From IMG/VR virus record IMGVR_UViG_3300028179_000157: 64,000 nt of DNA, one strand, 5' to 3'. This document shows positions 1 to 64,000 of the stretch, piece after piece; positions within the stretch are counted from its first letter, which is position 1, and each line of letters starts with the position of its first letter. A program made the position numbers and the translations under genes. The notes under the pieces are model-generated. The model did no database searches, had not been told where the DNA came from, and saw only the letters and a list, made by a program, of their open reading frames with translations. This DNA comes from an uncultured virus (IMG/VR IMGVR_UViG_3300028179_000157). Its lineage: Duplodnaviria > Heunggongvirae > Uroviricota > Caudoviricetes.

Positions 1-1362
1 GGTCGTTCGGGTCGTTCGATGGTGAAGCGTTCGCGCGTCTACCACCGCAATGACAAGGGCAAGATCTCCGAGGCAACGAAGGACTCCGGCGAAGTGGCAA
101 TCACGACGTCGTTTGCTCCCAACCCGTTGCTGACGAACCTGTATGGCATGTCGCGCCACTACATCAAGGGTAGCGATGGTCCTGCATCGATCTTCTCCAC
201 TCCGGCGATGCTCTCGCCCACCATCGATCGTGATGACCCCAAGCGTGTGAACTTTGCGAGTATTCAGCACTCGCGCTCGATCGCTGCCGAAGGTTATCGT
301 CCCACTCCGTTGCGTACCGGCTATGAGCAGGTTATCGCTCAGCGTACCTCGGATCTGTTTGCCAAGGCGGCAGAGAAGGACGGTCGGGTGGTGAGTGTCA
401 ATGAAGACGCCATCCTGGTTGAATATGAGGACGGCACGACTGACAGCGTGGAACTGGGGCGTCGCTTTGGCATCATGGCCGGCTCGACGATCCCGCATCA
501 GCTGGAAACGATGTTGAAGGCTGGTGACACGTTCAAGCGTGGTGCCAACATCGCGTTCAACTCGATGTTCTTCGAGAAAGACCTGTACAACAAGAGCAAC
601 GTGGTGTGGAAGGCTGGCGTACTCGGCCGAGTCGCACTGATGGAAAGTGTGGATACCTTCGAAGATTCCTCGGTTGTCTCTGGACGGATGACCAAGGAGC
701 TCACTGCAAACGTTACCAAGGTTCGCGATATCCAGTTGTCCTTCGATCAGCAGATCACGGACTTCGTGAGCGTGGGTGACGTGGTGGACGTCGAAAGTAT
801 TCTATGCACCATCGAAGAGTCGACGACTGCCGACAACAAGCTGTTCGATGCAGAGTCCCGCGAAACACTGCGGCTGCTGTCGTCGCAGACTCCGCGCGCA
901 AAGGCGCACGGTGTCGTCGAAAGGATCGAAGTGCTTTACCATGGCGAGATCGAGGACATGTCCCCGTCTCTGGCAAAGGTCGCTCGTGCGTCGGATTCGG
1001 CGCGTCGGAGCCTGGCCAAGGCATCTGGTCAGCCCTACGTTTCGGGCATGGTCGATGACTCGCTCAGCATCGGTGGTCGCCCGCTGTTGATGGACAACCT
1101 TATCATCAAGGTCTACATCACCGGCAAGTCGCCCGCAGGTGTTGGTGGCAAGATCGTTCTGGGCAATCAGTTGAAGTCCATCATCGGCCGTGAAATGTCC
1201 GGTGTGAACAGGACGCTGGATGGTCAGGCAATCGATCTGTTCTTCGGGTACAAGAGTGTCAACGCGCGTATCGTGATGTCTCCTGCCTACATCGGCACGA
1301 CCAACACGATCATGATCACCGTTTCAAAGATGATGGCCGAGATCTACAGAGGGAACAAATGA
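1..1362 (+). CDS. Virion RNA polymerase beta subunit, C-terminal part (phiKZ gp178-like); 5'-truncated by the window edge
   Basis: Frame open from base 1. Beta-like motifs: DRDDPKRVNFASIQ (cf. DDANRALMGANMQ), TFEDS, VGGKIVLGNQLKSIIG (cf. GDK..RHGNKG). Followed by gp177/176/175-like genes. Confidence 0.88.
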   Translation, partial: GRSGRSMVKRSRVYHRNDKGKISEATKDSGEVAITTSFAPNPLLTNLYGMSRHYIKGSDGPASIFSTPAMLSPTIDRDDPKRVNFASIQHSRSIAAEGYRPTPLRTGYEQVIAQRTSDLFAKAAEKDGRVVSVNEDAILVEYEDGTTDSVELGRRFGIMAGSTIPHQLETMLKAGDTFKRGANIAFNSMFFEKDLYNKSNVVWKAGVLGRVALMESVDTFEDSSVVSGRMTKELTANVTKVRDIQLSFDQQITDFVSVGDVVDVESILCTIEESTTADNKLFDAESRETLRLLSSQTPRAKAHGVVERIEVLYHGEIEDMSPSLAKVARASDSARRSLAKASGQPYVSGMVDDSLSIGGRPLLMDNLIIKVYITGKSPAGVGGKIVLGNQLKSIIGREMSGVNRTLDGQAIDLFFGYKSVNARIVMSPAYIGTTNTIMITVSKMMAEIYRGNK

Positions 1363-1562
1363 GCGACATCAACCTGCAAGACACCAATCAGGCCGTGGCC
1401 AGCAACGCCATCGCACTGATCTGCGCCGTCACCAAGCGGGTGGCCGGCAATTCGGCCTCCAACCGCATCGACGGTCAGACCATCACCGACGGCTCGCTGG
1501 CTCTGGTAGTCGGCGGCAAGCTTCAGAACAAGCTGGCGCCCGTCAGCAAGAGCGAGGGCTAA
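1359..1562 (+). CDS. Small hypothetical protein (67 aa) in the vRNAP/protease operon
   Basis: ATGA overlap with the upstream stop; phage-typical codon usage. Confidence 0.7.
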   Translation: MSDINLQDTNQAVASNAIALICAVTKRVAGNSASNRIDGQTITDGSLALVVGGKLQNKLAPVSKSEG

Positions 1563-1566
1563 GGCC

Positions 1567-3003
1567 ATGCTGAACGATTCCTCCGTAGGGGCCAGCTACG
1601 CGCTGGCCGACCGTCTGGCCAGCCGTGGCGAGCGCATGGGTGCCATCGACGGCACTCCGCTGGCCTCGCTGCTGAACGCGTGCTACGTCGACGTCCCGCG
1701 TGGCGAAGGCGACACCGAACTGCAGGCGCCGTACGTCCTCAACAGCCGTCGTGTCGATGAACGTGGCGTGTGCGAGCATGACCTGGTGATGGAAGAAGCG
1801 GCGAGCGTCATTGCCGAGACCACCATCAAGAACCTGGACTGGGCCCGTGACGTGGTCGTTCCGACCATCGATGAAGTGCTGGCCGGTGTGGACAAGTACG
1901 TCGCCGAGCGTATCGGCGGCCTGAGCGACGCTGTCCGCGTGGAACCGCAGTTCTGGCCGCGCATCTGGGACAACCCGATGCTGTCGGAAATGGTCGCCCC
2001 CTACGCCGATCGCGTGGCTGCAGAGTTCCTGCCGACGCGTCCGGTGTTCCCGCGTGCCGAGACTGCCGAAGAGTCGATCAAGGTCATGCTGACCGGCATC
2101 GGTTCGATCGACGCTGACGTGGAGGCCCTGGCCTCCGAGCTCAACAGCGGCTCCACCAACGACCTGACCCGCTACATCTACAACAAGGTCTTCTCCACCG
2201 AGCAGGGCGCCGAGAACGAAGCGCTGGTCAGCGACTCCATCGGCAATGCCAACACCCGCCTGGTCGAGTTCCTGATGGCCCGCAACCTCTTCATGTCCAT
2301 GCCCGAAGGCATGACTGACGAGTCGTCCTACCGGGCGCAGATGAGCGAAGTGATGGCCACCCTGGGTCGCATCGTGCATCGTGCCCTGATCGACCGCGGC
2401 GTGCGTGAGCAGTCCAAGCGTCTGAACCCGATCTACCCGACCGGTCCGTCCACCGATCCGAACTACCCGACCATCATCTACGTGGACGGCGACGTCTACA
2501 CCAAGTACTTCTTGGAAGAAGGTGGCTCGCCGGAAGTTCTGCTCGGTGCGCTGGTCACCGATCGCGAGACCAAGATCGAAGCGCTGCTGGCGCAGGCTGA
2601 CCGCTACACCAAGGCCTGGGCGAACGAGCAGCGTATGGTTGCCATGCGCGTGGAGAACAACAAGCTCGACGTGGTGCGCAACGCCTTCGCAGTCGTGCTG
2701 CGTGAAGTGGCCGGCAAGATCCCCGAAGAGCTCGAACCGCTCGACGTGACCGTGCAGGGCAAGCGCATCGACGAGATGCTGGGTACGCTGGCTGGCCGTG
2801 ACATGGACAACCTGTACCTGACCGCCCGTCACCTGGTGTGCACGCTGTTCTTCCCGCACACCATGGCGTACAAGCTGCTGGTGGCATTCGACGACGCTCG
2901 TCGTGTCAACCCCGATCTGGAACCGCGCGACGCTGCGCTGTTGGCCTCCATCGACATCCTCGTCGATTGGGTTGCCGCCCAGATCACCATCGACAAGGTG
3001 TAA
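1567..3003 (+). CDS. Putative virion structural protein (phiKZ gp177-like, 478 aa)
   Basis: Strong codon bias; sits between the vRNAP beta and gp176-like genes. Confidence 0.6.
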   Translation: MLNDSSVGASYALADRLASRGERMGAIDGTPLASLLNACYVDVPRGEGDTELQAPYVLNSRRVDERGVCEHDLVMEEAASVIAETTIKNLDWARDVVVPTIDEVLAGVDKYVAERIGGLSDAVRVEPQFWPRIWDNPMLSEMVAPYADRVAAEFLPTRPVFPRAETAEESIKVMLTGIGSIDADVEALASELNSGSTNDLTRYIYNKVFSTEQGAENEALVSDSIGNANTRLVEFLMARNLFMSMPEGMTDESSYRAQMSEVMATLGRIVHRALIDRGVREQSKRLNPIYPTGPSTDPNYPTIIYVDGDVYTKYFLEEGGSPEVLLGALVTDRETKIEALLAQADRYTKAWANEQRMVAMRVENNKLDVVRNAFAVVLREVAGKIPEELEPLDVTVQGKRIDEMLGTLAGRDMDNLYLTARHLVCTLFFPHTMAYKLLVAFDDARRVNPDLEPRDAALLASIDILVDWVAAQITIDKV

Positions 3004-3008
3004 GCTAA

Positions 3009-3743
3009 ATGGACCTGAAAGCTCTGTTCTTCAACAACCGTGATGCGAGTAAGGTCCATGCTGCTCTGAAGGAACTGGACAACGGCCAACTGATGGCGCT
3101 CAAGGATTGCAAGATCTACATCCCCGAGCGCTATACCGAGAAGAGCCTGGCCTTCCTGGGTCAGGAGGTTTACATCCTCGGTATCTTCGGCATCGTCGTC
3201 GAAGGTCAGTGGGCCGGTGTCTCCTCCGCTACGTCCATCATGCGCATCGAGCCGACCAGCACCGATCGCGTGGACATCGATGGTGAGCGCTACATGGAGT
3301 TCTTCTTCGAGAAGGGCTCCACGATCGTGGCAAACGTCAACCTCGTCAAGACCGACACGTTGATCTACCTGATCTTCGATGAGTTCCACTCCAAGGGTAA
3401 CGTGCCGTTCTACATGAACCTGGAGGACGTGGCACGGGTGTACCAGTCGGCAAGCTATCACGCCGGCATGGGCATCTGTGACAACCACGTCATCATGGAG
3501 ATGTTCACCGCGTCCATTGCGCGTGATGCCAAGGACATGAACAAGCTGGCTCGCCAGACCTTGTCCAACCGGTTGGAAATCTTCAAGAACCCTCCGGTGT
3601 TCGTGCCGTTCCGGTCCGTGACCTTCGGCGCTTCCAACACCCTGTCCAAGTTGATGGGTAACTACTTCGATGAAGGCCTGAATAGCGCGCTGCGTAATCC
3701 CAGCACGCGTTCGGAACGAATCGAACAGATGCTCCTGACGTAA
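3009..3743 (+). CDS. Virion RNA polymerase beta' C-terminal fragment subunit (phiKZ gp176-like)
   Basis: 244 aa; C-terminal FVPFRSVTFGASNTLSKLMGNYFDEGL resembles the beta' C-terminal region; directly upstream of the prohead protease, as in phiKZ. Confidence 0.75.
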   Translation: MDLKALFFNNRDASKVHAALKELDNGQLMALKDCKIYIPERYTEKSLAFLGQEVYILGIFGIVVEGQWAGVSSATSIMRIEPTSTDRVDIDGERYMEFFFEKGSTIVANVNLVKTDTLIYLIFDEFHSKGNVPFYMNLEDVARVYQSASYHAGMGICDNHVIMEMFTASIARDAKDMNKLARQTLSNRLEIFKNPPVFVPFRSVTFGASNTLSKLMGNYFDEGLNSALRNPSTRSERIEQMLLT

Positions 3744-3754
3744 AGGATCTTCCA

Positions 3755-4522
3755 ATGAGCTACATGGGCGCAAAGCCTGTCCAGTCGGCCAAGTACGAAT
3801 GTACTGCGCTGGTTGGCGTCAACAAGGCCGGTACGCTGAAGGCTGATGCACGCGGGTACTACGACAACGTGGTGCTCGGTGCGTTCGACTACCACAACAG
3901 CTCCGGTGCTTTCTATCCCTTCGAGGATGCCAAGCACCTGTTTGAATCTTCCTCGCCGCTGATGCGCAAGATTGCCACCGGCAACCTGCGTGGCGAGTAC
4001 GGTCATCCGCGCAAGGGTGACATGGACATGCGGCAGTTCATCAACCGCGTCTGCGACATCTACGAGCCGAACATCTCCCACCACGTTGCCCACGTGCGCA
4101 TCGACAACATCCGTGAAGCCTCCGGGCGTCAGGTGATCGCTGTGCTGGGTCGTGTCAAGCCTGCCGGTCCGATGGGTCCGGCGCTGCGTGAAGCGTTCGA
4201 GAACCCAGAAGAAGATGTCTGCTTCTCGGTTCGTTCGCTGACCGAAGATGGCTGGGTGGGCAATGTTCTCCACAAGCGCATGAAGTCCCTGGTCACCTGG
4301 GACTACGTGAATGAACCGGGTATCGCCGTGGCTCGCAAGTGGAACAACCCCTCGCTGGAATCGTTCGCCATTTCGCCGCAGCAGCTGCGCATGGCACGCG
4401 ACATCCAGATGAAGGCAAGCAATGGCATGGAGTCTGCAGCCTGCTCGATGCTGAACCAGATCGAACGCGACCTGGGCTGGGCTGGCGGTAGCAACCGTCC
4501 GCCGAGCGCTGACTGGAAGTAA
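3755..4522 (+). CDS. Prohead/head maturation serine protease (phiKZ gp175-like)
   Basis: GEYGHP (catalytic His), CFSVRS (catalytic Ser), TWDYVNEPGI (Asp), typical of T4 gp21/phiKZ gp175 proteases. Confidence 0.9.
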   Translation: MSYMGAKPVQSAKYECTALVGVNKAGTLKADARGYYDNVVLGAFDYHNSSGAFYPFEDAKHLFESSSPLMRKIATGNLRGEYGHPRKGDMDMRQFINRVCDIYEPNISHHVAHVRIDNIREASGRQVIAVLGRVKPAGPMGPALREAFENPEEDVCFSVRSLTEDGWVGNVLHKRMKSLVTWDYVNEPGIAVARKWNNPSLESFAISPQQLRMARDIQMKASNGMESAACSMLNQIERDLGWAGGSNRPPSADWK

Positions 4523-4544
4523 TTTCTTACAGCCAGATGCCATC

Positions 4545-5135
4545 ATGTGGGAGAGTGCTTTCCCCAGCTCTCTCCCATCGGCCGAGCCGACCTAACTGTG
4601 TAGGCTTAGAGAAGGTGGACCGCGGACTGCTTAATGCACAGTGCCATGGTTCTTAACAGTAAGCGGAACGCGCAAACGTTCCGAAGTTGTAGTCTCATGA
4701 GTCGCACCCCAGCGACTAGCCGCCGCATACCCCATGCGGCCGCAACGTGACATGAGAATGCAGCCTTCAGTAATCCCGTAGCCGGTCTGCAGCTGGCCAC
4801 TTGGATTACTGCTGGGTGCAGTCTTGCATCAATGCAGTATTGTATAGACAGTCGAGCAAAATCTTGGTCTTGTTCTGGTGGCCTGAATAACCACCCTTGA
4901 TCTAGGCTATACCGCGGACCCTCGGAAAGTCCCAATGGTTAACTAGCTATCTTTCCTGTCGAACTGATCCTCTGGTCTGAGCAATTCGACCACAGGCTGT
5001 TGAACCTTCGAGTTCAGCCTACAGCCGTTTCAATTTGGAGACGGCTGTGGGAAGCGCTTATCGCTTCACGCGGATTGGTCCACTACCACCGCAAACGACA
5101 CGAAAACTAACAGGGCTAATGTCCTGAATTGCCTA
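4545..5135 (+). ncRNA. Large structured non-coding RNA (~590 nt), family unassigned
   Basis: No credible ORF; more than 12 visible helices including long-range closures (4614-4621/5077-5084, 4621-4625/4912-4916, 4601-4605/5131-5135); G-U pairs and a UUCG loop favour the + strand; followed by a terminator-like hairpin. Confidence 0.75.
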
Positions 5136-5137
5136 GC

Positions 5138-5195
5138 GGCATAAAAGCAGGCTGAGGACCACGGTTGCGACCGTGCGATCCTCAGCCTTTATGCC
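5138..5195 (+). terminator. GGCATA-hairpin-TATGCC terminator-like element closing the ncRNA
   Basis: AGGCTGAGGA..TCCTCAGCCT stem flanked by GGCATAAA / TTTATGCC. Confidence 0.7.
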
Positions 5196-5284
5196 CTTTG
5201 CCAATATTCGATGCCAATATCTTTCGCTTACATACTACAGACATAGTACTACTCGCTAGGAAACTGTCACGCTTTTCAGCATCT

Positions 5285-5323
5285 CGATTCAAAACACTTT
5301 GAAGCATATATCATCCAATTGAC
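5285..5323 (+). promoter_or_regulatory. Putative early (vRNAP) promoter, near-duplicate of the chimallin promoter
   Basis: AAGCATATATCATCCAATTGAC (5302-5323) is identical to 34938-34959; TATATCA core resembles the phiKZ early motif TATATTAC. Confidence 0.7.
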
Positions 5324-5427
5324 CTACCAACGCAGTAACATCCCATCCCTAAAAAAGTACATCGCAGTGCTACACTGTGAAGTGCCCTGCTGGGTAGTTC
5401 GTCCCTAATCATACTGGAAAGAGCACC

Positions 5428-5907
5428 ATGTCCAACGAAAAGATCGCCATCATCGAAGACGCCAAGACCCGTGAGCATGCGGATCGCATCAAGAAGGAAC
5501 TGTCGTACAACGACCACGGCCAGGCGCCGGAACTGGGCGATGTCATCTGCAACCCGATCTTCGAAGAGTTCGGCATCACCCCGCAGATCCTGGGCAACCT
5601 GAAGAATGCGCGCAACCTGATCGTCGCCTCCTCCGGCCTGGCCACGGGCGAGAAGTCCAACACCGAACTGAACAACAACAAGGCGATCGACCGGACCGTG
5701 CTGTCCTTCGACCTGGCCGGCGACCGCGTGACCCACACCTACCTGCGTTCGCGCGAAAGCAACGATCCGCAGACCAAGGGCAAGACCATCGTCAAGAAGG
5801 GCGCCCTGTCGACCAACTACACCGCTCGCGCCGGCGACAGCAGCCGCGGCCTGCTCAAGCAGGTCAAGCGCAGCCTGAACGTGCTCGCCGAAGAAGTGCT
5901 GAAGTAA
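5428..5907 (+). CDS. Hypothetical protein (159 aa), probably highly expressed
   Basis: Very strong C/G-ending codon bias; has its own promoter and terminator. Confidence 0.8.
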   Translation: MSNEKIAIIEDAKTREHADRIKKELSYNDHGQAPELGDVICNPIFEEFGITPQILGNLKNARNLIVASSGLATGEKSNTELNNNKAIDRTVLSFDLAGDRVTHTYLRSRESNDPQTKGKTIVKKGALSTNYTARAGDSSRGLLKQVKRSLNVLAEEVLK

Positions 5908-5934
5908 TCCAGCGCCGGCCTGCAACATGGATAC

Positions 5935-5969
5935 GGGCCAGGGGAGCGATGCTCCCCTGGCTCTATGCC
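5935..5969 (+). terminator. Hairpin + TATGCC element
   Basis: GCCAGGGGAGC-GAT-GCTCCCCTGGC then TCTATGCC. Confidence 0.7.
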
Positions 5970-5999
5970 GAATACGACAAGTGAACAAGGGGAATTGAA

Positions 6000-6626
6000 A
6001 TGCAGAAAGAACGTGCGGAGTACATCCAGAGACCTGACGTTATCGAGAAGGTCCAGCGACTCCGCGACTACGCCTACACCGACAGCGAGATCGTCCAAGA
6101 GCTTTCCAAGAAGCTCGCCCCTGCGATGAACTCCAAGGGCGGCGTGTTCAACCGCCTGGACCTGTTCCACATCAAGACCGATTTCGAACACCTCAAGATC
6201 GACCAGCCTGAGACTGAAGAACAGAAGCAGCAGGCCAAAACGGAGAAGTACCTGAGCGAGTCCTGCTACCTGATCCTGGGTAGCGAAACGACTGAAGCAT
6301 TCGACACGGCAGCGGCCGTGGTGATCGATCCTTTCGGTCACATCAAAGCCAATCTGCGGGCATTCAAGTCGGTCATGTCGGTGGTTACGTCAACCCTCGA
6401 AGAGCGCGCAGTTGAAGACATCGTCGAATCCATGACCAAGCTTCTGTCCATTTACAACAAGTGGGCACTTGGTCGTTCGGATGACCAGCAGCAGATGCAT
6501 GAACTGACCAACGGCTTCCGTGCCGTGTATCGTCGGATCATCTCAGGTCAGCCGGCCCCGGCGAGTATCCAGACCTTCTGGGATCGTCACTTCGGGCACG
6601 CTGCACTTGAAGACGCTGAAGAATAA
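6000..6626 (+). CDS. Hypothetical protein (208 aa)
   Basis: ORF with purine-rich RBS (AAGGGG); no recognisable motif. Confidence 0.75.
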   Translation: MQKERAEYIQRPDVIEKVQRLRDYAYTDSEIVQELSKKLAPAMNSKGGVFNRLDLFHIKTDFEHLKIDQPETEEQKQQAKTEKYLSESCYLILGSETTEAFDTAAAVVIDPFGHIKANLRAFKSVMSVVTSTLEERAVEDIVESMTKLLSIYNKWALGRSDDQQQMHELTNGFRAVYRRIISGQPAPASIQTFWDRHFGHAALEDAEE

Positions 6627-6643
6627 TTGCTTGAAGAAGGGCA

Positions 6644-6738
6644 AGGAGTCGTCGCCTCTTGGCGGCTCCTTTTTTTTTTGTCTGTTTTTTTTTGTCGTGC
6701 GACATAGAGGGAGGGGCACGAGCCCCTCCCCTTATGCC
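6644..6738. terminator. Tandem terminators at a convergent junction: a poly-T intrinsic hairpin plus a bidirectional GACATA-hairpin-TATGCC element
   Basis: AGGAGTCGTC..GGCGGCTCCT + T10 (6644-6679); GACATA..GGGAGGGGC..GCCCCTCCC..TATGCC (6701-6738). Confidence 0.8.
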
Positions 6739-6740
6739 GT

Positions 6741-8417
6741 TTACAGCTGGTTGGCAACCTGGTTGATGTGCACCGGCAGTGCCGAGATACCCAGCTGGTA
6801 ACCAGCGGTGGGTTCACGACGCAGGAACCGGATGTAGACCAACTGACCCTGGAGCAGATCGTTGGGCACCAGCAGCTCAGCATTCCACTGGCTGATCGGG
6901 TACTCGATCTCGCGTCCACCGAACACCAGCACGAAGTAGTTCGGCTCGGGAGCCCGTGCTTCGCGCTCTGCGTTGTACAGCGGCTGGGTGTTGTAGAACA
7001 CCTCGTCCAGCCAACGCTGCAGGTTCGGCAAGCCGCAGTCGATCTTCAGCTTCCACTGGTTCACATTGACGAAGGTCATCTTCGCCGACAGACCCAGACC
7101 GTACGGCGGATCCTGACCCGGCGAGAAACCGATGGACCAGTTGTTCGTGTTCTGCGAACCCGGCGCCAGCAGTGCGACCTCGAAGGTCTGCGGGTGACGG
7201 TACGCAGCGAACTTGCCATCGACCTTGTTCAGGTCAACCACGTAGCGCAGCTTCTGCACGACACCGAAGGCGGTGCCATCGAACGGAGCGGAGCCCTCGG
7301 CCAACTCGATGAGCGAGGTGACGTTGTAGACTTCTTCACGGTCGAGGTTGTACAGGAAGAACTGCATGCGGTAACCGACCAATGCCGACACCCACGTCGG
7401 GTAGGCGAACAGCTTGACGCTGTAGGCACCATCCAACATGCGCGTACGGGCCCAGTAACGCTCGCTCATGTGCTTGTTGATCGAGGGGCTGGCATTGTAG
7501 GTGTACTCCTCCGGACCGAGCTTGTAGGCCAGCGAGAGAGGAATGACCTGGTCTTCGATCGACGCCACGTAGTTGTCGATGCCGTACAGGTTGAACTTGG
7601 TGCCGTCGATGGGGATACGGCGCTTGGAACCATCGCTGTAGTTCACCACGCCCATCAGCTGCAGACCAGCCACCGGCAGGTTGATCGGGAAGTCCAGATA
7701 CTTCGGATCGGCGTTGGAGAGGAACGGGGAATCGATGGCGATGGAGGAGATGTACTTCTTGCCTTCCTCGCTCGCCCGGATCCAACCGGTGTTGTAGATG
7801 GTGAACTTCTGGATCGAAAGCGGGCCGCCTTCGTCATCGTACACCACCAGCGTCACCAGGTCGCCGTCTTCCAGCTTCTGCATGGTGTAACCACGCATGC
7901 ACGCCTTGACCGAGATGTTCTGGCTGTCCTTGTGTTCCATGGCGACCAGTTCCAGCGGGATGTAATCGCCGAGGAACGAACCGTTCATGTAGTACGCGGA
8001 GATCACCTCACCGGTCTGGCCGATGTTGGTGCCCTTGAACACCTTGTAGCGGGTGGCGTCCTTGCCGTACAGGCGCGTACGACGATCCGGCTGCAGGCCG
8101 TGCGGGATGACCGAGGTGTCCAGCAGCATGCGGAAGGATTCGGAGCGGTAGCCCGGACCCATGCCCAGCAGGATATCGAACTCGTCGGTGATGCCGCCCT
8201 GGCTCGGGCCAACATGCGACTTCAGCTTGGAGATGGAAGTCGTGTAGTCCACTTCGGTTACACGGAACAGGCCTTCCACCCAGGACCAGACCGCATCGCC
8301 AACGTTGGGAACGTATCGACCATCGGTACTGTGACCGAAGATCTCCTCGATGCTCCAAACGCGGAACGAGCGATCCGGATCTTGGATGGGGACCAACGGC
8401 TCTTTGATCTCAGCCAT
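6741..8417 (-). CDS. Virion structural protein, probably baseplate/tail (phiKZ gp26-like, 558 aa)
   Basis: Size and order match the reverse-strand trio divergent from the sheath in phiKZ-like phages. Confidence 0.7.
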   Translation of the reverse strand: MAEIKEPLVPIQDPDRSFRVWSIEEIFGHSTDGRYVPNVGDAVWSWVEGLFRVTEVDYTTSISKLKSHVGPSQGGITDEFDILLGMGPGYRSESFRMLLDTSVIPHGLQPDRRTRLYGKDATRYKVFKGTNIGQTGEVISAYYMNGSFLGDYIPLELVAMEHKDSQNISVKACMRGYTMQKLEDGDLVTLVVYDDEGGPLSIQKFTIYNTGWIRASEEGKKYISSIAIDSPFLSNADPKYLDFPINLPVAGLQLMGVVNYSDGSKRRIPIDGTKFNLYGIDNYVASIEDQVIPLSLAYKLGPEEYTYNASPSINKHMSERYWARTRMLDGAYSVKLFAYPTWVSALVGYRMQFFLYNLDREEVYNVTSLIELAEGSAPFDGTAFGVVQKLRYVVDLNKVDGKFAAYRHPQTFEVALLAPGSQNTNNWSIGFSPGQDPPYGLGLSAKMTFVNVNQWKLKIDCGLPNLQRWLDEVFYNTQPLYNAEREARAPEPNYFVLVFGGREIEYPISQWNAELLVPNDLLQGQLVYIRFLRREPTAGYQLGISALPVHINQVANQL

Positions 8418-10990
8418 TAGACGTACCCTTCTTTGAGTCGGATGAAGCGGTTGATGTCAACCTTGTCATCAAGGAAGATCTTGATGGCGCGCTGGAGGAA
8501 GGTGTACTGATAGATGTTCAGCACCGTCTCAACGTACAGGTTGTGCGGATGGATGCTCACGTAGTCGCTGTTCACACCCTGGCGAGTGGGGTCGTAGTCG
8601 AGCAGGTAGACGTAGTCTGCCAGTGCGTCACGAACCTCCTTGTCCGAGTAGTAGAAGCCTGCACCACTGAACTTGCTGATATCCAGCAGCCCATTGATCA
8701 TGTCGTACATCACCTTCGAGGAGAAGGGGCTGTAGACCTGATACAGGCGCGGAATCGGCGAGGTCGGCGGCTTGGCCGGCTCGGGGAGTTTCATCGTCAG
8801 GTAGTCTTCGACGTACGCATCGTTCGCCTTGGACTTGGCGCGCATCGAGTAGGTGTCCTCGGTGGTCAGACCACGCAGGGGAACAACCGGCTCAGTGATC
8901 AGGTACGGCGCACCATTGCGGATGTTCTGCATCTGGATGCCCTGATCGTTCTCGGAGAAGATCAGCTCGTCACGGTGACGGAGCGTGCCTTCCACGATGA
9001 TGCGTACCACCTTGTCGTCGCGCACGTTGTAACGACGGTTGCGGCTGAGCAGCCCGTGCTCAACGAAGCCGAACTCGGCGGGTTCTTCGCGGCTCATGTC
9101 CGACAGGCAGAAGCCCGTGGCACGAACCGTGATCGCCTGCCGTGCGTTGGCCTGGTCGATGTACTCCTTGTTCGTGATGATCACCTGCGGCCACTGTACG
9201 AAGTAGTCCAGGTTCTCGATCAGAGGAGCGCCGTTGAGCCAGAGGTCCAACTGACCCGGTGCGATGTACAGGGGACCGGTGAAGGTCTGGCCCACCTGCG
9301 TCTGCTCAGCAACGATGCTGAACTTCAACAGGCCATCGATCGGAGCCATCGTGAAGCTGTAGGCCAAGAAGCGGTCATCGCAACCCACTGCGGTGAAGGT
9401 GTCGCTACCGGTAGCCCAGGTCACCTTCCCGTTGGAGATGGTGTACTTGGACAGATCACCCGTCACGTCCTTCCACTCGCCATGGCGGATCTCGCCACGC
9501 CACACCGGAGCGGTGTAGAAGCGGTAGTTGTAGGTCGGATCGATCACCGATTCACGCTGACCCTGGGTGAGCGCTGCTGCCACACCACCCACGCCCACGA
9601 TGCCTTCCACCAGCACGCACTGCGCATTGCGCGGGACGTAGTTGATGTTGTCACTGTGGGAATAGAAGCCCAGCAGCCGTCCGCTGCTGTTGTACTCGTA
9701 GATGGTCGAGCGGTTGCGCAGTTCCACCGGCAGATCCACGTAACGACGCACGCTGTCCTGCTTGACCTTCAGCGGGGAGTCGCCGATCAGCTTGGCAGTG
9801 GCGTTGTAGCCGTAGGCGTCTTGCACCATCGGCACAGTGACCGCGGCGCCCTTGGATCGCATGATCTTCGGATACATCGACAGCTCCAACTGGGGAGCGT
9901 GCCAGAACGGCACAACCGAGTCGATGCCCAGCAGGGCCTTGCGCAGGTCCAGCGCAGACAGGCGGTACAGTTCCTTGATGCGGTGGTGCTCATCCACCAG
10001 CGGACGATGGTAGCCGCTGTGACGGATGAACATGCGCACCGTCATCTGGTCGGTGTTCTTCCACAGTCCCATCGCTTCACGCAGCGAGGTGACGTAGGAG
10101 ACCGGGATGCCGTAGTCCTTGTGGGTCACCATGCGCACCGCGTCTTCCTGATTGCGGTGGTACAGGCTGCCCTTCCACTTGGTGCCCTGCACGTTGACCA
10201 GGTAGATCTCCAGGTCGTCGCGATAGTCGATCGTCGAGTCGATCTGGTTCTTGTAGTTCAGCAGGTACTTGCGCTTGTTGTCCAGCGTGGAGACGTAGTT
10301 GTCCAGATCGGAGATCTTGAACTCCACCGTGTTCTTGACGGTGGTGTCGTGGACGTACTCCACCAGCGCACCCTTGGGCAGGGTCATCGGGACGAAGTCA
10401 TCGACGTAGATACCGTCGACAAATGCCAACGTCATTCCGCCCAGTGCCTTGCGGTCACGGAAGCGGCGCTGCATCAGCAGCATCGAGTTGAGATCGTCCA
10501 TCACGCGACCTTCGGTGAAGATCACGTTCTCCTTGCCCTTGGAACGCTGGGACTGGAAGTAGGCGTTGCTGTACAGACGCACGAAGATCGGCGTGTTGTC
10601 CAGTTCCACCAGGCGCGGTTGATCCTGCACGGCCAGCAGGACGTTGCCGTCCTCGTTGACCAGGAACCAGCACTGGAAGCGCGGCAACTGCAAGCCGCTC
10701 TCAGTGTAGATGTCGCTGTACAGGTACTTGCGACGCATGTTCTCGCTCACCGTCTGCCAGATCATCTTGTCCGGCATCAGACCGATCAGCGGAGCGTGCA
10801 GCTGACCGATCTGGTAAACGTGGTAGCGTTCTTTGGGCGTCGGCAAGGGGATCGTGTCCCACAAGACGTTCGTGGTAGCGATGTCCCCTCGCGGCCGGGT
10901 CAGCTTGGCAGGCTTGAAGATCACCTGCTTGTCCTGATCCGGCGTGCACCACACATTCTGCAATGCGTGGCTTACGAGGAAATCGGTCAT
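8417..10990 (-). CDS. Virion structural protein (phiKZ gp27-like, 857 aa)
   Basis: N-terminal HALQNVWCTPDQDKQ; synteny; stop/start overlap with its neighbours. Confidence 0.72.
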   Translation of the reverse strand: MTDFLVSHALQNVWCTPDQDKQVIFKPAKLTRPRGDIATTNVLWDTIPLPTPKERYHVYQIGQLHAPLIGLMPDKMIWQTVSENMRRKYLYSDIYTESGLQLPRFQCWFLVNEDGNVLLAVQDQPRLVELDNTPIFVRLYSNAYFQSQRSKGKENVIFTEGRVMDDLNSMLLMQRRFRDRKALGGMTLAFVDGIYVDDFVPMTLPKGALVEYVHDTTVKNTVEFKISDLDNYVSTLDNKRKYLLNYKNQIDSTIDYRDDLEIYLVNVQGTKWKGSLYHRNQEDAVRMVTHKDYGIPVSYVTSLREAMGLWKNTDQMTVRMFIRHSGYHRPLVDEHHRIKELYRLSALDLRKALLGIDSVVPFWHAPQLELSMYPKIMRSKGAAVTVPMVQDAYGYNATAKLIGDSPLKVKQDSVRRYVDLPVELRNRSTIYEYNSSGRLLGFYSHSDNINYVPRNAQCVLVEGIVGVGGVAAALTQGQRESVIDPTYNYRFYTAPVWRGEIRHGEWKDVTGDLSKYTISNGKVTWATGSDTFTAVGCDDRFLAYSFTMAPIDGLLKFSIVAEQTQVGQTFTGPLYIAPGQLDLWLNGAPLIENLDYFVQWPQVIITNKEYIDQANARQAITVRATGFCLSDMSREEPAEFGFVEHGLLSRNRRYNVRDDKVVRIIVEGTLRHRDELIFSENDQGIQMQNIRNGAPYLITEPVVPLRGLTTEDTYSMRAKSKANDAYVEDYLTMKLPEPAKPPTSPIPRLYQVYSPFSSKVMYDMINGLLDISKFSGAGFYYSDKEVRDALADYVYLLDYDPTRQGVNSDYVSIHPHNLYVETVLNIYQYTFLQRAIKIFLDDKVDINRFIRLKEGYV

Positions 10991-11901
10991 TCTCGTGCTC
11001 CGATCATGTTCAGCAGGTTGAAGGTGAACGTCTTGCTCACCTGACCCTTGTCCAGCTTCTGGAGAAGCTTGGTCAGGAACGTGCGGTGATACAGTCGGTC
11101 ATTGAATGCCGAGTACACCATCGTGATCCAGGTCGGCGGATGTTCCAGCGAGACGTTGACCATCTCCTGGTCGTTGGTGGAGAACCACGAACTGCGCAGG
11201 ACCGTGTACAGGAAACCGACGCTCAGCTGAGCCAGGCGGGGAGAGAAGATCCCTTCCTTGAGCAGGTTGACGAATTCGGCCACGTTGTGCGGCGTGCGGT
11301 GATCACCCATCAGTTCGATGACGGTGTTCGGGTTGCTGCGGGTCAGGTTGGCAATGACCGTGGAGAGACGGCGACGAGTGATCTCATCCTCCATCTCGTT
11401 GGCTTCCTCGAACAGGCCCAGGTAGTACCACGCAGCAGCAATTGCAACGTTCTGCTGTTCCTGCGGGTTCAGATTCAGGGCACGCGTGAGGTTGTCAGAG
11501 ATCCACGTGGCGAAAGCCTTGGGCGCAATGTCGCCCAATGTAATGAACAGTCCCTGTTCCCCTTCTGCCCAAATCCGGGAAAGCACGCCGCGCATGACCA
11601 TGAAATCATGCTGGCTGTGATCACGGACTTGGAATACGCCCAGTCGATCGATCGCGGTATACGGACGCGTATCGATTACCCAGTAAGTTTCGCCCGTGCC
11701 GCGGGTGATTGCAATCGGATGTCCGAACTGTGGGATGACTTTGTTGCTCGGCGGAATTTCCTTCACCTTGTCATACACGTTGCCTGACTTCGTCGTCGCG
11801 TCACGCAGCTCGCCCTCAATGAGCGCCACGTTGATTTCCTTCTCGATCTTGCTGAGATTGTAGGCGCCCAGAGGCGTGGTCTGATAGGGTTGGAGGATCA
11901 T
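10987..11901 (-). CDS. Virion structural protein (phiKZ gp28-like, 304 aa)
   Basis: PYQTT N-terminus, SLEHPPTW motif; divergent from the tail sheath gene. Confidence 0.7.
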   Translation of the reverse strand: MILQPYQTTPLGAYNLSKIEKEINVALIEGELRDATTKSGNVYDKVKEIPPSNKVIPQFGHPIAITRGTGETYWVIDTRPYTAIDRLGVFQVRDHSQHDFMVMRGVLSRIWAEGEQGLFITLGDIAPKAFATWISDNLTRALNLNPQEQQNVAIAAAWYYLGLFEEANEMEDEITRRRLSTVIANLTRSNPNTVIELMGDHRTPHNVAEFVNLLKEGIFSPRLAQLSVGFLYTVLRSSWFSTNDQEMVNVSLEHPPTWITMVYSAFNDRLYHRTFLTKLLQKLDKGQVSKTFTFNLLNMIGARE

Positions 11902-12019
11902 GTCGCCGGCCTTTGCTCTGAAGTTGTAAAAAGATACTCGTTACGCCTAAAGTATTTCCGTATTACTATGATGTACGAGCATCGCTAGTCGCTATAACAT
12001 TCGCCCACAGGAGCCCCTG

Positions 12020-14101
12020 ATGACTGCAATTCGCACCGCCGCTCCGTTCGCCAACCTGCGTGGTACGTTGGACCGTTCGCGGACTGCCCCGGTCTATGAC
12101 CCGGAACAGATCCCGTCGCACTGCCCGATGTTCTACATCTTCGCAGAGAAGGGTCCGACCCTGCCGCAGCTCGTGAGCGGCGCGGGCTTCGAACAGATGT
12201 ACGGCATCAAATCGCTGGATGCACGTGGCAAGTTCGCCACCCACCAGCTCCCGTTCGTCAAGCTGATGAACGCCAACGCCAACGCCATGTTCGTCCAGCG
12301 TGTGATCGACCCGGCAGCAGCTGACGCTGCCACCTGGGCGCTCTACGTGGACATGGTCAAGGACCAGATCAAGCAGTACGAGCGCGGTACGGACGGTCGC
12401 TTCAAGCTCGACACCAACCAGCAGAAGATCCCCACCGGCGAAACCGTCGAAGGTTGGGTCGTCCGCCTGGCATGGGGCGAGCACGTCAAGGGTGACCTGG
12501 GCGTGGCAAGCCAGACCACCGGCATGCTGGTCTCCAGCACCGGCGAGCAGTCCACCATGTTCCCGATCTGGGAAATCAGCGTGTCCGATCCGGGCGCGTA
12601 TGGCAAGAACCTCGGCATCCGCCTGTCGGCGCCGAATGTCAACTCGCAGCCGGCTGGCCTGGACGAAGCAACCGTCCTGAGCAACAAGGCCTACCTGTAT
12701 CGCCTGGCCGCCGTTGAGCGTCCCAATGCCGCCAGCTCCGCTGTCGTGCAGGAAGGCGTGAAGGGTCAGCGTTACCTGGACTTCTCGTTCAAGGACGGCG
12801 TGATCTCGGCTGAAGACCAGGCCTTCTACATCGGCGATTCGCTGGTGGAGACCTGGCGTGAAGTGGAAGACAGCGGCGTGCTGCGCAAGCAGGGTCCGTT
12901 CGGTGCGCAGTTCATCTACCAGGACAACCTGGAAGAAGTGCTGACCCGTCTGTTCGAAGCGGAACAGCCCTTCGGCCTGCTGGGTGAAGACGACGATGCT
13001 GCCGAGAACTACCACCTGGTCAACTTCCTGACCGCGACCGACCAGTACCTCACCCCGTACTTCGCGGTGGAACTGCGCGGCCCGCTGCAGGGTGGCCTGC
13101 TGTTCGATGCCAGCTCCACGCATTACGCGGTGGGTGGTGAAGACGGCAAGACCGATGCGAAGACCTTCAACGAGCTGGTGCGCGAACAGGCGCAGAACTT
13201 CGGCGAGCTGGAAGCGGATCTGTACGACACCGCGGTCTACGACATGTCCGTGTTCTACGATTCCGGTTTCGACATGGACACGAAGAACGCGCTGCTGTCG
13301 ATCATCGGCAAGCGTTACGACGTGGCCGTGATCGTGGCGACGCAGGACGTGGACCGTCCGATCAATGCCCCCGAAGCCGACTCCTCGGCCGCGATGGCAC
13401 TGTCGACCCGCGCGTCGAACTACCCCGAGTCGGTTCTGTTCGGTACGCCTGCCTGCCGCGCTGCGGTGGTTGCTGGCGCCGGCAAGCTGAAGAACCAGTC
13501 GGTCTACCGTGGCCTGCTGCCCTTCACCTACGAAATCGCCAACATGTGCTCGAAGTTCATGGGCGCTGGCAACGGTTTCTGGGCGGACGAGTACTCGATG
13601 GATGAGTACCCGAACAACGTGATGTCGTCCTTCAAGGACACCAACATCGTGTTCCGCCGTGCAGGGGCTCGTGACGAAGACTGGCGCAACAACATGATCT
13701 ACGCCCAGAACTTCGATCGCCGCTCGGCGCACTTCCCGGCGTTCCAGACCGTGTACCAGGATGACTCCTCGGTGCTCAACTCGCTGGTGACGATGTTCGC
13801 CATCGTCGAGGTCGAGAAGATCTGCCAGCGCGTGTGGCGTCGTCTGACGGGCATCTCCAAGCTGACCGGTGAGCAGTTCGCCGAGCGCTCGGATCGCCTG
13901 ATCAACGCCGAGCTGAAGGATCGCTTCGGCACCCGCTTCATCTTCACCGCTGTCACCAGCTTCACCCCGGACGACACCCAGCGTGGTTACAGCTGGTCGA
14001 CCCAGGTGGACGTCGGTGCCAACGGCCAGATGACCGTGGGTAGCTACACGATCGTCGCTCGTCGCCGTGCCGACATGGAAGCGAGCCAGACGGGGGCGTA
14101 A
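12020..14101 (+). CDS. Contractile tail sheath protein (phiKZ gp29-like, 693 aa)
   Basis: IPSHCPMFYIFAEKGP N-terminus, YDSGF, YPES..FGTP, QTVYQDDSSVLNS; immediately followed by the tube gene. Confidence 0.88.
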   Translation: MTAIRTAAPFANLRGTLDRSRTAPVYDPEQIPSHCPMFYIFAEKGPTLPQLVSGAGFEQMYGIKSLDARGKFATHQLPFVKLMNANANAMFVQRVIDPAAADAATWALYVDMVKDQIKQYERGTDGRFKLDTNQQKIPTGETVEGWVVRLAWGEHVKGDLGVASQTTGMLVSSTGEQSTMFPIWEISVSDPGAYGKNLGIRLSAPNVNSQPAGLDEATVLSNKAYLYRLAAVERPNAASSAVVQEGVKGQRYLDFSFKDGVISAEDQAFYIGDSLVETWREVEDSGVLRKQGPFGAQFIYQDNLEEVLTRLFEAEQPFGLLGEDDDAAENYHLVNFLTATDQYLTPYFAVELRGPLQGGLLFDASSTHYAVGGEDGKTDAKTFNELVREQAQNFGELEADLYDTAVYDMSVFYDSGFDMDTKNALLSIIGKRYDVAVIVATQDVDRPINAPEADSSAAMALSTRASNYPESVLFGTPACRAAVVAGAGKLKNQSVYRGLLPFTYEIANMCSKFMGAGNGFWADEYSMDEYPNNVMSSFKDTNIVFRRAGARDEDWRNNMIYAQNFDRRSAHFPAFQTVYQDDSSVLNSLVTMFAIVEVEKICQRVWRRLTGISKLTGEQFAERSDRLINAELKDRFGTRFIFTAVTSFTPDDTQRGYSWSTQVDVGANGQMTVGSYTIVARRRADMEASQTGA

Positions 14102-14154
14102 GCCCCCCGATGGTCACGCCCTGAACCCGTTTACTACAACTCAGGAGTTACTCC

Positions 14155-15024
14155 ATGCGTTTGAAAGACGCTCTCGCGGGTCAGAAGGGTCCGAACCGCT
14201 TCGGCCACGCTCCGACCCTGGACACCCGTTACGGCGCGTCGATGGGCTTCACTCCGGATTACAAGGCGTACGTTTCCAATGCGCCTTTCGTCCGCCGGAA
14301 CCTCTTCGCGCTGCTGCTGGAAGCCCCCGCTGGTTTCCAGAACCTGCCCAACCCGGAATACTGGGTTGGCGCCCTGAAGGCCCTGATCGAAGAGCAGTCG
14401 CTCGTGATCGAAGGTCTGACCGGTACGCTGACCGCGTCCTTCGAAGACACCCCGTTCGGTGGTGCCGGCGAAATGATGCAGGCAGTCTCGGACATGAAGC
14501 GCGAGCGCTCCCAGCCCTCGCACACCGTGAACGAGAAGTACGGCCGCTCCTGGAACAAGTTCCTGGAAGGCTGGATGACCGGTCTGCTGATGGACCCGGA
14601 AAGCAAGGTTCCCACCGTGATGGCCAACAGCGTTGCTGCCAACCGTCCGACGGACCTGCTGCCGGACGTGGTCGGTGCCACCGTGCTCTACATCGAGCCG
14701 GACCCCACCCACACCCATCCGCTGAAGGCCTACCTGACCACCAACATGATGCCGGAAACCGGCGGCGAAGTACAGAGCCGTCGCGACCTGACGCAGGCTG
14801 GTGAGAAGCTGGACATCCCGATTCGTTTCTCGGGCGTGACCCAGCAGGGCGAAGGCGTGCTCCGCTTCGCCGAGCAGATGATGCGCCGGATCAACATGAC
14901 CGGCGTCAATCCGAACCTGCGTCCGGCCTTCATGGACCGGATCAGCGCCGACGTCAGCGCGCTGTCGGATACCGGTTACGTCGAGGCGATCAACCGCCAG
15001 GCCAACACCGCGATCAACCCGTAA
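14155..15024 (+). CDS. Tail tube protein (phiKZ gp30-like, 289 aa)
   Basis: Follows the sheath; LLEAP.GF, EKYG, LYIEPDP, NMMP motifs; strong codon bias. Confidence 0.85.
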   Translation: MRLKDALAGQKGPNRFGHAPTLDTRYGASMGFTPDYKAYVSNAPFVRRNLFALLLEAPAGFQNLPNPEYWVGALKALIEEQSLVIEGLTGTLTASFEDTPFGGAGEMMQAVSDMKRERSQPSHTVNEKYGRSWNKFLEGWMTGLLMDPESKVPTVMANSVAANRPTDLLPDVVGATVLYIEPDPTHTHPLKAYLTTNMMPETGGEVQSRRDLTQAGEKLDIPIRFSGVTQQGEGVLRFAEQMMRRINMTGVNPNLRPAFMDRISADVSALSDTGYVEAINRQANTAINP

Positions 15025-15033
15025 CTTGGGTTG

Positions 15034-15071
15034 GACATATCGGGAGGGGCTTCGGCCCCTCCCTTTATGCC
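15034..15071 (+). terminator. GACATA-hairpin(UUCG)-TATGCC element
   Basis: GGGAGGGGC-TTCG-GCCCCTCCC then TTTATGCC. Confidence 0.8.
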
Positions 15072-15076
15072 GGATT

Positions 15077-15102
15077 CCAATATCTTTCAACCCTATATCA
15101 CC
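15077..15102 (+). promoter_or_regulatory. Putative early promoter
   Basis: TTTCAACCCTATATCACC matches the recurring TTTCA.nn.TAyAyyAy motif. Confidence 0.6.
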
Positions 15103-15143
15103 TTACTGCAATACCTTCAGTAATTCACCACCAATGGAGTTCC

Positions 15144-15494
15144 ATGATGCTCGTCCTTAAAGTAATCGTCACCATCTTCGCGGTGGGAACCCTCATCTTC
15201 AACATCTCGATGGGGTTCTCTTGGATCTCACACTTCTACATCAGCAGGGGGAAAGACAACTATCACTTCGACTACAGTGGGGGACTTCATGTTCACGGGG
15301 AACAGCAACTGGTGCTGATCGAGATCGGCTCCTTCGTACTGGCAGCACTTGCAACAATCTTGGCTCTACTTTCGATGTACCTGCACTACGCTCTTGTTGT
15401 CAACTTTGCGATCGCTACGATGTTCGCATTGGGCAGCGCACGAGGCATTCGTCACCAACGCCTCATCCCCATTTCCCATCGTTTCCATTTGTAG
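15144..15494 (+). CDS. Small multi-pass membrane protein (116 aa)
   Basis: GGAG RBS; about three hydrophobic segments. Confidence 0.7.
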   Translation: MMLVLKVIVTIFAVGTLIFNISMGFSWISHFYISRGKDNYHFDYSGGLHVHGEQQLVLIEIGSFVLAALATILALLSMYLHYALVVNFAIATMFALGSARGIRHQRLIPISHRFHL

Positions 15495-15503
15495 GAGAGC
15501 CCC

Positions 15504-15743
15504 ATGGCTTCGCAAATCAATCAGACACAACTGCGGCTGGTCCGCGTTGTCGACTCACCGACCGGCCCGGTCCATGTTCCGGCCAAGACCTTCCCGCGCA
15601 AGAACTTCGTTCAGCGCGCCTGGGATGACGATCCGGCTGCCGTGGTCGCTGGCGGCATTGTGCTGCTCGGCGTGGGCATCATTGCTGGTGCTCTGATCCA
15701 CGAGCACTTCTTCGATGAGCCGCCGCAGTTCCACTACCTGTAA
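15504..15743 (+). CDS. Small single-pass membrane protein (79 aa)
   Basis: AGGAG RBS; AAVVAGGIVLLGVGIIAGALI segment. Confidence 0.7.
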   Translation: MASQINQTQLRLVRVVDSPTGPVHVPAKTFPRKNFVQRAWDDDPAAVVAGGIVLLGVGIIAGALIHEHFFDEPPQFHYL

Positions 15744-15767
15744 ACCAATCGCACACAAGGAACCCCG

Positions 15768-16133
15768 ATGTTCGTTATCAACCTGTTTGACGTGCTTTTC
15801 GCCATCCTCTTTACTGGTCCCCTGCTGTTCTGGGGATGGGTCATGAAACGCACGTGGAACAAGAGCGTGGCTAATCGAAGGATCGATACGTTCTGGACTA
15901 AGGCCACGCTGGCAATAGACCATGATGACCGACGTTACCGTGGCCATGCCATCATTTGGAACGCGGTCTTCTTCGGTCTTATCGTGATGGGCATTCTGGT
16001 TCCAGTGGTCATCATGCTAGCCTGGGGGCGCTCGTGGGTCGTCTTGATCCCGAGCGCCGTTTCCCTCTACCCCATTCTTACCATGACGGCTTACCGCTCA
16101 TGGTGTTCCACCCGAGTTTCAACCAGCGCATAA
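15768..16133 (+). CDS. Small multi-pass membrane protein (121 aa)
   Basis: AAGGA RBS; three hydrophobic segments. Confidence 0.7.
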   Translation: MFVINLFDVLFAILFTGPLLFWGWVMKRTWNKSVANRRIDTFWTKATLAIDHDDRRYRGHAIIWNAVFFGLIVMGILVPVVIMLAWGRSWVVLIPSAVSLYPILTMTAYRSWCSTRVSTSA

Positions 16134-16150
16134 ACGGAGCTTCAAAGAAC

Positions 16151-16498
16151 ATGGCAATTTTCCTCTTCAGTATCCTCGCGGGCATCTACCTCACCCTCTC
16201 TGTCTGGAAGGCAATGGATGAGCGGCATCAACTCGAAGTCATTGCGGGTATGATGCCCAAGACGTTCAACCTGGAAGTGGCCGACGCACGTGAGTCGCCG
16301 CTCCTGTTCTGGTTTGGTGTGCTGGCAAGCTGCTGGCTCTGGTTCGTTCTCGGTGGGATCGCGTTCTACTTCATCTACGACGATTTCAACTACGGCTACG
16401 AGAAGATCCTGCTGTGGCCGTTCATCGCCGCACTGGTTCGCATCACCCAGCGGCTGCACGCTTACAGCCTCTACCGCGAGATCGCCAAGCTCCACTGA
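16151..16498 (+). CDS. Small multi-pass membrane protein (115 aa; start moved to ATG 16151)
   Basis: GGAG upstream; MAIFLFSILAGIYLTLSVW plus two further hydrophobic segments. Confidence 0.7.
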   Translation: MAIFLFSILAGIYLTLSVWKAMDERHQLEVIAGMMPKTFNLEVADARESPLLFWFGVLASCWLWFVLGGIAFYFIYDDFNYGYEKILLWPFIAALVRITQRLHAYSLYREIAKLH

Positions 16499-16510
16499 TT
16501 CCCCTATGGG

Positions 16511-16570
16511 CTCCCGCTCTGCTCACCGAAAGGTGGGTGGGGCGGGAGATTCTATGGGACTTATTTTTTT
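16511..16570 (+). terminator. Long GC hairpin with GAAA loop, TATG and T-tract
   Basis: CTCCCGCTCTGCTCACC-GAAA-GGTGGGTGGGGCGGGAG, then TCTATG and TTATTTTTTT. Confidence 0.7.
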
Positions 16571-16581
16571 GGTGTCTGGCT

Positions 16582-18801
16582 ATGATTCTGTTCAAAGAAG
16601 ATTGGGACAAGTATTACAACCCCATTCCCGATTACAACACCACGAACGAAAGCTTCCTGAAAATGGCCTCCAAGTACAAGGCCATGGGGATCCAGAACTA
16701 CCACTGGCATCTGGCGCTGATGCAGCCGGAGCTCTCGGGCGTAGACGCACACGATCCGGACCTTGATCCGGAAATCAAGCTGATGATCAGCCGCGAGTGC
16801 AAGTTCAACCCGATGTACTTCTTCCGTGAAGTCGTCCGCATTCCGCCGCAGGGTGAACCCGAAGCTGTCCCACTGCGGGCCAACCGCGGCAACATGGCTC
16901 TGTACTGGAGCTTCTTCAACAACATCGACTGCTTCTTGATCCAGCCGCGACAGACGGGTAAGTCGGTCTCCACTGACGCCCTGTCCACCTGGATCGTTTA
17001 CGTCGGTGCACGCAATACCCGCATGTACCTGATCACGAAGGATCATGCGCTGCGCAAGGCCAATATCGATCGACTCAAAACCTTCCGCGACGAACTGCCG
17101 CCGTGGATGCTGGAACGTTCGGCAGCAGATGCCAACAACAGCGAAGAGATCAGCTACATGGCGCTGGGCAACCGCTACAGCACCGGCGTGTCGCAGGGCG
17201 ACCCCAAGGGCGCTGACAAGCTGGGTCGTGGTCTGACCGTGCCTGTGCTGCACTTCGATGAGCCGCCGTACGTTGACTACATCGGCATCACGCTGCCCGT
17301 GGCCATTTCCTCGGGTAACGCGGCGCGTGAGAATGCCCGACGTAACGGCCAGCCCTCCGGGATCATCTACACAACTACCGCAGGTCGAAAGGATGACCGT
17401 GACGGTGGCTTCATGTACGACGTGCTGATGGGTGGCACGGTGTGGAACGAGGCCTACTTCGATTGTAAGGACAACGCCGAGCTGATTGAGACGGTGAAGG
17501 CCAACGGTCGTGACAAGGTCTCCCCGCTGCTGAACATCACCATGTCCCATCGTCAGTTGGGTCTGACCGACGAATGGCTGCACGTGGCAATGGCCAAGGC
17601 CAAGATCTCCGGTGAAGCGGCCGACCGCGATTACCTGAACATCTGGACCTCTGGTACGCAGAGTTCCCCACTGACCCCCGCACAGAACGAGGCCATCCGT
17701 CTGAGCGAAATGGAGATCGTGGAAAACGAGATCCACCGTGAAGGTCGTTACGCATTGCGCAAGTACTTCGACAGCGAAGACTTCATGTACGTGCATGACA
17801 ACAGTCACTTCCTGGCCGGTATGGATACCTCCGATGCCATCGGTCGCGACGGCATTGGTCTGGTCGTCTCCAATGCGTACAACATGGCAACCGCTGCAGC
17901 TGGCACGTACAACAAGACCAACCTGCTTCAGTACGCTACCTACGTGGCGCACCTGATGAAGAAGTACCCGAACATGACGTTGATCGTTGAGCGCAAGGGC
18001 TCGGGTCAGTCGGTACTGGACATGCTGTTGATGCTCCTGCCGAAGATGGGGATGGATCCCTTCAAGCGTCTGTTCAACCGGGTGGTCGATGAAGCTGCTG
18101 AGAAGCGTGATCGCTTCGAGGAAGTCTGGCGTACTCCGGAGACCCACCGCAGCGTGGAGTTCTACTCTCGCTACAAGGAACTGTTCGGCTTCGTCACGAC
18201 CAAGGAAACCCGTGACCTGCTGTACGGGGACGTGTTGCAGGAAGCGGCGCGTGGTTGCTGTGATGGCGTCATCGACAAAACGCTGTCCAATGAAATCCGT
18301 GGGCTGGTCATCAAGAACGGTCGACTGGATCACAAGGCCGGTGGGCACGATGACATGGTCATCTCCTGGCTGCTCAACCACTGGCTGGCTCAGTACGGTC
18401 GGAACCTGGAGCACTACGGTATCCCGACCAAGCTGCTGCGTCGTGCTGTCTCCAACGCGGGGCGTGCTCTGCGTCATGAGGAGGTCCGTCAGCAGGAACA
18501 GCAATCCAGCCTCCAGCAGGAGATCGACGCGCTCGCTGACAAGCTCAAGAGCGTACGTGACCCGATGCTGGAAGCCAAGCTGTCTCACCGCCTGAAGGTT
18601 CTCCAGAGCCGTGTGGTGGTCTCCGATGCTGACGCTACCAGTGTGGATGAACTGCTGCGTAGTAGCGAGGACTCGCGTGAGGTTAGCATGAAGTCCGATG
18701 CTGTGGCTCGCCGTCGTCCGATCGATTCCGATTCCCTGCGCAATGGTCTGCGAGGTCGTCGTTCCGATCCTCTGCGTGAACTGGCAGTGTGGCGAAGCTG
18801 A
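16582..18801 (+). CDS. terL: Terminase large subunit (phiKZ gp25-like, ~739 aa; start moved to ATG 16582)
   Basis: Walker A PRQTGKS, Walker B LHFDE, coupling motif TTT, nuclease motifs GMDTS and GGHDDMVISW. Confidence 0.93.
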   Translation: MILFKEDWDKYYNPIPDYNTTNESFLKMASKYKAMGIQNYHWHLALMQPELSGVDAHDPDLDPEIKLMISRECKFNPMYFFREVVRIPPQGEPEAVPLRANRGNMALYWSFFNNIDCFLIQPRQTGKSVSTDALSTWIVYVGARNTRMYLITKDHALRKANIDRLKTFRDELPPWMLERSAADANNSEEISYMALGNRYSTGVSQGDPKGADKLGRGLTVPVLHFDEPPYVDYIGITLPVAISSGNAARENARRNGQPSGIIYTTTAGRKDDRDGGFMYDVLMGGTVWNEAYFDCKDNAELIETVKANGRDKVSPLLNITMSHRQLGLTDEWLHVAMAKAKISGEAADRDYLNIWTSGTQSSPLTPAQNEAIRLSEMEIVENEIHREGRYALRKYFDSEDFMYVHDNSHFLAGMDTSDAIGRDGIGLVVSNAYNMATAAAGTYNKTNLLQYATYVAHLMKKYPNMTLIVERKGSGQSVLDMLLMLLPKMGMDPFKRLFNRVVDEAAEKRDRFEEVWRTPETHRSVEFYSRYKELFGFVTTKETRDLLYGDVLQEAARGCCDGVIDKTLSNEIRGLVIKNGRLDHKAGGHDDMVISWLLNHWLAQYGRNLEHYGIPTKLLRRAVSNAGRALRHEEVRQQEQQSSLQQEIDALADKLKSVRDPMLEAKLSHRLKVLQSRVVVSDADATSVDELLRSSEDSREVSMKSDAVARRRPIDSDSLRNGLRGRRSDPLRELAVWRS

Positions 18802-18847
18802 TCTGTATGAACCCTTCACTGGGTAATACGAAACGGGAGAGTTGATA

Positions 18848-19675
18848 ATGGATCGCTGGGCACAAGTACTGAAGAAGCCAACCTCGGTATTGTCACTGAT
18901 ATTCTGGCCACTGGTAACGGTGGCTCGATTGTTCGTGGCCATCATGCGGGGCTTCGGTTGGGGCTTTGCTCGGGAGAAGGGAAGCGTGTGGGTTGGTTTC
19001 GGCTGGCCCACACAGCGCAACACCGGACAGGAGTTCTCGATGTTCTGGAACTTCTTCAAGGTGGGTAGCCGTCTTGGTATCAATTTGACCATACGGCGGG
19101 AGATCGAAGATGCGTACACACTGCACATCTCCATCCCCTATCTCTTCTCTCTCCAGATATCCCTCGACGTTGGCTTGTCAAAGTTCCGTGAGGTCTTCTT
19201 ACGGGGTGCGAACAGCTATTGCTGGAAGATCGTCTATTACACCTCTGGCTTCTTTGAGGTGAAGGCGAACTACCGCAAGTTCGATGGGGAACGGAAAGGT
19301 ACTGGCTTCAATTATCAGCGAGAGGAACCGGGCAGGCACGAGTACCACATCGAGAAAGTGCAGCTGGTTCGCGGCTACGGTCACATTGCACCGACCGAGC
19401 ACATGCCGCCTGAGAAGGTCAATGTCGAGGTGTCTGTCGAGGACGTGTTCCCGATCAATCACCTGGGCTTGGTCAAACTTCATGATCGCACCCGACGCTA
19501 CACCTGCCGACTGGTCAATCCCATCGGTGTCGTAGAGCATGACCCCACCGGGATTAAGTTCCCGCGTACTGTCACGCTGGCCGTTGAGGACTCCACCTTC
19601 CAGACCACTGCTGTCACCAGTGTTGGTCAGGCGGTTTCCCAGTACGGCGATTACCTCGCCCAGCTCAGGGCATAG
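18848..19675 (+). CDS. Hypothetical protein with hydrophobic N-terminus (~275 aa)
   Basis: GGAG RBS; weaker codon bias, accessory-like. Confidence 0.65.
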   Translation: MDRWAQVLKKPTSVLSLIFWPLVTVARLFVAIMRGFGWGFAREKGSVWVGFGWPTQRNTGQEFSMFWNFFKVGSRLGINLTIRREIEDAYTLHISIPYLFSLQISLDVGLSKFREVFLRGANSYCWKIVYYTSGFFEVKANYRKFDGERKGTGFNYQREEPGRHEYHIEKVQLVRGYGHIAPTEHMPPEKVNVEVSVEDVFPINHLGLVKLHDRTRRYTCRLVNPIGVVEHDPTGIKFPRTVTLAVEDSTFQTTAVTSVGQAVSQYGDYLAQLRA

Positions 19676-19677
19676 AA

Positions 19678-19712
19678 GCATAGAGGCAGGGCTCGCGCCC
19701 TGCCTCTATGCC
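19678..19712. terminator. Perfect bidirectional GCATA-hairpin-TATGC element at a convergent junction
   Basis: GCATAGAGGCAGGGC-TCGC-GCCCTGCCTCTATGC, a 15-bp perfect inverted repeat. Confidence 0.8.
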
Positions 19713-19714
19713 GT

Positions 19715-20137
19715 TTACATCGCCACTATCTCTCGAATCTCACCGTCGAGATTGTCCCGACGCAATCGCCGGATCACACGGTCGAGGTAGGCGTTGATCG
19801 CCAGGTAGTGCGGATACTCGCTCCATTTCAGGAACCAGTTGCTCATCATTGGGTAAGTGACGGGCTCCAAACACTGTGGGTCGACGCGGTCGGATTGACT
19901 CCCGGAAACCGCACCAGTAACCACGAACACACTCTTGCGAGAAGATGGAATCCACCACCGCTCGTAGGTTGTGCGATAGACGATACGCTTGCACACGACC
20001 GTCAGCTCCAAGACTCCCTCGGTGCCGATCGAGAACTTCTTTGTGGAAGCCTCATTGGATCGTTGGTACGTTTGCGTATGGGATCTGCCTGTTACGTGGT
20101 GGCACAACACACCCAAGTAGAAGAGGAAAAACTTCAT
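19715..20137 (-). CDS. Hypothetical protein (140 aa)
   Basis: Fills the gap between the upstream reverse gene and the terminator. Confidence 0.55.
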   Translation of the reverse strand: MKFFLFYLGVLCHHVTGRSHTQTYQRSNEASTKKFSIGTEGVLELTVVCKRIVYRTTYERWWIPSSRKSVFVVTGAVSGSQSDRVDPQCLEPVTYPMMSNWFLKWSEYPHYLAINAYLDRVIRRLRRDNLDGEIREIVAM

Positions 20138-20167
20138 TGAAACCTGCCTTGGGGTTGGTACTGCCTA

Positions 20168-21388
20168 CTACGAGTAATGTTCCTTGGCAAATGCTCGCAG
20201 GACGAGGTACAGCATGACCGACGTCCTTACCGAAGAGATGACGCTCTCGTTTCGCGTTTTCACTGCCTGGCGGACGACCTTGTCCGAAAGGGCCTTCATT
20301 TTCAGAAGGGATGGATCAACCATCCGTGACGCCATGTAGAGCGCTCTCAGCCGAGCGATAAGTGGAACAAGAATCGAGCCGCTGTTGGCGAGGGACTTGT
20401 CGTTCAGCACGACGCTGTACGCGTGAACGAGAGTTTCGTCAACCAGTTGCTCGACTTCGGGCACACCGGGAACTCGATGGTTATCGGAGATCCAAGTGAG
20501 CGCCTCTTCAAGCAGCTTCTGCGGGGTAGTGCGCATCGACGAGATGATCACCTGCACCAACTCCGTACGGATGAAGGTGGGGCGGTCACCGATTACGTCG
20601 TGGAGGTAACGGGTGTAGGTCGTGTAGGTACGCTGCTTGTCCTTCACGATAACCTGGCCGTTCAACTCAACCGTGGAGGAAGTGGACCGCAAGGTGTTGC
20701 CACTGGCACGCACCTCGTAGAACAGCTCCGTCAGGTTCTTCACGTACTCACGCAGACGCTGCTGGATATCGGTGATCATGTAGCCCACAGCGGCGTCGGG
20801 GCCGTGGTCCACGATGGTCTTGTGATGCACCGACGTTTTGGACAGAATGTCATCGGTCCGGAAATCGATCAGGGCGCCCCAGCTACCCACGATCTTCAGC
20901 AGGAACTTGCGGGTCATGGCAGCAGCAGTTGCTTGCGCTACGGCCAAGTCGCTGGGGAACTTGAAGTTGTGCGCCATGATGGAGCTGAGGAACTTGTACT
21001 GCAGGATCGTCAGCACGTCCTTCATGCCGGTCTCTTTCTGGGAGGTCGGCAACTTGGAGTGATAGATGGCGCTGACCAGCCAGCAGCACGTTTGGTTCAT
21101 GGCATCGGTGATGCGCACGAAGTCTTCGTTGATCGTCGGCAATGCAACGATACGACTACGCAGTTCATCCTCGTCGATGTTCAGGATGTCATCGAAGAAC
21201 TCAGCGCGCTGCTCGTCCCGGAAGCGGAACGGGTAATGCCCGAGCAGGTTCGAGCCCAGGAACTTGACGTGGTCAGGGTTCTTGGTGGCGAACTCGATGC
21301 GGAATCGGTGAAGACGCTTCATCAGCGCCAGATCGATTTTGACGTCCTTGCAAACATCGGCAAAGACAGACTTCAGGGACTCGGCCAT
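20168..21388 (-). CDS. Conserved virion structural protein (phiKZ gp32-like, 406 aa)
   Basis: FLGSNLLG motif, size and position downstream of the tube gene. Confidence 0.6.
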   Translation of the reverse strand: MAESLKSVFADVCKDVKIDLALMKRLHRFRIEFATKNPDHVKFLGSNLLGHYPFRFRDEQRAEFFDDILNIDEDELRSRIVALPTINEDFVRITDAMNQTCCWLVSAIYHSKLPTSQKETGMKDVLTILQYKFLSSIMAHNFKFPSDLAVAQATAAAMTRKFLLKIVGSWGALIDFRTDDILSKTSVHHKTIVDHGPDAAVGYMITDIQQRLREYVKNLTELFYEVRASGNTLRSTSSTVELNGQVIVKDKQRTYTTYTRYLHDVIGDRPTFIRTELVQVIISSMRTTPQKLLEEALTWISDNHRVPGVPEVEQLVDETLVHAYSVVLNDKSLANSGSILVPLIARLRALYMASRMVDPSLLKMKALSDKVVRQAVKTRNESVISSVRTSVMLYLVLRAFAKEHYS

Positions 21389-21440
21389 GTTCGCCTACCA
21401 TAGATTCTAAAGGGGGGTGCATAAAATGGGATCGGAAAAC

Positions 21441-21460
21441 TTTTGAACTCTATATTACCC
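21441..21460 (+). promoter_or_regulatory. Putative early promoter with exact phiKZ core TATATTAC
   Basis: TTTTGAACTCTATATTACCC; TATATTAC at 21451-21458. Confidence 0.7.
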
Positions 21461-21534
21461 TAGTGAGCACTTGCCTTAAACGAGGCTCTCGCTCGAAATC
21501 CTTCTTCGAAGTTCAACCAACTGAGTAATCCATA

Positions 21535-21696
21535 ATGTTCAAATCCCTCCTGGCTGTTGCCGGCGTCGTTGCTGTTGGCGCTGTCGCTTACACCCTGTTC
21601 AACGATGCTCAGGGAAGCGCCGACCATCCGGTCGTCGACGGGGAGCCCCAGGCTCCGGACATCAGCGGCGACACGACCGCAGCTCCGGCGATCTGA
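21535..21696 (+). CDS. Small protein (53 aa) with an N-terminal membrane segment; absent from the ORF track
   Basis: Manual translation MFKSLLAVAGVVAVGAVAYTLFNDAQGSADHPVVDGEPQAPDISGDTTAAPAI; downstream of the TATATTAC promoter. Confidence 0.65.
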   Translation: MFKSLLAVAGVVAVGAVAYTLFNDAQGSADHPVVDGEPQAPDISGDTTAAPAI

Positions 21697-21903
21697 GCAA
21701 TCAGCAGTAAAGCCTTACACCCATAAGCTATCCTCTGGGTGTAAATACTTAGTGGCATCCCAACGTCCTGTAGTGCCCCTCACAGGGCTTTGACTCTAAG
21801 ACGGATGGACGTTCACGCGTCTACCTTCGCAAGTCCTACAGGGCGTCTGAGGGCGCCCTACCCCGCAGTACCATGTCCCATCAACAAGAGCACAAAAAGC
21901 ACA

Positions 21904-23154
21904 ATGAGCATCGAAACCAAGAACAACGAATCGACCCCGGATCAGACCGCCCTGGTTCAGCTGGCCACGGCCTTCCTCTCCAACCCGTCCAAGGAAACCC
22001 ACGACGCCTTCCTGAAGGAAGACCTCAAGGACGTGACCGAAGGCGGTGACGTGATCACCTACAGCGAAGGCTTCTTCGGCGAGCAGCTGGTCAAGGACAT
22101 CTCCGCTCGCTTCCCGGAAGCTGCTGCCTTCGCCGGCGTGCCGGGCTACGCCCTGCAGGCAAGCAACGAAGCTGGCCAGACCGACAAGGCCGATGCCGAA
22201 TTCGCTGCTGACGCCGATGGCACCACCGCGCAGGCTGGCGAAGTCAACCCGCTGGTGCGTGAAGCCGTGCTGCAGTTCCTGGCCCACCCGAACGAAGAAA
22301 CCTACAACGGTTACTTCATCGCCCTGTCCCAGACCGGCGGCGCCGGCCTGCCGGCAGAGTACTCGCAGAACGAGCAGGAGAAGCTGGCTGCCCACCTGAC
22401 CGAGTTCTACCCGGAACTGGCTGAAGAAGCCGACCAGTCGCTGATCTCGGACGACCAGGAGACCACCCTGGAAAAGATCGAGGCCATCATCATCGACACC
22501 ACGGTGGAAACCGAAGTGCGTCTGGAGCAGCTGGCTTCCGAGCTGATCGCTTCCGACGAGATGGTCCGCGGCGCCTACTGCCAGGCCCTGGGCATCAGCC
22601 CGAACGACTACGACAGCGAAGACGCGCTGGTGAAGGCGCTGGCTGAAGGCCTGATCGCCCTGGAAGGTCCGACCATCGCCGAAGTGCGCCTGGCCGCCAC
22701 CCAGAGCCTGCAGAACAACGTCCGCATCCGCAAGGAAATGGAAGCGCGTCAGGCCGTGAGCGATCACGTCGAAGGTCGTCTGGATCCCCGCGTGCGCGGC
22801 AAGATCTCCTCGATCATGACCAACCGCTACAACTTCCAGTCCCAGTTCGGCGTGCTGCACACCCCCGGCGCCTGGTCCGCTTCCAACAAGCTGGCCAAGG
22901 CCATCTCCGAGCACTTCGAAGTCCTGCAGGGCAACGATGAAGTGACCGAAGAAGCCGTGGTTGAACTGCTGGCCACCCTGGAAGAAGCCGGCAAGGAACT
23001 GACCGCCGAATTCGAAGCGGCCATGACCGGCACCGCTGCGATCTCCTACCTGGATCGTTTCGCCTCCTTCCGCGCTCGTCCGCGTCCGGCCTCGGTGCCG
23101 GCTGCTGAAGCTGCGCAGGCTGTGGGTGAAGGCGACGAAGGTCCGGCTGCGTAA
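21904..23154 (+). CDS. Acidic hypothetical protein with an internal repeat (416 aa; start moved to ATG 21904)
   Basis: Extreme codon bias begins at MSIETKNN; A-rich initiation region. Confidence 0.8.
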   Translation: MSIETKNNESTPDQTALVQLATAFLSNPSKETHDAFLKEDLKDVTEGGDVITYSEGFFGEQLVKDISARFPEAAAFAGVPGYALQASNEAGQTDKADAEFAADADGTTAQAGEVNPLVREAVLQFLAHPNEETYNGYFIALSQTGGAGLPAEYSQNEQEKLAAHLTEFYPELAEEADQSLISDDQETTLEKIEAIIIDTTVETEVRLEQLASELIASDEMVRGAYCQALGISPNDYDSEDALVKALAEGLIALEGPTIAEVRLAATQSLQNNVRIRKEMEARQAVSDHVEGRLDPRVRGKISSIMTNRYNFQSQFGVLHTPGAWSASNKLAKAISEHFEVLQGNDEVTEEAVVELLATLEEAGKELTAEFEAAMTGTAAISYLDRFASFRARPRPASVPAAEAAQAVGEGDEGPAA

Positions 23155-23177
23155 TCGTTTCAACGCGTGCTTCCACT

Positions 23178-23223
23178 GGGGAGGAGGGGACTTCGGTCCT
23201 CTCCTTCCTGGTGGTTTTATGTC
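23178..23223 (+). terminator. Hairpin (UUCG) + TATGTC element
   Basis: GGAGGAGGGGAC-TTCG-GTCCTCTCCTTCC then TTTTATGTC. Confidence 0.7.
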
Positions 23224-23444
23224 TGTAGTAAAAAATTACTCACGACCCCTTTCATCTGAATGGAACTTTCCTCTCGGGGGAAACCATTTAAAGGAAGGGG
23301 GTATGCGAGAAACTTTAGTGAAGCTGTTGAGGAGGCGTAGCGTAGCTACTAGCCTCCGAGAATGCTTTCTATGCCCTGTGGAAAGCGTATAGCGCCCACG
23401 TTGAGTATTAACTGATAGGGGATGGGGATAGTACGATCCTGTTA

Positions 23445-23795
23445 GTGGATGCCCATGAGTACCTAGTCGTGTCAAGTAAAGCACAAGCCTTTGAGCAGTT
23501 GAAACCAGCTGCCCTGAAGAAGAACCTCAAACTCCCTTACTTCAACAATCAGCGTGGGGATGACGCTGAGTACAAAACCGGGATGAAGGCATACAACACT
23601 GCCAACCGGAAGATCTACCAACTCTTGAAAGAAGCACCTGAGTTTAGTGATGAGCGTAGGTTCTTGAACCATGCTTACGAACGACTGCTCGACTGCATGC
23701 CCCAGCCCACGGTCTCACGCAGAGCTACGAGCCTGCAAGTGTACCTGGATCAACTGGAGGCTTTGACTGTAGTGTGTGAGCAAGCTGCCAGCTAA
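23445..23795 (+). CDS. Hypothetical protein (116 aa)
   Basis: GTG-start ORF; weaker codon bias; start uncertain. Confidence 0.55.
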   Translation: MDAHEYLVVSSKAQAFEQLKPAALKKNLKLPYFNNQRGDDAEYKTGMKAYNTANRKIYQLLKEAPEFSDERRFLNHAYERLLDCMPQPTVSRRATSLQVYLDQLEALTVVCEQAAS

Positions 23796-23835
23796 TCCTG
23801 TGTAGCCATACTCACCCACCCCTTTGGAGATTTCC

Positions 23836-24309
23836 ATGCGTGACCTTTCCTCCCTGCTCGACCCCAGCGCCGATGCCTCCAGCCGTGTGGACATCCATGC
23901 GGTACAGAACGAAGATAGCCAGTGGCAGCAGTACCTTGCACAGAACCTGCGTATGAGCAAGGTGTACGTGCTGGACGCTGCAGTGTCTGCCGAGAGCATC
24001 TCGATGGAGACCCAGCAGTTGGAGCAGGCCGCACTGGCTGAAGCCTCCGACGAACAACCGGTCTATCCCATCCAGCTGTACGTGCTGGACAATGGGCAGG
24101 ACTACACCGAGATCCATCGCGTGCTGAACAAGGCACATGGTGATCCGGACCACACGGTGATCGTGCTGCTTGCCCCGCAGGCAACCGACTCCGAAGTCAA
24201 GGGCGATGCAGCGCAGCTGCTGTCGGTCCATGACCAGCTGGCCAACAGTGGCGCCAAGGTCTACACGACCATCGAAGACGCCACCGAATACCTGAACTCC
24301 CTGGTCTAA
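23836..24309 (+). CDS. Hypothetical protein, possibly a degenerate nucleoside 2-deoxyribosyltransferase-like fold (157 aa)
   Basis: GGAG RBS; alternating beta/alpha pattern; C-terminal GAKVYTTIEDATEYLN. The fold call is weak. Confidence 0.5.
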   Translation: MRDLSSLLDPSADASSRVDIHAVQNEDSQWQQYLAQNLRMSKVYVLDAAVSAESISMETQQLEQAALAEASDEQPVYPIQLYVLDNGQDYTEIHRVLNKAHGDPDHTVIVLLAPQATDSEVKGDAAQLLSVHDQLANSGAKVYTTIEDATEYLNSLV

Positions 24310-24411
24310 GGCCAGTAGTGCTGGGCAGGCCTTCGGGTCTGCTCAGTATGCCCTGTAGTAAATCCCGATACACCCTCTCTTAGCTATGAACAACCAAAGG
24401 AGTAGTACCCC

Positions 24412-25002
24412 ATGAAGCGCAGCCACTATCCGCTGAACCCGCTCTGCCACCTGGCCGCTATCGGCTATTGCTTCCCCGACGATGCCTTCCTCACCCGTGA
24501 AGGTGCGCCGAACCTGTTCGAGCCGACCATGGCTCGTCCGATGGCTACCCACCTGCTCCACTGGCTGGCCCAGCAGGAGAAGTTCCTCAAGCACCTGCCG
24601 GACGATCGCAAGGATCTGTTCTTCAAGGCCGTGGTGATCGATCAGGAACTGCGGGTGAATGTCTACCACGCCTTCGGGCCGGAAGACGTCAACGAATGTC
24701 AAGTTGACACCCAGCCGATCTTCTCCTCGGACTGGATCAACGAAGGCGAGTTCCGTTGGCTGGTCACCCCGATCCTGCACAACTTCACCGGCAAGCGCGG
24801 CGGGCTGTTCTCGGCCAAGCCCAAGCGGACCATCGAAGCGCAGTTCATCAACATGCCCTGCACCGCCAAGCGCTATCGTCCGACCGAGCCCTACAGCTCG
24901 TTCAAGATGCGCCTGAACGATGTGCAGCTGGGCATGGTGCGTGCTCGTATGGATGCCAAGCAGATCATCAACGGCGATGTGTACGCCGAGTCGGCAGCAT
25001 AA
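24412..25002 (+). CDS. Hypothetical protein (196 aa)
   Basis: AAGGAG RBS; strong codon bias; hairpins on both sides. Confidence 0.8.
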   Translation: MKRSHYPLNPLCHLAAIGYCFPDDAFLTREGAPNLFEPTMARPMATHLLHWLAQQEKFLKHLPDDRKDLFFKAVVIDQELRVNVYHAFGPEDVNECQVDTQPIFSSDWINEGEFRWLVTPILHNFTGKRGGLFSAKPKRTIEAQFINMPCTAKRYRPTEPYSSFKMRLNDVQLGMVRARMDAKQIINGDVYAESAA

Positions 25003-25061
25003 TGGTTATGGGGGAGCCTTCGGGCTCCCCCTAGTCCTATCCCTTTTTTTTTGGTCACGAC

Positions 25062-25439
25062 ATGATCTACGAGTACAATGTCAAAATGCTGACCGGCTTC
25101 CCCAAGGAGGAACCCCACATGACGGACAACGTCGTGAACCTGGGTATCGGGATCATCCAACGTGATATTGGAAAGGTCATCGATGCCATGTGCCGTGAGT
25201 TTGAGATCAAAGATCTTCGCATTACGGTACAGATCACCAAGGATGACTTCGTGGATGTGGATATCCATGAGATCACCTGTGCCTTGCCACCCAATGACTT
25301 CCAGGGTCGACTGATGCGTGCAGTGCGCAGCATGCTGCCCAAGCTGAAGAAGCAGGACGTCAAGACGATCACGATCCGTGCTCGTATCAACTACGCCGAC
25401 AAACGCGTGATCACTGTCCTGGCTCACCAGACAGCATAA
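25062..25439 (+). CDS. Hypothetical protein (125 aa; alternative start ATG 25119 after AAGGAGG)
   Basis: ORF ends in a bidirectional hairpin element (25434-25469). Confidence 0.65.
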   Translation: MIYEYNVKMLTGFPKEEPHMTDNVVNLGIGIIQRDIGKVIDAMCREFEIKDLRITVQITKDDFVDVDIHEITCALPPNDFQGRLMRAVRSMLPKLKKQDVKTITIRARINYADKRVITVLAHQTA

Positions 25440-25470
25440 GAGGAGGGGCGAGAGCCCCTCCCCTATGTCC

Positions 25471-26274
25471 TTAACGACCAGAGGCCATCAAGTGCTTGAG
25501 ACTGCGCTTCTTCTGTTCGTAGTCGCCCAGTACCGAGGAGACCTTCCATTCCTTCTGCAGGAACTCCTGGTACATCTCTTCGGCATCAGCGTAACGTTCC
25601 ACGACGTTCTTGAACGAACCGATGCTGAAGCCGCCCCGGATCTCACCTTCGTCGATGAGGATTTCCAGGTGGTTGTAGATGTAGGCCTTGGTGGCCAACT
25701 TGGCGCCCTTGGTGAAACGGTGCCAGGTGCGCGGGTTGAGCGAGGTGAACTCTGCATCGTAGGCCACGATAGCGCGCAGGAAGATGTTGCGCGGCAGGGC
25801 CATGTTGTCTTCCACGCAGATCACGTTGCGGCCCACCAGACGCACGTAGGCGGTGGACACCAGCGGGATGGGCATGTGCGAGGAGAGCACACCGGAGGCA
25901 GCATCGAGCATGGGCGAGTGGCCACGCATACCCATGTTGGTGGTGCCCATGATCGTGCCTTCGCCGAAGGTCACATTCAGAGGCTGGATGATGTCACGGT
26001 TGTTGGTGAGCTTGTCGGGGATCTCGTAGATCACCCGGAACTCATCGGCGTATTCCGGACGCAGGCCAACCAGAGGAATGGTGACCTCATGACCACCGGT
26101 CAGGTTGTAGTCTTCGATCAAACGACCGTAGATCACCTTCTCTCGCAGGCCGGTCTCGTAGTTGATCGGCGCACGGTAACCATCGAACCGCGATGGCGGG
26201 TTGAATGCTTCGTTGAGGATCTGCACCGGAATCGTCGCCGCGATTTCGCGCAATGCTTTGTTGATGACGGACAT
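25471..26274 (-). CDS. Conserved virion structural protein (phiKZ gp42-like, 267 aa)
   Basis: AGGAGG RBS; MSVINKAL..IP.QIL..AF N-terminus, ATKAYIYN motif; isolated reverse gene upstream of the DNAP block. Confidence 0.55.
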   Translation of the reverse strand: MSVINKALREIAATIPVQILNEAFNPPSRFDGYRAPINYETGLREKVIYGRLIEDYNLTGGHEVTIPLVGLRPEYADEFRVIYEIPDKLTNNRDIIQPLNVTFGEGTIMGTTNMGMRGHSPMLDAASGVLSSHMPIPLVSTAYVRLVGRNVICVEDNMALPRNIFLRAIVAYDAEFTSLNPRTWHRFTKGAKLATKAYIYNHLEILIDEGEIRGGFSIGSFKNVVERYADAEEMYQEFLQKEWKVSSVLGDYEQKKRSLKHLMASGR

Positions 26275-26354
26275 GGCGCCTCCTGGTTTCAATTTCTACA
26301 CCCCAGACGATGCTATGAACCGTAGGGTGAACTCATAAGAAAGGAGCCGCTTCA

Positions 26355-26753
26355 ATGAACTTGGAAGAATACCTGTTCAACCGTCTGGGAGAGGAGGCAG
26401 CCGAGGTTGTACAAGGCGCCACGAAGATCCTCTCCTTCGGGTCAGAGCATCGTGTCCCGTCCAACCGCATGGCCGCCAACGATTACCTGGTCGCTGAAAT
26501 CAACGATATCCTGGGCGTTGCTGACTTCCTGAAGGAATGCGGCATCGAGCTGTTTGGTATCGGCAAGCCGCAGGCCCGCGAGGCAAAGATCCAGAAGATC
26601 ATCACTTACATGCAGGTCTCCATCGATGCTGGTCGCCTGACCCTGAGCGATGAAGAACTGACCATGATCAACAACCGCAACGACGGCAAGCCTCTGCACC
26701 ATCGCATCGGCGATACGGTGGCGGCTACCTTCGAGCAAAAGGAATCGGCATGA
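26355..26753 (+). CDS. MazG-like all-alpha NTP pyrophosphohydrolase (132 aa)
   Basis: LGEEAAEVVQ ... LVAEINDILG gives the EExxE / ExxD metal-binding pattern. Confidence 0.65.
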   Translation: MNLEEYLFNRLGEEAAEVVQGATKILSFGSEHRVPSNRMAANDYLVAEINDILGVADFLKECGIELFGIGKPQAREAKIQKIITYMQVSIDAGRLTLSDEELTMINNRNDGKPLHHRIGDTVAATFEQKESA

Positions 26754-26950
26754 CCACGCTCTTTGTCTGCGACAAGTGCAATTCGGTTGACACCACGATC
26801 GAAGCCTACCCGTCCCGCAACTTCGTCCTGAGCAACATGCAGTGCACCAAGTGCCAGACCGGGCAGTGGCACCGTGCATTCCCGCAGTTGCAGTACAAGC
26901 CTGAGAAGGACCACGTCATGAACCGTGCCAGTGGGATCGGCTTGGGATGA
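26750..26950 (+). CDS. Small zinc-ribbon protein (66 aa)
   Basis: CDKC ... CTKC; ATGA coupling on both sides. Confidence 0.7.
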   Translation: MTTLFVCDKCNSVDTTIEAYPSRNFVLSNMQCTKCQTGQWHRAFPQLQYKPEKDHVMNRASGIGLG

Positions 26951-27333
26951 CCAAGTTCATTGTCGATTACGATTCCAAGACCAACACCCCTGAATCGGTG
27001 AAGGACTTCGAACGACTCGCCAATCGAGGTAACCCCGGACTGTACCGACTGGACTACATGTGGGTACTGAAGTTCGCAGTGAAGATGCTGGGCGAGGTGG
27101 CACTGACTCGTGATCGTGACGATGTGGCCATGGTGATCCAGGAGCTGTACAGCAACTTACACTTGCTGGTGGATTACCCGGATATGGCCGAACCGATGGC
27201 AGAAGACATTGTCCGCGAGGTCAATCGACTGGCCACCTTCTTACCCGACGATCTGGTACTCAGTGATGATCGTCCGAGACGGTGTGAGATCATCGACCAT
27301 CGACATGGCGCACTGTTGATTGAGATCCTGTAA
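26947..27333 (+). CDS. Hypothetical protein (128 aa)
   Basis: ATGA-coupled; followed by hairpin+TATGCC at 27336-27363. Confidence 0.7.
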   Translation: MTKFIVDYDSKTNTPESVKDFERLANRGNPGLYRLDYMWVLKFAVKMLGEVALTRDRDDVAMVIQELYSNLHLLVDYPDMAEPMAEDIVREVNRLATFLPDDLVLSDDRPRRCEIIDHRHGALLIEIL

Positions 27334-27458
27334 CTGGCCGGGGTTCGCCCCGGCCTTTATGCCCCAACGCTCTGTAAAGCTCTCTAAGGAGCGTCCAGCG
27401 TAAATAAGTACTCCCATAGCCTTTTCTATGTAGAAGAGCCCTAGAGGCCATTCTAACG

Positions 27459-27479
27459 AGTTTCAGACCTACACTATCT
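27459..27479 (+). promoter_or_regulatory. Putative promoter; exact 21-bp copy at 39230-39250
   Basis: AGTTTCAGACCTACACTATCT occurs in two intergenic regions, each upstream of a + strand gene. Confidence 0.7.
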
Positions 27480-27507
27480 CAGTGTAGTGTACCAGTGGAG
27501 TTTCACA

Positions 27508-27888
27508 ATGCGTCGGGCAATACTCATCTACGACATCACAGCCGAACATCGGGATGTCCGCAGAATAGTGCGCGACGCCTTACATCGTCGCGAGGAGCTA
27601 GTCGTCATCGACAGCTTCAGAGAGGGAAAGTTCGCAGCTGCCGTGAGAGAGTGGTTCGTCTACTTTCTTCTGGAGTACGCCTACCTCGGCGTGCCACCCA
27701 CCTTCGGCTTCCGTCCTGATCCTCGTCTCGAAGATTTCTTCGAGCGCAAAACTTCGCCTCAGTTGATCACTCTTGCTCGAAAGCTCCGGATTCCATGGGA
27801 GCTCTCTGAAGAGACTCCCGTCATTGATATCCGGGAGCGCGATCTAGTGCTGACCTATAACAACGTAGATACATCGAGATGGACGTGA
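27508..27888 (+). CDS. Hypothetical protein, possible member of the paralog array (126 aa)
   Basis: GGAG RBS; first gene after the promoter. Confidence 0.7.
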   Translation: MRRAILIYDITAEHRDVRRIVRDALHRREELVVIDSFREGKFAAAVREWFVYFLLEYAYLGVPPTFGFRPDPRLEDFFERKTSPQLITLARKLRIPWELSEETPVIDIRERDLVLTYNNVDTSRWT

Positions 27889-27889
27889 C

Positions 27890-28363
27890 ATGAGACACAC
27901 CGCGCGGATTTACGACCTCGGCAATCTTGCCCGCAGGATGGTTCGAAACATCGAGGACTTCCTGGAGCTGTACGGCGACAAGAAGACCCCCCGTCCGAAC
28001 ATCACCGAATGTGGTCAGATGTTGGTCACCATCCTCACCAATGAAATCGACCGGCGCGCCAAGTGGGCCAGTCCGATCGGCCACGAAGAGCTGTTCGCGC
28101 AGCTGCTGCCGTGGACCTTGAACATCGAGAAGGGACCGGTTTACGAAGACTTCTACACCCAGGTGATCGACCGTGCTGTCGTGGCGATCAACCGCTGGCT
28201 GGAAGCCTTCATGGAACGGGATACATGGATGATCTGGGAGGTTGAGAAAATCACCCCCCTGACGATCTCCCTCGTACCCAAGCAGGACTATCGAATCGAA
28301 GAGTGGACCCGCTTGAAAGAGAATGGCTTCCTGGACAAGTTCCGGGACGGGCGCCACAACTGA
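27890..28363 (+). CDS. Hypothetical protein (157 aa)
   Basis: Tightly packed in the operon. Confidence 0.75.
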   Translation: MRHTARIYDLGNLARRMVRNIEDFLELYGDKKTPRPNITECGQMLVTILTNEIDRRAKWASPIGHEELFAQLLPWTLNIEKGPVYEDFYTQVIDRAVVAINRWLEAFMERDTWMIWEVEKITPLTISLVPKQDYRIEEWTRLKENGFLDKFRDGRHN

Positions 28364-28372
28364 GGCATTACA

Positions 28373-28822
28373 ATGTCAAGCACTGTGCTAGGCGACATTC
28401 AGGGTCTGCTGAGATCCTTCGTTCAAGACCTTCAGTACGCCTGCGATTACGACGAACCCAAGCATCTCCACATTGATGCCCTGTCGGTCGCAGAGGTCAT
28501 CCTTGATGAATACTTCTCGGATATTTCGCTACTGCTGCGTGAACCGGTTGACTTCCTCCGTCGCTATGAGATCTCTCATGAGCGGAAGAAAGAGATCATC
28601 AACAATTTCAAAGCTGCACTCGAAGACTACATCCACCGCATCTGCCGCATCCACCCCCGCTTCCATTACAGCTATCGGCTGGACGGCAGTGGGACGCTGG
28701 AGATCGTGCAGATGGACATGGACCCCCAAGGGCCGCGCCTCAAGTTCCACTGCGAGCGCAGTGACGAGGATGACCCAGAGGGCATGGGGACTTACGTTCC
28801 CGAACGCCAGAGACGACGATAA
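28373..28822 (+). CDS. Hypothetical protein (149 aa)
   Basis: GAGG RBS; TAATG coupling to the next gene. Confidence 0.72.
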   Translation: MSSTVLGDIQGLLRSFVQDLQYACDYDEPKHLHIDALSVAEVILDEYFSDISLLLREPVDFLRRYEISHERKKEIINNFKAALEDYIHRICRIHPRFHYSYRLDGSGTLEIVQMDMDPQGPRLKFHCERSDEDDPEGMGTYVPERQRRR

Positions 28823-29388
28823 TGGAACAGACGCTTGTCATCATTGATGCAAGCAGACTGCTCAAGGAGATGGCCCCCTACCTCGAACACCTCCGGGTGT
28901 TCGGGGTGGATGAGCCTTCTATGCTCGCACATCTGTTTGCGGTTATGCGACACCCCAATCAAAACCAGTACGTCCAGAGGATGTCGCGCGATCTTATACT
29001 GGAGCTTGACGAGAACTTCTACTCCAGCAAATTCCCACCTAATAGTAGCGGCGATGTAAAATACGATCGTGTTGCACATGCAATGATCGACGCGCTCGGT
29101 GACGGCCTCCAAGTCCTGATCCCAACGCTCGAAACGATCCTAGGAGACTATCGGCACTCCGCAACGCTGCATGGTTTTGTGGGCCGAGACATAGTGGTGG
29201 CCGTAACGGTCCCCGAGAAGACTGCCGATGAAGACAAAGAAAATGCTGCTACTGCTTCCGATGCGGGAGGCGGAGAAACGACTGACGGAAGTGGAACGGG
29301 ATCTGGACCAGCTACCCCTGGCCTACCCGTTCAGCCAACTCGTCGCCCTTACGTTCAGACTCTGGATGATGATCACGAGTCTGGATGA
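28822..29388 (+). CDS. Hypothetical protein, paralog array (188 aa)
   Basis: LVIIDASRLL ... HGFVGRDIVV; low-complexity tail overlaps the next gene. Confidence 0.7.
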   Translation: MEQTLVIIDASRLLKEMAPYLEHLRVFGVDEPSMLAHLFAVMRHPNQNQYVQRMSRDLILELDENFYSSKFPPNSSGDVKYDRVAHAMIDALGDGLQVLIPTLETILGDYRHSATLHGFVGRDIVVAVTVPEKTADEDKENAATASDAGGGETTDGSGTGSGPATPGLPVQPTRRPYVQTLDDDHESG

Positions 29389-29695
29389 TGACGAGGACAA
29401 GACCGGCGCAGACCTCATCTACGACGACGAAGCCTTCAAGCATGTACTGGAGAAGCTCGTCGCCGAAGATGCGGATCTGTCCGAGTTCGAGTACGACGAA
29501 TTTGTCAAGGCGCTAGCCACGTTCGAAAAGGGCGTCGGCAGGCTGTACGCCGAACTGGCTCCGTACCTGAAGCCGTTCGAGAAGTACATCAATCGCAACA
29601 GTGAAAGTCCCATCAATTTCCAGGGCTGGCTTGCCAGTGATCTGGTGGTGGAACTAGAGACCAACGAATCATGCCAAAACCCGTCGGCGGAATAA
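29228..29695 (+). CDS. Hypothetical protein, paralog array (155 aa)
   Basis: LLLLPMREA ... FQGWLASDLVVE. Confidence 0.7.
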   Translation: MKTKKMLLLLPMREAEKRLTEVERDLDQLPLAYPFSQLVALTFRLWMMITSLDDDEDKTGADLIYDDEAFKHVLEKLVAEDADLSEFEYDEFVKALATFEKGVGRLYAELAPYLKPFEKYINRNSESPINFQGWLASDLVVELETNESCQNPSAE

Positions 29696-30090
29696 GCCTG
29701 ATCCTACCGACCAGAGATATCATCCGCGGCCATCGGTTCAATGAGTCTACGTTCCAACTCATGGGGCAGAGTGCCAAGATGCTGGGGAGGTTTACTCTCC
29801 AGCAGTGGATTCAGAATCAACTGGATCGGCGCAGGTATTACACGGGTTACGTCAGTCAAGCTGAACTCCTGGAAGATGCGGTGCTCACCTACATCGTTGA
29901 ACCCAGGACAGACCTCGAAGAGGACGTGCTACGGAAGGCAACCCATCGCATGATGGATATCGTGATGGATTATCACGAGACGATTAACCCTCTACTGGGC
30001 GGTTTCTGCGAACACGCAGTTGACGTTACCCAAATTCGTTTTGATGACTGGCTCGGCACTGACATGATTGTTGCTGTCGACCGGTTCTAA
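29671..30090 (+). CDS. Hypothetical protein, paralog array (139 aa)
   Basis: SLILPTRDI ... FDDWLGTDMIVA. Confidence 0.7.
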   Translation: MPKPVGGISLILPTRDIIRGHRFNESTFQLMGQSAKMLGRFTLQQWIQNQLDRRRYYTGYVSQAELLEDAVLTYIVEPRTDLEEDVLRKATHRMMDIVMDYHETINPLLGGFCEHAVDVTQIRFDDWLGTDMIVAVDRF

Positions 30091-30674
30091 TGGAGCTAGA
30101 GATGGAAGCAAAGAAAGAAAGCCCCGCCAAGATCGTCCTGCAACACGACCCCGTTCCAGAGATCCCCTCCTACCGTCCAGCCCATACGAACAATGAGCAG
30201 GGGGTTATCGACGATGCGTCGGCAATAGCCAGCTACAAGGCCAACCCGGAAAAGCACGAGGCTGTCGCCAAGGTCATGATCGAGCAGATCACCAAGATCG
30301 CTCACCGGGAACACTCCAAGCGCGGACAGGACGTCGTCCACAAGGGCTCGGTGATCTTGACCACCAAGCGAGCCTTCGAGGACTTCGAGCAGACCGCAGC
30401 GATGATGTCCAACGTCAACTACGACGAGGATGAGATCGGAGCGGCCATCCTGAACTCGATGCGCACAGGGCAACCGGTGCTGGCTGCGAACATGCCCAAT
30501 GACGAAGATGCCCAGATCCTGCTGCGAGCCACTGAAAAGCTCAGGCAGGGTGTCGTCAATGCCGTGAACACCGCCCAGATCGATCACAGCGAACTTGACA
30601 AGACGTTGGTCTTCGATGGCTGGTGCTGCGGCGACATGGTGCTGGAGCACATCGAGATCAAAGAAGATCACTGA
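30090..30674 (+). CDS. Hypothetical protein, paralog array with N-terminal extension (194 aa)
   Basis: SVILTTKRA ... FDGWCCGDMVLE. Confidence 0.7.
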   Translation: MELEMEAKKESPAKIVLQHDPVPEIPSYRPAHTNNEQGVIDDASAIASYKANPEKHEAVAKVMIEQITKIAHREHSKRGQDVVHKGSVILTTKRAFEDFEQTAAMMSNVNYDEDEIGAAILNSMRTGQPVLAANMPNDEDAQILLRATEKLRQGVVNAVNTAQIDHSELDKTLVFDGWCCGDMVLEHIEIKEDH

Positions 30675-30705
30675 TCTTATGACACCAAGTTGACATAGGC
30701 CCACC

Positions 30706-31116
30706 ATGACCCCGCTTTCGAAGCTGCCCCTGAACTCCACCGTGTCTTTCGACCTGTACCCGTCGTACATCATCGGGACCGGTTACAACTTCGCCAAAGT
30801 GCTTGCACACCTGGATGCTGACACGGCGCGGGCGCTCGGCGTGGACACCCAGGCCAAGCACAACAACGTTTACCCGACCCTGCCCTCGGACGTTCCCAAT
30901 CGTCCCAGTGCGTACCCGTGGGTCAAGCTGCGCCTGCAGAATGGCGAAACCGTCATCATCGGCGTGGCGTGGATCAAGGAACAAACGATCAAAGTGCTCA
31001 ACGCCAAGCGCGTGCGCTGGCAAACCAACATCACCAGTGACGACGATGCAGCACTGATCGTTCGCGTACTGGCGGCCAATGGTTTCCAGGCGTTGGACAT
31101 GGAAGTGATCGAATAA
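30706..31116 (+). CDS. Conserved phiKZ-family protein (gp49-like, 136 aa)
   Basis: VSFDLYPS.IIG, H.NVYP.LP, IGVAWI motifs; directly upstream of the DNA polymerase. Confidence 0.65.
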   Translation: MTPLSKLPLNSTVSFDLYPSYIIGTGYNFAKVLAHLDADTARALGVDTQAKHNNVYPTLPSDVPNRPSAYPWVKLRLQNGETVIIGVAWIKEQTIKVLNAKRVRWQTNITSDDDAALIVRVLAANGFQALDMEVIE

Positions 31117-31282
31117 AGACAGCCGGGTAGGCTATTATATACAGAAGCCTGGGTCGTTTCTGTCGTGCTTGTACTGGCTTACCCGCACTCTTTAGCCAGG
31201 CCTTCGGGCCTGGCCTTTTTATGCCCTTATTTTCTTTTTCTACATACCGGGGCTATCTAGTGTACCTTAGGCGGAGCAGTAC

Positions 31283-33628
31283 ATGAAACACTTCATCATG
31301 GCGAAAGACGATTACAAACGGGACGTGAATATGGTCCCGGCGTACGTTCGAGATTGCGCCACGTATCTTCAACTTGACACCGGTATCGACTTCGACGAAT
31401 GCGTTGACTACGTCCGCACTCAGGTCGGTCCGGGCGGCGCCCTGGAAATCAAAGCCCCGGAAGTGATGTGTCTGAGCAAGGACACTCCGGGCAATCGTGT
31501 CCAACGGACCATGTCCCTGGATCAGTACATCGGCGAAGCAGTACAGGCCGGTGACATCATCAGTCCCACGATGGCAGTCTACGCAAATCCACTGCGTCAT
31601 GAATCCATCCTGGGCAAGTACGTTGCTGGTAACCTGACCAAGCGACAGGTGGCAAAGCATGAGATGTTCACGGCTCAGTCTGAAGCCGACATCTTCAAGC
31701 TCAATGGGGACATGGAGTCCTACAAGCGCTACTCGGCGCTGGCCGGTCAGAAGGACGCAGAGCAGTCCTCGACGAAGGTCAAGAACAACTCGCTGTCCGG
31801 TGCACACGCCGCACAGCACACCCCGCTGTACAACAAGTCTTCTCACAGTACCCTGACCAGCTCGTGCCGCTCGGCTACCTCGTATGGCAACGCCAGTAAC
31901 GAGAAGTTCCTGTACGGCAATCGTCACTACTGGTCGGCGGAGTTGGTCAAGGCCAACATCATCTCGATCATCAACACTGCGGACCTGCCCAAGATCACCG
32001 CAGCAATGTCCAAGTACAACCTGGTCTATCCGACGCTGGAACAGACCATGGCCTGCATTACCCGCTCCAGTGACCTGTACTGGCGCGATGCAATGGAAGG
32101 TGAATCCATCCGTGCACTGGTTACTCGTCTGAGCCCGGTGCAGCGCGCTGCCGTGGTTTACGTGGGTGATTTCTACCATCTGGCCGAGTACAACCACGAC
32201 TTCTGCCACAAGTTCCTGGACCTGCTGTCGAGCAAGGCAACGGTTCCGCTGGGCGTGGAAGAAGCAGCTGCTCAGATCGGCGCAATGGATGATGACCTGA
32301 AGGCCTTCGTCTCGATGCTGTGCGAGCAGGAACTGTACGGCACCAGCATGAAGAAGCTGAAGGTGGAGAACCCGGAAGGCTACGGCATCCTGGGCGCTAC
32401 CGCCAAGGCGATCCCGGAAGTGCTGGACTACTACGCCGACATGATCCAGGCGCTGTGGGTCACCAACTGCATGCCCGCATCCATTGCTGCATTGCCGACC
32501 ATCATCCGACGTTGCGCCATTGCCTCGGATACTGACTCGACGATCTTCACCACCCAGCACTGGACCAACTGGTTCGTGGGCAAGATGGACTTCTCCCCGA
32601 AGTCGCGTGCTATCTCCAGCACCATGGTCTATCTGGCATCGCAGGCTATCCGTCACATCCTGGCAAAGCTGTCGGTCAACATGGGTGTCACCCGTGAGAA
32701 CCTGCACAAGCTGGCCATGAAGAACGAGTACGCCTTCCCGGTGTTCGCACTGACCGGCCGTGCCAAGCACTACTACGCCAGCATGTCGGCCCGAGAGGGT
32801 AACGTGTACGTGGAGTTCAAGAAGGAGATCAAGGGCGTTGCGCTGCGTAACTCCAACGTGCCCAAGCATGTCAATGACAAGGCGCACGGGTTGATCGATG
32901 AGATCATGGATACGGTCTACAAGGGCGAGAAGCTTTCGCTCACCAAGATCACCAAGACCATCAGCAACATGGAAGACAGCATCCGCAACTCGATCTTGAA
33001 TGGTAAGTACGACTACATGACGCGGTTGCAGATCCGTGACGTGACGTCCTACACCAAGCCTGATTCCTCAGTGTTCGTTTACTACGACCTGTGGGAGACG
33101 GTGTTCGCTCCGAAGTACGGTCATGCAGAAGCGCCGCCGTACGGTGCGATCAAGATCGCGATGAATACCGAGAAGCCTGCCAAGTTGAAGGCATGGTTGG
33201 CTGGGATTGAAGATCGGGCACTGGCTGAACGTCTGATCAAGTGGTTGGAGGCACGCGGCAAGAAGCACATCACCGCGCTGTACCTGCCGGAAGCAATCCT
33301 CTCCACGACCGGTATCCCCAAGGAAGTCATCTCGGGTGTCAACATCCGTAAGCTGATCTTCGCCACGATGGAACCGTTCTACCTGATCCTGGAGTCGCTG
33401 AACATCCACATGAAGAACAAGTGGCTGACGCGACTGGTCTCTGACAAGGTTGAGCTGATCATGGCTACGCCTACTCTGGACACCACGGTTCTTGAAATCG
33501 AACCTGATGAAGCCAACGAAGATCCATTTGCGGGTGCATACGCAAACCTGGATGTCGATGGTTCCAGTGAACTGGACTGGTTCGACGAGGAAGCTGAGGA
33601 AGAGGACGAAGAGGAAGAAGACGCGTAA
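31283..33628 (+). CDS. Family B DNA polymerase, polymerase subunit (phiKZ gp50-like)
   Basis: Motif B KVKNNSLSG, motif C SDTDS, MKNEY, AKHY, EIKGV. Confidence 0.92.
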   Translation: MKHFIMAKDDYKRDVNMVPAYVRDCATYLQLDTGIDFDECVDYVRTQVGPGGALEIKAPEVMCLSKDTPGNRVQRTMSLDQYIGEAVQAGDIISPTMAVYANPLRHESILGKYVAGNLTKRQVAKHEMFTAQSEADIFKLNGDMESYKRYSALAGQKDAEQSSTKVKNNSLSGAHAAQHTPLYNKSSHSTLTSSCRSATSYGNASNEKFLYGNRHYWSAELVKANIISIINTADLPKITAAMSKYNLVYPTLEQTMACITRSSDLYWRDAMEGESIRALVTRLSPVQRAAVVYVGDFYHLAEYNHDFCHKFLDLLSSKATVPLGVEEAAAQIGAMDDDLKAFVSMLCEQELYGTSMKKLKVENPEGYGILGATAKAIPEVLDYYADMIQALWVTNCMPASIAALPTIIRRCAIASDTDSTIFTTQHWTNWFVGKMDFSPKSRAISSTMVYLASQAIRHILAKLSVNMGVTRENLHKLAMKNEYAFPVFALTGRAKHYYASMSAREGNVYVEFKKEIKGVALRNSNVPKHVNDKAHGLIDEIMDTVYKGEKLSLTKITKTISNMEDSIRNSILNGKYDYMTRLQIRDVTSYTKPDSSVFVYYDLWETVFAPKYGHAEAPPYGAIKIAMNTEKPAKLKAWLAGIEDRALAERLIKWLEARGKKHITALYLPEAILSTTGIPKEVISGVNIRKLIFATMEPFYLILESLNIHMKNKWLTRLVSDKVELIMATPTLDTTVLEIEPDEANEDPFAGAYANLDVDGSSELDWFDEEAEEEDEEEEDA

Positions 33629-33630
33629 GG

Positions 33631-33672
33631 GCATAGAGGCAGGGGCTTGCGCCCCTGCCTCTGCTTTATGTC
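33631..33672. terminator. Bidirectional GCATA-hairpin-TATGTC element
   Basis: AGAGGCAGGGGC-TTGC-GCCCCTGCCTCT between convergent genes. Confidence 0.8.
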
Positions 33673-34760
33673 CCTGGTACGTTGAGGAACCGGGAGATGT
33701 TGGTGTTGATCTCATCCATCGACTTGTCAAACGCCGTGTCATCCAGACCACCCCGCATCGAACGATCGCTCTCCATGATCTTCAGACCAATGGCAATCTC
33801 GTTGAGGTAGCGCTGATTGACCTCACCATACAGCCCGCTGTTAGCCTGGACCAGATAGGAGATCACCGGGATGTGAGCCAACGTGATAGCCCAGTTCACA
33901 TAACGGTTACGCAACGGCAGCTTGAAGTCCATGACCTCGCGAACGTTGTTCTTGGTGATAGCAGGCAGGCCCGCAATCATCGCAGGGAAGTCAGCACGGC
34001 GCGTCTTGGAGACATGCACGTACTGCTCCAGAACCTCGTTGACAAGGTCGTGGTAGTCGTTCAGAGCGAAGCTGTTGGTGTTACGCGTCTTGGGAATAGC
34101 AATCCCCATCAGCTGATACAGCATGCGGTTGAACAGCGCCACATCCAGCTGAGAGCGCATCATGTTGGCCAACGGCACCTGAGCCAGGAACTGGACGATG
34201 GCCATGTTGCGATCGGGGAATGCGCCCTGAGCATCGGACCACATCTTGAACTGCGCACCGAGCATGGGCAGGTTGACCAGAATCACGCTGATCCCATCGA
34301 AGCTGTTACGCCCGTTGGGGAAAGGCATGTTCAGATCAGTGGAAGGATGACGCAGTACGCGCACCGATTCCAGATCCTGCCAGGTGTCCTCGATACCAGT
34401 AACATCGAAGTCAGTGATGTCAGCAATCACCACCTCATTGCTACCCTTGCCGTAGAACGAACCATTGCGCGTCATCTCACCCTTGGAGAGAATCGACGTC
34501 ATCTGGTAGGACATTGACCGGTTCAACGCCATGTCAGCGAAGCGGTCTTTGTAAGTTCTTACGTCCAAGGACAATGGTACGGAGGTGGATGCCAGGAAGC
34601 GTGAAAGAATGTGCGTTGTGGCTACGGACTGCGGATTTTGGCGATGCCAGTTGATCGCCGTGGACAGGTTCTGTTGGAGCTGCCGACGGACGTATTCAAA
34701 CCGACCTATCACAACCTGACCGCGACTCCACGTCGCTGAGGGGTTGAAGATGTCGAGCAT
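33666..34760 (-). CDS. Conserved virion structural protein (phiKZ gp52-like, 364 aa)
   Basis: Reverse gene between DNAP and chimallin, as in the phiKZ core block; VRVLRHP motif. Confidence 0.65.
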   Translation of the reverse strand: MLDIFNPSATWSRGQVVIGRFEYVRRQLQQNLSTAINWHRQNPQSVATTHILSRFLASTSVPLSLDVRTYKDRFADMALNRSMSYQMTSILSKGEMTRNGSFYGKGSNEVVIADITDFDVTGIEDTWQDLESVRVLRHPSTDLNMPFPNGRNSFDGISVILVNLPMLGAQFKMWSDAQGAFPDRNMAIVQFLAQVPLANMMRSQLDVALFNRMLYQLMGIAIPKTRNTNSFALNDYHDLVNEVLEQYVHVSKTRRADFPAMIAGLPAITKNNVREVMDFKLPLRNRYVNWAITLAHIPVISYLVQANSGLYGEVNQRYLNEIAIGLKIMESDRSMRGGLDDTAFDKSMDEINTNISRFLNVPGT

Positions 34761-34823
34761 TGAGTGCTCCAGAATAAGTGGTAAGCTACACAGTATTTGC
34801 AGGACTAGCTGCAGGGAGTGCGT

Positions 34824-34851
34824 GTAAAAAATTACGCATTCTCACCCTATG
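34824..34851 (+). promoter_or_regulatory. Putative middle/late (nvRNAP) promoter of chimallin
   Basis: GTAAAAAATTAC (also at 23228-23239) with TATG downstream. Confidence 0.5.
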
Positions 34852-34920
34852 CTATAGGGAAACAACCCTTCGGCAGCTTCGGCTGCTGAGATATGCGGGG
34901 AGCGTACGTTCCGAACAATT

Positions 34921-34959
34921 CGATTCAAACGCTTTTTAAGCATATATCATCCAATTGAC
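34921..34959 (+). promoter_or_regulatory. Putative early promoter of chimallin
   Basis: CGATTCAAA...AAGCATATATCATCCAATTGAC, duplicated at 5285-5323. Confidence 0.7.
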
Positions 34960-35014
34960 GTATCCCAAAGATGCGTTGCGCGCAATCCATCAAAACCAGA
35001 AGAAGGTAGAAACA

Positions 35015-36994
35015 ATGAGTGTGAACACCGAAGAAAACGGCGCCCAGGCCAACTCCCGTGATCGTGCACGTGAATCCGTGCCGAGCAACAGCGAGCGCCG
35101 CGAAGACCGCAGCGACCGTCAGGCCGAAGGCCGTGCCAACCGCGAAACGCGCGCCAACCGCCGTGCCAGCGTCTCCAGCATCGAAGCCGATCTGGCGCGC
35201 CCGATGTCCATCGAAGGCAACGGCGAACTGCTGACCGTCGTCAAGAACAAGATCCAGGACATCCTGAAGGACAACCTGAAGTCGACCTACGACGGCAGCT
35301 TCGGCGTGCTGGCCCTGGATCGCAACCAGATCAAGACCGGCTTCTCGGTCCTGGTGATCTACTTCAATGAGCGTTCGGGCAACAGCCAGTACACCGGCGC
35401 GTTCAAGCTGATCCTGGAAGGCACCGGCAGCGGCGCCCGCCTGACCCGTCCGGTCAACATCGGTTCGAGCAGCTACACCCGCCAGCTGGTTGCCGGCGAC
35501 CTGGAAGGCCCGGCCCTGACCGACAAGATCAGCCGTGCGCTGGCCGAACTGAGCGGCGCCAGCGTCGAGCTGTACGACGCCGGCACGATGGTGATCCACA
35601 ACACCGTGGACCCGGAGAAGCACGAAGGCAAGCTGAAGCAGTGCGTGCAGATCGCCACCCAGGCCTGCTTCACCGTCCTGGACCGCGCCACCGGCCAGCA
35701 GGAAACCCCCTTCTCGCCGCAGCTGCTGGGCAAGAAGACCGTCCTGTCCGTGAACATCGACAGCAACCCGACCCCGCTGGTCTCCGCCGGTGGTCTGCCG
35801 ATCCGTACCGACTTCTCCATCGAACTGTCCGCCAGCGAAAACCGCAGCCGCGATGATCGTGACCGTGACGATGCCACCGACGAAGAAGTGCTGCACAGCA
35901 CCGACGTTGGCCTGACCCGCCTCGACGGCTACATGGACCTGGTGTACATCCCGCAGGGCCGCGACAACGACCGCCGTCGTGACCGTCGCAACCGTCGCGA
36001 CTACGTCGATCCGCTCTACCAGCCGGCGCTGGTCATCACCCGTGCGGCCAACCGCATCTCGGCGCTGACCATGGAGCTGTTCCTGCTCGCCATCGCGACC
36101 TCCACCATCATGGATCGTCGCCAGGAGTGGGTGAACCAGTTCCTGCGCCACGACGACGCCCGTGCTCACCTGCGTGACATCGGCGCCATCGGCTACGAGC
36201 TGGCCCCGCACCTGGAGCCGGGCGCCAAGGGCGAGCTGATCGACACCACCCGTGCCGACTTCGATCGTCGCGCTCTGAACGAGCTGATCGAAGATGCCAT
36301 GTCCCCGGACCTCGTCGTGCGCATGCACATCGAAGAATCCGGCGACCAGTCCTGGCTGTCGCTGGCGCTGCTGGCTGCGGCTGAAGGTGGCAAGGGTAGC
36401 GGTGACGTGGCCGACATGATCTACAAGGCTGCCGACAACCTGACCGACGGCAACTTCGGTGATCGCTTCAAGGAACTGGGCGGCAGCAAGATCGCGATCG
36501 ACCTGAGCGACCGCATCATCCTGGGCACGTACAAGGACAAGCACGGCGAAACGCGCGACCCGCGTGAAGTCGATGACTACCTGGCCTCGCTGAACCTGTT
36601 CGGCAAGAACGACATGGACATCGTCGAAGACCTGTCGATGACCCATGACGACGTCGATGCGCCGCTGGCGGTCCGCCTGCACAAGCGTACCGAGATCCTC
36701 CGTCACGCCACCAACGAGACGCTGGAAATCAAGGCCTACGCCCGCGCCATCGAGTTCACCTCCGAGTTCATCGAAGCGCTGGTGCTCGGCCTGCAGGACG
36801 CCGACATGGACATGCGTTCCAACAGCCTGAACATGGACTACCGCCAGGGCACCAGCCGTGGTCGTGCCGACGCCACCCGCAACGCCATCCGTTCGGACCG
36901 CGTGTCGAGCCTGTACCGCGACGGCGGCCGCGAGCGCGATACCGGTGGCCGTGGTTCGGCCTTCGGCCGTGGTCGTTACGCCAACCGCTGGTAA
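35015..36994 (+). CDS. chmA: Chimallin, phage nucleus shell protein (phiKZ gp54-like, 659 aa; start moved to ATG 35015)
   Basis: Canonical position between the gp52-like gene and nvRNAP beta'; extreme codon bias; GLPIRTDF, RLDGYMDLVY, LRDIGAIGYE motifs; Gly/Arg-rich tail ending in W. Confidence 0.85.
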   Translation: MSVNTEENGAQANSRDRARESVPSNSERREDRSDRQAEGRANRETRANRRASVSSIEADLARPMSIEGNGELLTVVKNKIQDILKDNLKSTYDGSFGVLALDRNQIKTGFSVLVIYFNERSGNSQYTGAFKLILEGTGSGARLTRPVNIGSSSYTRQLVAGDLEGPALTDKISRALAELSGASVELYDAGTMVIHNTVDPEKHEGKLKQCVQIATQACFTVLDRATGQQETPFSPQLLGKKTVLSVNIDSNPTPLVSAGGLPIRTDFSIELSASENRSRDDRDRDDATDEEVLHSTDVGLTRLDGYMDLVYIPQGRDNDRRRDRRNRRDYVDPLYQPALVITRAANRISALTMELFLLAIATSTIMDRRQEWVNQFLRHDDARAHLRDIGAIGYELAPHLEPGAKGELIDTTRADFDRRALNELIEDAMSPDLVVRMHIEESGDQSWLSLALLAAAEGGKGSGDVADMIYKAADNLTDGNFGDRFKELGGSKIAIDLSDRIILGTYKDKHGETRDPREVDDYLASLNLFGKNDMDIVEDLSMTHDDVDAPLAVRLHKRTEILRHATNETLEIKAYARAIEFTSEFIEALVLGLQDADMDMRSNSLNMDYRQGTSRGRADATRNAIRSDRVSSLYRDGGRERDTGGRGSAFGRGRYANRW

Positions 36995-37098
36995 GCAACA
37001 AGCGCACTGCGCAAGTAGTGTGTTGATGTAGATGAGAGGCCGGGGGGTAAAACCCCCGGTCTTTCTTTTTTGTCTCTATGCCCTAGCGGAGATTTTCC

Positions 37099-38517
37099 TT
37101 GTCAATCATGTTTGAGATCGTGGACCATAACAAGCTGTTCCAGAGCTTGTCCGTGGATCCGCTTTTCATCAACGATTTCGATTTGAAAACGGAAGAGGAC
37201 CGTAAGCGGCTCGACTCACGACTGTTCACACGTTACGAGGGCGACTCGCCTTTGGACGTATTGCCGCGCTGCCAGTGCGGTCACCTGACAGGCGGACGCT
37301 TCACCGGGATGATCTGTCCCGAGTGCGGCTACCAATGTCTGGTGGTCAGTGAGCGCAACATCGAATCGGACATGTGGATGGCGCCACCGGAAGGTGTGCG
37401 TGCTTTCATCAATCCACTGATCTGGGTCATCTTCAGCAAGTACATGACCCACTCCGGTTTCAACGTTCTGGAATACCTGGTCAACCCGTATTACAAGGCC
37501 AACCGCTATCCCGAGCAAATCATGGAGCGCCTGCGTCGTGCAGACATTCCACGGGGTATCAACTTCTTCCATGACAATTTCGACAAGATCTTCGAGATTC
37601 TCATGAAGGAGCGCCTGCTGAACATCCGCAAGGATGAGAAGGCTGACCTGATCCAGTTCGTCAACGAGAACCGCCCCGCAATCTTCTCCAAGTACCTGCC
37701 GATCCCCAACAAGATGTCTTTCGTGGCAGAAGACACCAGCGTTGGGTTCTTCATGGACACGCAAATGGCCACCCCGGCCTTTGCTGCATTCCGGACGATC
37801 TCCGGTGCTGTGAACTCGGTAAGGCCGCTCTCGCTGGATGTCCTCCAGTCACGAGCAGTGAAAGCCAACGTGCTGATGACTCAGTACTACATGGCCTTCC
37901 ATGGCAAACCCTTCGGTGCACGTGAAGGGTGGTCGCGTAAACACATCTTCGGCTCGCGTCTGTTCTTCAGCGCACGAGCAGTGATCTCCTCGCTCAGCGA
38001 GAACCATCACTACGAAGAAGCGCACCTGCCGTGGTCCCTGGCCGTGGTCGGTTACAAGCTCCACATCCAGAACAAGCTCAAGCGGCTGGGCATGACGCCC
38101 AAGGAGGCCGCGCGATACATCAACGATCACACCCTGCGTTACGATCCGTTGATCGACAGCATCTTCAAGGAACTGATCGAAGAGTCGCCCCACGGCGGCC
38201 TGCCGATTATCCTGCAACGCAATCCTACCCTTGACCGCCTGAGTGCTCAGCGGTTCTTGGTGACGAAGATCAAGACCAACGTACGTGACGTTACCATCTC
38301 CATGTCGGTGCTGACTCTGGTCGGCCCCAACGCAGATTACGATGGCGACGCCCTGAACGTTATCCTGATTCTCGACAAGGATATGTATGACAAGCTTCAA
38401 CGCCTGTCACCCCACCTCGGGGTGCTGGACTTGATGGCCCCGCGAACCATCTCCAATAACGTGAAGCTGCCGGGTCCGGTAGTCTCGACGATTGCAGACT
38501 GGCTCTCAAGAGCATAG
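37099..38517 (+). CDS. Non-virion RNA polymerase beta' N-terminal/catalytic subunit (phiKZ gp55-like), uninterrupted
   Basis: Zn ribbon CQCG..CPEC, FSARAVI, QRNPTL, catalytic NADYDGD; GGAG 7 nt before the TTG start. Confidence 0.93.
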   Translation: MSIMFEIVDHNKLFQSLSVDPLFINDFDLKTEEDRKRLDSRLFTRYEGDSPLDVLPRCQCGHLTGGRFTGMICPECGYQCLVVSERNIESDMWMAPPEGVRAFINPLIWVIFSKYMTHSGFNVLEYLVNPYYKANRYPEQIMERLRRADIPRGINFFHDNFDKIFEILMKERLLNIRKDEKADLIQFVNENRPAIFSKYLPIPNKMSFVAEDTSVGFFMDTQMATPAFAAFRTISGAVNSVRPLSLDVLQSRAVKANVLMTQYYMAFHGKPFGAREGWSRKHIFGSRLFFSARAVISSLSENHHYEEAHLPWSLAVVGYKLHIQNKLKRLGMTPKEAARYINDHTLRYDPLIDSIFKELIEESPHGGLPIILQRNPTLDRLSAQRFLVTKIKTNVRDVTISMSVLTLVGPNADYDGDALNVILILDKDMYDKLQRLSPHLGVLDLMAPRTISNNVKLPGPVVSTIADWLSRA

Positions 38518-38591
38518 CGGGGATACGCGCGGCATACGGGAGGGGCGCAAGCCCCTCCCGCTATGTTGTTTCTCAACTTGGATGATCCCCC

Positions 38592-39125
38592 ATGGACACC
38601 ATAGACCCACAAGGTGATGATAACCGTCATGAGCTGAATACTCTACTCCATCAAACTCTCCGGTCCTTCTCTCGCAGACACTACCGCATTCCTGCCCACT
38701 TCGGCGGAAAGCAGTTCTTGTGCAATGCAGAGAATGACTTCAAGGTCTGCTTGAATAAGCGGAACGTAGAGATCGTAGGATTCTCTCACGACGGCGAAAA
38801 GAAGCGTAACCTGCGGGTCTCTGAAGTACACGAGACGGTGAATAACCAAGCCCGTATGGAATACGTTGAACGTTTGCTGGAGTTGTACAAGAGGACGATC
38901 GACAAGGACCGTAGCGGGATCTACTACGTTTTGGAACATCCTTACCGCGAAGGCGCCATCAGGAATCGCTTGCTGTCCTTCGCCTCCACAGTGCTAAACG
39001 ACAAGTTGCATCTGGGAGTTGAATATAGCTGTGCGTCTAACCTGATGCTTGTTACGATCAACAGTCACAAAGGCGATCGTCGATTGATGATGATGCCGAT
39101 CACCCCCGTTCCAAGAATACTCTGA
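38592..39125 (+). CDS. Hypothetical protein (177 aa)
   Basis: ORF with weaker codon bias; accessory-like. Confidence 0.6.
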   Translation: MDTIDPQGDDNRHELNTLLHQTLRSFSRRHYRIPAHFGGKQFLCNAENDFKVCLNKRNVEIVGFSHDGEKKRNLRVSEVHETVNNQARMEYVERLLELYKRTIDKDRSGIYYVLEHPYREGAIRNRLLSFASTVLNDKLHLGVEYSCASNLMLVTINSHKGDRRLMMMPITPVPRIL

Positions 39126-39229
39126 TCCAGTCCCCGTTAAGGGATCGCTGGGATTGCTGTACAATCGATGGCCTGTAATAGTTGGAAGAAGAAAAGAGTT
39201 CCCCCGCTCTTTTCTTTTGTCGTCAAAAC

Positions 39230-39250
39230 AGTTTCAGACCTACACTATCT
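39230..39250 (+). promoter_or_regulatory. Putative promoter; exact copy of 27459-27479
   Basis: AGTTTCAGACCTACACTATCT. Confidence 0.7.
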
Positions 39251-39312
39251 AAAAGAATACGGATGAAGGGATATGGTGTGATGTATCCCTATTCCACCTA
39301 ACGAGTCCAGAA

Positions 39313-39822
39313 ATGAAACAGGGGACAATTACCAAGGTGGCAATGGCGCTGTTTGAGGCCCTCGCGCCTGACTACTCAGAGGAAGAGAAGGTCAGATACG
39401 CGAAGCATTGCCACATGGTGACCGAGCACACCAATCCACGACGGATTCGGTATCGGGCAGGAGAAGTGTCGCTGTCGGGGCGAGCCAAGAGTGTTGAACT
39501 CCAGGCCACGTACCACGGAAAGACTACCTACGCGTTTCATCCGCCGCTTCAGAACCTTGAAGCGGAGATCATCTTCGCCATCCTTGACTGCTACAAGAAC
39601 GGTACTGGCATCAGCCACATCGTCTTGGAGGAGATCAACAAAGATGGCACGCAGCTCGCGGTTCGTGAGGTGTCGATCAAGGAACTGATGCGTATCATCG
39701 TACCCGAAGCCATTTTGCTGAAAGACAGCAATGCACGGGTCACGTTGGAGTTCGAAGACAAGTATCTACAATTAGGCGGCACAGGCGACGTTGCAGCGCG
39801 ACGCGTCTACTTCCGCGAATAA
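39313..39822 (+). CDS. Hypothetical protein (169 aa)
   Basis: Lies between a promoter and hairpin+TATGCC (39826-39854). Confidence 0.7.
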   Translation: MKQGTITKVAMALFEALAPDYSEEEKVRYAKHCHMVTEHTNPRRIRYRAGEVSLSGRAKSVELQATYHGKTTYAFHPPLQNLEAEIIFAILDCYKNGTGISHIVLEEINKDGTQLAVREVSIKELMRIIVPEAILLKDSNARVTLEFEDKYLQLGGTGDVAARRVYFRE

Positions 39823-39934
39823 ACCAGAGGAGGGCTACGGCCCTCCTCTATGCCCTAATCCCATAGATTCTATTGAAAATGGACTAAAAAACTACATAGA
39901 GAACCTACCATATGCAATCATTAGAGGAGCAGTA

Positions 39935-40555
39935 ATGGCCAGATTTTTCGAAGGGGATGAAGAGTCCTTTGACTACATGTTCTACGGGGAGCAAGACCGT
40001 AGGATGGAGTCGTTCATCTCTGACAGACTGGAACGTGCATCCTCAGGACTTCAGCGAGCAAGCTCGGAGTTCTTGGACCGTGCCAGAGGGATGTACGATC
40101 GTTTCTACAATTCGGATGCTGTCCGCTATGCTCGCGCTGCGGCGCGTGTGGTGGAAAGCGTTTGGATCAGTGATGAGGTTCGTCGCCTCACCAGCCTGAA
40201 GGCCCTGCAGACCGCCAAGCCGCGCATGCAGCGCTGGTTGATGGCTGAGCCCACCTACCGCAAGCTGTTCAATGAAGGCAAGGCTGCGGGCTATGGTGAG
40301 AGCTACGAGAACTTGGACCCCGGCAAGCTGGGTGAAGAGCACTACGACTATCGCCGCGTCATGTCTGGCATGATGATCGATGGTGAGGGTGACGAAGACT
40401 GGGTGGCAACGACCTACGACGAAGACCTGTACGACGAAAACGATCGTCTGTCGGTTGACGAGCAGGTGGACATCACCGAGTCCTGGCACCTGATGGCGCA
40501 CTACGCCAAACTGGGCAAGAATGACCCCGGCAGTCGTTTCGACGACGAGCTGTAA
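39935..40555 (+). CDS. Conserved chimallivirus core protein (phiKZ gp59-like, 206 aa; start moved to ATG 39935)
   Basis: GAGGAG RBS; MQRWLMAEP, GY...Y, HYDYRRVMSG motifs; synteny. Confidence 0.65.
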   Translation: MARFFEGDEESFDYMFYGEQDRRMESFISDRLERASSGLQRASSEFLDRARGMYDRFYNSDAVRYARAAARVVESVWISDEVRRLTSLKALQTAKPRMQRWLMAEPTYRKLFNEGKAAGYGESYENLDPGKLGEEHYDYRRVMSGMMIDGEGDEDWVATTYDEDLYDENDRLSVDEQVDITESWHLMAHYAKLGKNDPGSRFDDEL

Positions 40556-40609
40556 GAAATGGTATAGGCCGCCTCCATTTGGGGGCGGCACATTTCAACG
40601 GAGCTCGCA

Positions 40610-41005
40610 ATGCCTGGTATCTTCACGTTGTCTTCCAAAGGGCCTGCACGAAGCATTCAGGAGACCGCCGATACGGCAGTTGCGCACTTCCTGATTGCTG
40701 AGTATTCGCAGAGCACCATGTTCGCCGATAACGTCCAGTCGTTCCCCTGGATCATTCAGGCATTCTCCAGTGATGAGTCTGCCCTGAAGCGTCAGATCGA
40801 GGATCGACTGCAGCAACACCTGTCACATTACTTCGATGGTTCGCAGGTCGAAGTAAGCACCAGTGAGAAAGTGGTGGGCGATGAGAATCGACTGCATGTG
40901 GTTATCACCGCAACCGTGACTCGCGATGGCTATGCCTACTGCGTTGGGCACGAAATCAGTACCTACCAAGGTGCAGTGCTGCGCATCATGAAGCTCAGCA
41001 ACTGA
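40610..41005 (+). CDS. Conserved core protein (phiKZ gp61-like, 131 aa)
   Basis: GGAG RBS; TLS..G, EYSQS motifs; synteny. Confidence 0.55.
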   Translation: MPGIFTLSSKGPARSIQETADTAVAHFLIAEYSQSTMFADNVQSFPWIIQAFSSDESALKRQIEDRLQQHLSHYFDGSQVEVSTSEKVVGDENRLHVVITATVTRDGYAYCVGHEISTYQGAVLRIMKLSN

Positions 41006-41042
41006 CCTTATTTTTTTCTTTCAAAAACAGGCTCTATTAGAA

Positions 41043-42113
41043 ATGACCCAGACCGCAATGTTGCCGAAGAACGACCCGCGCGTTGGTGCTGAACTGGACA
41101 AGTTGATCCAGGCACTGAGCGATTTCGAAGCCGATGAAACCGGTGACCTCGGTAAGGCGACCAGCCAGCTGATCACCATCCTGCAGAACCCCGAAGCGGC
41201 ACTGGCCATCGGCGCCTTCCGCGATGACCTGGTGCAGCTGCTGAACCTGACCCAGCCGGCCAGCGAACAGCAGATCGCCGATGAACTGCTGATGCACAAC
41301 CCCGGCACCCTGCGCACCCTGGGCGACATGTCCGGCATCCCGTACGGCGACCGCGCCGGCCGCTTCGAAGGTCATGAAGCTGCCATGGAACTGGACACCC
41401 TGCAGGAACTGCCGGCCTTCGACGCAGGTGCCGAAGACATCGTCGGCGGCGCCACCAGCCCCGAGTACGACGAAACCGTGCGCAACGACTTCGTCCTCGC
41501 CGTCGGCCAGGTCGCCGATCCGGCCACGGCCGATCTGCTGACCCGCCTGTACGACCAGGTCCAGCAGGCCAACCGCAAGGTACAGCACCTGGAACAGCAG
41601 AACCGCCAGATGGCTGCCCGCCTGGCCGAGCCGCTGCGCCAGATCGTCGACGGCACTGCCCGCCAGATCGCCGAACTGCGCCAGGGTCTGGCTGACCTGC
41701 GCGATGACGCCGGCTACCTGTCCTTCGGCGCCTTCCACGACCTGCTGACCACCGCGTCCAAGAACGTGGACCGCACCATGCAGGCCCGCCACAACCATCG
41801 CATCAACAAAGCCCGCACCTCGGTGGAGTTCTCCGAGCAGAAGATCGACGACCGCTCGGTCCTGGTCACCCTGTCCCCGCCGAACGATCCGGTCACTCCG
41901 AACAAGTTCGAGGTGAAGAACCGCATCGACGGCCAGTGGGTGGACGTCTCCAAGGAGATCCCGTCCTACGCGCTGGAAATGGTCTGCGAGCAGCTGCAGG
42001 TCCGCGGCCTGAACGACGGCAAGCGCCGCTGGGCGAACATCGCCATCCAGCAGGACGAACCGGCCGCCGCCGAAGGCGAGCAGCACGACCACGACCACGA
42101 TCACCAGCACTGA
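41043..42113 (+). CDS. Hypothetical coiled-coil protein with a His/Asp tail (356 aa)
   Basis: Very strong codon bias; central heptad-like region; ends QHDHDHDHQH. Confidence 0.8.
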   Translation: MTQTAMLPKNDPRVGAELDKLIQALSDFEADETGDLGKATSQLITILQNPEAALAIGAFRDDLVQLLNLTQPASEQQIADELLMHNPGTLRTLGDMSGIPYGDRAGRFEGHEAAMELDTLQELPAFDAGAEDIVGGATSPEYDETVRNDFVLAVGQVADPATADLLTRLYDQVQQANRKVQHLEQQNRQMAARLAEPLRQIVDGTARQIAELRQGLADLRDDAGYLSFGAFHDLLTTASKNVDRTMQARHNHRINKARTSVEFSEQKIDDRSVLVTLSPPNDPVTPNKFEVKNRIDGQWVDVSKEIPSYALEMVCEQLQVRGLNDGKRRWANIAIQQDEPAAAEGEQHDHDHDHQH

Positions 42114-42171
42114 TCGTGAAGTAACCACTGACCCGGTGAATTAAGTAGCCGGGTCTTTCAAGGCGAAGAAC

Positions 42172-42771
42172 ATGTCCGACAAAGACAACGGGTCTGTCGA
42201 TCCCCGATCGATTGATCAAATCCTGACCGAGCGTCAGGCTGCTCCGTTCGTGAAGGCACTGAAGCACATTCTCGATATGAATGCCGCTGACGTGCCGACC
42301 ATCACCGAGCACGCCTTCAAGGCAACCATCCTGCCGTTGCTGACCTCCACGGAAGAAGAAATCAACCTGGAGCCGTGGGTACACGTTGCCGGTAGCCCGA
42401 ACCGTCCGATCAACGTGGTCGACCACACCGGGCAGTTGCTGTTCCAGTTGCCGGCCCTGATGTCCATGCGGGCCACGCATTACGCCATCACCAATGAAGC
42501 CTCCTTCTTGGAGATCTTCCGGCGCACTGAAGCCATCCGCATCAAGAGCCCTTACGCCGCGCGCCGCGCAGCTGAAGAGCTGTTGGCTCAGCGCGTGTTC
42601 GACCCCGGCGTGAACTACGACACCGCGGTCATCATGGATGGTATCTTCCGTCGTTACGGCGTGAAGCCGTTGTTCGAAGACGACGGCGACGATGGCACGT
42701 CAGCGCCCACTGCTACCACGGGCGGTGGCAAGACCAATATCAGGCCTCCCGATGCGTTCGAAGAGTTCTAA
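42172..42771 (+). CDS. Conserved core protein (phiKZ gp62-like, 199 aa)
   Basis: W.HVAGSP...INVVD..G.LLFQLPAL motif; precedes the SbcD-like nuclease. Confidence 0.55.
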   Translation: MSDKDNGSVDPRSIDQILTERQAAPFVKALKHILDMNAADVPTITEHAFKATILPLLTSTEEEINLEPWVHVAGSPNRPINVVDHTGQLLFQLPALMSMRATHYAITNEASFLEIFRRTEAIRIKSPYAARRAAEELLAQRVFDPGVNYDTAVIMDGIFRRYGVKPLFEDDGDDGTSAPTATTGGGKTNIRPPDAFEEF

Positions 42772-43900
42772 GTATCTGAAGACGATGCAGGTCGGTGATA
42801 TCCACACCGGCCATGGCAGAACCCCGACCACCCACATCCTCAACAATCTGCGTGAGAAGTTCAATCACGAGACCTTGGCGGATGTGGATCTGCTCTGCAT
42901 CAACGGTGACCTGTTTGACAAGATCCTCTACTTCCCTAACCCGGTAGTGATTGAGATCCAGTTGTGGGCTGACTATCTGCTGCGCGTCTGTGCCGACTGC
43001 AATGTCGTGCTGCGCGTACTGGAAGGAACTGACTCCCACGATGCCAAGCAGAACACCATGTTCACCACGCTGCTGGAGTCCAACCGTCTGACGTTGGATT
43101 TCAAGTACCAGAACACGGTGTGTATCGAGTACATCGAGAAGCTGGACATCAACGTGTTGTTCATCCCGGACAACTGGCCTTCGGGCATTGATGGGACGTG
43201 GCTGGAGGTGCAGAGCCTGCTGAGGGAGCACGGCTTGGATAAGGTGGACTTTGCCTGCATGCATGGTGCGTTCACGCATCAGCTGCCGGAAGTCGTTGCG
43301 ATCCATGGTGAGGGCGGGATGCACAACCCCGACCGGTACTCGGAGATCGTGGAGAAGTACGTCTTCATCAACCATGTGCACAAGCAATCGCGCTACAAGA
43401 ACATCATCGCACCTGGCTCCTTTGATCGCCTTGCCCACGGCGAAGAAGAGGACAAGGGGTTTGTTGTTGCCGAGATTGGGTACGACGGAAACGATAAGAT
43501 CACCTTCGTCACCAACCACAAGGCAATGATATACAAGACGGTGGATTGCTCAAACCTGACAGCGTCGGAAGTGTTCGAGAAGATCAATGCGTTGGTCGAT
43601 CTTGGAATGCTGCCCAATGGCTCCTACCTCAGGGTGCAAGGTAATCGCCACGATCCGGCCGTGATCGGTCTGAAAGAGATCCGTCGTGAGTTCCCCCTGC
43701 TCATCTTCGATGACCCCAAGGTCAACAAAGAGAAAGTCGTTGAAAGTACTCTCTTCACTGATACACGCAATCGTTTTGAAGAAATCACTGTCACACCTGA
43801 CAATCTAAAACAACTACTCATGCCTCGCATCGAGGCTCGACTGGGCGAAGGTGCCCAGTTAACAGGTGTATGCAGTTCCATCATTGATGAGCTTCTCTAA
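42752..43900 (+). CDS. SbcD/Mre11-like metallophosphoesterase nuclease (phiKZ gp65-like)
   Basis: GDIH, GDLFD, LEGTDSHD, MHG, NHVH, PGSFDR motifs. Confidence 0.88.
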   Translation: MRSKSSKYLKTMQVGDIHTGHGRTPTTHILNNLREKFNHETLADVDLLCINGDLFDKILYFPNPVVIEIQLWADYLLRVCADCNVVLRVLEGTDSHDAKQNTMFTTLLESNRLTLDFKYQNTVCIEYIEKLDINVLFIPDNWPSGIDGTWLEVQSLLREHGLDKVDFACMHGAFTHQLPEVVAIHGEGGMHNPDRYSEIVEKYVFINHVHKQSRYKNIIAPGSFDRLAHGEEEDKGFVVAEIGYDGNDKITFVTNHKAMIYKTVDCSNLTASEVFEKINALVDLGMLPNGSYLRVQGNRHDPAVIGLKEIRREFPLLIFDDPKVNKEKVVESTLFTDTRNRFEEITVTPDNLKQLLMPRIEARLGEGAQLTGVCSSIIDELL

Positions 43901-43911
43901 AGGAGAGTTCT

Positions 43912-45039
43912 GTGAGCAAGTTTGAGAGTGCTGTAAGTGTCGCATTGAACCAAATCAGCGCCCAGTTTGAGCAGCTGGCCCAAGCTGTCAGGACCGCTTT
44001 GCCCCATGCTCCGATCCCCACCGGTTATGGGGCTCCAGGGCTGCATTCGCTCATCAGCAACCTGAAGTTGGCCGGTGAGTGCGAGATGGCCGATACCGTC
44101 AAGATGCTGCGCGACACTGGGGCGATTATCCCCAACATGCCGATCGTGGTGAACTACCTCAACGATCGCGATACCGCGTGGGACGGTAGGCTCACCCTTA
44201 ACCTGAAGCGATTCATCGGCAGCAATGTCACGGTTGCGTCCGATTTCCTGCATCAGGTGGATGCGCCGATCGTTGTCCGTGATCCGGATGGTCGTTGGAC
44301 CTTCACCATCAAGGCCAAGGACAAGAACACCGGCTTCTATCGGGCAACTGACAAGAGTATTGAGATGACCCTGGAGTTTGTCGACGACAACACCTCGGCC
44401 AAGCTCAACCTCTCCCCCATGGGCAACATGGTCAGTCTCGATGCCAAGACCTTCGTGAAGCACCGCAACGAAGACGTGATGCACGGCAACCCGGCGGTGT
44501 TCTCGAAGGACTGGATCAAGAAGGCTGTCGAAGATCCTCTGGAAGTAGCGCTGATGGATCTGGCAGCCGCCAAGCTCGGCGAGCCGATCATGATCGACGA
44601 ACTGGGTCAGTGGTTCGCTAGCCATGCTGATCTGGTGCGGGCCAATCCGAAGCCGGCCGAGTACCATGAGCGCAGCGTCATGTTCGAGCGGTCCATGAAG
44701 GACGGCACTTACTACACGGCGACCACCCCCAGTCACCACAGCCTGGAGTCGGAGGAGTGCACGATCTTCTTCACCTTCGAGCATCAGGATCAGAACCAGC
44801 GCCTCAAGGCACATCTCCAAATGAAGTCCGTCGAGGGCGAGTACGTCCACGAAGGGTTCCAGCTGATGTACGAGACGGCCGACGGTCATAACCAGGGTAG
44901 CCGGTACTGGAAGAACAGCATGGTCGACAAGGCCGAGCTGCTGCGTCTGCAGCGCATCTACGCACCGGTGTTTGAAAAGCTCCGGACAGAGAAAGAAGAA
45001 CAGGAGGCGGCGCAGTCAGCTGACACTCCTGTCCACTAG
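43912..45039 (+). CDS. Hypothetical protein (375 aa) inserted in the core block
   Basis: AGGAG RBS, GTG start; no recognisable motif. Confidence 0.72.
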   Translation: MSKFESAVSVALNQISAQFEQLAQAVRTALPHAPIPTGYGAPGLHSLISNLKLAGECEMADTVKMLRDTGAIIPNMPIVVNYLNDRDTAWDGRLTLNLKRFIGSNVTVASDFLHQVDAPIVVRDPDGRWTFTIKAKDKNTGFYRATDKSIEMTLEFVDDNTSAKLNLSPMGNMVSLDAKTFVKHRNEDVMHGNPAVFSKDWIKKAVEDPLEVALMDLAAAKLGEPIMIDELGQWFASHADLVRANPKPAEYHERSVMFERSMKDGTYYTATTPSHHSLESEECTIFFTFEHQDQNQRLKAHLQMKSVEGEYVHEGFQLMYETADGHNQGSRYWKNSMVDKAELLRLQRIYAPVFEKLRTEKEEQEAAQSADTPVH

Positions 45040-45049
45040 GCCCAGGTGA

Positions 45050-45892
45050 ATGAACATCATCCAAAGAAAGTTGGAAGAGCGTGAGCTGGGGCAGATTCCG
45101 GTTTCGATCGGAACCTCCCTTGCACTGGAGGGCGCCTTCGGGATCTACCCGGAAAACCCCGTCAGTCCTCCGCCGATCCACTCGGTGAGGCGTGTGTACA
45201 TCAACGTGCGCACGCTGATCCGCAATGTGATCAATGGGCTGGATGCAGATGGCAAGGATCTGGTGACAGCCTCACCGATCTTTGACATCGTGGCTGAGGA
45301 GATGGAAATCATCTCAGCTGCAATCTCGCGTCAAGGCAATGCCAACAACAGCGTGGTCTTCTACGCGCCGTCGTACATCAGCCTGGCACGGAAGTTCAGG
45401 TTCGCCAAACTCTGGGAACCCAAGACCCCTCGACAGATTGCGCTGTTTGCAATTGAAGAGGCAGTCACCAAGCAGATTGCCAAGGAAGTGCGTACGGTCT
45501 CCATCTTGCACATGGACACCGACTTCCCCAACAACCTGCCGGAGAGCTTCCTGCTCACCCATTACCCGGTGGACCTGCTCTCCCGGTACAGTTTCAAACG
45601 TGTTGATCTGCTGGAGTCTCACACCGGTAAGATCAAGCCGTTCTCGCAGTGGTTCACCAAGCTCGGCGGAAGTAAGGAGTTCACCAACATCCCCTTCAAC
45701 CGGCTGACACTGCAAGTGTTCGGCGATGGCAGCAATCACTTCCTCTCGGGTCCGAACCCGTGGAAGAAAGCGGTCTTGGAGTTGGCGGCAGACCGTAACT
45801 GGACACCTGTCACCACTCCCGAACTGGTGGTCGATTCCATCAGGCGGTACAAAGATCCGCTCATCAAAGGTCAGCTACTTTCCCTTCTGTAA
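45050..45892 (+). CDS. Conserved core protein (phiKZ gp66-like, possible PIN/5'-nuclease-like fold, 280 aa)
   Basis: PVSIGTSLALE, YINVRTLIRN, THYPVDLL, LLESHTG motifs; synteny. Confidence 0.65.
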   Translation: MNIIQRKLEERELGQIPVSIGTSLALEGAFGIYPENPVSPPPIHSVRRVYINVRTLIRNVINGLDADGKDLVTASPIFDIVAEEMEIISAAISRQGNANNSVVFYAPSYISLARKFRFAKLWEPKTPRQIALFAIEEAVTKQIAKEVRTVSILHMDTDFPNNLPESFLLTHYPVDLLSRYSFKRVDLLESHTGKIKPFSQWFTKLGGSKEFTNIPFNRLTLQVFGDGSNHFLSGPNPWKKAVLELAADRNWTPVTTPELVVDSIRRYKDPLIKGQLLSLL

Positions 45893-45950
45893 TAACTGAC
45901 GGGAGTAGCAGATAAAATGTACAACGCACTGCACGGGAAATAAGACCAAA

Positions 45951-46718
45951 ATGGCTTACGGAAACAACAACCAGAGCAACCAGCCGAAGGTGGCGCCGAA
46001 CATCCTGAACGACTGGGATCTTCGCATGATCGGCGACCCGCAGCAGGGTGCCAAGAAGCCGCCGGCTCTGAACTGGCGTCTGAGCAACACCAAGTCCGGC
46101 ACCAAGGCCGTCATGCAGGTCCGCACCAATGTACCCGGTGCCAAGGACGACGGCCTGATCTCGGCGCAGTTCAACACCCGTGACTTCTTCGGCGGTTTCC
46201 TGGGCATGTTCAAGCGCCTGGAGAAGCTGGAAGCCGGCAAGCAGCTGGTGATGGGCAACAACCGCTTCTTCAACGGCAAGCAGAACACCGTCTCCAAGAC
46301 CATCCTGGGCAAGGAAGCGGACGGCGCCTGCTACATCGGCCTGGTGGCCCGTGATCAGGCCAACGTGAAGTTCTACTTCGGCCCGAGCGAGAACCACTTC
46401 CTGACCTACGCCGACGGCACTCCGCTGTCGAAGGAAGAAGTCAGCCTGATGTACGCCGGCCAGTACGCCGAAATGCTGCTGCACTTCCTGGGCAACCTGC
46501 TGACCTCGGCCTACGTTCCGCCGCCGCCGCGTGATGGTGGCTTCCAGGGCGGTGGCGGTGGCGGTGGTGGTTACGGCGGTGGCAACCGCGGTGGCCAGGG
46601 TGGCGGTGGTGGTGGCGGCTACGGTGGTGGCGGTGGGGCTGGCTTCCAGTCCAACGGCGGCTCCGGTGGTGGCTTCGACGCAGGCTTCGGTGGCGACGAC
46701 CTGCCGGAAAACTTCTAA
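45951..46718 (+). CDS. chmC: ChmC-like nucleus-associated single-stranded nucleic-acid-binding protein (phiKZ gp67-like)
   Basis: Immediately upstream of the gp68-like subunit; beta-rich core, long Gly-rich tail, acidic end (GDDLPENF). Confidence 0.68.
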   Translation: MAYGNNNQSNQPKVAPNILNDWDLRMIGDPQQGAKKPPALNWRLSNTKSGTKAVMQVRTNVPGAKDDGLISAQFNTRDFFGGFLGMFKRLEKLEAGKQLVMGNNRFFNGKQNTVSKTILGKEADGACYIGLVARDQANVKFYFGPSENHFLTYADGTPLSKEEVSLMYAGQYAEMLLHFLGNLLTSAYVPPPPRDGGFQGGGGGGGGYGGGNRGGQGGGGGGGYGGGGGAGFQSNGGSGGGFDAGFGGDDLPENF

Positions 46719-46803
46719 GCGGCCGGATGCCGTAGACATACCGACATATGGACACGGGAGCATCTGCTCCCGTGTCCAGTCTACCCCTGTCAACTGAAAA
46801 AAA

Positions 46804-46821
46804 GTTCAGCCATACATTACC
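46804..46821 (+). promoter_or_regulatory. Putative early promoter
   Basis: GTTCAGCCATACATTACC, one mismatch to TATATTAC. Confidence 0.55.
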
Positions 46822-46857
46822 CATATGGCGCCCTACAAATAAGACAGGAACGCAGCA

Positions 46858-48399
46858 ATGAAAATTGAAATCTCCAGAGAGTCGGGAAGTGGTGGCGTGA
46901 TCGAGGTTACTCTCAGTCACGGCAACTACGAGCCGACCACCTGGAACACGAGCATGCACGACCGGACCAAGATCAAGGACCGACCGGCACTGTTCAAACA
47001 TCTCAACGCGTACTGGGCACATTTGCCCGAAGAAAAGCAGGAACAGATCTGGCACATCTACGAGACCATGCGGATGACCTTCGCCAAGGTCTTCGACGAC
47101 AGCCTGCTGCCCCTGCTGCTGAAACAGATCCGCGAGCTGTTCGACGTCATGACTCCGGAAGATCTCTCCAAGTGGATGAGTCTGCGAGGCAACGCTGGTA
47201 TCCCCAGTGCCATCTCCGACGCCTACACCGAGGAAGGTCGCTATGGGAGCATCAAGCGCTTCCATGACCGGACCTGCCTGCGTCCTGACTACCGCAACTT
47301 CATCTACACCGCTTTGGCATTGCGTTCGCTGATGCCGGTGTTCGGTGAATACATCTCCCGTACCGAGAAGATCAATGGCGCGGTCTTCAAGGAGATGATG
47401 GCACTGCCGCTGATCAGCGGAAGCCAGTTGTGGGACATGCCGGGCGTGCAGTGGTTGATCAAGTACGTCGATGCAACGCTGGAGCAGGAGAAGCCTTCTG
47501 ACTCGGCAATCATCGGCGGTATCGGTCCATCGGAACGACCGGACTGGCTGCTGGCCAAGATCTTGATCCGTCGCCTCACCACCGAAGAGTTCCCGGTGAA
47601 TGGCGATGACAACAACATCATGATCAACATCTACCACGTCGTACGCAACTCGTTGAAGAACGAGCACAAGAGCTTGATGGGTCCGATCACCAGCAAGTTC
47701 CGCAACGACAGCGACATGGGCGATGATCAAGAGCGCATCTCCCGGTACGAGCAGTACAAGGAACGCACTAATCTCTCCCAAGGTGACATGGCGCCCAATC
47801 GCATCTGGATCGAAGACTACGTCGCAGCCGCTCAGCGACTGGACCCGACGATCGACCAGGCGATGGTGGAGACCTGCGTCAGCTACGCACGCAAGCAGGA
47901 TATCACGGTGATCTCCGAGCACACCATGGTCCTGATCAAGTACGTGCTGGATCCGGCCGTATCCTCCAAGAGCATTGATCCGCTCTTGCTGCCCACTACT
48001 CTGGTAGCGGCAGGCGTTACCCAAGCACTGCTGTGGCATTGGGGCTTCTTCGATCTGGCCGGCATCGTTACCGCCCGTCGTTTCGAGGTTCCCGAAGATG
48101 CAATGGCTTCTGGTCCTGAGCAACGTAACCGAGTCCCCAAGGACTTGGCCGAGGACTTGACTCGACTGTATCCCCACTATGTAACCCCGAAGGGTGGGCG
48201 ACCGCAGACCGAGCGAAAGAAGAACATGGCATACATCGCCATCGATCTCATGGCAAACCTGATGTTCGGCGCAGAATGGACTCTGACCTGTCCGCCGGCG
48301 TTGGCCAAACAGACCAACCGTATCACCAATGACAGGATGGTCGCACCAGCGGACCTGAGAGAACAGCTGGCAAGACTCATCATCGAACGTATCGCGTAA
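46858..48399 (+). CDS. Non-virion RNA polymerase sigma-like specificity subunit (phiKZ gp68-like, 513 aa)
   Basis: LFKHLNAYWAHLP...Q.QI, LRSLMPVFGEYI motifs; size and synteny. Confidence 0.75.
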   Translation: MKIEISRESGSGGVIEVTLSHGNYEPTTWNTSMHDRTKIKDRPALFKHLNAYWAHLPEEKQEQIWHIYETMRMTFAKVFDDSLLPLLLKQIRELFDVMTPEDLSKWMSLRGNAGIPSAISDAYTEEGRYGSIKRFHDRTCLRPDYRNFIYTALALRSLMPVFGEYISRTEKINGAVFKEMMALPLISGSQLWDMPGVQWLIKYVDATLEQEKPSDSAIIGGIGPSERPDWLLAKILIRRLTTEEFPVNGDDNNIMINIYHVVRNSLKNEHKSLMGPITSKFRNDSDMGDDQERISRYEQYKERTNLSQGDMAPNRIWIEDYVAAAQRLDPTIDQAMVETCVSYARKQDITVISEHTMVLIKYVLDPAVSSKSIDPLLLPTTLVAAGVTQALLWHWGFFDLAGIVTARRFEVPEDAMASGPEQRNRVPKDLAEDLTRLYPHYVTPKGGRPQTERKKNMAYIAIDLMANLMFGAEWTLTCPPALAKQTNRITNDRMVAPADLREQLARLIIERIA

Positions 48400-48417
48400 C
48401 GGAGTAAAGACAAGAGC

Positions 48418-49997
48418 ATGGCACGCAAAACTCGCATCATCCAACTTCTGTTCCGGGAGACTGGAACCTACCAGACGATGCAGGCACGTCCCTACGTCGC
48501 CGAGATTGACGGACACGACCTGATCAGTTTCGCTGAACGCACCGATGACGGTTCGAACTTCAGCCGCGAAGCATTGGCCGGACTGGCTGGTAGCATCCTC
48601 TCACCGCAGGCCCACAGCGCTGGCGAAGTTGACATCGCCGGTGGTTACGGCAACAAGCGCTACCGCTTCATCATGGAAGTCAGCCATGAAGATCGCTTCG
48701 GCGGTGGACACCGTCAGGTGTTCTCGGGTTACACCGACTACATGGGTGCCGACTCCCGCACCCGCCGTGGCGATCAGGTTTCCATCGACCGGAACATGAA
48801 GCTGTACCTCAACAGCGTCATGACCATCCGCGACGTGGTGGACCACAGCAGCAATCGTCGCGACACCATGTCCACGGTGTTCGAGAACTCCCACATCCTG
48901 TCGGGCCTTTACAAGCCGAGCCTGCGACAGGACGAAGGTTCCATGGACGTGCGCATGCGGCCGGAAGACGTCTTCGCTTCGATGACGTTCAGTTCGTTCA
49001 AGTCCTCCCGCCGTTCCACCAACGACGTGGTGCACGACACGCGAACCTCCTTCGCCGACGGCATCTGCAAGTCGCGCCGTTCCAACTCGACCGCTGCCAA
49101 CTACCTGAGTGACCTGTTGACCACCTACAGTCGCACGACGGACAACATGCAGTACGAGAACACCGATCGTTACAAGAAGCTGGAATCGGCTCGCGGCGCC
49201 ATCGCCGAGAACTACATCACGGATGACCTGTTCCTGGGTCCGCTGTACCGTGAGACCAGCCTGAAGACCGGCAACTGGATCACCTTCCAGGAACTGATCG
49301 ACATCGATCCGGACGTGGAGCGCGATGAAGTCACCCAGGTTCACCACAGCAAGGTGATCCATCGTGACAGCACCCGCCTGCGTGATCGCAACGACGACCA
49401 GGATGACTGGGCCGACGTCAACAACGAGACCGTGGCAGCAACCATGCTGTCGCACGCGGTCCCGGCGATCATGATGGACCTCACGCTGACCCAGGTGGCG
49501 TTCATTGCTACCAACCGTACCCGTGACAACCGTCCCGAAGTGCACCCGACCGGCGGCCGCATGTTCAGCAAGCATGTGGACAAGGTTCCCGAGAAGGTCA
49601 TGAACGTCTTCCTGAACCGCCTGGAAGATGAAGTGCTGCGCGACATCTCCAACCGTGGTCGTATCGACTACGACACAAAGTGCGCGTGAACGTGTTCGGC
49701 GACTCGATCATCAAGATCTCCCTGCTGGGCGGTCGACATCACGAGTTCGTTGTACCGTCCTTCAGCGATGCCGGCTTCGTGCCGGTGCTGGCCCGTAGCA
49801 GCAGTGCTCTGGCCAGCCTCGCCCAGGAACTGACGGAGCTTACCTCCACCGTCGATGCCAATGCAGCGGCACGTAACAACTTCAGGTCGAACTTCATGGG
49901 CACCCGTGATGACGACACCATCGACGATCGACCCACCAATAGCGGCCGTAGCCGCTGGACCGAGAATGACCGCAATGACGCTGATTCCGTTCTATAG
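48418..49997 (+). CDS. picA: PicA/Imp1 nuclear import factor (phiKZ gp69-like), split by an apparent frameshift near 49675
   Basis: ETGTYQ...RPY, RYRFIMEV, GYTDY, RPEDVF, SRRSN motifs; the expected C-terminal VFGD..I.IS...VPSFSD..F.PV lies in the -1 frame (49680-49997). Confidence 0.7.
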
Positions 49998-51393
49998 TTC
50001 CTTGCTCGATTCGCTCAACGTTGTACAGAGCGATGATGGCAAGCTTTCCCTGCTCGTCGGCAACGAAGAGCGCCCGCTGCTGATCAGCGGCAAACGTGCG
50101 GCCATGCCGATCGCTGAAGTGCTGCGTGGCGGCATCGATGATGGCGTCGTGGTATTCCATCCGCTGTCGGAGAAGATCTTCCGCGGCGAATCGGAAGTCC
50201 TGAAGAAGCTGAAGGAGCTGGTGACCCTGCGACTGGGCACCGCTCTGACGCTGACGATGGCGCACATCCTGGACATCGCCGCAGAACCCGAGCAGCACAA
50301 GAAGCTGCCGCCGCAGGCCATCAAGCTGCTGCGCAACCTGCCCGACGCTGACGACAAGTTGGTCAAGACCTTCGAGAAGATCACCGAGACCTTCGCCGAG
50401 CACAAGGAGCACCGGCCGTTCAAGCTGTTCCTGCGCAAGAGCGGCGTGATCGGTGATACCACCTACAGCCGTGTGGCCAAGGTGGACTTCCCGTACATCG
50501 ACCAGATCGATCTGGAAAAGACCGACCTGTTCGGCTTGAAGGTCCGCAAGCGTGATCCGAAGGCGCTGTTCAACCTGATGGATATCGTGGTGCCTGGCTG
50601 CGCGGTGCCCAACACCTACAGCTACGGCAGCAACGCGCTGATCGCTCCCAACTTCGATGCCCTGATGCGTGCCTACCACAAGGTGGCCAAGCAGATCAAC
50701 GAAGTCAGCGAGCTGTTCCGCGACAAGAACGAGGAAGTCAATGAGCTGTACATCGACCTGAGCTGGTTCGATGGCATGGACGACCTCGACAACCTTGCCG
50801 TGCAGGTGCCCTCGATGTCGGGCAACGAAGGCAACGTGGCCATCGAAGAACGTGCACCGGGTGATGACAAGGAACGCGAGAAGCCGGTCGAACCGGAACG
50901 CGTGCCGGAAACCCGCCGCAACGAAGAACGCGACGATCGTGATGATCGACGTGATCCGCTGCGTGACAACCGTGGTGACCGCGAGTTCTCCGAATCGCGC
51001 GATCGCTACCGTCGTGAACGTGATGAAAGCCGTGGCCGTGATCGTGACCGTCGTGATGACGAACGCGAACCGGCCCGTAGCAGTCTCACCGACCGCTACA
51101 CCGGCAAGGCGGATAGCGCCCCTTTCCGCGACTCGTCGTCGTCCAGGGATCGCGACGATTCGAGGTACGGAAGCCGGCGCGATGGCTCCTCCGAGCGCGC
51201 TGGATATCATCAGAGGCCTCGGAATGGCTGGCGTTCTGATGATCGCGACGATCGTGGTCGTGATCGTGACTACCACTACCGCGGTGAGCGCGATCGCGAT
51301 GATCGTGATGACCGTCGTAGCAGTCGGCGTGACCGTGATGACCGTTACGACCGCGATGACCGCGGCCGTGGACGTCGTGACCGTCGCTACTGA
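49975..51393 (+). CDS. Conserved core protein (phiKZ gp70-like) with a long Arg/Asp-rich tail
   Basis: MTLIPFYSSLL, VFHPLSE, RGESEVL, YSYGS..IAP.F.ALM, VPSMSGNEG motifs; synteny. Confidence 0.7.
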   Translation: MTLIPFYSSLLDSLNVVQSDDGKLSLLVGNEERPLLISGKRAAMPIAEVLRGGIDDGVVVFHPLSEKIFRGESEVLKKLKELVTLRLGTALTLTMAHILDIAAEPEQHKKLPPQAIKLLRNLPDADDKLVKTFEKITETFAEHKEHRPFKLFLRKSGVIGDTTYSRVAKVDFPYIDQIDLEKTDLFGLKVRKRDPKALFNLMDIVVPGCAVPNTYSYGSNALIAPNFDALMRAYHKVAKQINEVSELFRDKNEEVNELYIDLSWFDGMDDLDNLAVQVPSMSGNEGNVAIEERAPGDDKEREKPVEPERVPETRRNEERDDRDDRRDPLRDNRGDREFSESRDRYRRERDESRGRDRDRRDDEREPARSSLTDRYTGKADSAPFRDSSSSRDRDDSRYGSRRDGSSERAGYHQRPRNGWRSDDRDDRGRDRDYHYRGERDRDDRDDRRSSRRDRDDRYDRDDRGRGRRDRRY

Positions 51394-51398
51394 GTAAC

Positions 51399-51440
51399 GG
51401 CATAGGCGGGGGGATAAACCCCCCCGCTTATTTTTTTGCC
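51399..51440. terminator. Bidirectional hairpin: T-tract on +, TATGCC on -
   Basis: GGCATA-GGCGGGGGG..CCCCCCGCT-TATTTTTTT between convergent genes. Confidence 0.75.
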
Positions 51441-51446
51441 TTCGAC

Positions 51447-51806
51447 TCACTGGCCAGAGGTCATCAGAGTGCGCTTCTCGGTGATGTAGCGAGACCGCAG
51501 CTTCTCGATAACTTGAGAAGACGGAACCCGCAGAACCGTTTCGGTCCCAAGGAAGTCTTCATTGCTGCGCATGTTGTTGACGCGCATGACAATGTGGTGC
51601 ATGAAGCGTGGCACATCCATGGCGGTGAGCAAGCCTGCCAGATCGCCTTCATTCTTCCACCCGTGACGTTCAGGCACAGGCATCAACGTCGTCGAGGCGT
51701 CCCGACGCAACAGCCCCAGGTGAGACTCAATCATCCGGATGAAGTCAGGGTCGTAGTAGATATCGAGCCCGTCGTCTCGTTTCGTTCTGCGTAGACTCGA
51801 TTGCAT
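51447..51806 (-). CDS. Small conserved protein with a LysM/tail-X-like pattern (119 aa)
   Basis: GGAG RBS; EGDL.GLL ... MRVN ... LRVP pattern. Confidence 0.55.
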   Translation of the reverse strand: MQSSLRRTKRDDGLDIYYDPDFIRMIESHLGLLRRDASTTLMPVPERHGWKNEGDLAGLLTAMDVPRFMHHIVMRVNNMRSNEDFLGTETVLRVPSSQVIEKLRSRYITEKRTLMTSGQ

Positions 51807-51898
51807 GACCGCTCCAAAAGAAAAAAGTACAAACCTATATCATTCATTAGCAGAAGAGATTTGAAGTCTGCATTCGCTAGGTTAACGGAGCACCAAGA

Positions 51899-54010
51899 AT
51901 GTCCGAGCATTCGCACGACTTTCACAACCCCAAAGGTCGTGAACAGTTGTCCCCGCAATTGCTGGGGTTGAGTTCGCTCAACAGCTTTCCCGCAGAAACA
52001 TCATCCTCACGTGCGCAGATGTGGACATCGCACATGGGGCAGACCCAGGTAGTAAAGGGAGCATGTCCGCCTGTAATTGCCACTGGCACGGAGTGGGATT
52101 ACGGTCAGTACACCTTCAACATCAAGATGCCGTGCAATGCGATCATTCGCAAAGTCATTCCCAAATACAACACGCGCACGGTCGGTTACGAGTCCATCCG
52201 CGAGAACCCATCCACGCTGGTGATCTTCGAAGATGCCGACAGCCGCGCTGGCCGCATCGACTGCATCGAGATCCCCCGCCACTGCATCCACCATCAGCAC
52301 TTCGGGTTCATCTATGTTCCCACGGCCGCTGAGAAGATGCTCTACGAAGGTGCAGCCATCGAGGAAGGCACGATCCTCGCAGACTCGCCCAACGTAGATG
52401 AGAACGGCGACTACAACTTCGGCATTGAGGCGCAGGTAGCCCTGATGTCGTTGCCGGGCGTCATCGAGGACGGCATCATCGTCAGCGAAGACTTCCTGGA
52501 GTCGATCACCTCAGTTGGCATCGAGACCCGTACCTTCAGCTTCGGCAAGAAGCGTTTCCCGCTGAACATGTACGGCCGTGACTCCGGTGACTACCGTCCG
52601 TTCCCCGAGATCGGTCAGGCGGTTGCTGAAGATGGCATCGTGTGCGCACTGCGTGAGTACGATCCGATCCTTGCCCCGATCCACATGTCTCCCCAGGCAC
52701 TGCGGACTCCGGATGCTCCCCACGATGACGTGATCTACGCACCGCCCGGTGCTATCGTGCGTGACATCCAGGTGTGGCATGACAACCGTCGTTCCTCGGC
52801 ACCGCCGACTCCGGTGGGTATGGAAGTACAGCCGGCACGCTATCACTCGGCGGCATCGCGCTATTACAAGGCGATCATCGACACCGTGGAAGGCGTGGAA
52901 CGTGAGCGCAAGCGCGCAGGTCGTCCGTTCCAGTTGGGCGAGCGGCTGGAGGAAGTGATGGTCAAGGCCATCGCTGATGATCCCAGCAACGGCGGCGATC
53001 AGAAGATCACCTACACCTACCGCAACGAACCGCTGGATGACTGGCGTGTCGAGATCACTCTGGAATATCCGGTGATCCCCGACATCGGTTCCAAGGCGAC
53101 CGGGCAGGATGGTGACAAGGGCGTCTTCGTGGAAGTGCGCAAGCGTGAAGAAATGCCGGTGGACATGCACGGCAATCGCGCTGACATCGTCATGGATGCT
53201 GAGTCTGGCATCAAGCGCATGAACATGGGCCGTCTGTACCGTCAGTACTTCGCATCGTCCTGCCTGTACCACACCGGCGTGGTGCGTGACATGTACGACA
53301 AGAAGGTGCCGATCGAAGAGATCTGGGACTTCATGCTGGGCTACTACGCCATCTGCTCCCCGATCAAGCACCAGCTCCTGACCAGCGCAAGCTACCAGGG
53401 CACGCCCGAAGAGCACATCCGTTCCATCGTCAAGGATCAGATCCGTCTGACCATCCCGTGTGACAACCCGGCACGTTCCATCGACATGGTGCGTGAGCTG
53501 GAGAAAGCCTACCCGACGCCGTATGGTCCGGTGAGCTTCATCGGCAAGCGGGGCAACAAGATCACCACCAAGAACAAGGTGCGGATCGGCGGGCTGTATA
53601 TCCTGGTGCTGGAAAAGACGGGTAACGACTGGGCAGCAGTATCGTCCGGCAAGACCAGCCACTTCGGGTTCCCGGCCAAGCGTACGCAGCGTGACCGCTA
53701 CAGTGAACCGGGTCGTACCGGCTCCACTCGCGTGGGCGGTGAGGCGGAAGTCCGTCTGGGTGAAGCAATTGCCCAAGGTACGTTCGCTGAACTGATCGAG
53801 CAGTCCAACAGCCCGGTAACGCACGGCAACATCGTGTTCAACATTCTGACCCACCCAACGCCGAGCAACATGGATACGGCAGTGGATCGGAACATTGCAC
53901 CGCGCGGCCAAGGGCGCAACCTGCGATTCCCGAAGCACATCTTCGGATGCTTCGGCTTCAGGATGATTCAGGTTGATCCCGAAACGGGTGAAACCCTCCA
54001 GCGTCTGTGA
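51899..54010 (+). CDS. Non-virion RNA polymerase beta C-terminal subunit (phiKZ gp71-73-like), uninterrupted
   Basis: SSSRAQM, IEDGIIVS, IGSKATGQDGDKG, RMNMGRL, GEAEVR motifs. Confidence 0.9.
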   Translation: MSEHSHDFHNPKGREQLSPQLLGLSSLNSFPAETSSSRAQMWTSHMGQTQVVKGACPPVIATGTEWDYGQYTFNIKMPCNAIIRKVIPKYNTRTVGYESIRENPSTLVIFEDADSRAGRIDCIEIPRHCIHHQHFGFIYVPTAAEKMLYEGAAIEEGTILADSPNVDENGDYNFGIEAQVALMSLPGVIEDGIIVSEDFLESITSVGIETRTFSFGKKRFPLNMYGRDSGDYRPFPEIGQAVAEDGIVCALREYDPILAPIHMSPQALRTPDAPHDDVIYAPPGAIVRDIQVWHDNRRSSAPPTPVGMEVQPARYHSAASRYYKAIIDTVEGVERERKRAGRPFQLGERLEEVMVKAIADDPSNGGDQKITYTYRNEPLDDWRVEITLEYPVIPDIGSKATGQDGDKGVFVEVRKREEMPVDMHGNRADIVMDAESGIKRMNMGRLYRQYFASSCLYHTGVVRDMYDKKVPIEEIWDFMLGYYAICSPIKHQLLTSASYQGTPEEHIRSIVKDQIRLTIPCDNPARSIDMVRELEKAYPTPYGPVSFIGKRGNKITTKNKVRIGGLYILVLEKTGNDWAAVSSGKTSHFGFPAKRTQRDRYSEPGRTGSTRVGGEAEVRLGEAIAQGTFAELIEQSNSPVTHGNIVFNILTHPTPSNMDTAVDRNIAPRGQGRNLRFPKHIFGCFGFRMIQVDPETGETLQRL

Positions 54011-54015
54011 GGACT

Positions 54016-55968
54016 ATGAGCAAGTATTACAAGGCAAGGGACGTCGCAGCGATGTCCCACGACGAACTCTGGGATATTCCCGATGGCCTGCACGAGGTCG
54101 AGTTCGACGACGGAACTGTGGAGGTCAAGGGTCGCTACCTGATCCTGTCCTCCTACATCTGGCGATTCGTCAACGAGTGGCCTGACGCACCGCTGCTGAA
54201 GGAGCACTTGTACTCGGAGAAGGAGTTCTCCAACAAGGCCTTCCTGAAGCTGCTGGGCACCATGCTGTTCAACGTGTTTGACACGTACGACATGCGGCGT
54301 GACCCGGCTAACATCGAGGATCTGTGCAAGTACTTGTACGAGATCGTCAATGCGGTGTTCAACAACTTCACGCTGAACTGTGAAGAGAACGCAACCTCCC
54401 TCGATATCCTGGACTTGATCGAGGTGGTGGACTACCCGGAGATCGCAGCAGCCAAGGCTGCGGCACTGCCCACCCAGCGCGGCATCAAGAAGGCCCACGC
54501 GGCTATCAAGGATTCCCTGCTGGATGCGGAAGATCTCAGCCACAACGCCACGGCGAAGATTGCCCGGCGTCTGCTGGTTTCGATCGACCAGATCATCCAG
54601 TGTATCGGCCCCCGCGGCTTCATTACCGATATCGCATCGGTGACGTTCCGCGAGCCGGTGATGTCCGGCTACATCGAAGGTCTGAACACGCTGTACGAGT
54701 TCATGATCGAGGCGCAGTCGGCTTCCAAGTCGCTGCTGTTCAACAAGGATCCGTTGGCTGACTCGGAGTACCACAACCGTAAGCAGCAGCTGTCTGCTAA
54801 CGTGGTGCGCCGTGTGGAACGTGGTGATTGCGGTACGCCGTACTACACCACCTTCAACATCAAGGCCAGCGACCTTCGTGCATTTGCGGGCAAGTACTAC
54901 TACGGCGATGACGGCAAGCTGTTGACGCTGAAGGAAACCGACCGCCACCTGCACGGTGCCAAGATCAAGATGCGCTCGGTGCCGCATTGCCAGCACAAGG
55001 ATCACGGTACGGTCTGCTCGACGTGCTTTGGTGAGTTGTGGATCTCCATCCCCGACGAAACCAACCTGGGCCATGTGGCAGCAACGGTCTTCTGTAAGCT
55101 GATCTCTCAGCTGATCCTGTCCACCAAGCATTTGGATAGCAATGCCTCGGTGGATGAGATCAACATCAGCGACATGGACAAGATGTACATCCAGGTTGCC
55201 GATGACCCCAACCAGATCCAGTTCACGGAAATGATGGGGAAGCAGAAGTTCAAGATGGTGATCCATGCATCGGAAGCCAAGTACCTGTCCGACGTCAACT
55301 TCGTGTCGGAAGTGGATCAGCTGCCGATCTCCCGCATGAGCGAAATGACGGCTGTAAAGTTGGTCATCGGAGAAGGATCTAATGTACAGGTTATGGTCGT
55401 CCCGGTTGAGATGAATGGTCGCAAGGCCTACTTGACCTACGACATCCTGGACTACATCAAGCGCAAGAGCTGGACGATCAACCACGAAGGCAACATCGTG
55501 ATCGACATGTCCGAGTTCGATGTGAACAAGGCTGCTTTCGAGCTGCCCCAGCGTCACATCAACATGGTCGACTACATGCGCTGGATGGAAGCGTTCCTGC
55601 GATCCTCCGGTCGTTCCGAGCGTAAGAAGATGGGTATCGAGAAGCGCCGCGTGCTGAGTGACTTCAACAGCATTGACGCTGCGTTGGCCGAACTGTATGA
55701 GATGGCCAGCTCCAAGCTGACCGTCCCGATCGCATACCTGGAAGTGCTGATGTACTCCACCATGGTGCGTGATCCGGCCAATCGCGACCATCGACTGCCC
55801 AAGGGCGGTGACCCGATTCACTTCGGTACGTTCGGCGACAACATGACCCGTCGTTCCTTGACTGGTCCGCTGGCGTATCAGGATCAGATCGGCGTCATCA
55901 CCGACGTGGAGTCCTACATCCTGCGGCATCGTCCGCCGCATGTGCTGGATGAGATGGTTATCGGCTAA
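54016..55968 (+). CDS. Non-virion RNA polymerase beta' C-terminal subunit (phiKZ gp74-like)
   Basis: QCIGPRGF, DSEYHNRK, GDCGT, RS..HC..VCSTCFG, SQLILSTKH motifs. Confidence 0.92.
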   Translation: MSKYYKARDVAAMSHDELWDIPDGLHEVEFDDGTVEVKGRYLILSSYIWRFVNEWPDAPLLKEHLYSEKEFSNKAFLKLLGTMLFNVFDTYDMRRDPANIEDLCKYLYEIVNAVFNNFTLNCEENATSLDILDLIEVVDYPEIAAAKAAALPTQRGIKKAHAAIKDSLLDAEDLSHNATAKIARRLLVSIDQIIQCIGPRGFITDIASVTFREPVMSGYIEGLNTLYEFMIEAQSASKSLLFNKDPLADSEYHNRKQQLSANVVRRVERGDCGTPYYTTFNIKASDLRAFAGKYYYGDDGKLLTLKETDRHLHGAKIKMRSVPHCQHKDHGTVCSTCFGELWISIPDETNLGHVAATVFCKLISQLILSTKHLDSNASVDEINISDMDKMYIQVADDPNQIQFTEMMGKQKFKMVIHASEAKYLSDVNFVSEVDQLPISRMSEMTAVKLVIGEGSNVQVMVVPVEMNGRKAYLTYDILDYIKRKSWTINHEGNIVIDMSEFDVNKAAFELPQRHINMVDYMRWMEAFLRSSGRSERKKMGIEKRRVLSDFNSIDAALAELYEMASSKLTVPIAYLEVLMYSTMVRDPANRDHRLPKGGDPIHFGTFGDNMTRRSLTGPLAYQDQIGVITDVESYILRHRPPHVLDEMVIG

Positions 55969-56078
55969 GTGTAAGGAGGGCTGGGCAACTAGCCCTCCAT
56001 GTAACAGGCGGCACCTCTGGACGGGGGACTTCGGTCCCCCACGTTCACGGGTACAGGTTTTTTCTTTTGGAGATATCC

Positions 56079-57611
56079 GTGGATCAGCTCAATTACGCGA
56101 TGCGCATTGATGTCTACACGCATTACGTGAAAGCAACCAAGTTTGACACCATGGGCAAGACGGCGCTCTTTGAGTTCGCCATCGCCCAAGGTATCCGCGG
56201 ATGGAAGCCCATCGGTCGCGGTAAGTCAGTCCAGTGCATTACGTCGATCTTCGCTGCGGCGACCAAGGATCGATCAGAGTTCCGTTTCCACATCAACCAT
56301 TTCGAAGCGCTGAAGCGCCACCTGATTGCTCACGACATCGGTCCGAACAAGATCGAATTCGTCCAGCATGGGGAATACATCCCGGCGATCGCGAACTTCG
56401 TCAAGATTTCGGATAAGAGCCTGTTTGATTATCAGGTTCCTCTCCATGAGTATTTCATCGCCCCAGGTAAGACAAAGGTCGTCACCCTCCAGACTGGTAA
56501 GGGTAAGACGATGCTGTTCCTGGAGTCGGTGTACAAGATCCAGAAGCGGGTGATCTTAATCATCCGTCCCAAGTTCATCGACAAGTGGATCCTTGACTTC
56601 CGTGAGATGTTCAAGGAGACCGACACGTCGCTGGCTGTTATCCGGGGCGGTGGGCCGCTGTCTAACATGCTGCAGGCCTGCGTTGACGGCACCTTCGACG
56701 TCGACTTCACGATCATCTCCAACAAGACCTATCAGCTCTGGCTGAAGGACTACGAACACACGCGTGGTCAGTCCGGGGAGTATCCGCTCAACCCTGACAT
56801 GCTGTGCGAGGCAACCAAGGCTGGCGTCATAGCCGTGGACGAGGTGCATCTGGACTTCCATCTGAACTACAAGATGGACCTGTACACCCACGGCGCCAAG
56901 TCGATGAACATGTCGGCTACGTTGGTCAGCGGCAACCCGAAGATCACCGAGATGTATCAGGTCAAGTTCCCGAAGTTGGAACGATCACCTGAGATCGAAT
57001 ACGACAAGTACATCGCAGTGTCCGCTCTGTCCTACACCCTGCTCTCACAGAAGGGGATGCGCTACAAGCGCAGCATGGGCTACTCGCACACCGCGTACGA
57101 AGAATCGATCATGAAGGACAAGGAGCGCTTGCGCAACTACCTCTCCATGATCGCAGGTATCACCAAGACGACTTACGTCAATCGCATGGTGACTGGCCAG
57201 AAGATGCTGATCTTCGCATCCACCGTTGAGATGTGCACACTGATCACCAAGTTCATCGAACCGATGTTCCCCGATCAGAAGGTGAATCGCTACGTGGGTG
57301 AGGACGACTACAGCGATCTGCACACCGCAGATATCGTGGTCAGTACCATCCAGTCGGCAGGTACAGCGGTTGACGTTGACGGACTGTGGATTGTGTTGAT
57401 GACTGACTCGATTGACTCGATCCAGTCCAACCTGCAGGTTCTCGGTCGTCTGCGCAAGATGAAGGGTAAGTTCCTCGGCATCACGCCGGAGTTCTACTAC
57501 CTGTTCTGTAATCAAGTCGAAAAGCAAGTCCAGTATCACATGAACAAGTTGGAGCATTTCTCCGGCCGCGTAATTGGACACAGAACCTTGCTTACCTCCT
57601 ACAAGGTGTAA
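56079..57611 (+). CDS. Superfamily 2 helicase (phiKZ gp75-like)
   Basis: QTGKGKT, DEVH, SAT, GTAVD, QVLGRLR; GGAG before GTG 56079. Confidence 0.92.
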   Translation: MDQLNYAMRIDVYTHYVKATKFDTMGKTALFEFAIAQGIRGWKPIGRGKSVQCITSIFAAATKDRSEFRFHINHFEALKRHLIAHDIGPNKIEFVQHGEYIPAIANFVKISDKSLFDYQVPLHEYFIAPGKTKVVTLQTGKGKTMLFLESVYKIQKRVILIIRPKFIDKWILDFREMFKETDTSLAVIRGGGPLSNMLQACVDGTFDVDFTIISNKTYQLWLKDYEHTRGQSGEYPLNPDMLCEATKAGVIAVDEVHLDFHLNYKMDLYTHGAKSMNMSATLVSGNPKITEMYQVKFPKLERSPEIEYDKYIAVSALSYTLLSQKGMRYKRSMGYSHTAYEESIMKDKERLRNYLSMIAGITKTTYVNRMVTGQKMLIFASTVEMCTLITKFIEPMFPDQKVNRYVGEDDYSDLHTADIVVSTIQSAGTAVDVDGLWIVLMTDSIDSIQSNLQVLGRLRKMKGKFLGITPEFYYLFCNQVEKQVQYHMNKLEHFSGRVIGHRTLLTSYKV

Positions 57612-57612
57612 C

Positions 57613-58248
57613 ATGGAATCGAACGAAGAGCGTGTCTTAGTGTACGCTGACCAGATCCGGGGTGGCGTCAACCACCCCGGCGTAGCTGCCCACACTCCGG
57701 CAGAGAAAGACTGGCGCTACTACATGGACGAATGTCAGGATACCGAGAAGGCCTGGCTGACCATCCATGCAAAGCACTACCAGCCCCGCTGGATGGCTAT
57801 CCTGATCCACAAGCCGCGTCTGTCAACGATCGCCACCGTCTGGAGTGAAGACCGGATGGTGAAAGAAGAGTGGCGTCAGGGCAACCGTGCCCAGGATCTG
57901 CTGACTGGCATCAAGCGTGCACTGACTGGCATGTGCTACATGCTTGGTCCGGACACCACGATGAAGATGATGAACATCAACGGTCGCGCCTTCATCACTG
58001 CCGCTCTGGCTTCGTTGGACATGGAAGCATCTCCGCATGAGAACCCGGCGCTGAACATGCTGGCGGCAATCATGGCAGACGCTTCGTGCGAGCTGTATCC
58101 GACCGACCCGCGTTGTGGCTACATCCACCTGTGCGGTCAGGTAGGCGTCCCGTTCCGCTTCCTCAGCGCTATCATGCCCATCGTTGATGAGTACTTCGAA
58201 GCGCGCGATGAAGCTGTGGCCGAAGGCTACCAAGAACTTAGTTCGTAA
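57613..58248 (+). CDS. Hypothetical protein (211 aa)
   Basis: AAGGTG RBS; abuts the helicase stop codon. Confidence 0.72.
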   Translation: MESNEERVLVYADQIRGGVNHPGVAAHTPAEKDWRYYMDECQDTEKAWLTIHAKHYQPRWMAILIHKPRLSTIATVWSEDRMVKEEWRQGNRAQDLLTGIKRALTGMCYMLGPDTTMKMMNINGRAFITAALASLDMEASPHENPALNMLAAIMADASCELYPTDPRCGYIHLCGQVGVPFRFLSAIMPIVDEYFEARDEAVAEGYQELSS

Positions 58249-58315
58249 GAACATAAAGCCCCTCCCGTCTTGGGAGGGGCGATATGCTGTTAATCAACCA
58301 AGGAGCAACACAAAG

Positions 58316-59488
58316 ATGTCGATGTCACATGAAGCAATTGCCCTGCGTGGTAGCTTGATCCGCTTGCAGGCGATCGTTGGTATCATTCTCGAAGCCGGTG
58401 CACAGATCAACGAAGAGCACGTGCAGGAGCTGTCCAAGTACATCGGTGAGCTCGGGTTTGTCAACGAGAGCTTCCAATACGAGCGCGTCATCTCGCTGAT
58501 CAACACGGGCAATTACGAAAGCTACGCTCGCCCGCCGAATGAACTGATTGATGCAATGGCTGCTCGCGTGAGCAACTCCAACGTCGCCGGCGTTCTCTCG
58601 GCCGCGCAGTCCCTGAAGAAGATCACCACGCCCAAGGAGTACAAGAAGGTTGATTTTGCCGAGGTCATTGCAAGGCAGAAAGCTTCTTCCGCAGAACAGG
58701 TCTACGAGCGTACCCGTGACCTGATGCTGTACTTCCGCGATGATGCCCAGAAGAGCCACCCTGCCAATCCGGCGCTGGCTTTGCGTCACGCCGTCCAACT
58801 GACGGAGAACGAACTGCGCAAGGAGTTCGATGGAATCTGCAAAGTCATGCTTCGCGTTACGGACGGTACGGCAACGGTTATCATCAACCTGGATGAGCCG
58901 GGGGTCGGTCAACACCCGCCGCGTGAAGTGAACTACGACTACACCTACGCTGAAGGCAGTGTCATCAGCCAGATCGTCAAGGAGGCCAAGCATCTTCTTG
59001 CTACTGGGTTTGTTCAGGGCTGCAGGCAGTGGCCTGATAACCGGCTCTTGGCTGCGCACATGACTGTCAATGGGACCAGCGGTGTGCTCAACCTGCGCGG
59101 CGAGCGTCACTATGTCTACCGCATCAATCTGGTGGAGGACACCGGTGAGGTGCTACTGAAGGTTACCGATCGAGCGGGCAACGTCATTGGTGAACAGATC
59201 GTCGGTGACCTGCTCAACAAGAAGTACGCTCACCTCGAAGCTCCAGTTCGACAAATGGCGGAGCAGCTCATCAACAGCACCGAGCTCCCTACGTACGAGG
59301 AGTGCGTCGCTATCGAGCATGACCTGCGCGCCATGTACCTCAATTTCATTCACCCGAAGTTGCGCGACATCTCCGAGGTCGAGATCAAGACGTTCAAGTA
59401 CGCGGCAAATGGGCGCCCGTTCTTCATGGTGGCCATCGATTCCACCGACCTGGAACATGAGATCGTATTCCCGGTCTACATGGAGTAA
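58316..59488 (+). CDS. Hypothetical protein (~390 aa)
   Basis: AAGGAG RBS; flanked by CATA-hairpin-TATG elements (58251-58287, 59492-59530). Confidence 0.75.
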   Translation: MSMSHEAIALRGSLIRLQAIVGIILEAGAQINEEHVQELSKYIGELGFVNESFQYERVISLINTGNYESYARPPNELIDAMAARVSNSNVAGVLSAAQSLKKITTPKEYKKVDFAEVIARQKASSAEQVYERTRDLMLYFRDDAQKSHPANPALALRHAVQLTENELRKEFDGICKVMLRVTDGTATVIINLDEPGVGQHPPREVNYDYTYAEGSVISQIVKEAKHLLATGFVQGCRQWPDNRLLAAHMTVNGTSGVLNLRGERHYVYRINLVEDTGEVLLKVTDRAGNVIGEQIVGDLLNKKYAHLEAPVRQMAEQLINSTELPTYEECVAIEHDLRAMYLNFIHPKLRDISEVEIKTFKYAANGRPFFMVAIDSTDLEHEIVFPVYME

Positions 59489-59529
59489 GCGGACATACTC
59501 CCCCTCCCGGTTGGGAGGGGGAGCTATGC

Positions 59530-59991
59530 CTATCTCTTTTTCTTTGTCCCGATTACGATATCGGTTTCGAAGGGTAACGGATCAAGGTAGTGATACATCA
59601 AAGGACGGATCATGTCCTCGTAGTTCAAGTGCCCATTACCGCAACCCAAGGGGACCATGGCCATGTCACTGATCCCCATCTGTTCATGCTTGTCTCTCAA
59701 GCGGATCAAGTTAGCCTCGATCCAGTCGTAGCGTGACGGGCTACCCCACCATTGCTTGGTGGGAAAGAGCAAGACTTGTCGACCTTCCCCGAAGGGATAC
59801 AGATACATCTTGTCAATGGACAAGGCCTTAGCCTTGAACAACTTCATGTAGAACTCGTAGAGACCTGGGATAGACTCACGCAGACTCAGCGCAACTCCAG
59901 CCCCCATAGCACCTGTGGTATTGATGGTACACACGAGCGTTTGACGCGGGGACGCCGAAACGTCCCCTACCAGTTCCTGTACGATCGGCAT
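59530..59991 (-). CDS. Macrodomain ADP-ribose glycohydrolase, DarG/TARG1-like (153 aa)
   Basis: GDV, TINTTGAMGAGVA, LFPTKQWW, PLGCGNGHL motifs. Confidence 0.85.
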   Translation of the reverse strand: MPIVQELVGDVSASPRQTLVCTINTTGAMGAGVALSLRESIPGLYEFYMKLFKAKALSIDKMYLYPFGEGRQVLLFPTKQWWGSPSRYDWIEANLIRLRDKHEQMGISDMAMVPLGCGNGHLNYEDMIRPLMYHYLDPLPFETDIVIGTKKKR

Positions 59992-60524
59992 TATCGACCA
60001 CTCTTCCCGTCGGTGGCTTCACGTGCTGCAGCTTCGGCAGCAGCCTGCAGCTTAGCTTGTCGCTCCAACCAATCCGCGTTGCTCTTGAACATGATCTCCG
60101 TTTCCCGCCGACTGAGTAAGACGAACTCGCTCCACGACACCCCATACCGGTCCTTGATCCCGTTGATCATGTACCGATACATCTTGTGCTCAAGCGGGCC
60201 GTAAGACCCGTATTGCTCTTTGGGGTGCATGGCAACAGCAGCCATGGGGCGAAGATCTACATCCCCCGTCTCTTCAGTGTAGCGAGAGTCGTGGTAGAAG
60301 ATCCCGTAGTAGTCGTCGTACTCCTCCATGCACATCAACTGCACTGACATGGAGTCAACTTCCGAACTGACCGTAGCCAGCAGGTTGTTGTGCGGACCTA
60401 GATCGTTGACCTTATCCAACCCGAAACGATCAAAGACTACATGACCGTTCGGGTCTTCTTGTTCAAGGTCTACATCACAGAGGCGGAAATCGCCTTCGCT
60501 GTGCGCTGGCCGAGGAGCGTGAAA
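59991..60524 (-). CDS. C-terminal extension ORF reached by -1 frameshift (tail/baseplate assembly chaperone GT-like; phiKZ gp76-like)
   Basis: Frame is open back through the slippery heptamer; no good independent start; IKDRYGVSWSEFVLL motif. Confidence 0.6.
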   Translation of the reverse strand, partial: FHAPRPAHSEGDFRLCDVDLEQEDPNGHVVFDRFGLDKVNDLGPHNNLLATVSSEVDSMSVQLMCMEEYDDYYGIFYHDSRYTEETGDVDLRPMAAVAMHPKEQYGSYGPLEHKMYRYMINGIKDRYGVSWSEFVLLSRRETEIMFKSNADWLERQAKLQAAAEAAAREATDGKSGR

Positions 60525-62176
60525 AAAAGTCGTGTCACGTCGAGCGGCAGCAGGCGCGGATGCTTGGAGCCTTCCACGGTCTGCGGGGCGGAACAGACAC
60601 GGCAGTTGTAGCGCGGGATCGCCACCATTGCCACGGTCACCGAGTCGATGAACTTCTGCACGCCTTCGGTGAAGCGCTCCACCACGTCCTGGCGGCTGGA
60701 GATTTCGCCGAGCAGTTCGACGAACGATTCACGCACGTCATCCTGGTCATCTTCTTCCGGGTTGAAGGTGAGCACACCTGCAACTTCTTCTTCCTTGTTC
60801 TTGAAGATGATGCGCTTGACCCAGTGGCTGTACTGACGAGCGGTGGCCATGCGGGACTGCGCCATGATGTACTGGTCGCGTTCCTGCCCTTCCAGGGCGG
60901 TGCCGAAGGCCGCGTCCACGCGCTCTTCGATGGAGTTGATCCATTCGAAGGAGGACTTCTCGTACAGCTCCACCGTGGGGACGGCGAACTCGACGTAGAT
61001 GTCATCGCTGATGGCGCACAGCGCGGTTTCGGCGTAGGAGTGGCTGTTGACGTACTCGGTCAGCTCTGCGTCGTTGCTCTTCTGCGTACGACGGGCCATC
61101 AGCTTGCGCTGGCTCTGGCTCAGTGCACGACGGTCCACGAAGAGCAGGCGCGAGAGGTTCAGCACTTCTTCTTCGATGTGCTGGCACTGGCCGGTGTGGT
61201 TGGTGCACGGACGGGCCAGCGGGTAGCCGTTGGGGTTGTTGATCAGACCCAGCTGCAGCATGAGCAGCGGGATATCGGTGATCAGCATCTTCTGCTTGAT
61301 CGATGCCGGGGAGATGTCCTTCAGCGTGCTGTCGTACATCTTGCTGATGGCGAAGTTCGTCACCGTCAGCTGATGGTAGACGTTGTTGGCCGAGAAGGCC
61401 AAGCCGCCGGAGACACGACCCAGGGAGATCTTGCTGTTGCCCAGCTGCTGTTCCAGTTCCAGCATCTCGCCTTCACCCGGCGCCTGCAGCGACACCCAGA
61501 AGCCGGAGTGCCACATCGGTGCCTGTGCCAGCGAACCCACGCCCAGACGCGCCTTCAGGCGGCTCTTGGCTTCTTCGCCGGAGACACGGCCGTTGGTGGT
61601 GGAGTTGCCGCCGGTGGCGATCGGACGGCCGATGGCCAGCTCTTCGCCGTTGTGGTCAACAGTCTGCTGCCAGTCCGAGCCTTCGCGACTCAGGGCACGG
61701 CTGCCGTACTGACCGGTGGGCATCAGGCGCGAACCACGAGCAGCACCTTCCAGCCAGCGGATGATTTCCGGCGTCGGGGTGAGGTTGAGGTTGCCCATGC
61801 TTTCACCGACCGGAGCGAACTCCTCGGCGGTCTGGTTCAGGGACCACAGGTGGAAGCCCTTCTCCATGTCCTGCGCTTCGGCTTCGGTGGCCAGCGGACG
61901 GGTGACCGGACGGGTGAGGGTCACGGTCTTGCTCGGCGGCACGGCTTCCGAGCGCTTGGGCTGAACGCGACGCGCGGCGTCGGCGGCGAGCACACGTTCC
62001 TGCTTGCCGATCGGGGTCTCGACATTGGTCGCCGGGTCTTCGACGGAAGGCGGGTCAGCCGGGGTACGATCATGGTTCACGAACGTGCGCGGGTCGTCAA
62101 CCGGGATCGCTGCCGCCTCGACGGGCGTTTCCACGGGTGGCTGGTCGTCGATGTTCTCGTTGGGATCCTGCGTCAC
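60470..62176 (-). CDS. Conserved protein (phiKZ gp77-like, 568 aa), probable tail/baseplate assembly chaperone
   Basis: AGGAG RBS; PMWHSGFWV, PNGY...PC....C, IPRYNCRVC, C-terminal RLFFTL over a T TTT TTC site. Confidence 0.65.
   Translation of the reverse strand: MTQDPNENIDDQPPVETPVEAAAIPVDDPRTFVNHDRTPADPPSVEDPATNVETPIGKQERVLAADAARRVQPKRSEAVPPSKTVTLTRPVTRPLATEAEAQDMEKGFHLWSLNQTAEEFAPVGESMGNLNLTPTPEIIRWLEGAARGSRLMPTGQYGSRALSREGSDWQQTVDHNGEELAIGRPIATGGNSTTNGRVSGEEAKSRLKARLGVGSLAQAPMWHSGFWVSLQAPGEGEMLELEQQLGNSKISLGRVSGGLAFSANNVYHQLTVTNFAISKMYDSTLKDISPASIKQKMLITDIPLLMLQLGLINNPNGYPLARPCTNHTGQCQHIEEEVLNLSRLLFVDRRALSQSQRKLMARRTQKSNDAELTEYVNSHSYAETALCAISDDIYVEFAVPTVELYEKSSFEWINSIEERVDAAFGTALEGQERDQYIMAQSRMATARQYSHWVKRIIFKNKEEEVAGVLTFNPEEDDQDDVRESFVELLGEISSRQDVVERFTEGVQKFIDSVTVAMVAIPRYNCRVCSAPQTVEGSKHPRLLPLDVTRLFFTLLGQRTAKAISASVM
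60476..60527 (-). other. Programmed -1 ribosomal frameshift signal (slippery heptamer plus 3' hairpin)
   Basis: In-phase T TTT TTC at 60527-60521; hairpin CACAG.cga.AGGCG-ATTTC-CGCCT.CTGTG at 60503-60476. Confidence 0.7.
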
Positions 62177-62712
62177 TGCTCGTTCTCCTGTTGCGGGGTT
62201 TCGGCTGCTTCGGTGGCCGCTGCACTGGCCTTCAGCTCGTCACGGGTTTCCTGGTCGTAGTAGCCCAGCGTGTGCACGATGTTGGGCATCACGATGCGCG
62301 TGTGGCGACCTTGCCAGTCGGCGTACTTCTCGCCGATGTCGATGACCTGGATGGTTTCGTCACCGGTCATGCGCGGACGGCTGGTGGCACGCACGCGCTT
62401 GGTGACGGTGTTGCTGAACTCCACGTGTTCCTTGCGGATCGAGTCCAGCTCGTTGCGGAAGGTGCGGCTGTCCTGGCTGACGACCTGAGCCACCTTGACC
62501 AGAGCGGGGCGATCTTCGACCGGCACCTGACGCAGGGCGTCCTTGTTGCGCAGGATCTGCGAGATCGGCAACACCTGTGCCAGCTGTTCTTCGCAGCCGG
62601 AGTAGACTTCATCCAGCTCGCGCAGGGACTGTGCAGTCACGTCACGATCACGGCCAGCCTTGTAGGGGCGACGGGCGCCAGTGTTCTTGCGGTTCTTGTT
62701 GCTTACGGGCAT
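62173..62712 (-). CDS. Hypothetical helical protein (179 aa; start moved to ATG 62712)
   Basis: GGAG upstream; ATGA overlap with the gp77-like gene; basic N-terminus. Confidence 0.72.
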   Translation of the reverse strand: MPVSNKNRKNTGARRPYKAGRDRDVTAQSLRELDEVYSGCEEQLAQVLPISQILRNKDALRQVPVEDRPALVKVAQVVSQDSRTFRNELDSIRKEHVEFSNTVTKRVRATSRPRMTGDETIQVIDIGEKYADWQGRHTRIVMPNIVHTLGYYDQETRDELKASAAATEAAETPQQENEQ

Positions 62713-62810
62713 GTCTTTATCCACTCCGGGGATATGTATGTCAAAAACGAATTGCAGCCTTTTCATATAAAGGCTGGTGTGTGTACTATTTAACCGAAAA
62801 GGAGATTTGC

Positions 62811-63638
62811 ATGTCTGGTCTACTGACTGGCATTGCTCAGCTGGGTTGCTCCCCTGAGCGGGTGTTGTTGCTGGAACGCGTCCAAGACGTGCTGGCTGCT
62901 GTGGGCTTCACGGATATCGAAACTGAAGTGGAGAATGTCTACTTCAGCGGACAGGAAGTGGAGACGCATGTGTTGATCGAACTGATCGACAATCTCTTCC
63001 ACGGTTACCTCGACAGTTCCATCAAACAGCAGGGCGTGTTCACTCGCGACGACGCCAGCATGGAACAGAAGGTGATCCTGCTGGAAGACCTGCAACGCTT
63101 CGCCAACTTCGACAGCCCGCAGTTCTTCATCGAGCAGATGGACCTGGACGCCTCCGATACCGAGCGCCTGTGCGCTGGTCTGGATATCGTTGGCCAGTGG
63201 ACTGCAGACCAGTATCTGGAGTTCATCGTCCACGTCAACAAGGGCTTGATCGATCGCATCCGTTCGTTCACCTCCGAAGTGGTCTCCACCGAGTCCGACG
63301 ACAGTGCTGAGCTTGCTCGCGGTCGTCTGCGTATCCGTGGGTTCACCGAGACCTTCGGTAGCAACATGGTCGCAGAGCTGATCCGTGAGGGCTACAGCTG
63401 CGGTAACGACTACACCCTGTACTTGCACCAGCTGCGCGAACTGCTGCCTCAGCTGAGCGATCAGGATCTTTCCAAGAACATGGTGGCAGTAATGCTGGCC
63501 AGCTCCTTGCCGAAGGAACTGGTGCTCTCCACCGCGCTGGAAGAAATCGAACATCTTGATCTGCCGCTGTTGCGCGTGAGTGCAATCAACGGTCTGGTCG
63601 CAAAGACCTACGGGGATTTCATCAATGCTCAAGCGTGA
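62811..63638 (+). CDS. Conserved protein (phiKZ gp79-like, 275 aa; start moved to ATG 62811)
   Basis: AAGGAG RBS; directly precedes the gp80-like vRNAP subunit. Confidence 0.6.
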   Translation: MSGLLTGIAQLGCSPERVLLLERVQDVLAAVGFTDIETEVENVYFSGQEVETHVLIELIDNLFHGYLDSSIKQQGVFTRDDASMEQKVILLEDLQRFANFDSPQFFIEQMDLDASDTERLCAGLDIVGQWTADQYLEFIVHVNKGLIDRIRSFTSEVVSTESDDSAELARGRLRIRGFTETFGSNMVAELIREGYSCGNDYTLYLHQLRELLPQLSDQDLSKNMVAVMLASSLPKELVLSTALEEIEHLDLPLLRVSAINGLVAKTYGDFINAQA

Positions 63639-64000
63639 CTATTTCCTCCTCGCCATGAACAGCGGGGCATACCGCTGGAAGGCGTGGACGATCGAAGCGT
63701 TCGCTGTCACCAACCTTGCCGCCAAGGATCAGAACCGCAAGGCTGACCCGTGGACCGACCCGGAAGGTGCAAAGCAGCCTGGTGGCTATCCGTGTTCGCT
63801 GTTCTGCGAAGGCGATGTGGTGTGGTTCCATCATCCGGAAAGCGGCGAGCGCATTGTCATCGAAGACATCAAGCCGATGACCCAGCCGTTCAACTTCATG
63901 GACGAACTGGAGATCACCCCGGATGAAGTACCGAACCTGGACAAGGCAACCGTCACCACCTACGGCAACCTGCTGTTCAACTTCAACGTGTTCGTCTACG
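63625..64000 (+). CDS. Virion RNA polymerase beta' fragment (phiKZ gp80-like), 3'-truncated; absent from the ORF track
   Basis: Manual translation MLKRDYFLLAMNSGAYRWKAWTIEAFAV...VPNLDKATVTTYGNLLFN; open to the window end; synteny. Confidence 0.75.
   Translation, partial: MLKRDYFLLAMNSGAYRWKAWTIEAFAVTNLAAKDQNRKADPWTDPEGAKQPGGYPCSLFCEGDVVWFHHPESGERIVIEDIKPMTQPFNFMDELEITPDEVPNLDKATVTTYGNLLFNFNVFVY

What the first reader, a model, noticed from the sequence alone, without database searches (positions are those of the whole stretch)
4545..5135. Unannotated ~590-nt multi-domain structured RNA after the prohead protease
Seen: an ORF-free stretch in a gene-dense genome that is almost entirely paired. 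Local helices: TGGGAGAG 4548-55/4570-77; TCGGC/GCCGA 4578-90; CGGAACG 4664-70/4677-83; GTTGTA+TCTCATG 4686-99/4751-64, enclosing AGTCGC 4700-05/4712-17 and GCCGCAT 4722-28/4734-40; CAGTAATCC 4768-76/4803-11; GGTGCA/TGCATC 4815-30; GGTGG 4877-81/4891-95; GTCGAA 4958-63/4985-90; AGGCTG..UUCG..CAGCCT 4994-5020; ACAGCCGTT 5021-29/5040-48; GAAGCG 5051-56/5062-67. Long-range closures: TAGGC 4601-05/5131-35; GGTGGACC 4614-21/5077-84; CGCGG..GCTTA 4621-33/4903-16. G-U pairs work only on the + strand, and a terminator-like hairpin follows directly. Inference: a large functional RNA (ribozyme, scaffold or protein sponge), possibly co-transcribed with the head-maturation operon. I cannot assign it to a known family. 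This is the best candidate for an undescribed system in the window.
Basis: partly seen in the sequence, partly recalled or inferred. Interest (0 to 1): 0.9.

Follow-up and report, generated by a model that had tools for sequence, protein, structure and literature searches.

The report
New large folded RNA, jumbo phage
The gene-free stretch after the head-protease gene of this Xanthomonas-type giant phage encodes a real, intricately folded RNA of about 600-650 bases. It matches no catalogued RNA family and has so far been found only in one small group of phages; its function is still unknown.

Summary
Window 4547-5197 (+) is an ORF-free, strongly structured RNA region. It folds far better than shuffles (z -9.25, 0 of 20). 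Its helices are kept by matched base changes in the only three relatives found: Xoo-sp14 and two IMG/VR contigs. 26 of 197 pairs changed on both sides, against 9.3±2.2 in shuffles (0/500) and 4-8 in slid controls. None of its 3 long-range closures is kept in the relatives.

The RNA lies between the stop codon of the head-maturation protease gene and a terminator of the phage's own type. In LucasX and RTH11 that terminator follows the stop codon directly. So about 610 nt of RNA was added to the 3' end of this operon and is most likely co-transcribed on the + strand.

Rfam 15 gives no match. There are no tRNA or tmRNA genes and no conserved reading frame. No homologue turned up in 40 other protease loci, 42 viral records, or the metagenome, genome and plasmid scans.

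Best reading: a new, clade-restricted, large trans-acting structured RNA, closest in kind to ROOL and GOLLD but not a member. Transcription, RNA ends and function are not shown.

The parts
3755..4522 (+). Head-maturation (prohead) protease gene, the last ORF of the operon that carries the RNA
   Evidence: PHROG phrog_3014 'head maturation protease', E 1.3e-71. 43 relatives in viral contigs align to residues up to 254/255, so the gene is complete.
4547..4683 (+). 5' domain: hairpin H1 (4547-4578, invariant loop UUCCCC), H2 (4578-4590), Y-shaped H3/H4 (4595-4660), hairpin H5 (4664-4683)
   Evidence: The same hairpins appear in window, Xoo-sp14 and L003 when each is folded alone. Helix 107-115/134-142 has 5 of 9 pairs changed on both sides. 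H3 has 2 of 5 (2 of the 7 pairs of helix 4). The H5 stem is fully replaced: CGGAACG -> CGAUGGG -> GGAUC.
4686..4764 (+). Three-way junction: closing helix H6 (GUUGUA 4686-91 / UGCAGC 4759-64, plus CUC/GAG) around hairpins H7 and H8 (C-rich loops)
   Evidence: H6 is invariant (9 of 9 pairs never vary). The inner hairpins have different sequences in L003, but the same Y shape folds there (-34.0 kcal/mol).
4768..4844 (+). Long hairpin H9 (4768-4811), hairpin H10 (4815-4830), 4-bp hairpin H11 (4833-4844)
   Evidence: H9 has 18 pairs, 2 changed on both sides and 5 on one side (A-U to G-U). In H11, C-G changes to A-U in the window.
4847..4960 (+). Most conserved core: multi-helix junction closed by GACAG 4847-51 / CUGUC 4956-60. 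It holds helices 4863-69/4899-4905, GGUGG 4877-81/CCACC 4891-95, 4906-09/4944-47, 4911-14/4936-39 and hairpin 4915-4933, plus long invariant strands.
   Evidence: Matched changes occur at 369/402 (U-A to C-G), 380/395 and 416/438. A 26-nt and a 27-nt block are identical in all four sequences.
4969..5091 (+). Row of five hairpins: H18 (4969-4997), H19 (4999-5018), H20 (5018-5051), H21 (5051-5067), H21b (5070-5091)
   Evidence: H19 has 2 of 7 pairs changed on both sides, H20 2 of 12, H18 2 of 10. H21b has three different sequences that all fold as a hairpin.
5098..5134 (+). Invariant A-rich linker, hairpin H22 (5111-5126) and linker AAUUGCCU
   Evidence: Identical in all four sequences. No covariation is possible, so the pairing is only predicted.
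5135..5197 (+). Long G+C-rich terminator hairpin, with flanks GCAUAAAAG ... CUUUAUGCC
   Evidence: The same design is found at other sites of this genome and directly after the protease stop codon in LucasX (annotated terminator) and RTH11. A similar one occurs in L012. One matched change, G-C to A-U.
5284..5326 (+). Promoter-like repeated motif ahead of the next gene. This is context and marks the end of the RNA unit.
   Evidence: A second copy lies at 34920-34962 (86% over 43 nt; 1 mismatch in the 26-nt core) and a weak one at 15071-15113. 0 matches expected by chance.
5428..5907 (+). Downstream ORF (159 aa, function unknown); context
   Evidence: phrog_9746, E 1.4e-5; no Pfam family. 73% aa identity to the relatives.

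Best explanation
Window 4547-5197 (+) is a previously unannotated gene for a large non-coding RNA, about 590 nt of structured body plus a 60-nt terminator hairpin.

Shown: the region is ORF-free and not coding. It folds into about 25 helices in five domains, and these are kept by matched base changes in the only relatives known. It matches no catalogued RNA family.

Inferred from layout: it is transcribed on the + strand as the 3' end of the head-maturation operon (virion protein, then protease, then RNA, then terminator). The RNA sits between the protease stop codon and a phage-type intrinsic terminator, which in related Xanthomonas jumbo phages follows the stop codon directly.

Inferred, not shown: the folded RNA accumulates late in infection and acts in trans as a folded particle. 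The most likely role is a scaffold or decoy for a phage or host protein. Its conserved core (4745-4960) and invariant 3' block would be the functional surface, and its fast-changing peripheral hairpins would serve only as struts.
For: - Fold: z -9.25, 0 of 20 shuffles as good.
- Covariation on four sequences: 95.8% of 783 cells paired. 26 of 197 pairs changed on both sides, against 9.3±2.2 in 500 shuffles (0 reach it) and 4-8 with partners slid by 1-3 columns. Covariation score 0.184 against 0.106.
- Each of 16 segments folds to the same hairpin or junction in window, Xoo-sp14 and L003, although L003 is only 49-51% identical over 4598-4778.
- Not coding: substitutions fall evenly over codon positions (21/20/24 and 34/34/38). 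GC3 is 0.51, against 0.71-0.89 in flanking genes. Indels are not multiples of 3.
- + strand: alifold -357.6 against -313.2. Local energies favour + in 35 of 48 cells, by 20-59 kcal/mol in sum.
- Layout: only 24 nt from the stop codon to H1. The terminator type is shared with LucasX and RTH11, where it abuts the stop codon. A separate promoter-like motif precedes the next gene.
- No Rfam match, and no tRNA or tmRNA gene.
Against: - Only four sequences exist, two of them nearly identical. The counts therefore rest on few events, and the structure was derived from the same sequences.
- No transcript evidence. The 21 'metatranscriptome' runs that hold the stretch hold the whole phage genome as 190-234 kb contigs, so they say nothing specific.
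- The - strand also folds well (z -7.65). Helices predicted only on the - strand carry 10 matched Watson-Crick changes against 5 for + only, although most of these lie in hairpins that MAFFT misaligned.
- Unpaired columns are not better conserved than paired ones (0.50-0.51 against 0.68 invariant). This is unlike many ornate RNAs and fits a simpler role.
- No promoter of its own was found, and no protein partner or target is known.
Confidence: 0.6

Rival explanations
1. Cis-acting 3' UTR. The hairpin-rich tail only protects the head-operon mRNA from 3' exonucleases and RNase E, or sets its processing. It has no function as a separate RNA.
For: - It lies inside the operon, upstream of the terminator, with no promoter of its own found.
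- It is largely a string of local hairpins with no supported long-range helix.
- Paired columns are better conserved than unpaired ones.
- Relatives such as LucasX and RTH11 do without it.
Against: - About 600 nt with two multi-helix junctions and 26-48-nt invariant blocks is far more than a stabiliser needs.
- The topology is kept while the stems are completely rewritten.
- The existing terminator hairpin already offers 3' protection.
Confidence: 0.2
2. Self-assembling or catalytic RNA. This would be an RNA-only multimer or cage like ROOL and GOLLD, a pRNA-like part of head assembly or packaging, or a new ribozyme.
For: - Size, phage origin, ornate multi-domain fold, and a variable 5' part with a conserved 3' part, as described for GOLLD (passages of PMC12286853).
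- It lies among head-morphogenesis genes.
- Invariant complementary blocks could form tertiary or intermolecular pairs.
Against: - No Rfam match to ROOL, GOLLD, OLE, pRNA, introns or any self-cleaving ribozyme.
- No tRNA island.
- No hairpin loop switches between palindromes, as the kissing loops of OLE and GOLLD do (read by eye).
- No covariation supports a pseudoknot.
Confidence: 0.1
3. Base-pairing regulator. The invariant 3' block (5098-5134) plus the terminator is released as a 3'-UTR-derived small RNA that pairs with phage or host mRNAs. The upstream hairpins would be a precursor or stabiliser.
For: - The 48-nt 3' block is 100% identical in all four sequences, while the body varies.
- Small RNAs from UTRs are reported in giant phages (passages of PMC11512511).
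- CUUUCC/UUUCCC motifs are complementary to GGAAAG in the ribosome-binding region of the next gene (read by eye).
Against: - It does not explain selection on about 20 upstream helices.
- No target was identified.
- The complementarities are 6 nt long and were not tested against chance.
Confidence: 0.06
4. Not an RNA of the + strand. It would be a DNA-level element (origin, packaging site, protein-binding hairpins), a - strand transcript, or chance structure in a decayed gene.
For: - The - strand folds with z -7.65.
- 102 of about 197 pairs are common to both strands.
- In distant relatives a ~190-aa ORF family occupies this slot.
Against: - Local energies favour + by 20-59 kcal/mol.
- Wobble positions embedded in shared helices number 10 on + against 2 on -.
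- All flanking genes from 1567 to 6626 are on +.
- No remnant of the ~190-aa ORF was found by tblastn.
- Matched changes exclude chance and decay.
Confidence: 0.04

Closest known systems
ROOL (RF03087) and GOLLD (RF01998), large 'ornate' RNAs of phages and prophages
   Same: Phage-encoded, 600-800 nt, many-helix multi-domain fold, function unknown, no protein partner known. [quoted passage not shown]
   Different: - No sequence or structure match to either Rfam model, even at E<=10.
- Host clade is Gammaproteobacteria and a lytic chimallivirus.
- No tRNA genes anywhere in the 234-kb genome, whereas ROOL and GOLLD often lie near tRNA islands.
- It lies inside a structural operon.
- Multimer formation is untested.
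Large orphan structured RNAs noted earlier in this scan in other jumbo phages (Rak2-like ~0.5 kb multicopy RNA; Erwinia/Dickeya phage 350-450-nt RNA; AR9-like late ncRNAs)
   Same: Gene-free gap in a jumbo phage, conserved fold, no Rfam family, unknown function (AI notes; unchecked leads).
   Different: No shared sequence words with any earlier window. It is single-copy, at another locus, in another phage lineage.
Small RNAs of giant Pseudomonas phages (phiKZ, 201phi2-1) found by ONT-cappable-seq
   Same: Non-coding RNAs of chimalliviruses associated with UTRs of structural genes (passages of PMC11512511).
   Different: Those were filtered to under 250 nt and are mostly 5'-UTR premature-termination products. 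This one is about 650 nt, at a 3' end, and multi-domain.
phi29 pRNA (packaging RNA)
   Same: A phage RNA tied to head morphogenesis would be the functional analogy. The gene lies next to the prohead protease.
   Different: pRNA is about 174 nt and comes from an early promoter (both recalled, not from a call). No Rfam match at any threshold used. No evidence of binding to proheads.

Membership tests
ROOL / GOLLD / OLE (Rfam large ornate RNAs) | Match to the family covariance model | tested here: not met
   0 matches at gathering score in 64 kb. No match at E<=10 in 4400-5500, nor at E<=5 in the RNA regions of L001, L003 and L004.
ROOL / GOLLD | Frequent location near tRNA islands in phages or prophages | tested here: not met
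   ARAGORN finds 0 tRNA or tmRNA genes in the window and in the whole 234,278-nt record G001.
ROOL / GOLLD / OLE | RNA-only homo-oligomer (cage or dimer) with conserved intermolecular kissing loops | not testable with these tools
   No loop that switches between palindromes was seen by eye. This needs native gel, SEC-MALS or cryo-EM.
Group I / group II self-splicing introns | Match to the intron core models, and interruption of a gene whose exons join in frame | tested here: not met
   No Rfam intron match. The protease is complete, with relatives aligning to residue 254 of 255. In LucasX and RTH11 the protease is followed directly by a terminator.
tRNA / tmRNA / RNase P RNA / small self-cleaving ribozymes | Detection by ARAGORN or by the Rfam models | tested here: not met
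Structured non-coding RNA (generic) | Fold better than shuffles, and helices kept by compensatory changes in homologues | tested here: met
   z -9.25. 26 pairs changed on both sides against 9.3±2.2, 0 of 500 shuffles, and 4-8 in slid controls. Caveat: four sequences only.
Structured non-coding RNA (generic) | A discrete transcript with defined ends | tested here: inconclusive
   RNA-library contigs cover the whole phage genome. The only hint is a contig break with an adapter junction at 5196 in one run.
Phage intrinsic terminator of this lineage | G+C-rich hairpin flanked by CATAA(A)G ... CTTTATGC | tested here: met
   Window 5135-5197. The same design occurs at 6703, 15036, 25435 and 33632, at 4 sites genome-wide by regular expression, and in LucasX (annotated terminator) and RTH11.
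Protein-coding gene (either strand) | Conserved frame, third-position bias of substitutions, genome-typical GC3 | tested here: not met
   The longest frame (109 aa, - strand) has GC3 0.51 against 0.71-0.89. Substitutions are 21/20/24 and 34/34/38 by codon position. Indels are of 1, 2, 4, 6 and 8 nt.

The most novel reading that the evidence does not exclude
A nucleus-forming jumbo phage encodes, inside its head-maturation operon, a ~600-nt RNA that works as a folded machine in its own right. It would be an RNA-only assembly or RNP involved in capsid maturation or packaging or in late host takeover: a proteobacterial-phage counterpart of ROOL, GOLLD or pRNA that arose independently. The near-complete rewriting of its 5' domain between phages whose protease is 99% identical would then reflect module exchange or an arms race at the RNA level.
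Probability: 0.12. Interest if true: 0.9.

Novelty: new variant of a known kind. Interest (0 to 1): 0.6.

Why it matters
Structured RNAs longer than 500 nt are rare. Most that are known turned out to be ribozymes, RNP cores or, recently, RNA-only cages. This one is well supported by covariation, lies in a cultured phage relative (Xoo-sp14) and is absent from every catalogue searched. It therefore adds a tractable example from chimalliviruses, where transcription occurs inside a protein-bounded 'nucleus' and RNA trafficking is an open question. Together with earlier notes of this scan on other jumbo phages, it suggests that large orphan RNAs are a recurrent and overlooked part of giant-phage genomes. 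Its narrow distribution and unknown function limit the immediate impact.

Tried and rejected
- **Rfam.** Gathering thresholds on the whole window, E<=10 on 4400-5500 and E<=5 on three relatives. Only chance-level hits (mir-2072, PYLIS_2, snoZ256 and others), none in the RNA of the relatives.
- **Wider homologues, model search.** Model R1 was built from the core. Its automatic consensus structure differs from the full-length one, so it works mostly as a sequence model. It found only the four family members among 44 sources. In 42 whole viral records only 2 had real matches, and the best other hit had E 0.13.
- **Wider homologues, pattern scans.**
  - Viral contigs. Extra hits L054, L056-L059 and L089 were chance.
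  - Metagenome contigs: 6 loci, 1 real, which is the same phage.
  - Genome contigs: 7 loci, 0 real.
  - plasmids, blastn: none.
  - All pattern scans need exact 17-22-mers, so diverged homologues would be missed.
- **Expression.** 24 runs hold the stretch, 21 labelled RNA. The laid contigs span the whole genome, so there is no RNA-specific signal.
- **Antiterminator idea.** H18 5' strand pairing with the terminator 5' strand was suggested by one four-way change. Duplex energies are no better than shuffles (fraction 0.05-0.17) and the registers differ. Rejected.
- **Remnant of the ~190-aa ORF found at this slot in distant relatives.** No tblastn similarity. No homologue elsewhere in G001 by single-sequence search, which is weak evidence.
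- **Analogous RNA after the protease in other phages.**
  - The L012 'gap' is probably coding.
  - The L042 gap is terminators plus short pieces.
  - The L022 gap is 254 nt with z -3.3.
- **Other structured gaps in the genome.** MFE density of 40 low-GC3 gaps gave no clear second copy. One search timed out.
- **CsrA/RsmA sponge.** Only one conserved GGA in a loop (by eye). Not pursued.
- **Literature.** No paper on this RNA was found with the searches. Passages of PMC13282480, PMC10690425, PMC11512511 and PMC12286853 were read. The supplements of PMC10690425, which list over 10,000 candidate viral RNAs, were not opened and might include it.

Full report
**What is there.** The window carries, on the + strand, a run of genes typical of phiKZ-like jumbo phages:
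- a 478-aa protein (phrog_3841)
- a virion structural protein (phrog_2926)
- the head-maturation protease at 3755-4522 (phrog_3014, E 1.3e-71)

A 905-nt stretch without a credible ORF follows, up to the next gene at 5428. The nearest cultured relative is Xanthomonas phage Xoo-sp14, at 87.6% identity over 3700-5500. In that record the same gap is unannotated. A figure legend of a bioRxiv preprint places Xoo-sp14 among the chimalliviruses (passage seen). A 234,278-nt IMG/VR record with terminal repeats (G001) contains the window at 100% identity.

**Is the structure real?**
- *Single-sequence fold.* The + strand of 4523-5200 folds to -273.1 kcal/mol. Dinucleotide shuffles average -217.3±6.0, giving z -9.25, and 0 of 20 fold as well. 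The - strand also folds well (z -7.65).
- *Homologues.* Among 43 loci that encode relatives of the protease, only three carry a homologue of the RNA by blastn. These are L002 (identical), L004 (85.5%) and L003 (83% over the 3' two thirds). Xoo-sp14 itself is at 85.7%. L004 and Xoo-sp14 are almost the same in the RNA, so there are effectively three distinct sequences.
- *Consensus fold.* RNAalifold on the four-row alignment gives 198 pairs, 25 of them with changes on both sides.
- *Counts with controls.*

| Measure | Observed | Shuffles (500) | Partners slid 1-3 columns |
|---|---|---|---|
| Cells paired (of 783) | 95.8% | 92.0±0.5%, 0 reach it | 33-43% |
| Pairs changed on both sides (of 197) | 26 | 9.3±2.2, 0 reach it | 4-8 |
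| Covariation score | 0.184 | 0.106±0.010 | 0.034-0.066 |

- *Segment folds.* Sixteen segments of the three distinct sequences were folded one by one. They give the same hairpin or junction each time. This holds even where the stems are completely rewritten, as in H5, H7/H8, H9 of L003 and H21b.

Caveat: there are few sequences, and the structure was derived from them.

**Not coding.**
- The longest frame is a 109-aa ORF on the - strand. It has GC3 0.51, against 0.71-0.89 in neighbouring genes.
- Substitutions spread evenly over codon positions (21/20/24 against Xoo-sp14, 34/34/38 against L003).
- Indels are of 1, 2, 4, 6 and 8 nt.
- The small + strand ORFs are not kept.

**Strand.**
- Alifold favours + (-357.6 against -313.2 kcal/mol).
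- 102 pairs are common to both strands. Helices predicted only on + hold 77 G-U cells and 3 A-C. Helices predicted only on - hold 56 cells that are G-U on that strand.
- Against the + reading, the '- only' helices hold 10 matched Watson-Crick changes, against 5 for '+ only'. The listing shows most of these lie in the variable hairpins H5, H7 and H21b. MAFFT misaligns those hairpins, and they exist on either strand.
- Single wobble positions embedded in shared helices number 10 on + and 2 on -.
- The cleanest test sums the local hairpin energies: -253.9/-252.8/-241.0 on + against -233.7/-204.5/-182.4 on -. The + strand is more stable in 35 of 48 cells.
- All flanking genes from 1567 to 6626 are on +.

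I take + as the RNA strand.

- Twelve of 13 local helices are in the consensus.
- GTCGAA 4958-63/4985-90 competes with two consensus helices: GACAG/CUGUC, which is invariant, and the H18 stem, which has matched changes.
- None of the three long-range closures survives comparison:
  - The 3' partner of GGTGGACC lies in H21b, which pairs locally and differs in every relative.
  - CGCGG..GCTTA has no complement in the relatives.
  - TAGGC/GCCTA is lost in L003. The invariant CUAGGC 4902-07 is an equally good partner for GCCUAG 5131-36.
- No long-range or pseudoknot pairing has covariation. Candidates such as 4555-63/5049-57 (9 nt) join invariant blocks.
- 328 of 604 columns are paired, so 'almost entirely paired' overstates it.

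**Anatomy (window coordinates).**
- 5' domain: H1-H5, 4547-4683.
- Three-way junction: 4686-4764.
- Hairpins H9-H11: 4768-4844.
- Best conserved multi-helix core: 4847-4960, with 26- and 27-nt invariant blocks.
- Row of five hairpins: 4969-5091.
- Invariant A-rich linker with H22: 5098-5134.
- Terminator hairpin: 5135-5197.

**Transcription unit.**
- The 3' hairpin has the flanks GCAUAAAAG...CUUUAUGCC. The same design recurs at other gene ends of this genome.
- In LucasX and RTH11 the five genes upstream are in the same order. In both, a terminator of the same design (annotated as a terminator in LucasX) begins within a few bases of the protease stop codon.
- In the Xoo-sp14 clade, about 610 nt of RNA therefore lies between the stop codon and the terminator. 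Only 24 nt separate the stop from H1.
- A promoter-like motif at 5284-5326 precedes the next gene. It is repeated at 34920-34962 and weakly at 15071-15113.
- Co-transcription with the protease operon is an inference from this layout. I found no promoter for the RNA itself.

**Expression data.**
- Twenty-four public runs hold the stretch, 21 of them labelled soil metatranscriptomes.
- Laying the contigs of four of these showed the whole phage genome as contigs of 190-234 kb in three of the four runs, and as several pieces of up to about 76 kb in the fourth. Nothing RNA-specific can be read from that.
- One run breaks its contig at 5196-5225 with an adapter junction at 5196, just 3' of the terminator. 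This is a weak hint of a frequent fragment end.

**Distribution.**
- A covariance model of the core found nothing beyond the family in 44 sources or in 42 whole viral records.
- Exact-pattern scans found only the same phages or chance matches. They covered IMG/VR, JGI metagenomes, 185,579 prokaryote genomes and PLSDB. The chance matches were checked.
- These scans cannot see strongly diverged relatives.
- In more distant chimalliviruses the slot after the protease holds a ~190-aa ORF family or other ORFs. No trace of that ORF is left here.

**Rate of change.** The region from about 4500 to 6760 is the variable part of this locus. Between the window and L003 the protease is 99% identical in protein and about 94% in DNA. 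The RNA drops to 49-51% over 4598-4778 while every helix is kept. That is faster than the neighbouring synonymous sites. It suggests exchange of the 5' domain with an unsampled relative or very rapid compensatory change. I cannot tell which.

**Comparison with known families.**
- Rfam 15 has no match at gathering scores or at permissive E-values. It includes ROOL, GOLLD, OLE, raiA, RNase P, tmRNA, pRNA, group I and II introns and the small ribozymes.
- ARAGORN finds no tRNA or tmRNA in the whole genome. ROOL and GOLLD, by contrast, often sit near tRNA islands (passages of PMC12286853).
- The protease gene is complete, so this is not an intron.
- PHROG scans of 140 of 196 ORFs of the genome (the first 160 kb) show usual phiKZ-like content. 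They show no reverse transcriptase or RNA-specific enzyme beyond an RNase H-like ribonuclease. The other 56 ORFs were not scanned.
- Published giant-phage non-coding RNAs that I could find are small RNAs under 250 nt (passages of PMC11512511).
- Earlier notes of this scan describe other large orphan RNAs in jumbo phages. None shares sequence words with this one. These notes are unchecked leads.

**How it most likely works.** Shown: a conserved, non-coding, multi-domain fold at the 3' end of the protease operon. Inferred: it is made late with the head genes, ends at the terminator, and persists as a folded RNA that acts in trans.

My estimates for the readings:
- Protein scaffold or decoy: 0.6 for the whole statement, much less for the specific role.
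- Purely cis-acting stabilising 3' UTR: 0.2.
- RNA-only assembly, pRNA-like role or ribozyme: 0.1.
- 3'-UTR-derived base-pairing RNA: 0.06.
- DNA-level or - strand element: 0.04.

The finding that unpaired columns are not better conserved than paired ones argues for caution about an elaborate tertiary machine.

**Verdict.** This is a real, new, clade-restricted large structured RNA. It is closest in kind to ROOL and GOLLD but is not a member of either. Its function is open.

Noticed in passing
window 5284-5410: The leader of ORF 5428 is about 97% identical between the window and Xoo-sp14 (3 differences in ~117 nt), although the ORF itself is only 73% identical in protein. Its first 43 nt are a motif repeated at 34920-34962 and weakly at 15071-15113, each time shortly after a terminator and before a + strand gene. 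It is probably a rare promoter class with a conserved 5' UTR.
   Followed up: partly
window 6703-6745, 15036-15078, 25435-25464, 33632-33661, 19698-19719: A family of terminator hairpins with shared flanks (CATAnAGG ... CCnnTATGCCG). The same design is seen in LucasX, RTH11 and L012. It may be a lineage-wide terminator signature of Xanthomonas jumbo phages.
   Followed up: partly
L015, L020, L021, L031, L043 (about 3850-4560 in each locus): In distant chimallivirus relatives a ~180-205-aa ORF family with no Pfam or PHROG match lies between the protease and the homologue of ORF 5428. That is the slot the RNA occupies here. No homologue was found in G001 by single-sequence search.
   Followed up: partly
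window 4598-4778 against L003 3845-4030: The 5' domain of the RNA is only 49-51% identical between two phages whose adjacent protease is 99% identical in protein, yet all hairpins are kept. This may be module exchange or accelerated compensatory evolution.
   Followed up: partly
window 5196: In one RNA library (X17) the assembly breaks at 5196-5225, and a 43-nt contig joins sequencing adapter to position 5196, directly 3' of the terminator hairpin. This may mark a frequent RNA end.
   Followed up: no
window 46536-46679: Imperfect tandem GGTGGC-type repeats (6 copies of a 42-nt register). This is probably a glycine-rich stretch of a protein.
   Followed up: no
G001 14532-15094 (outside the window): A low-GC3 gap of 563 nt has the highest folding-energy density of 40 gaps tested (-0.438 kcal/mol per nt on +, GC 0.59). 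It lies between two internal-head-protein-like ORFs. It was not tested against shuffles or relatives.
   Followed up: no
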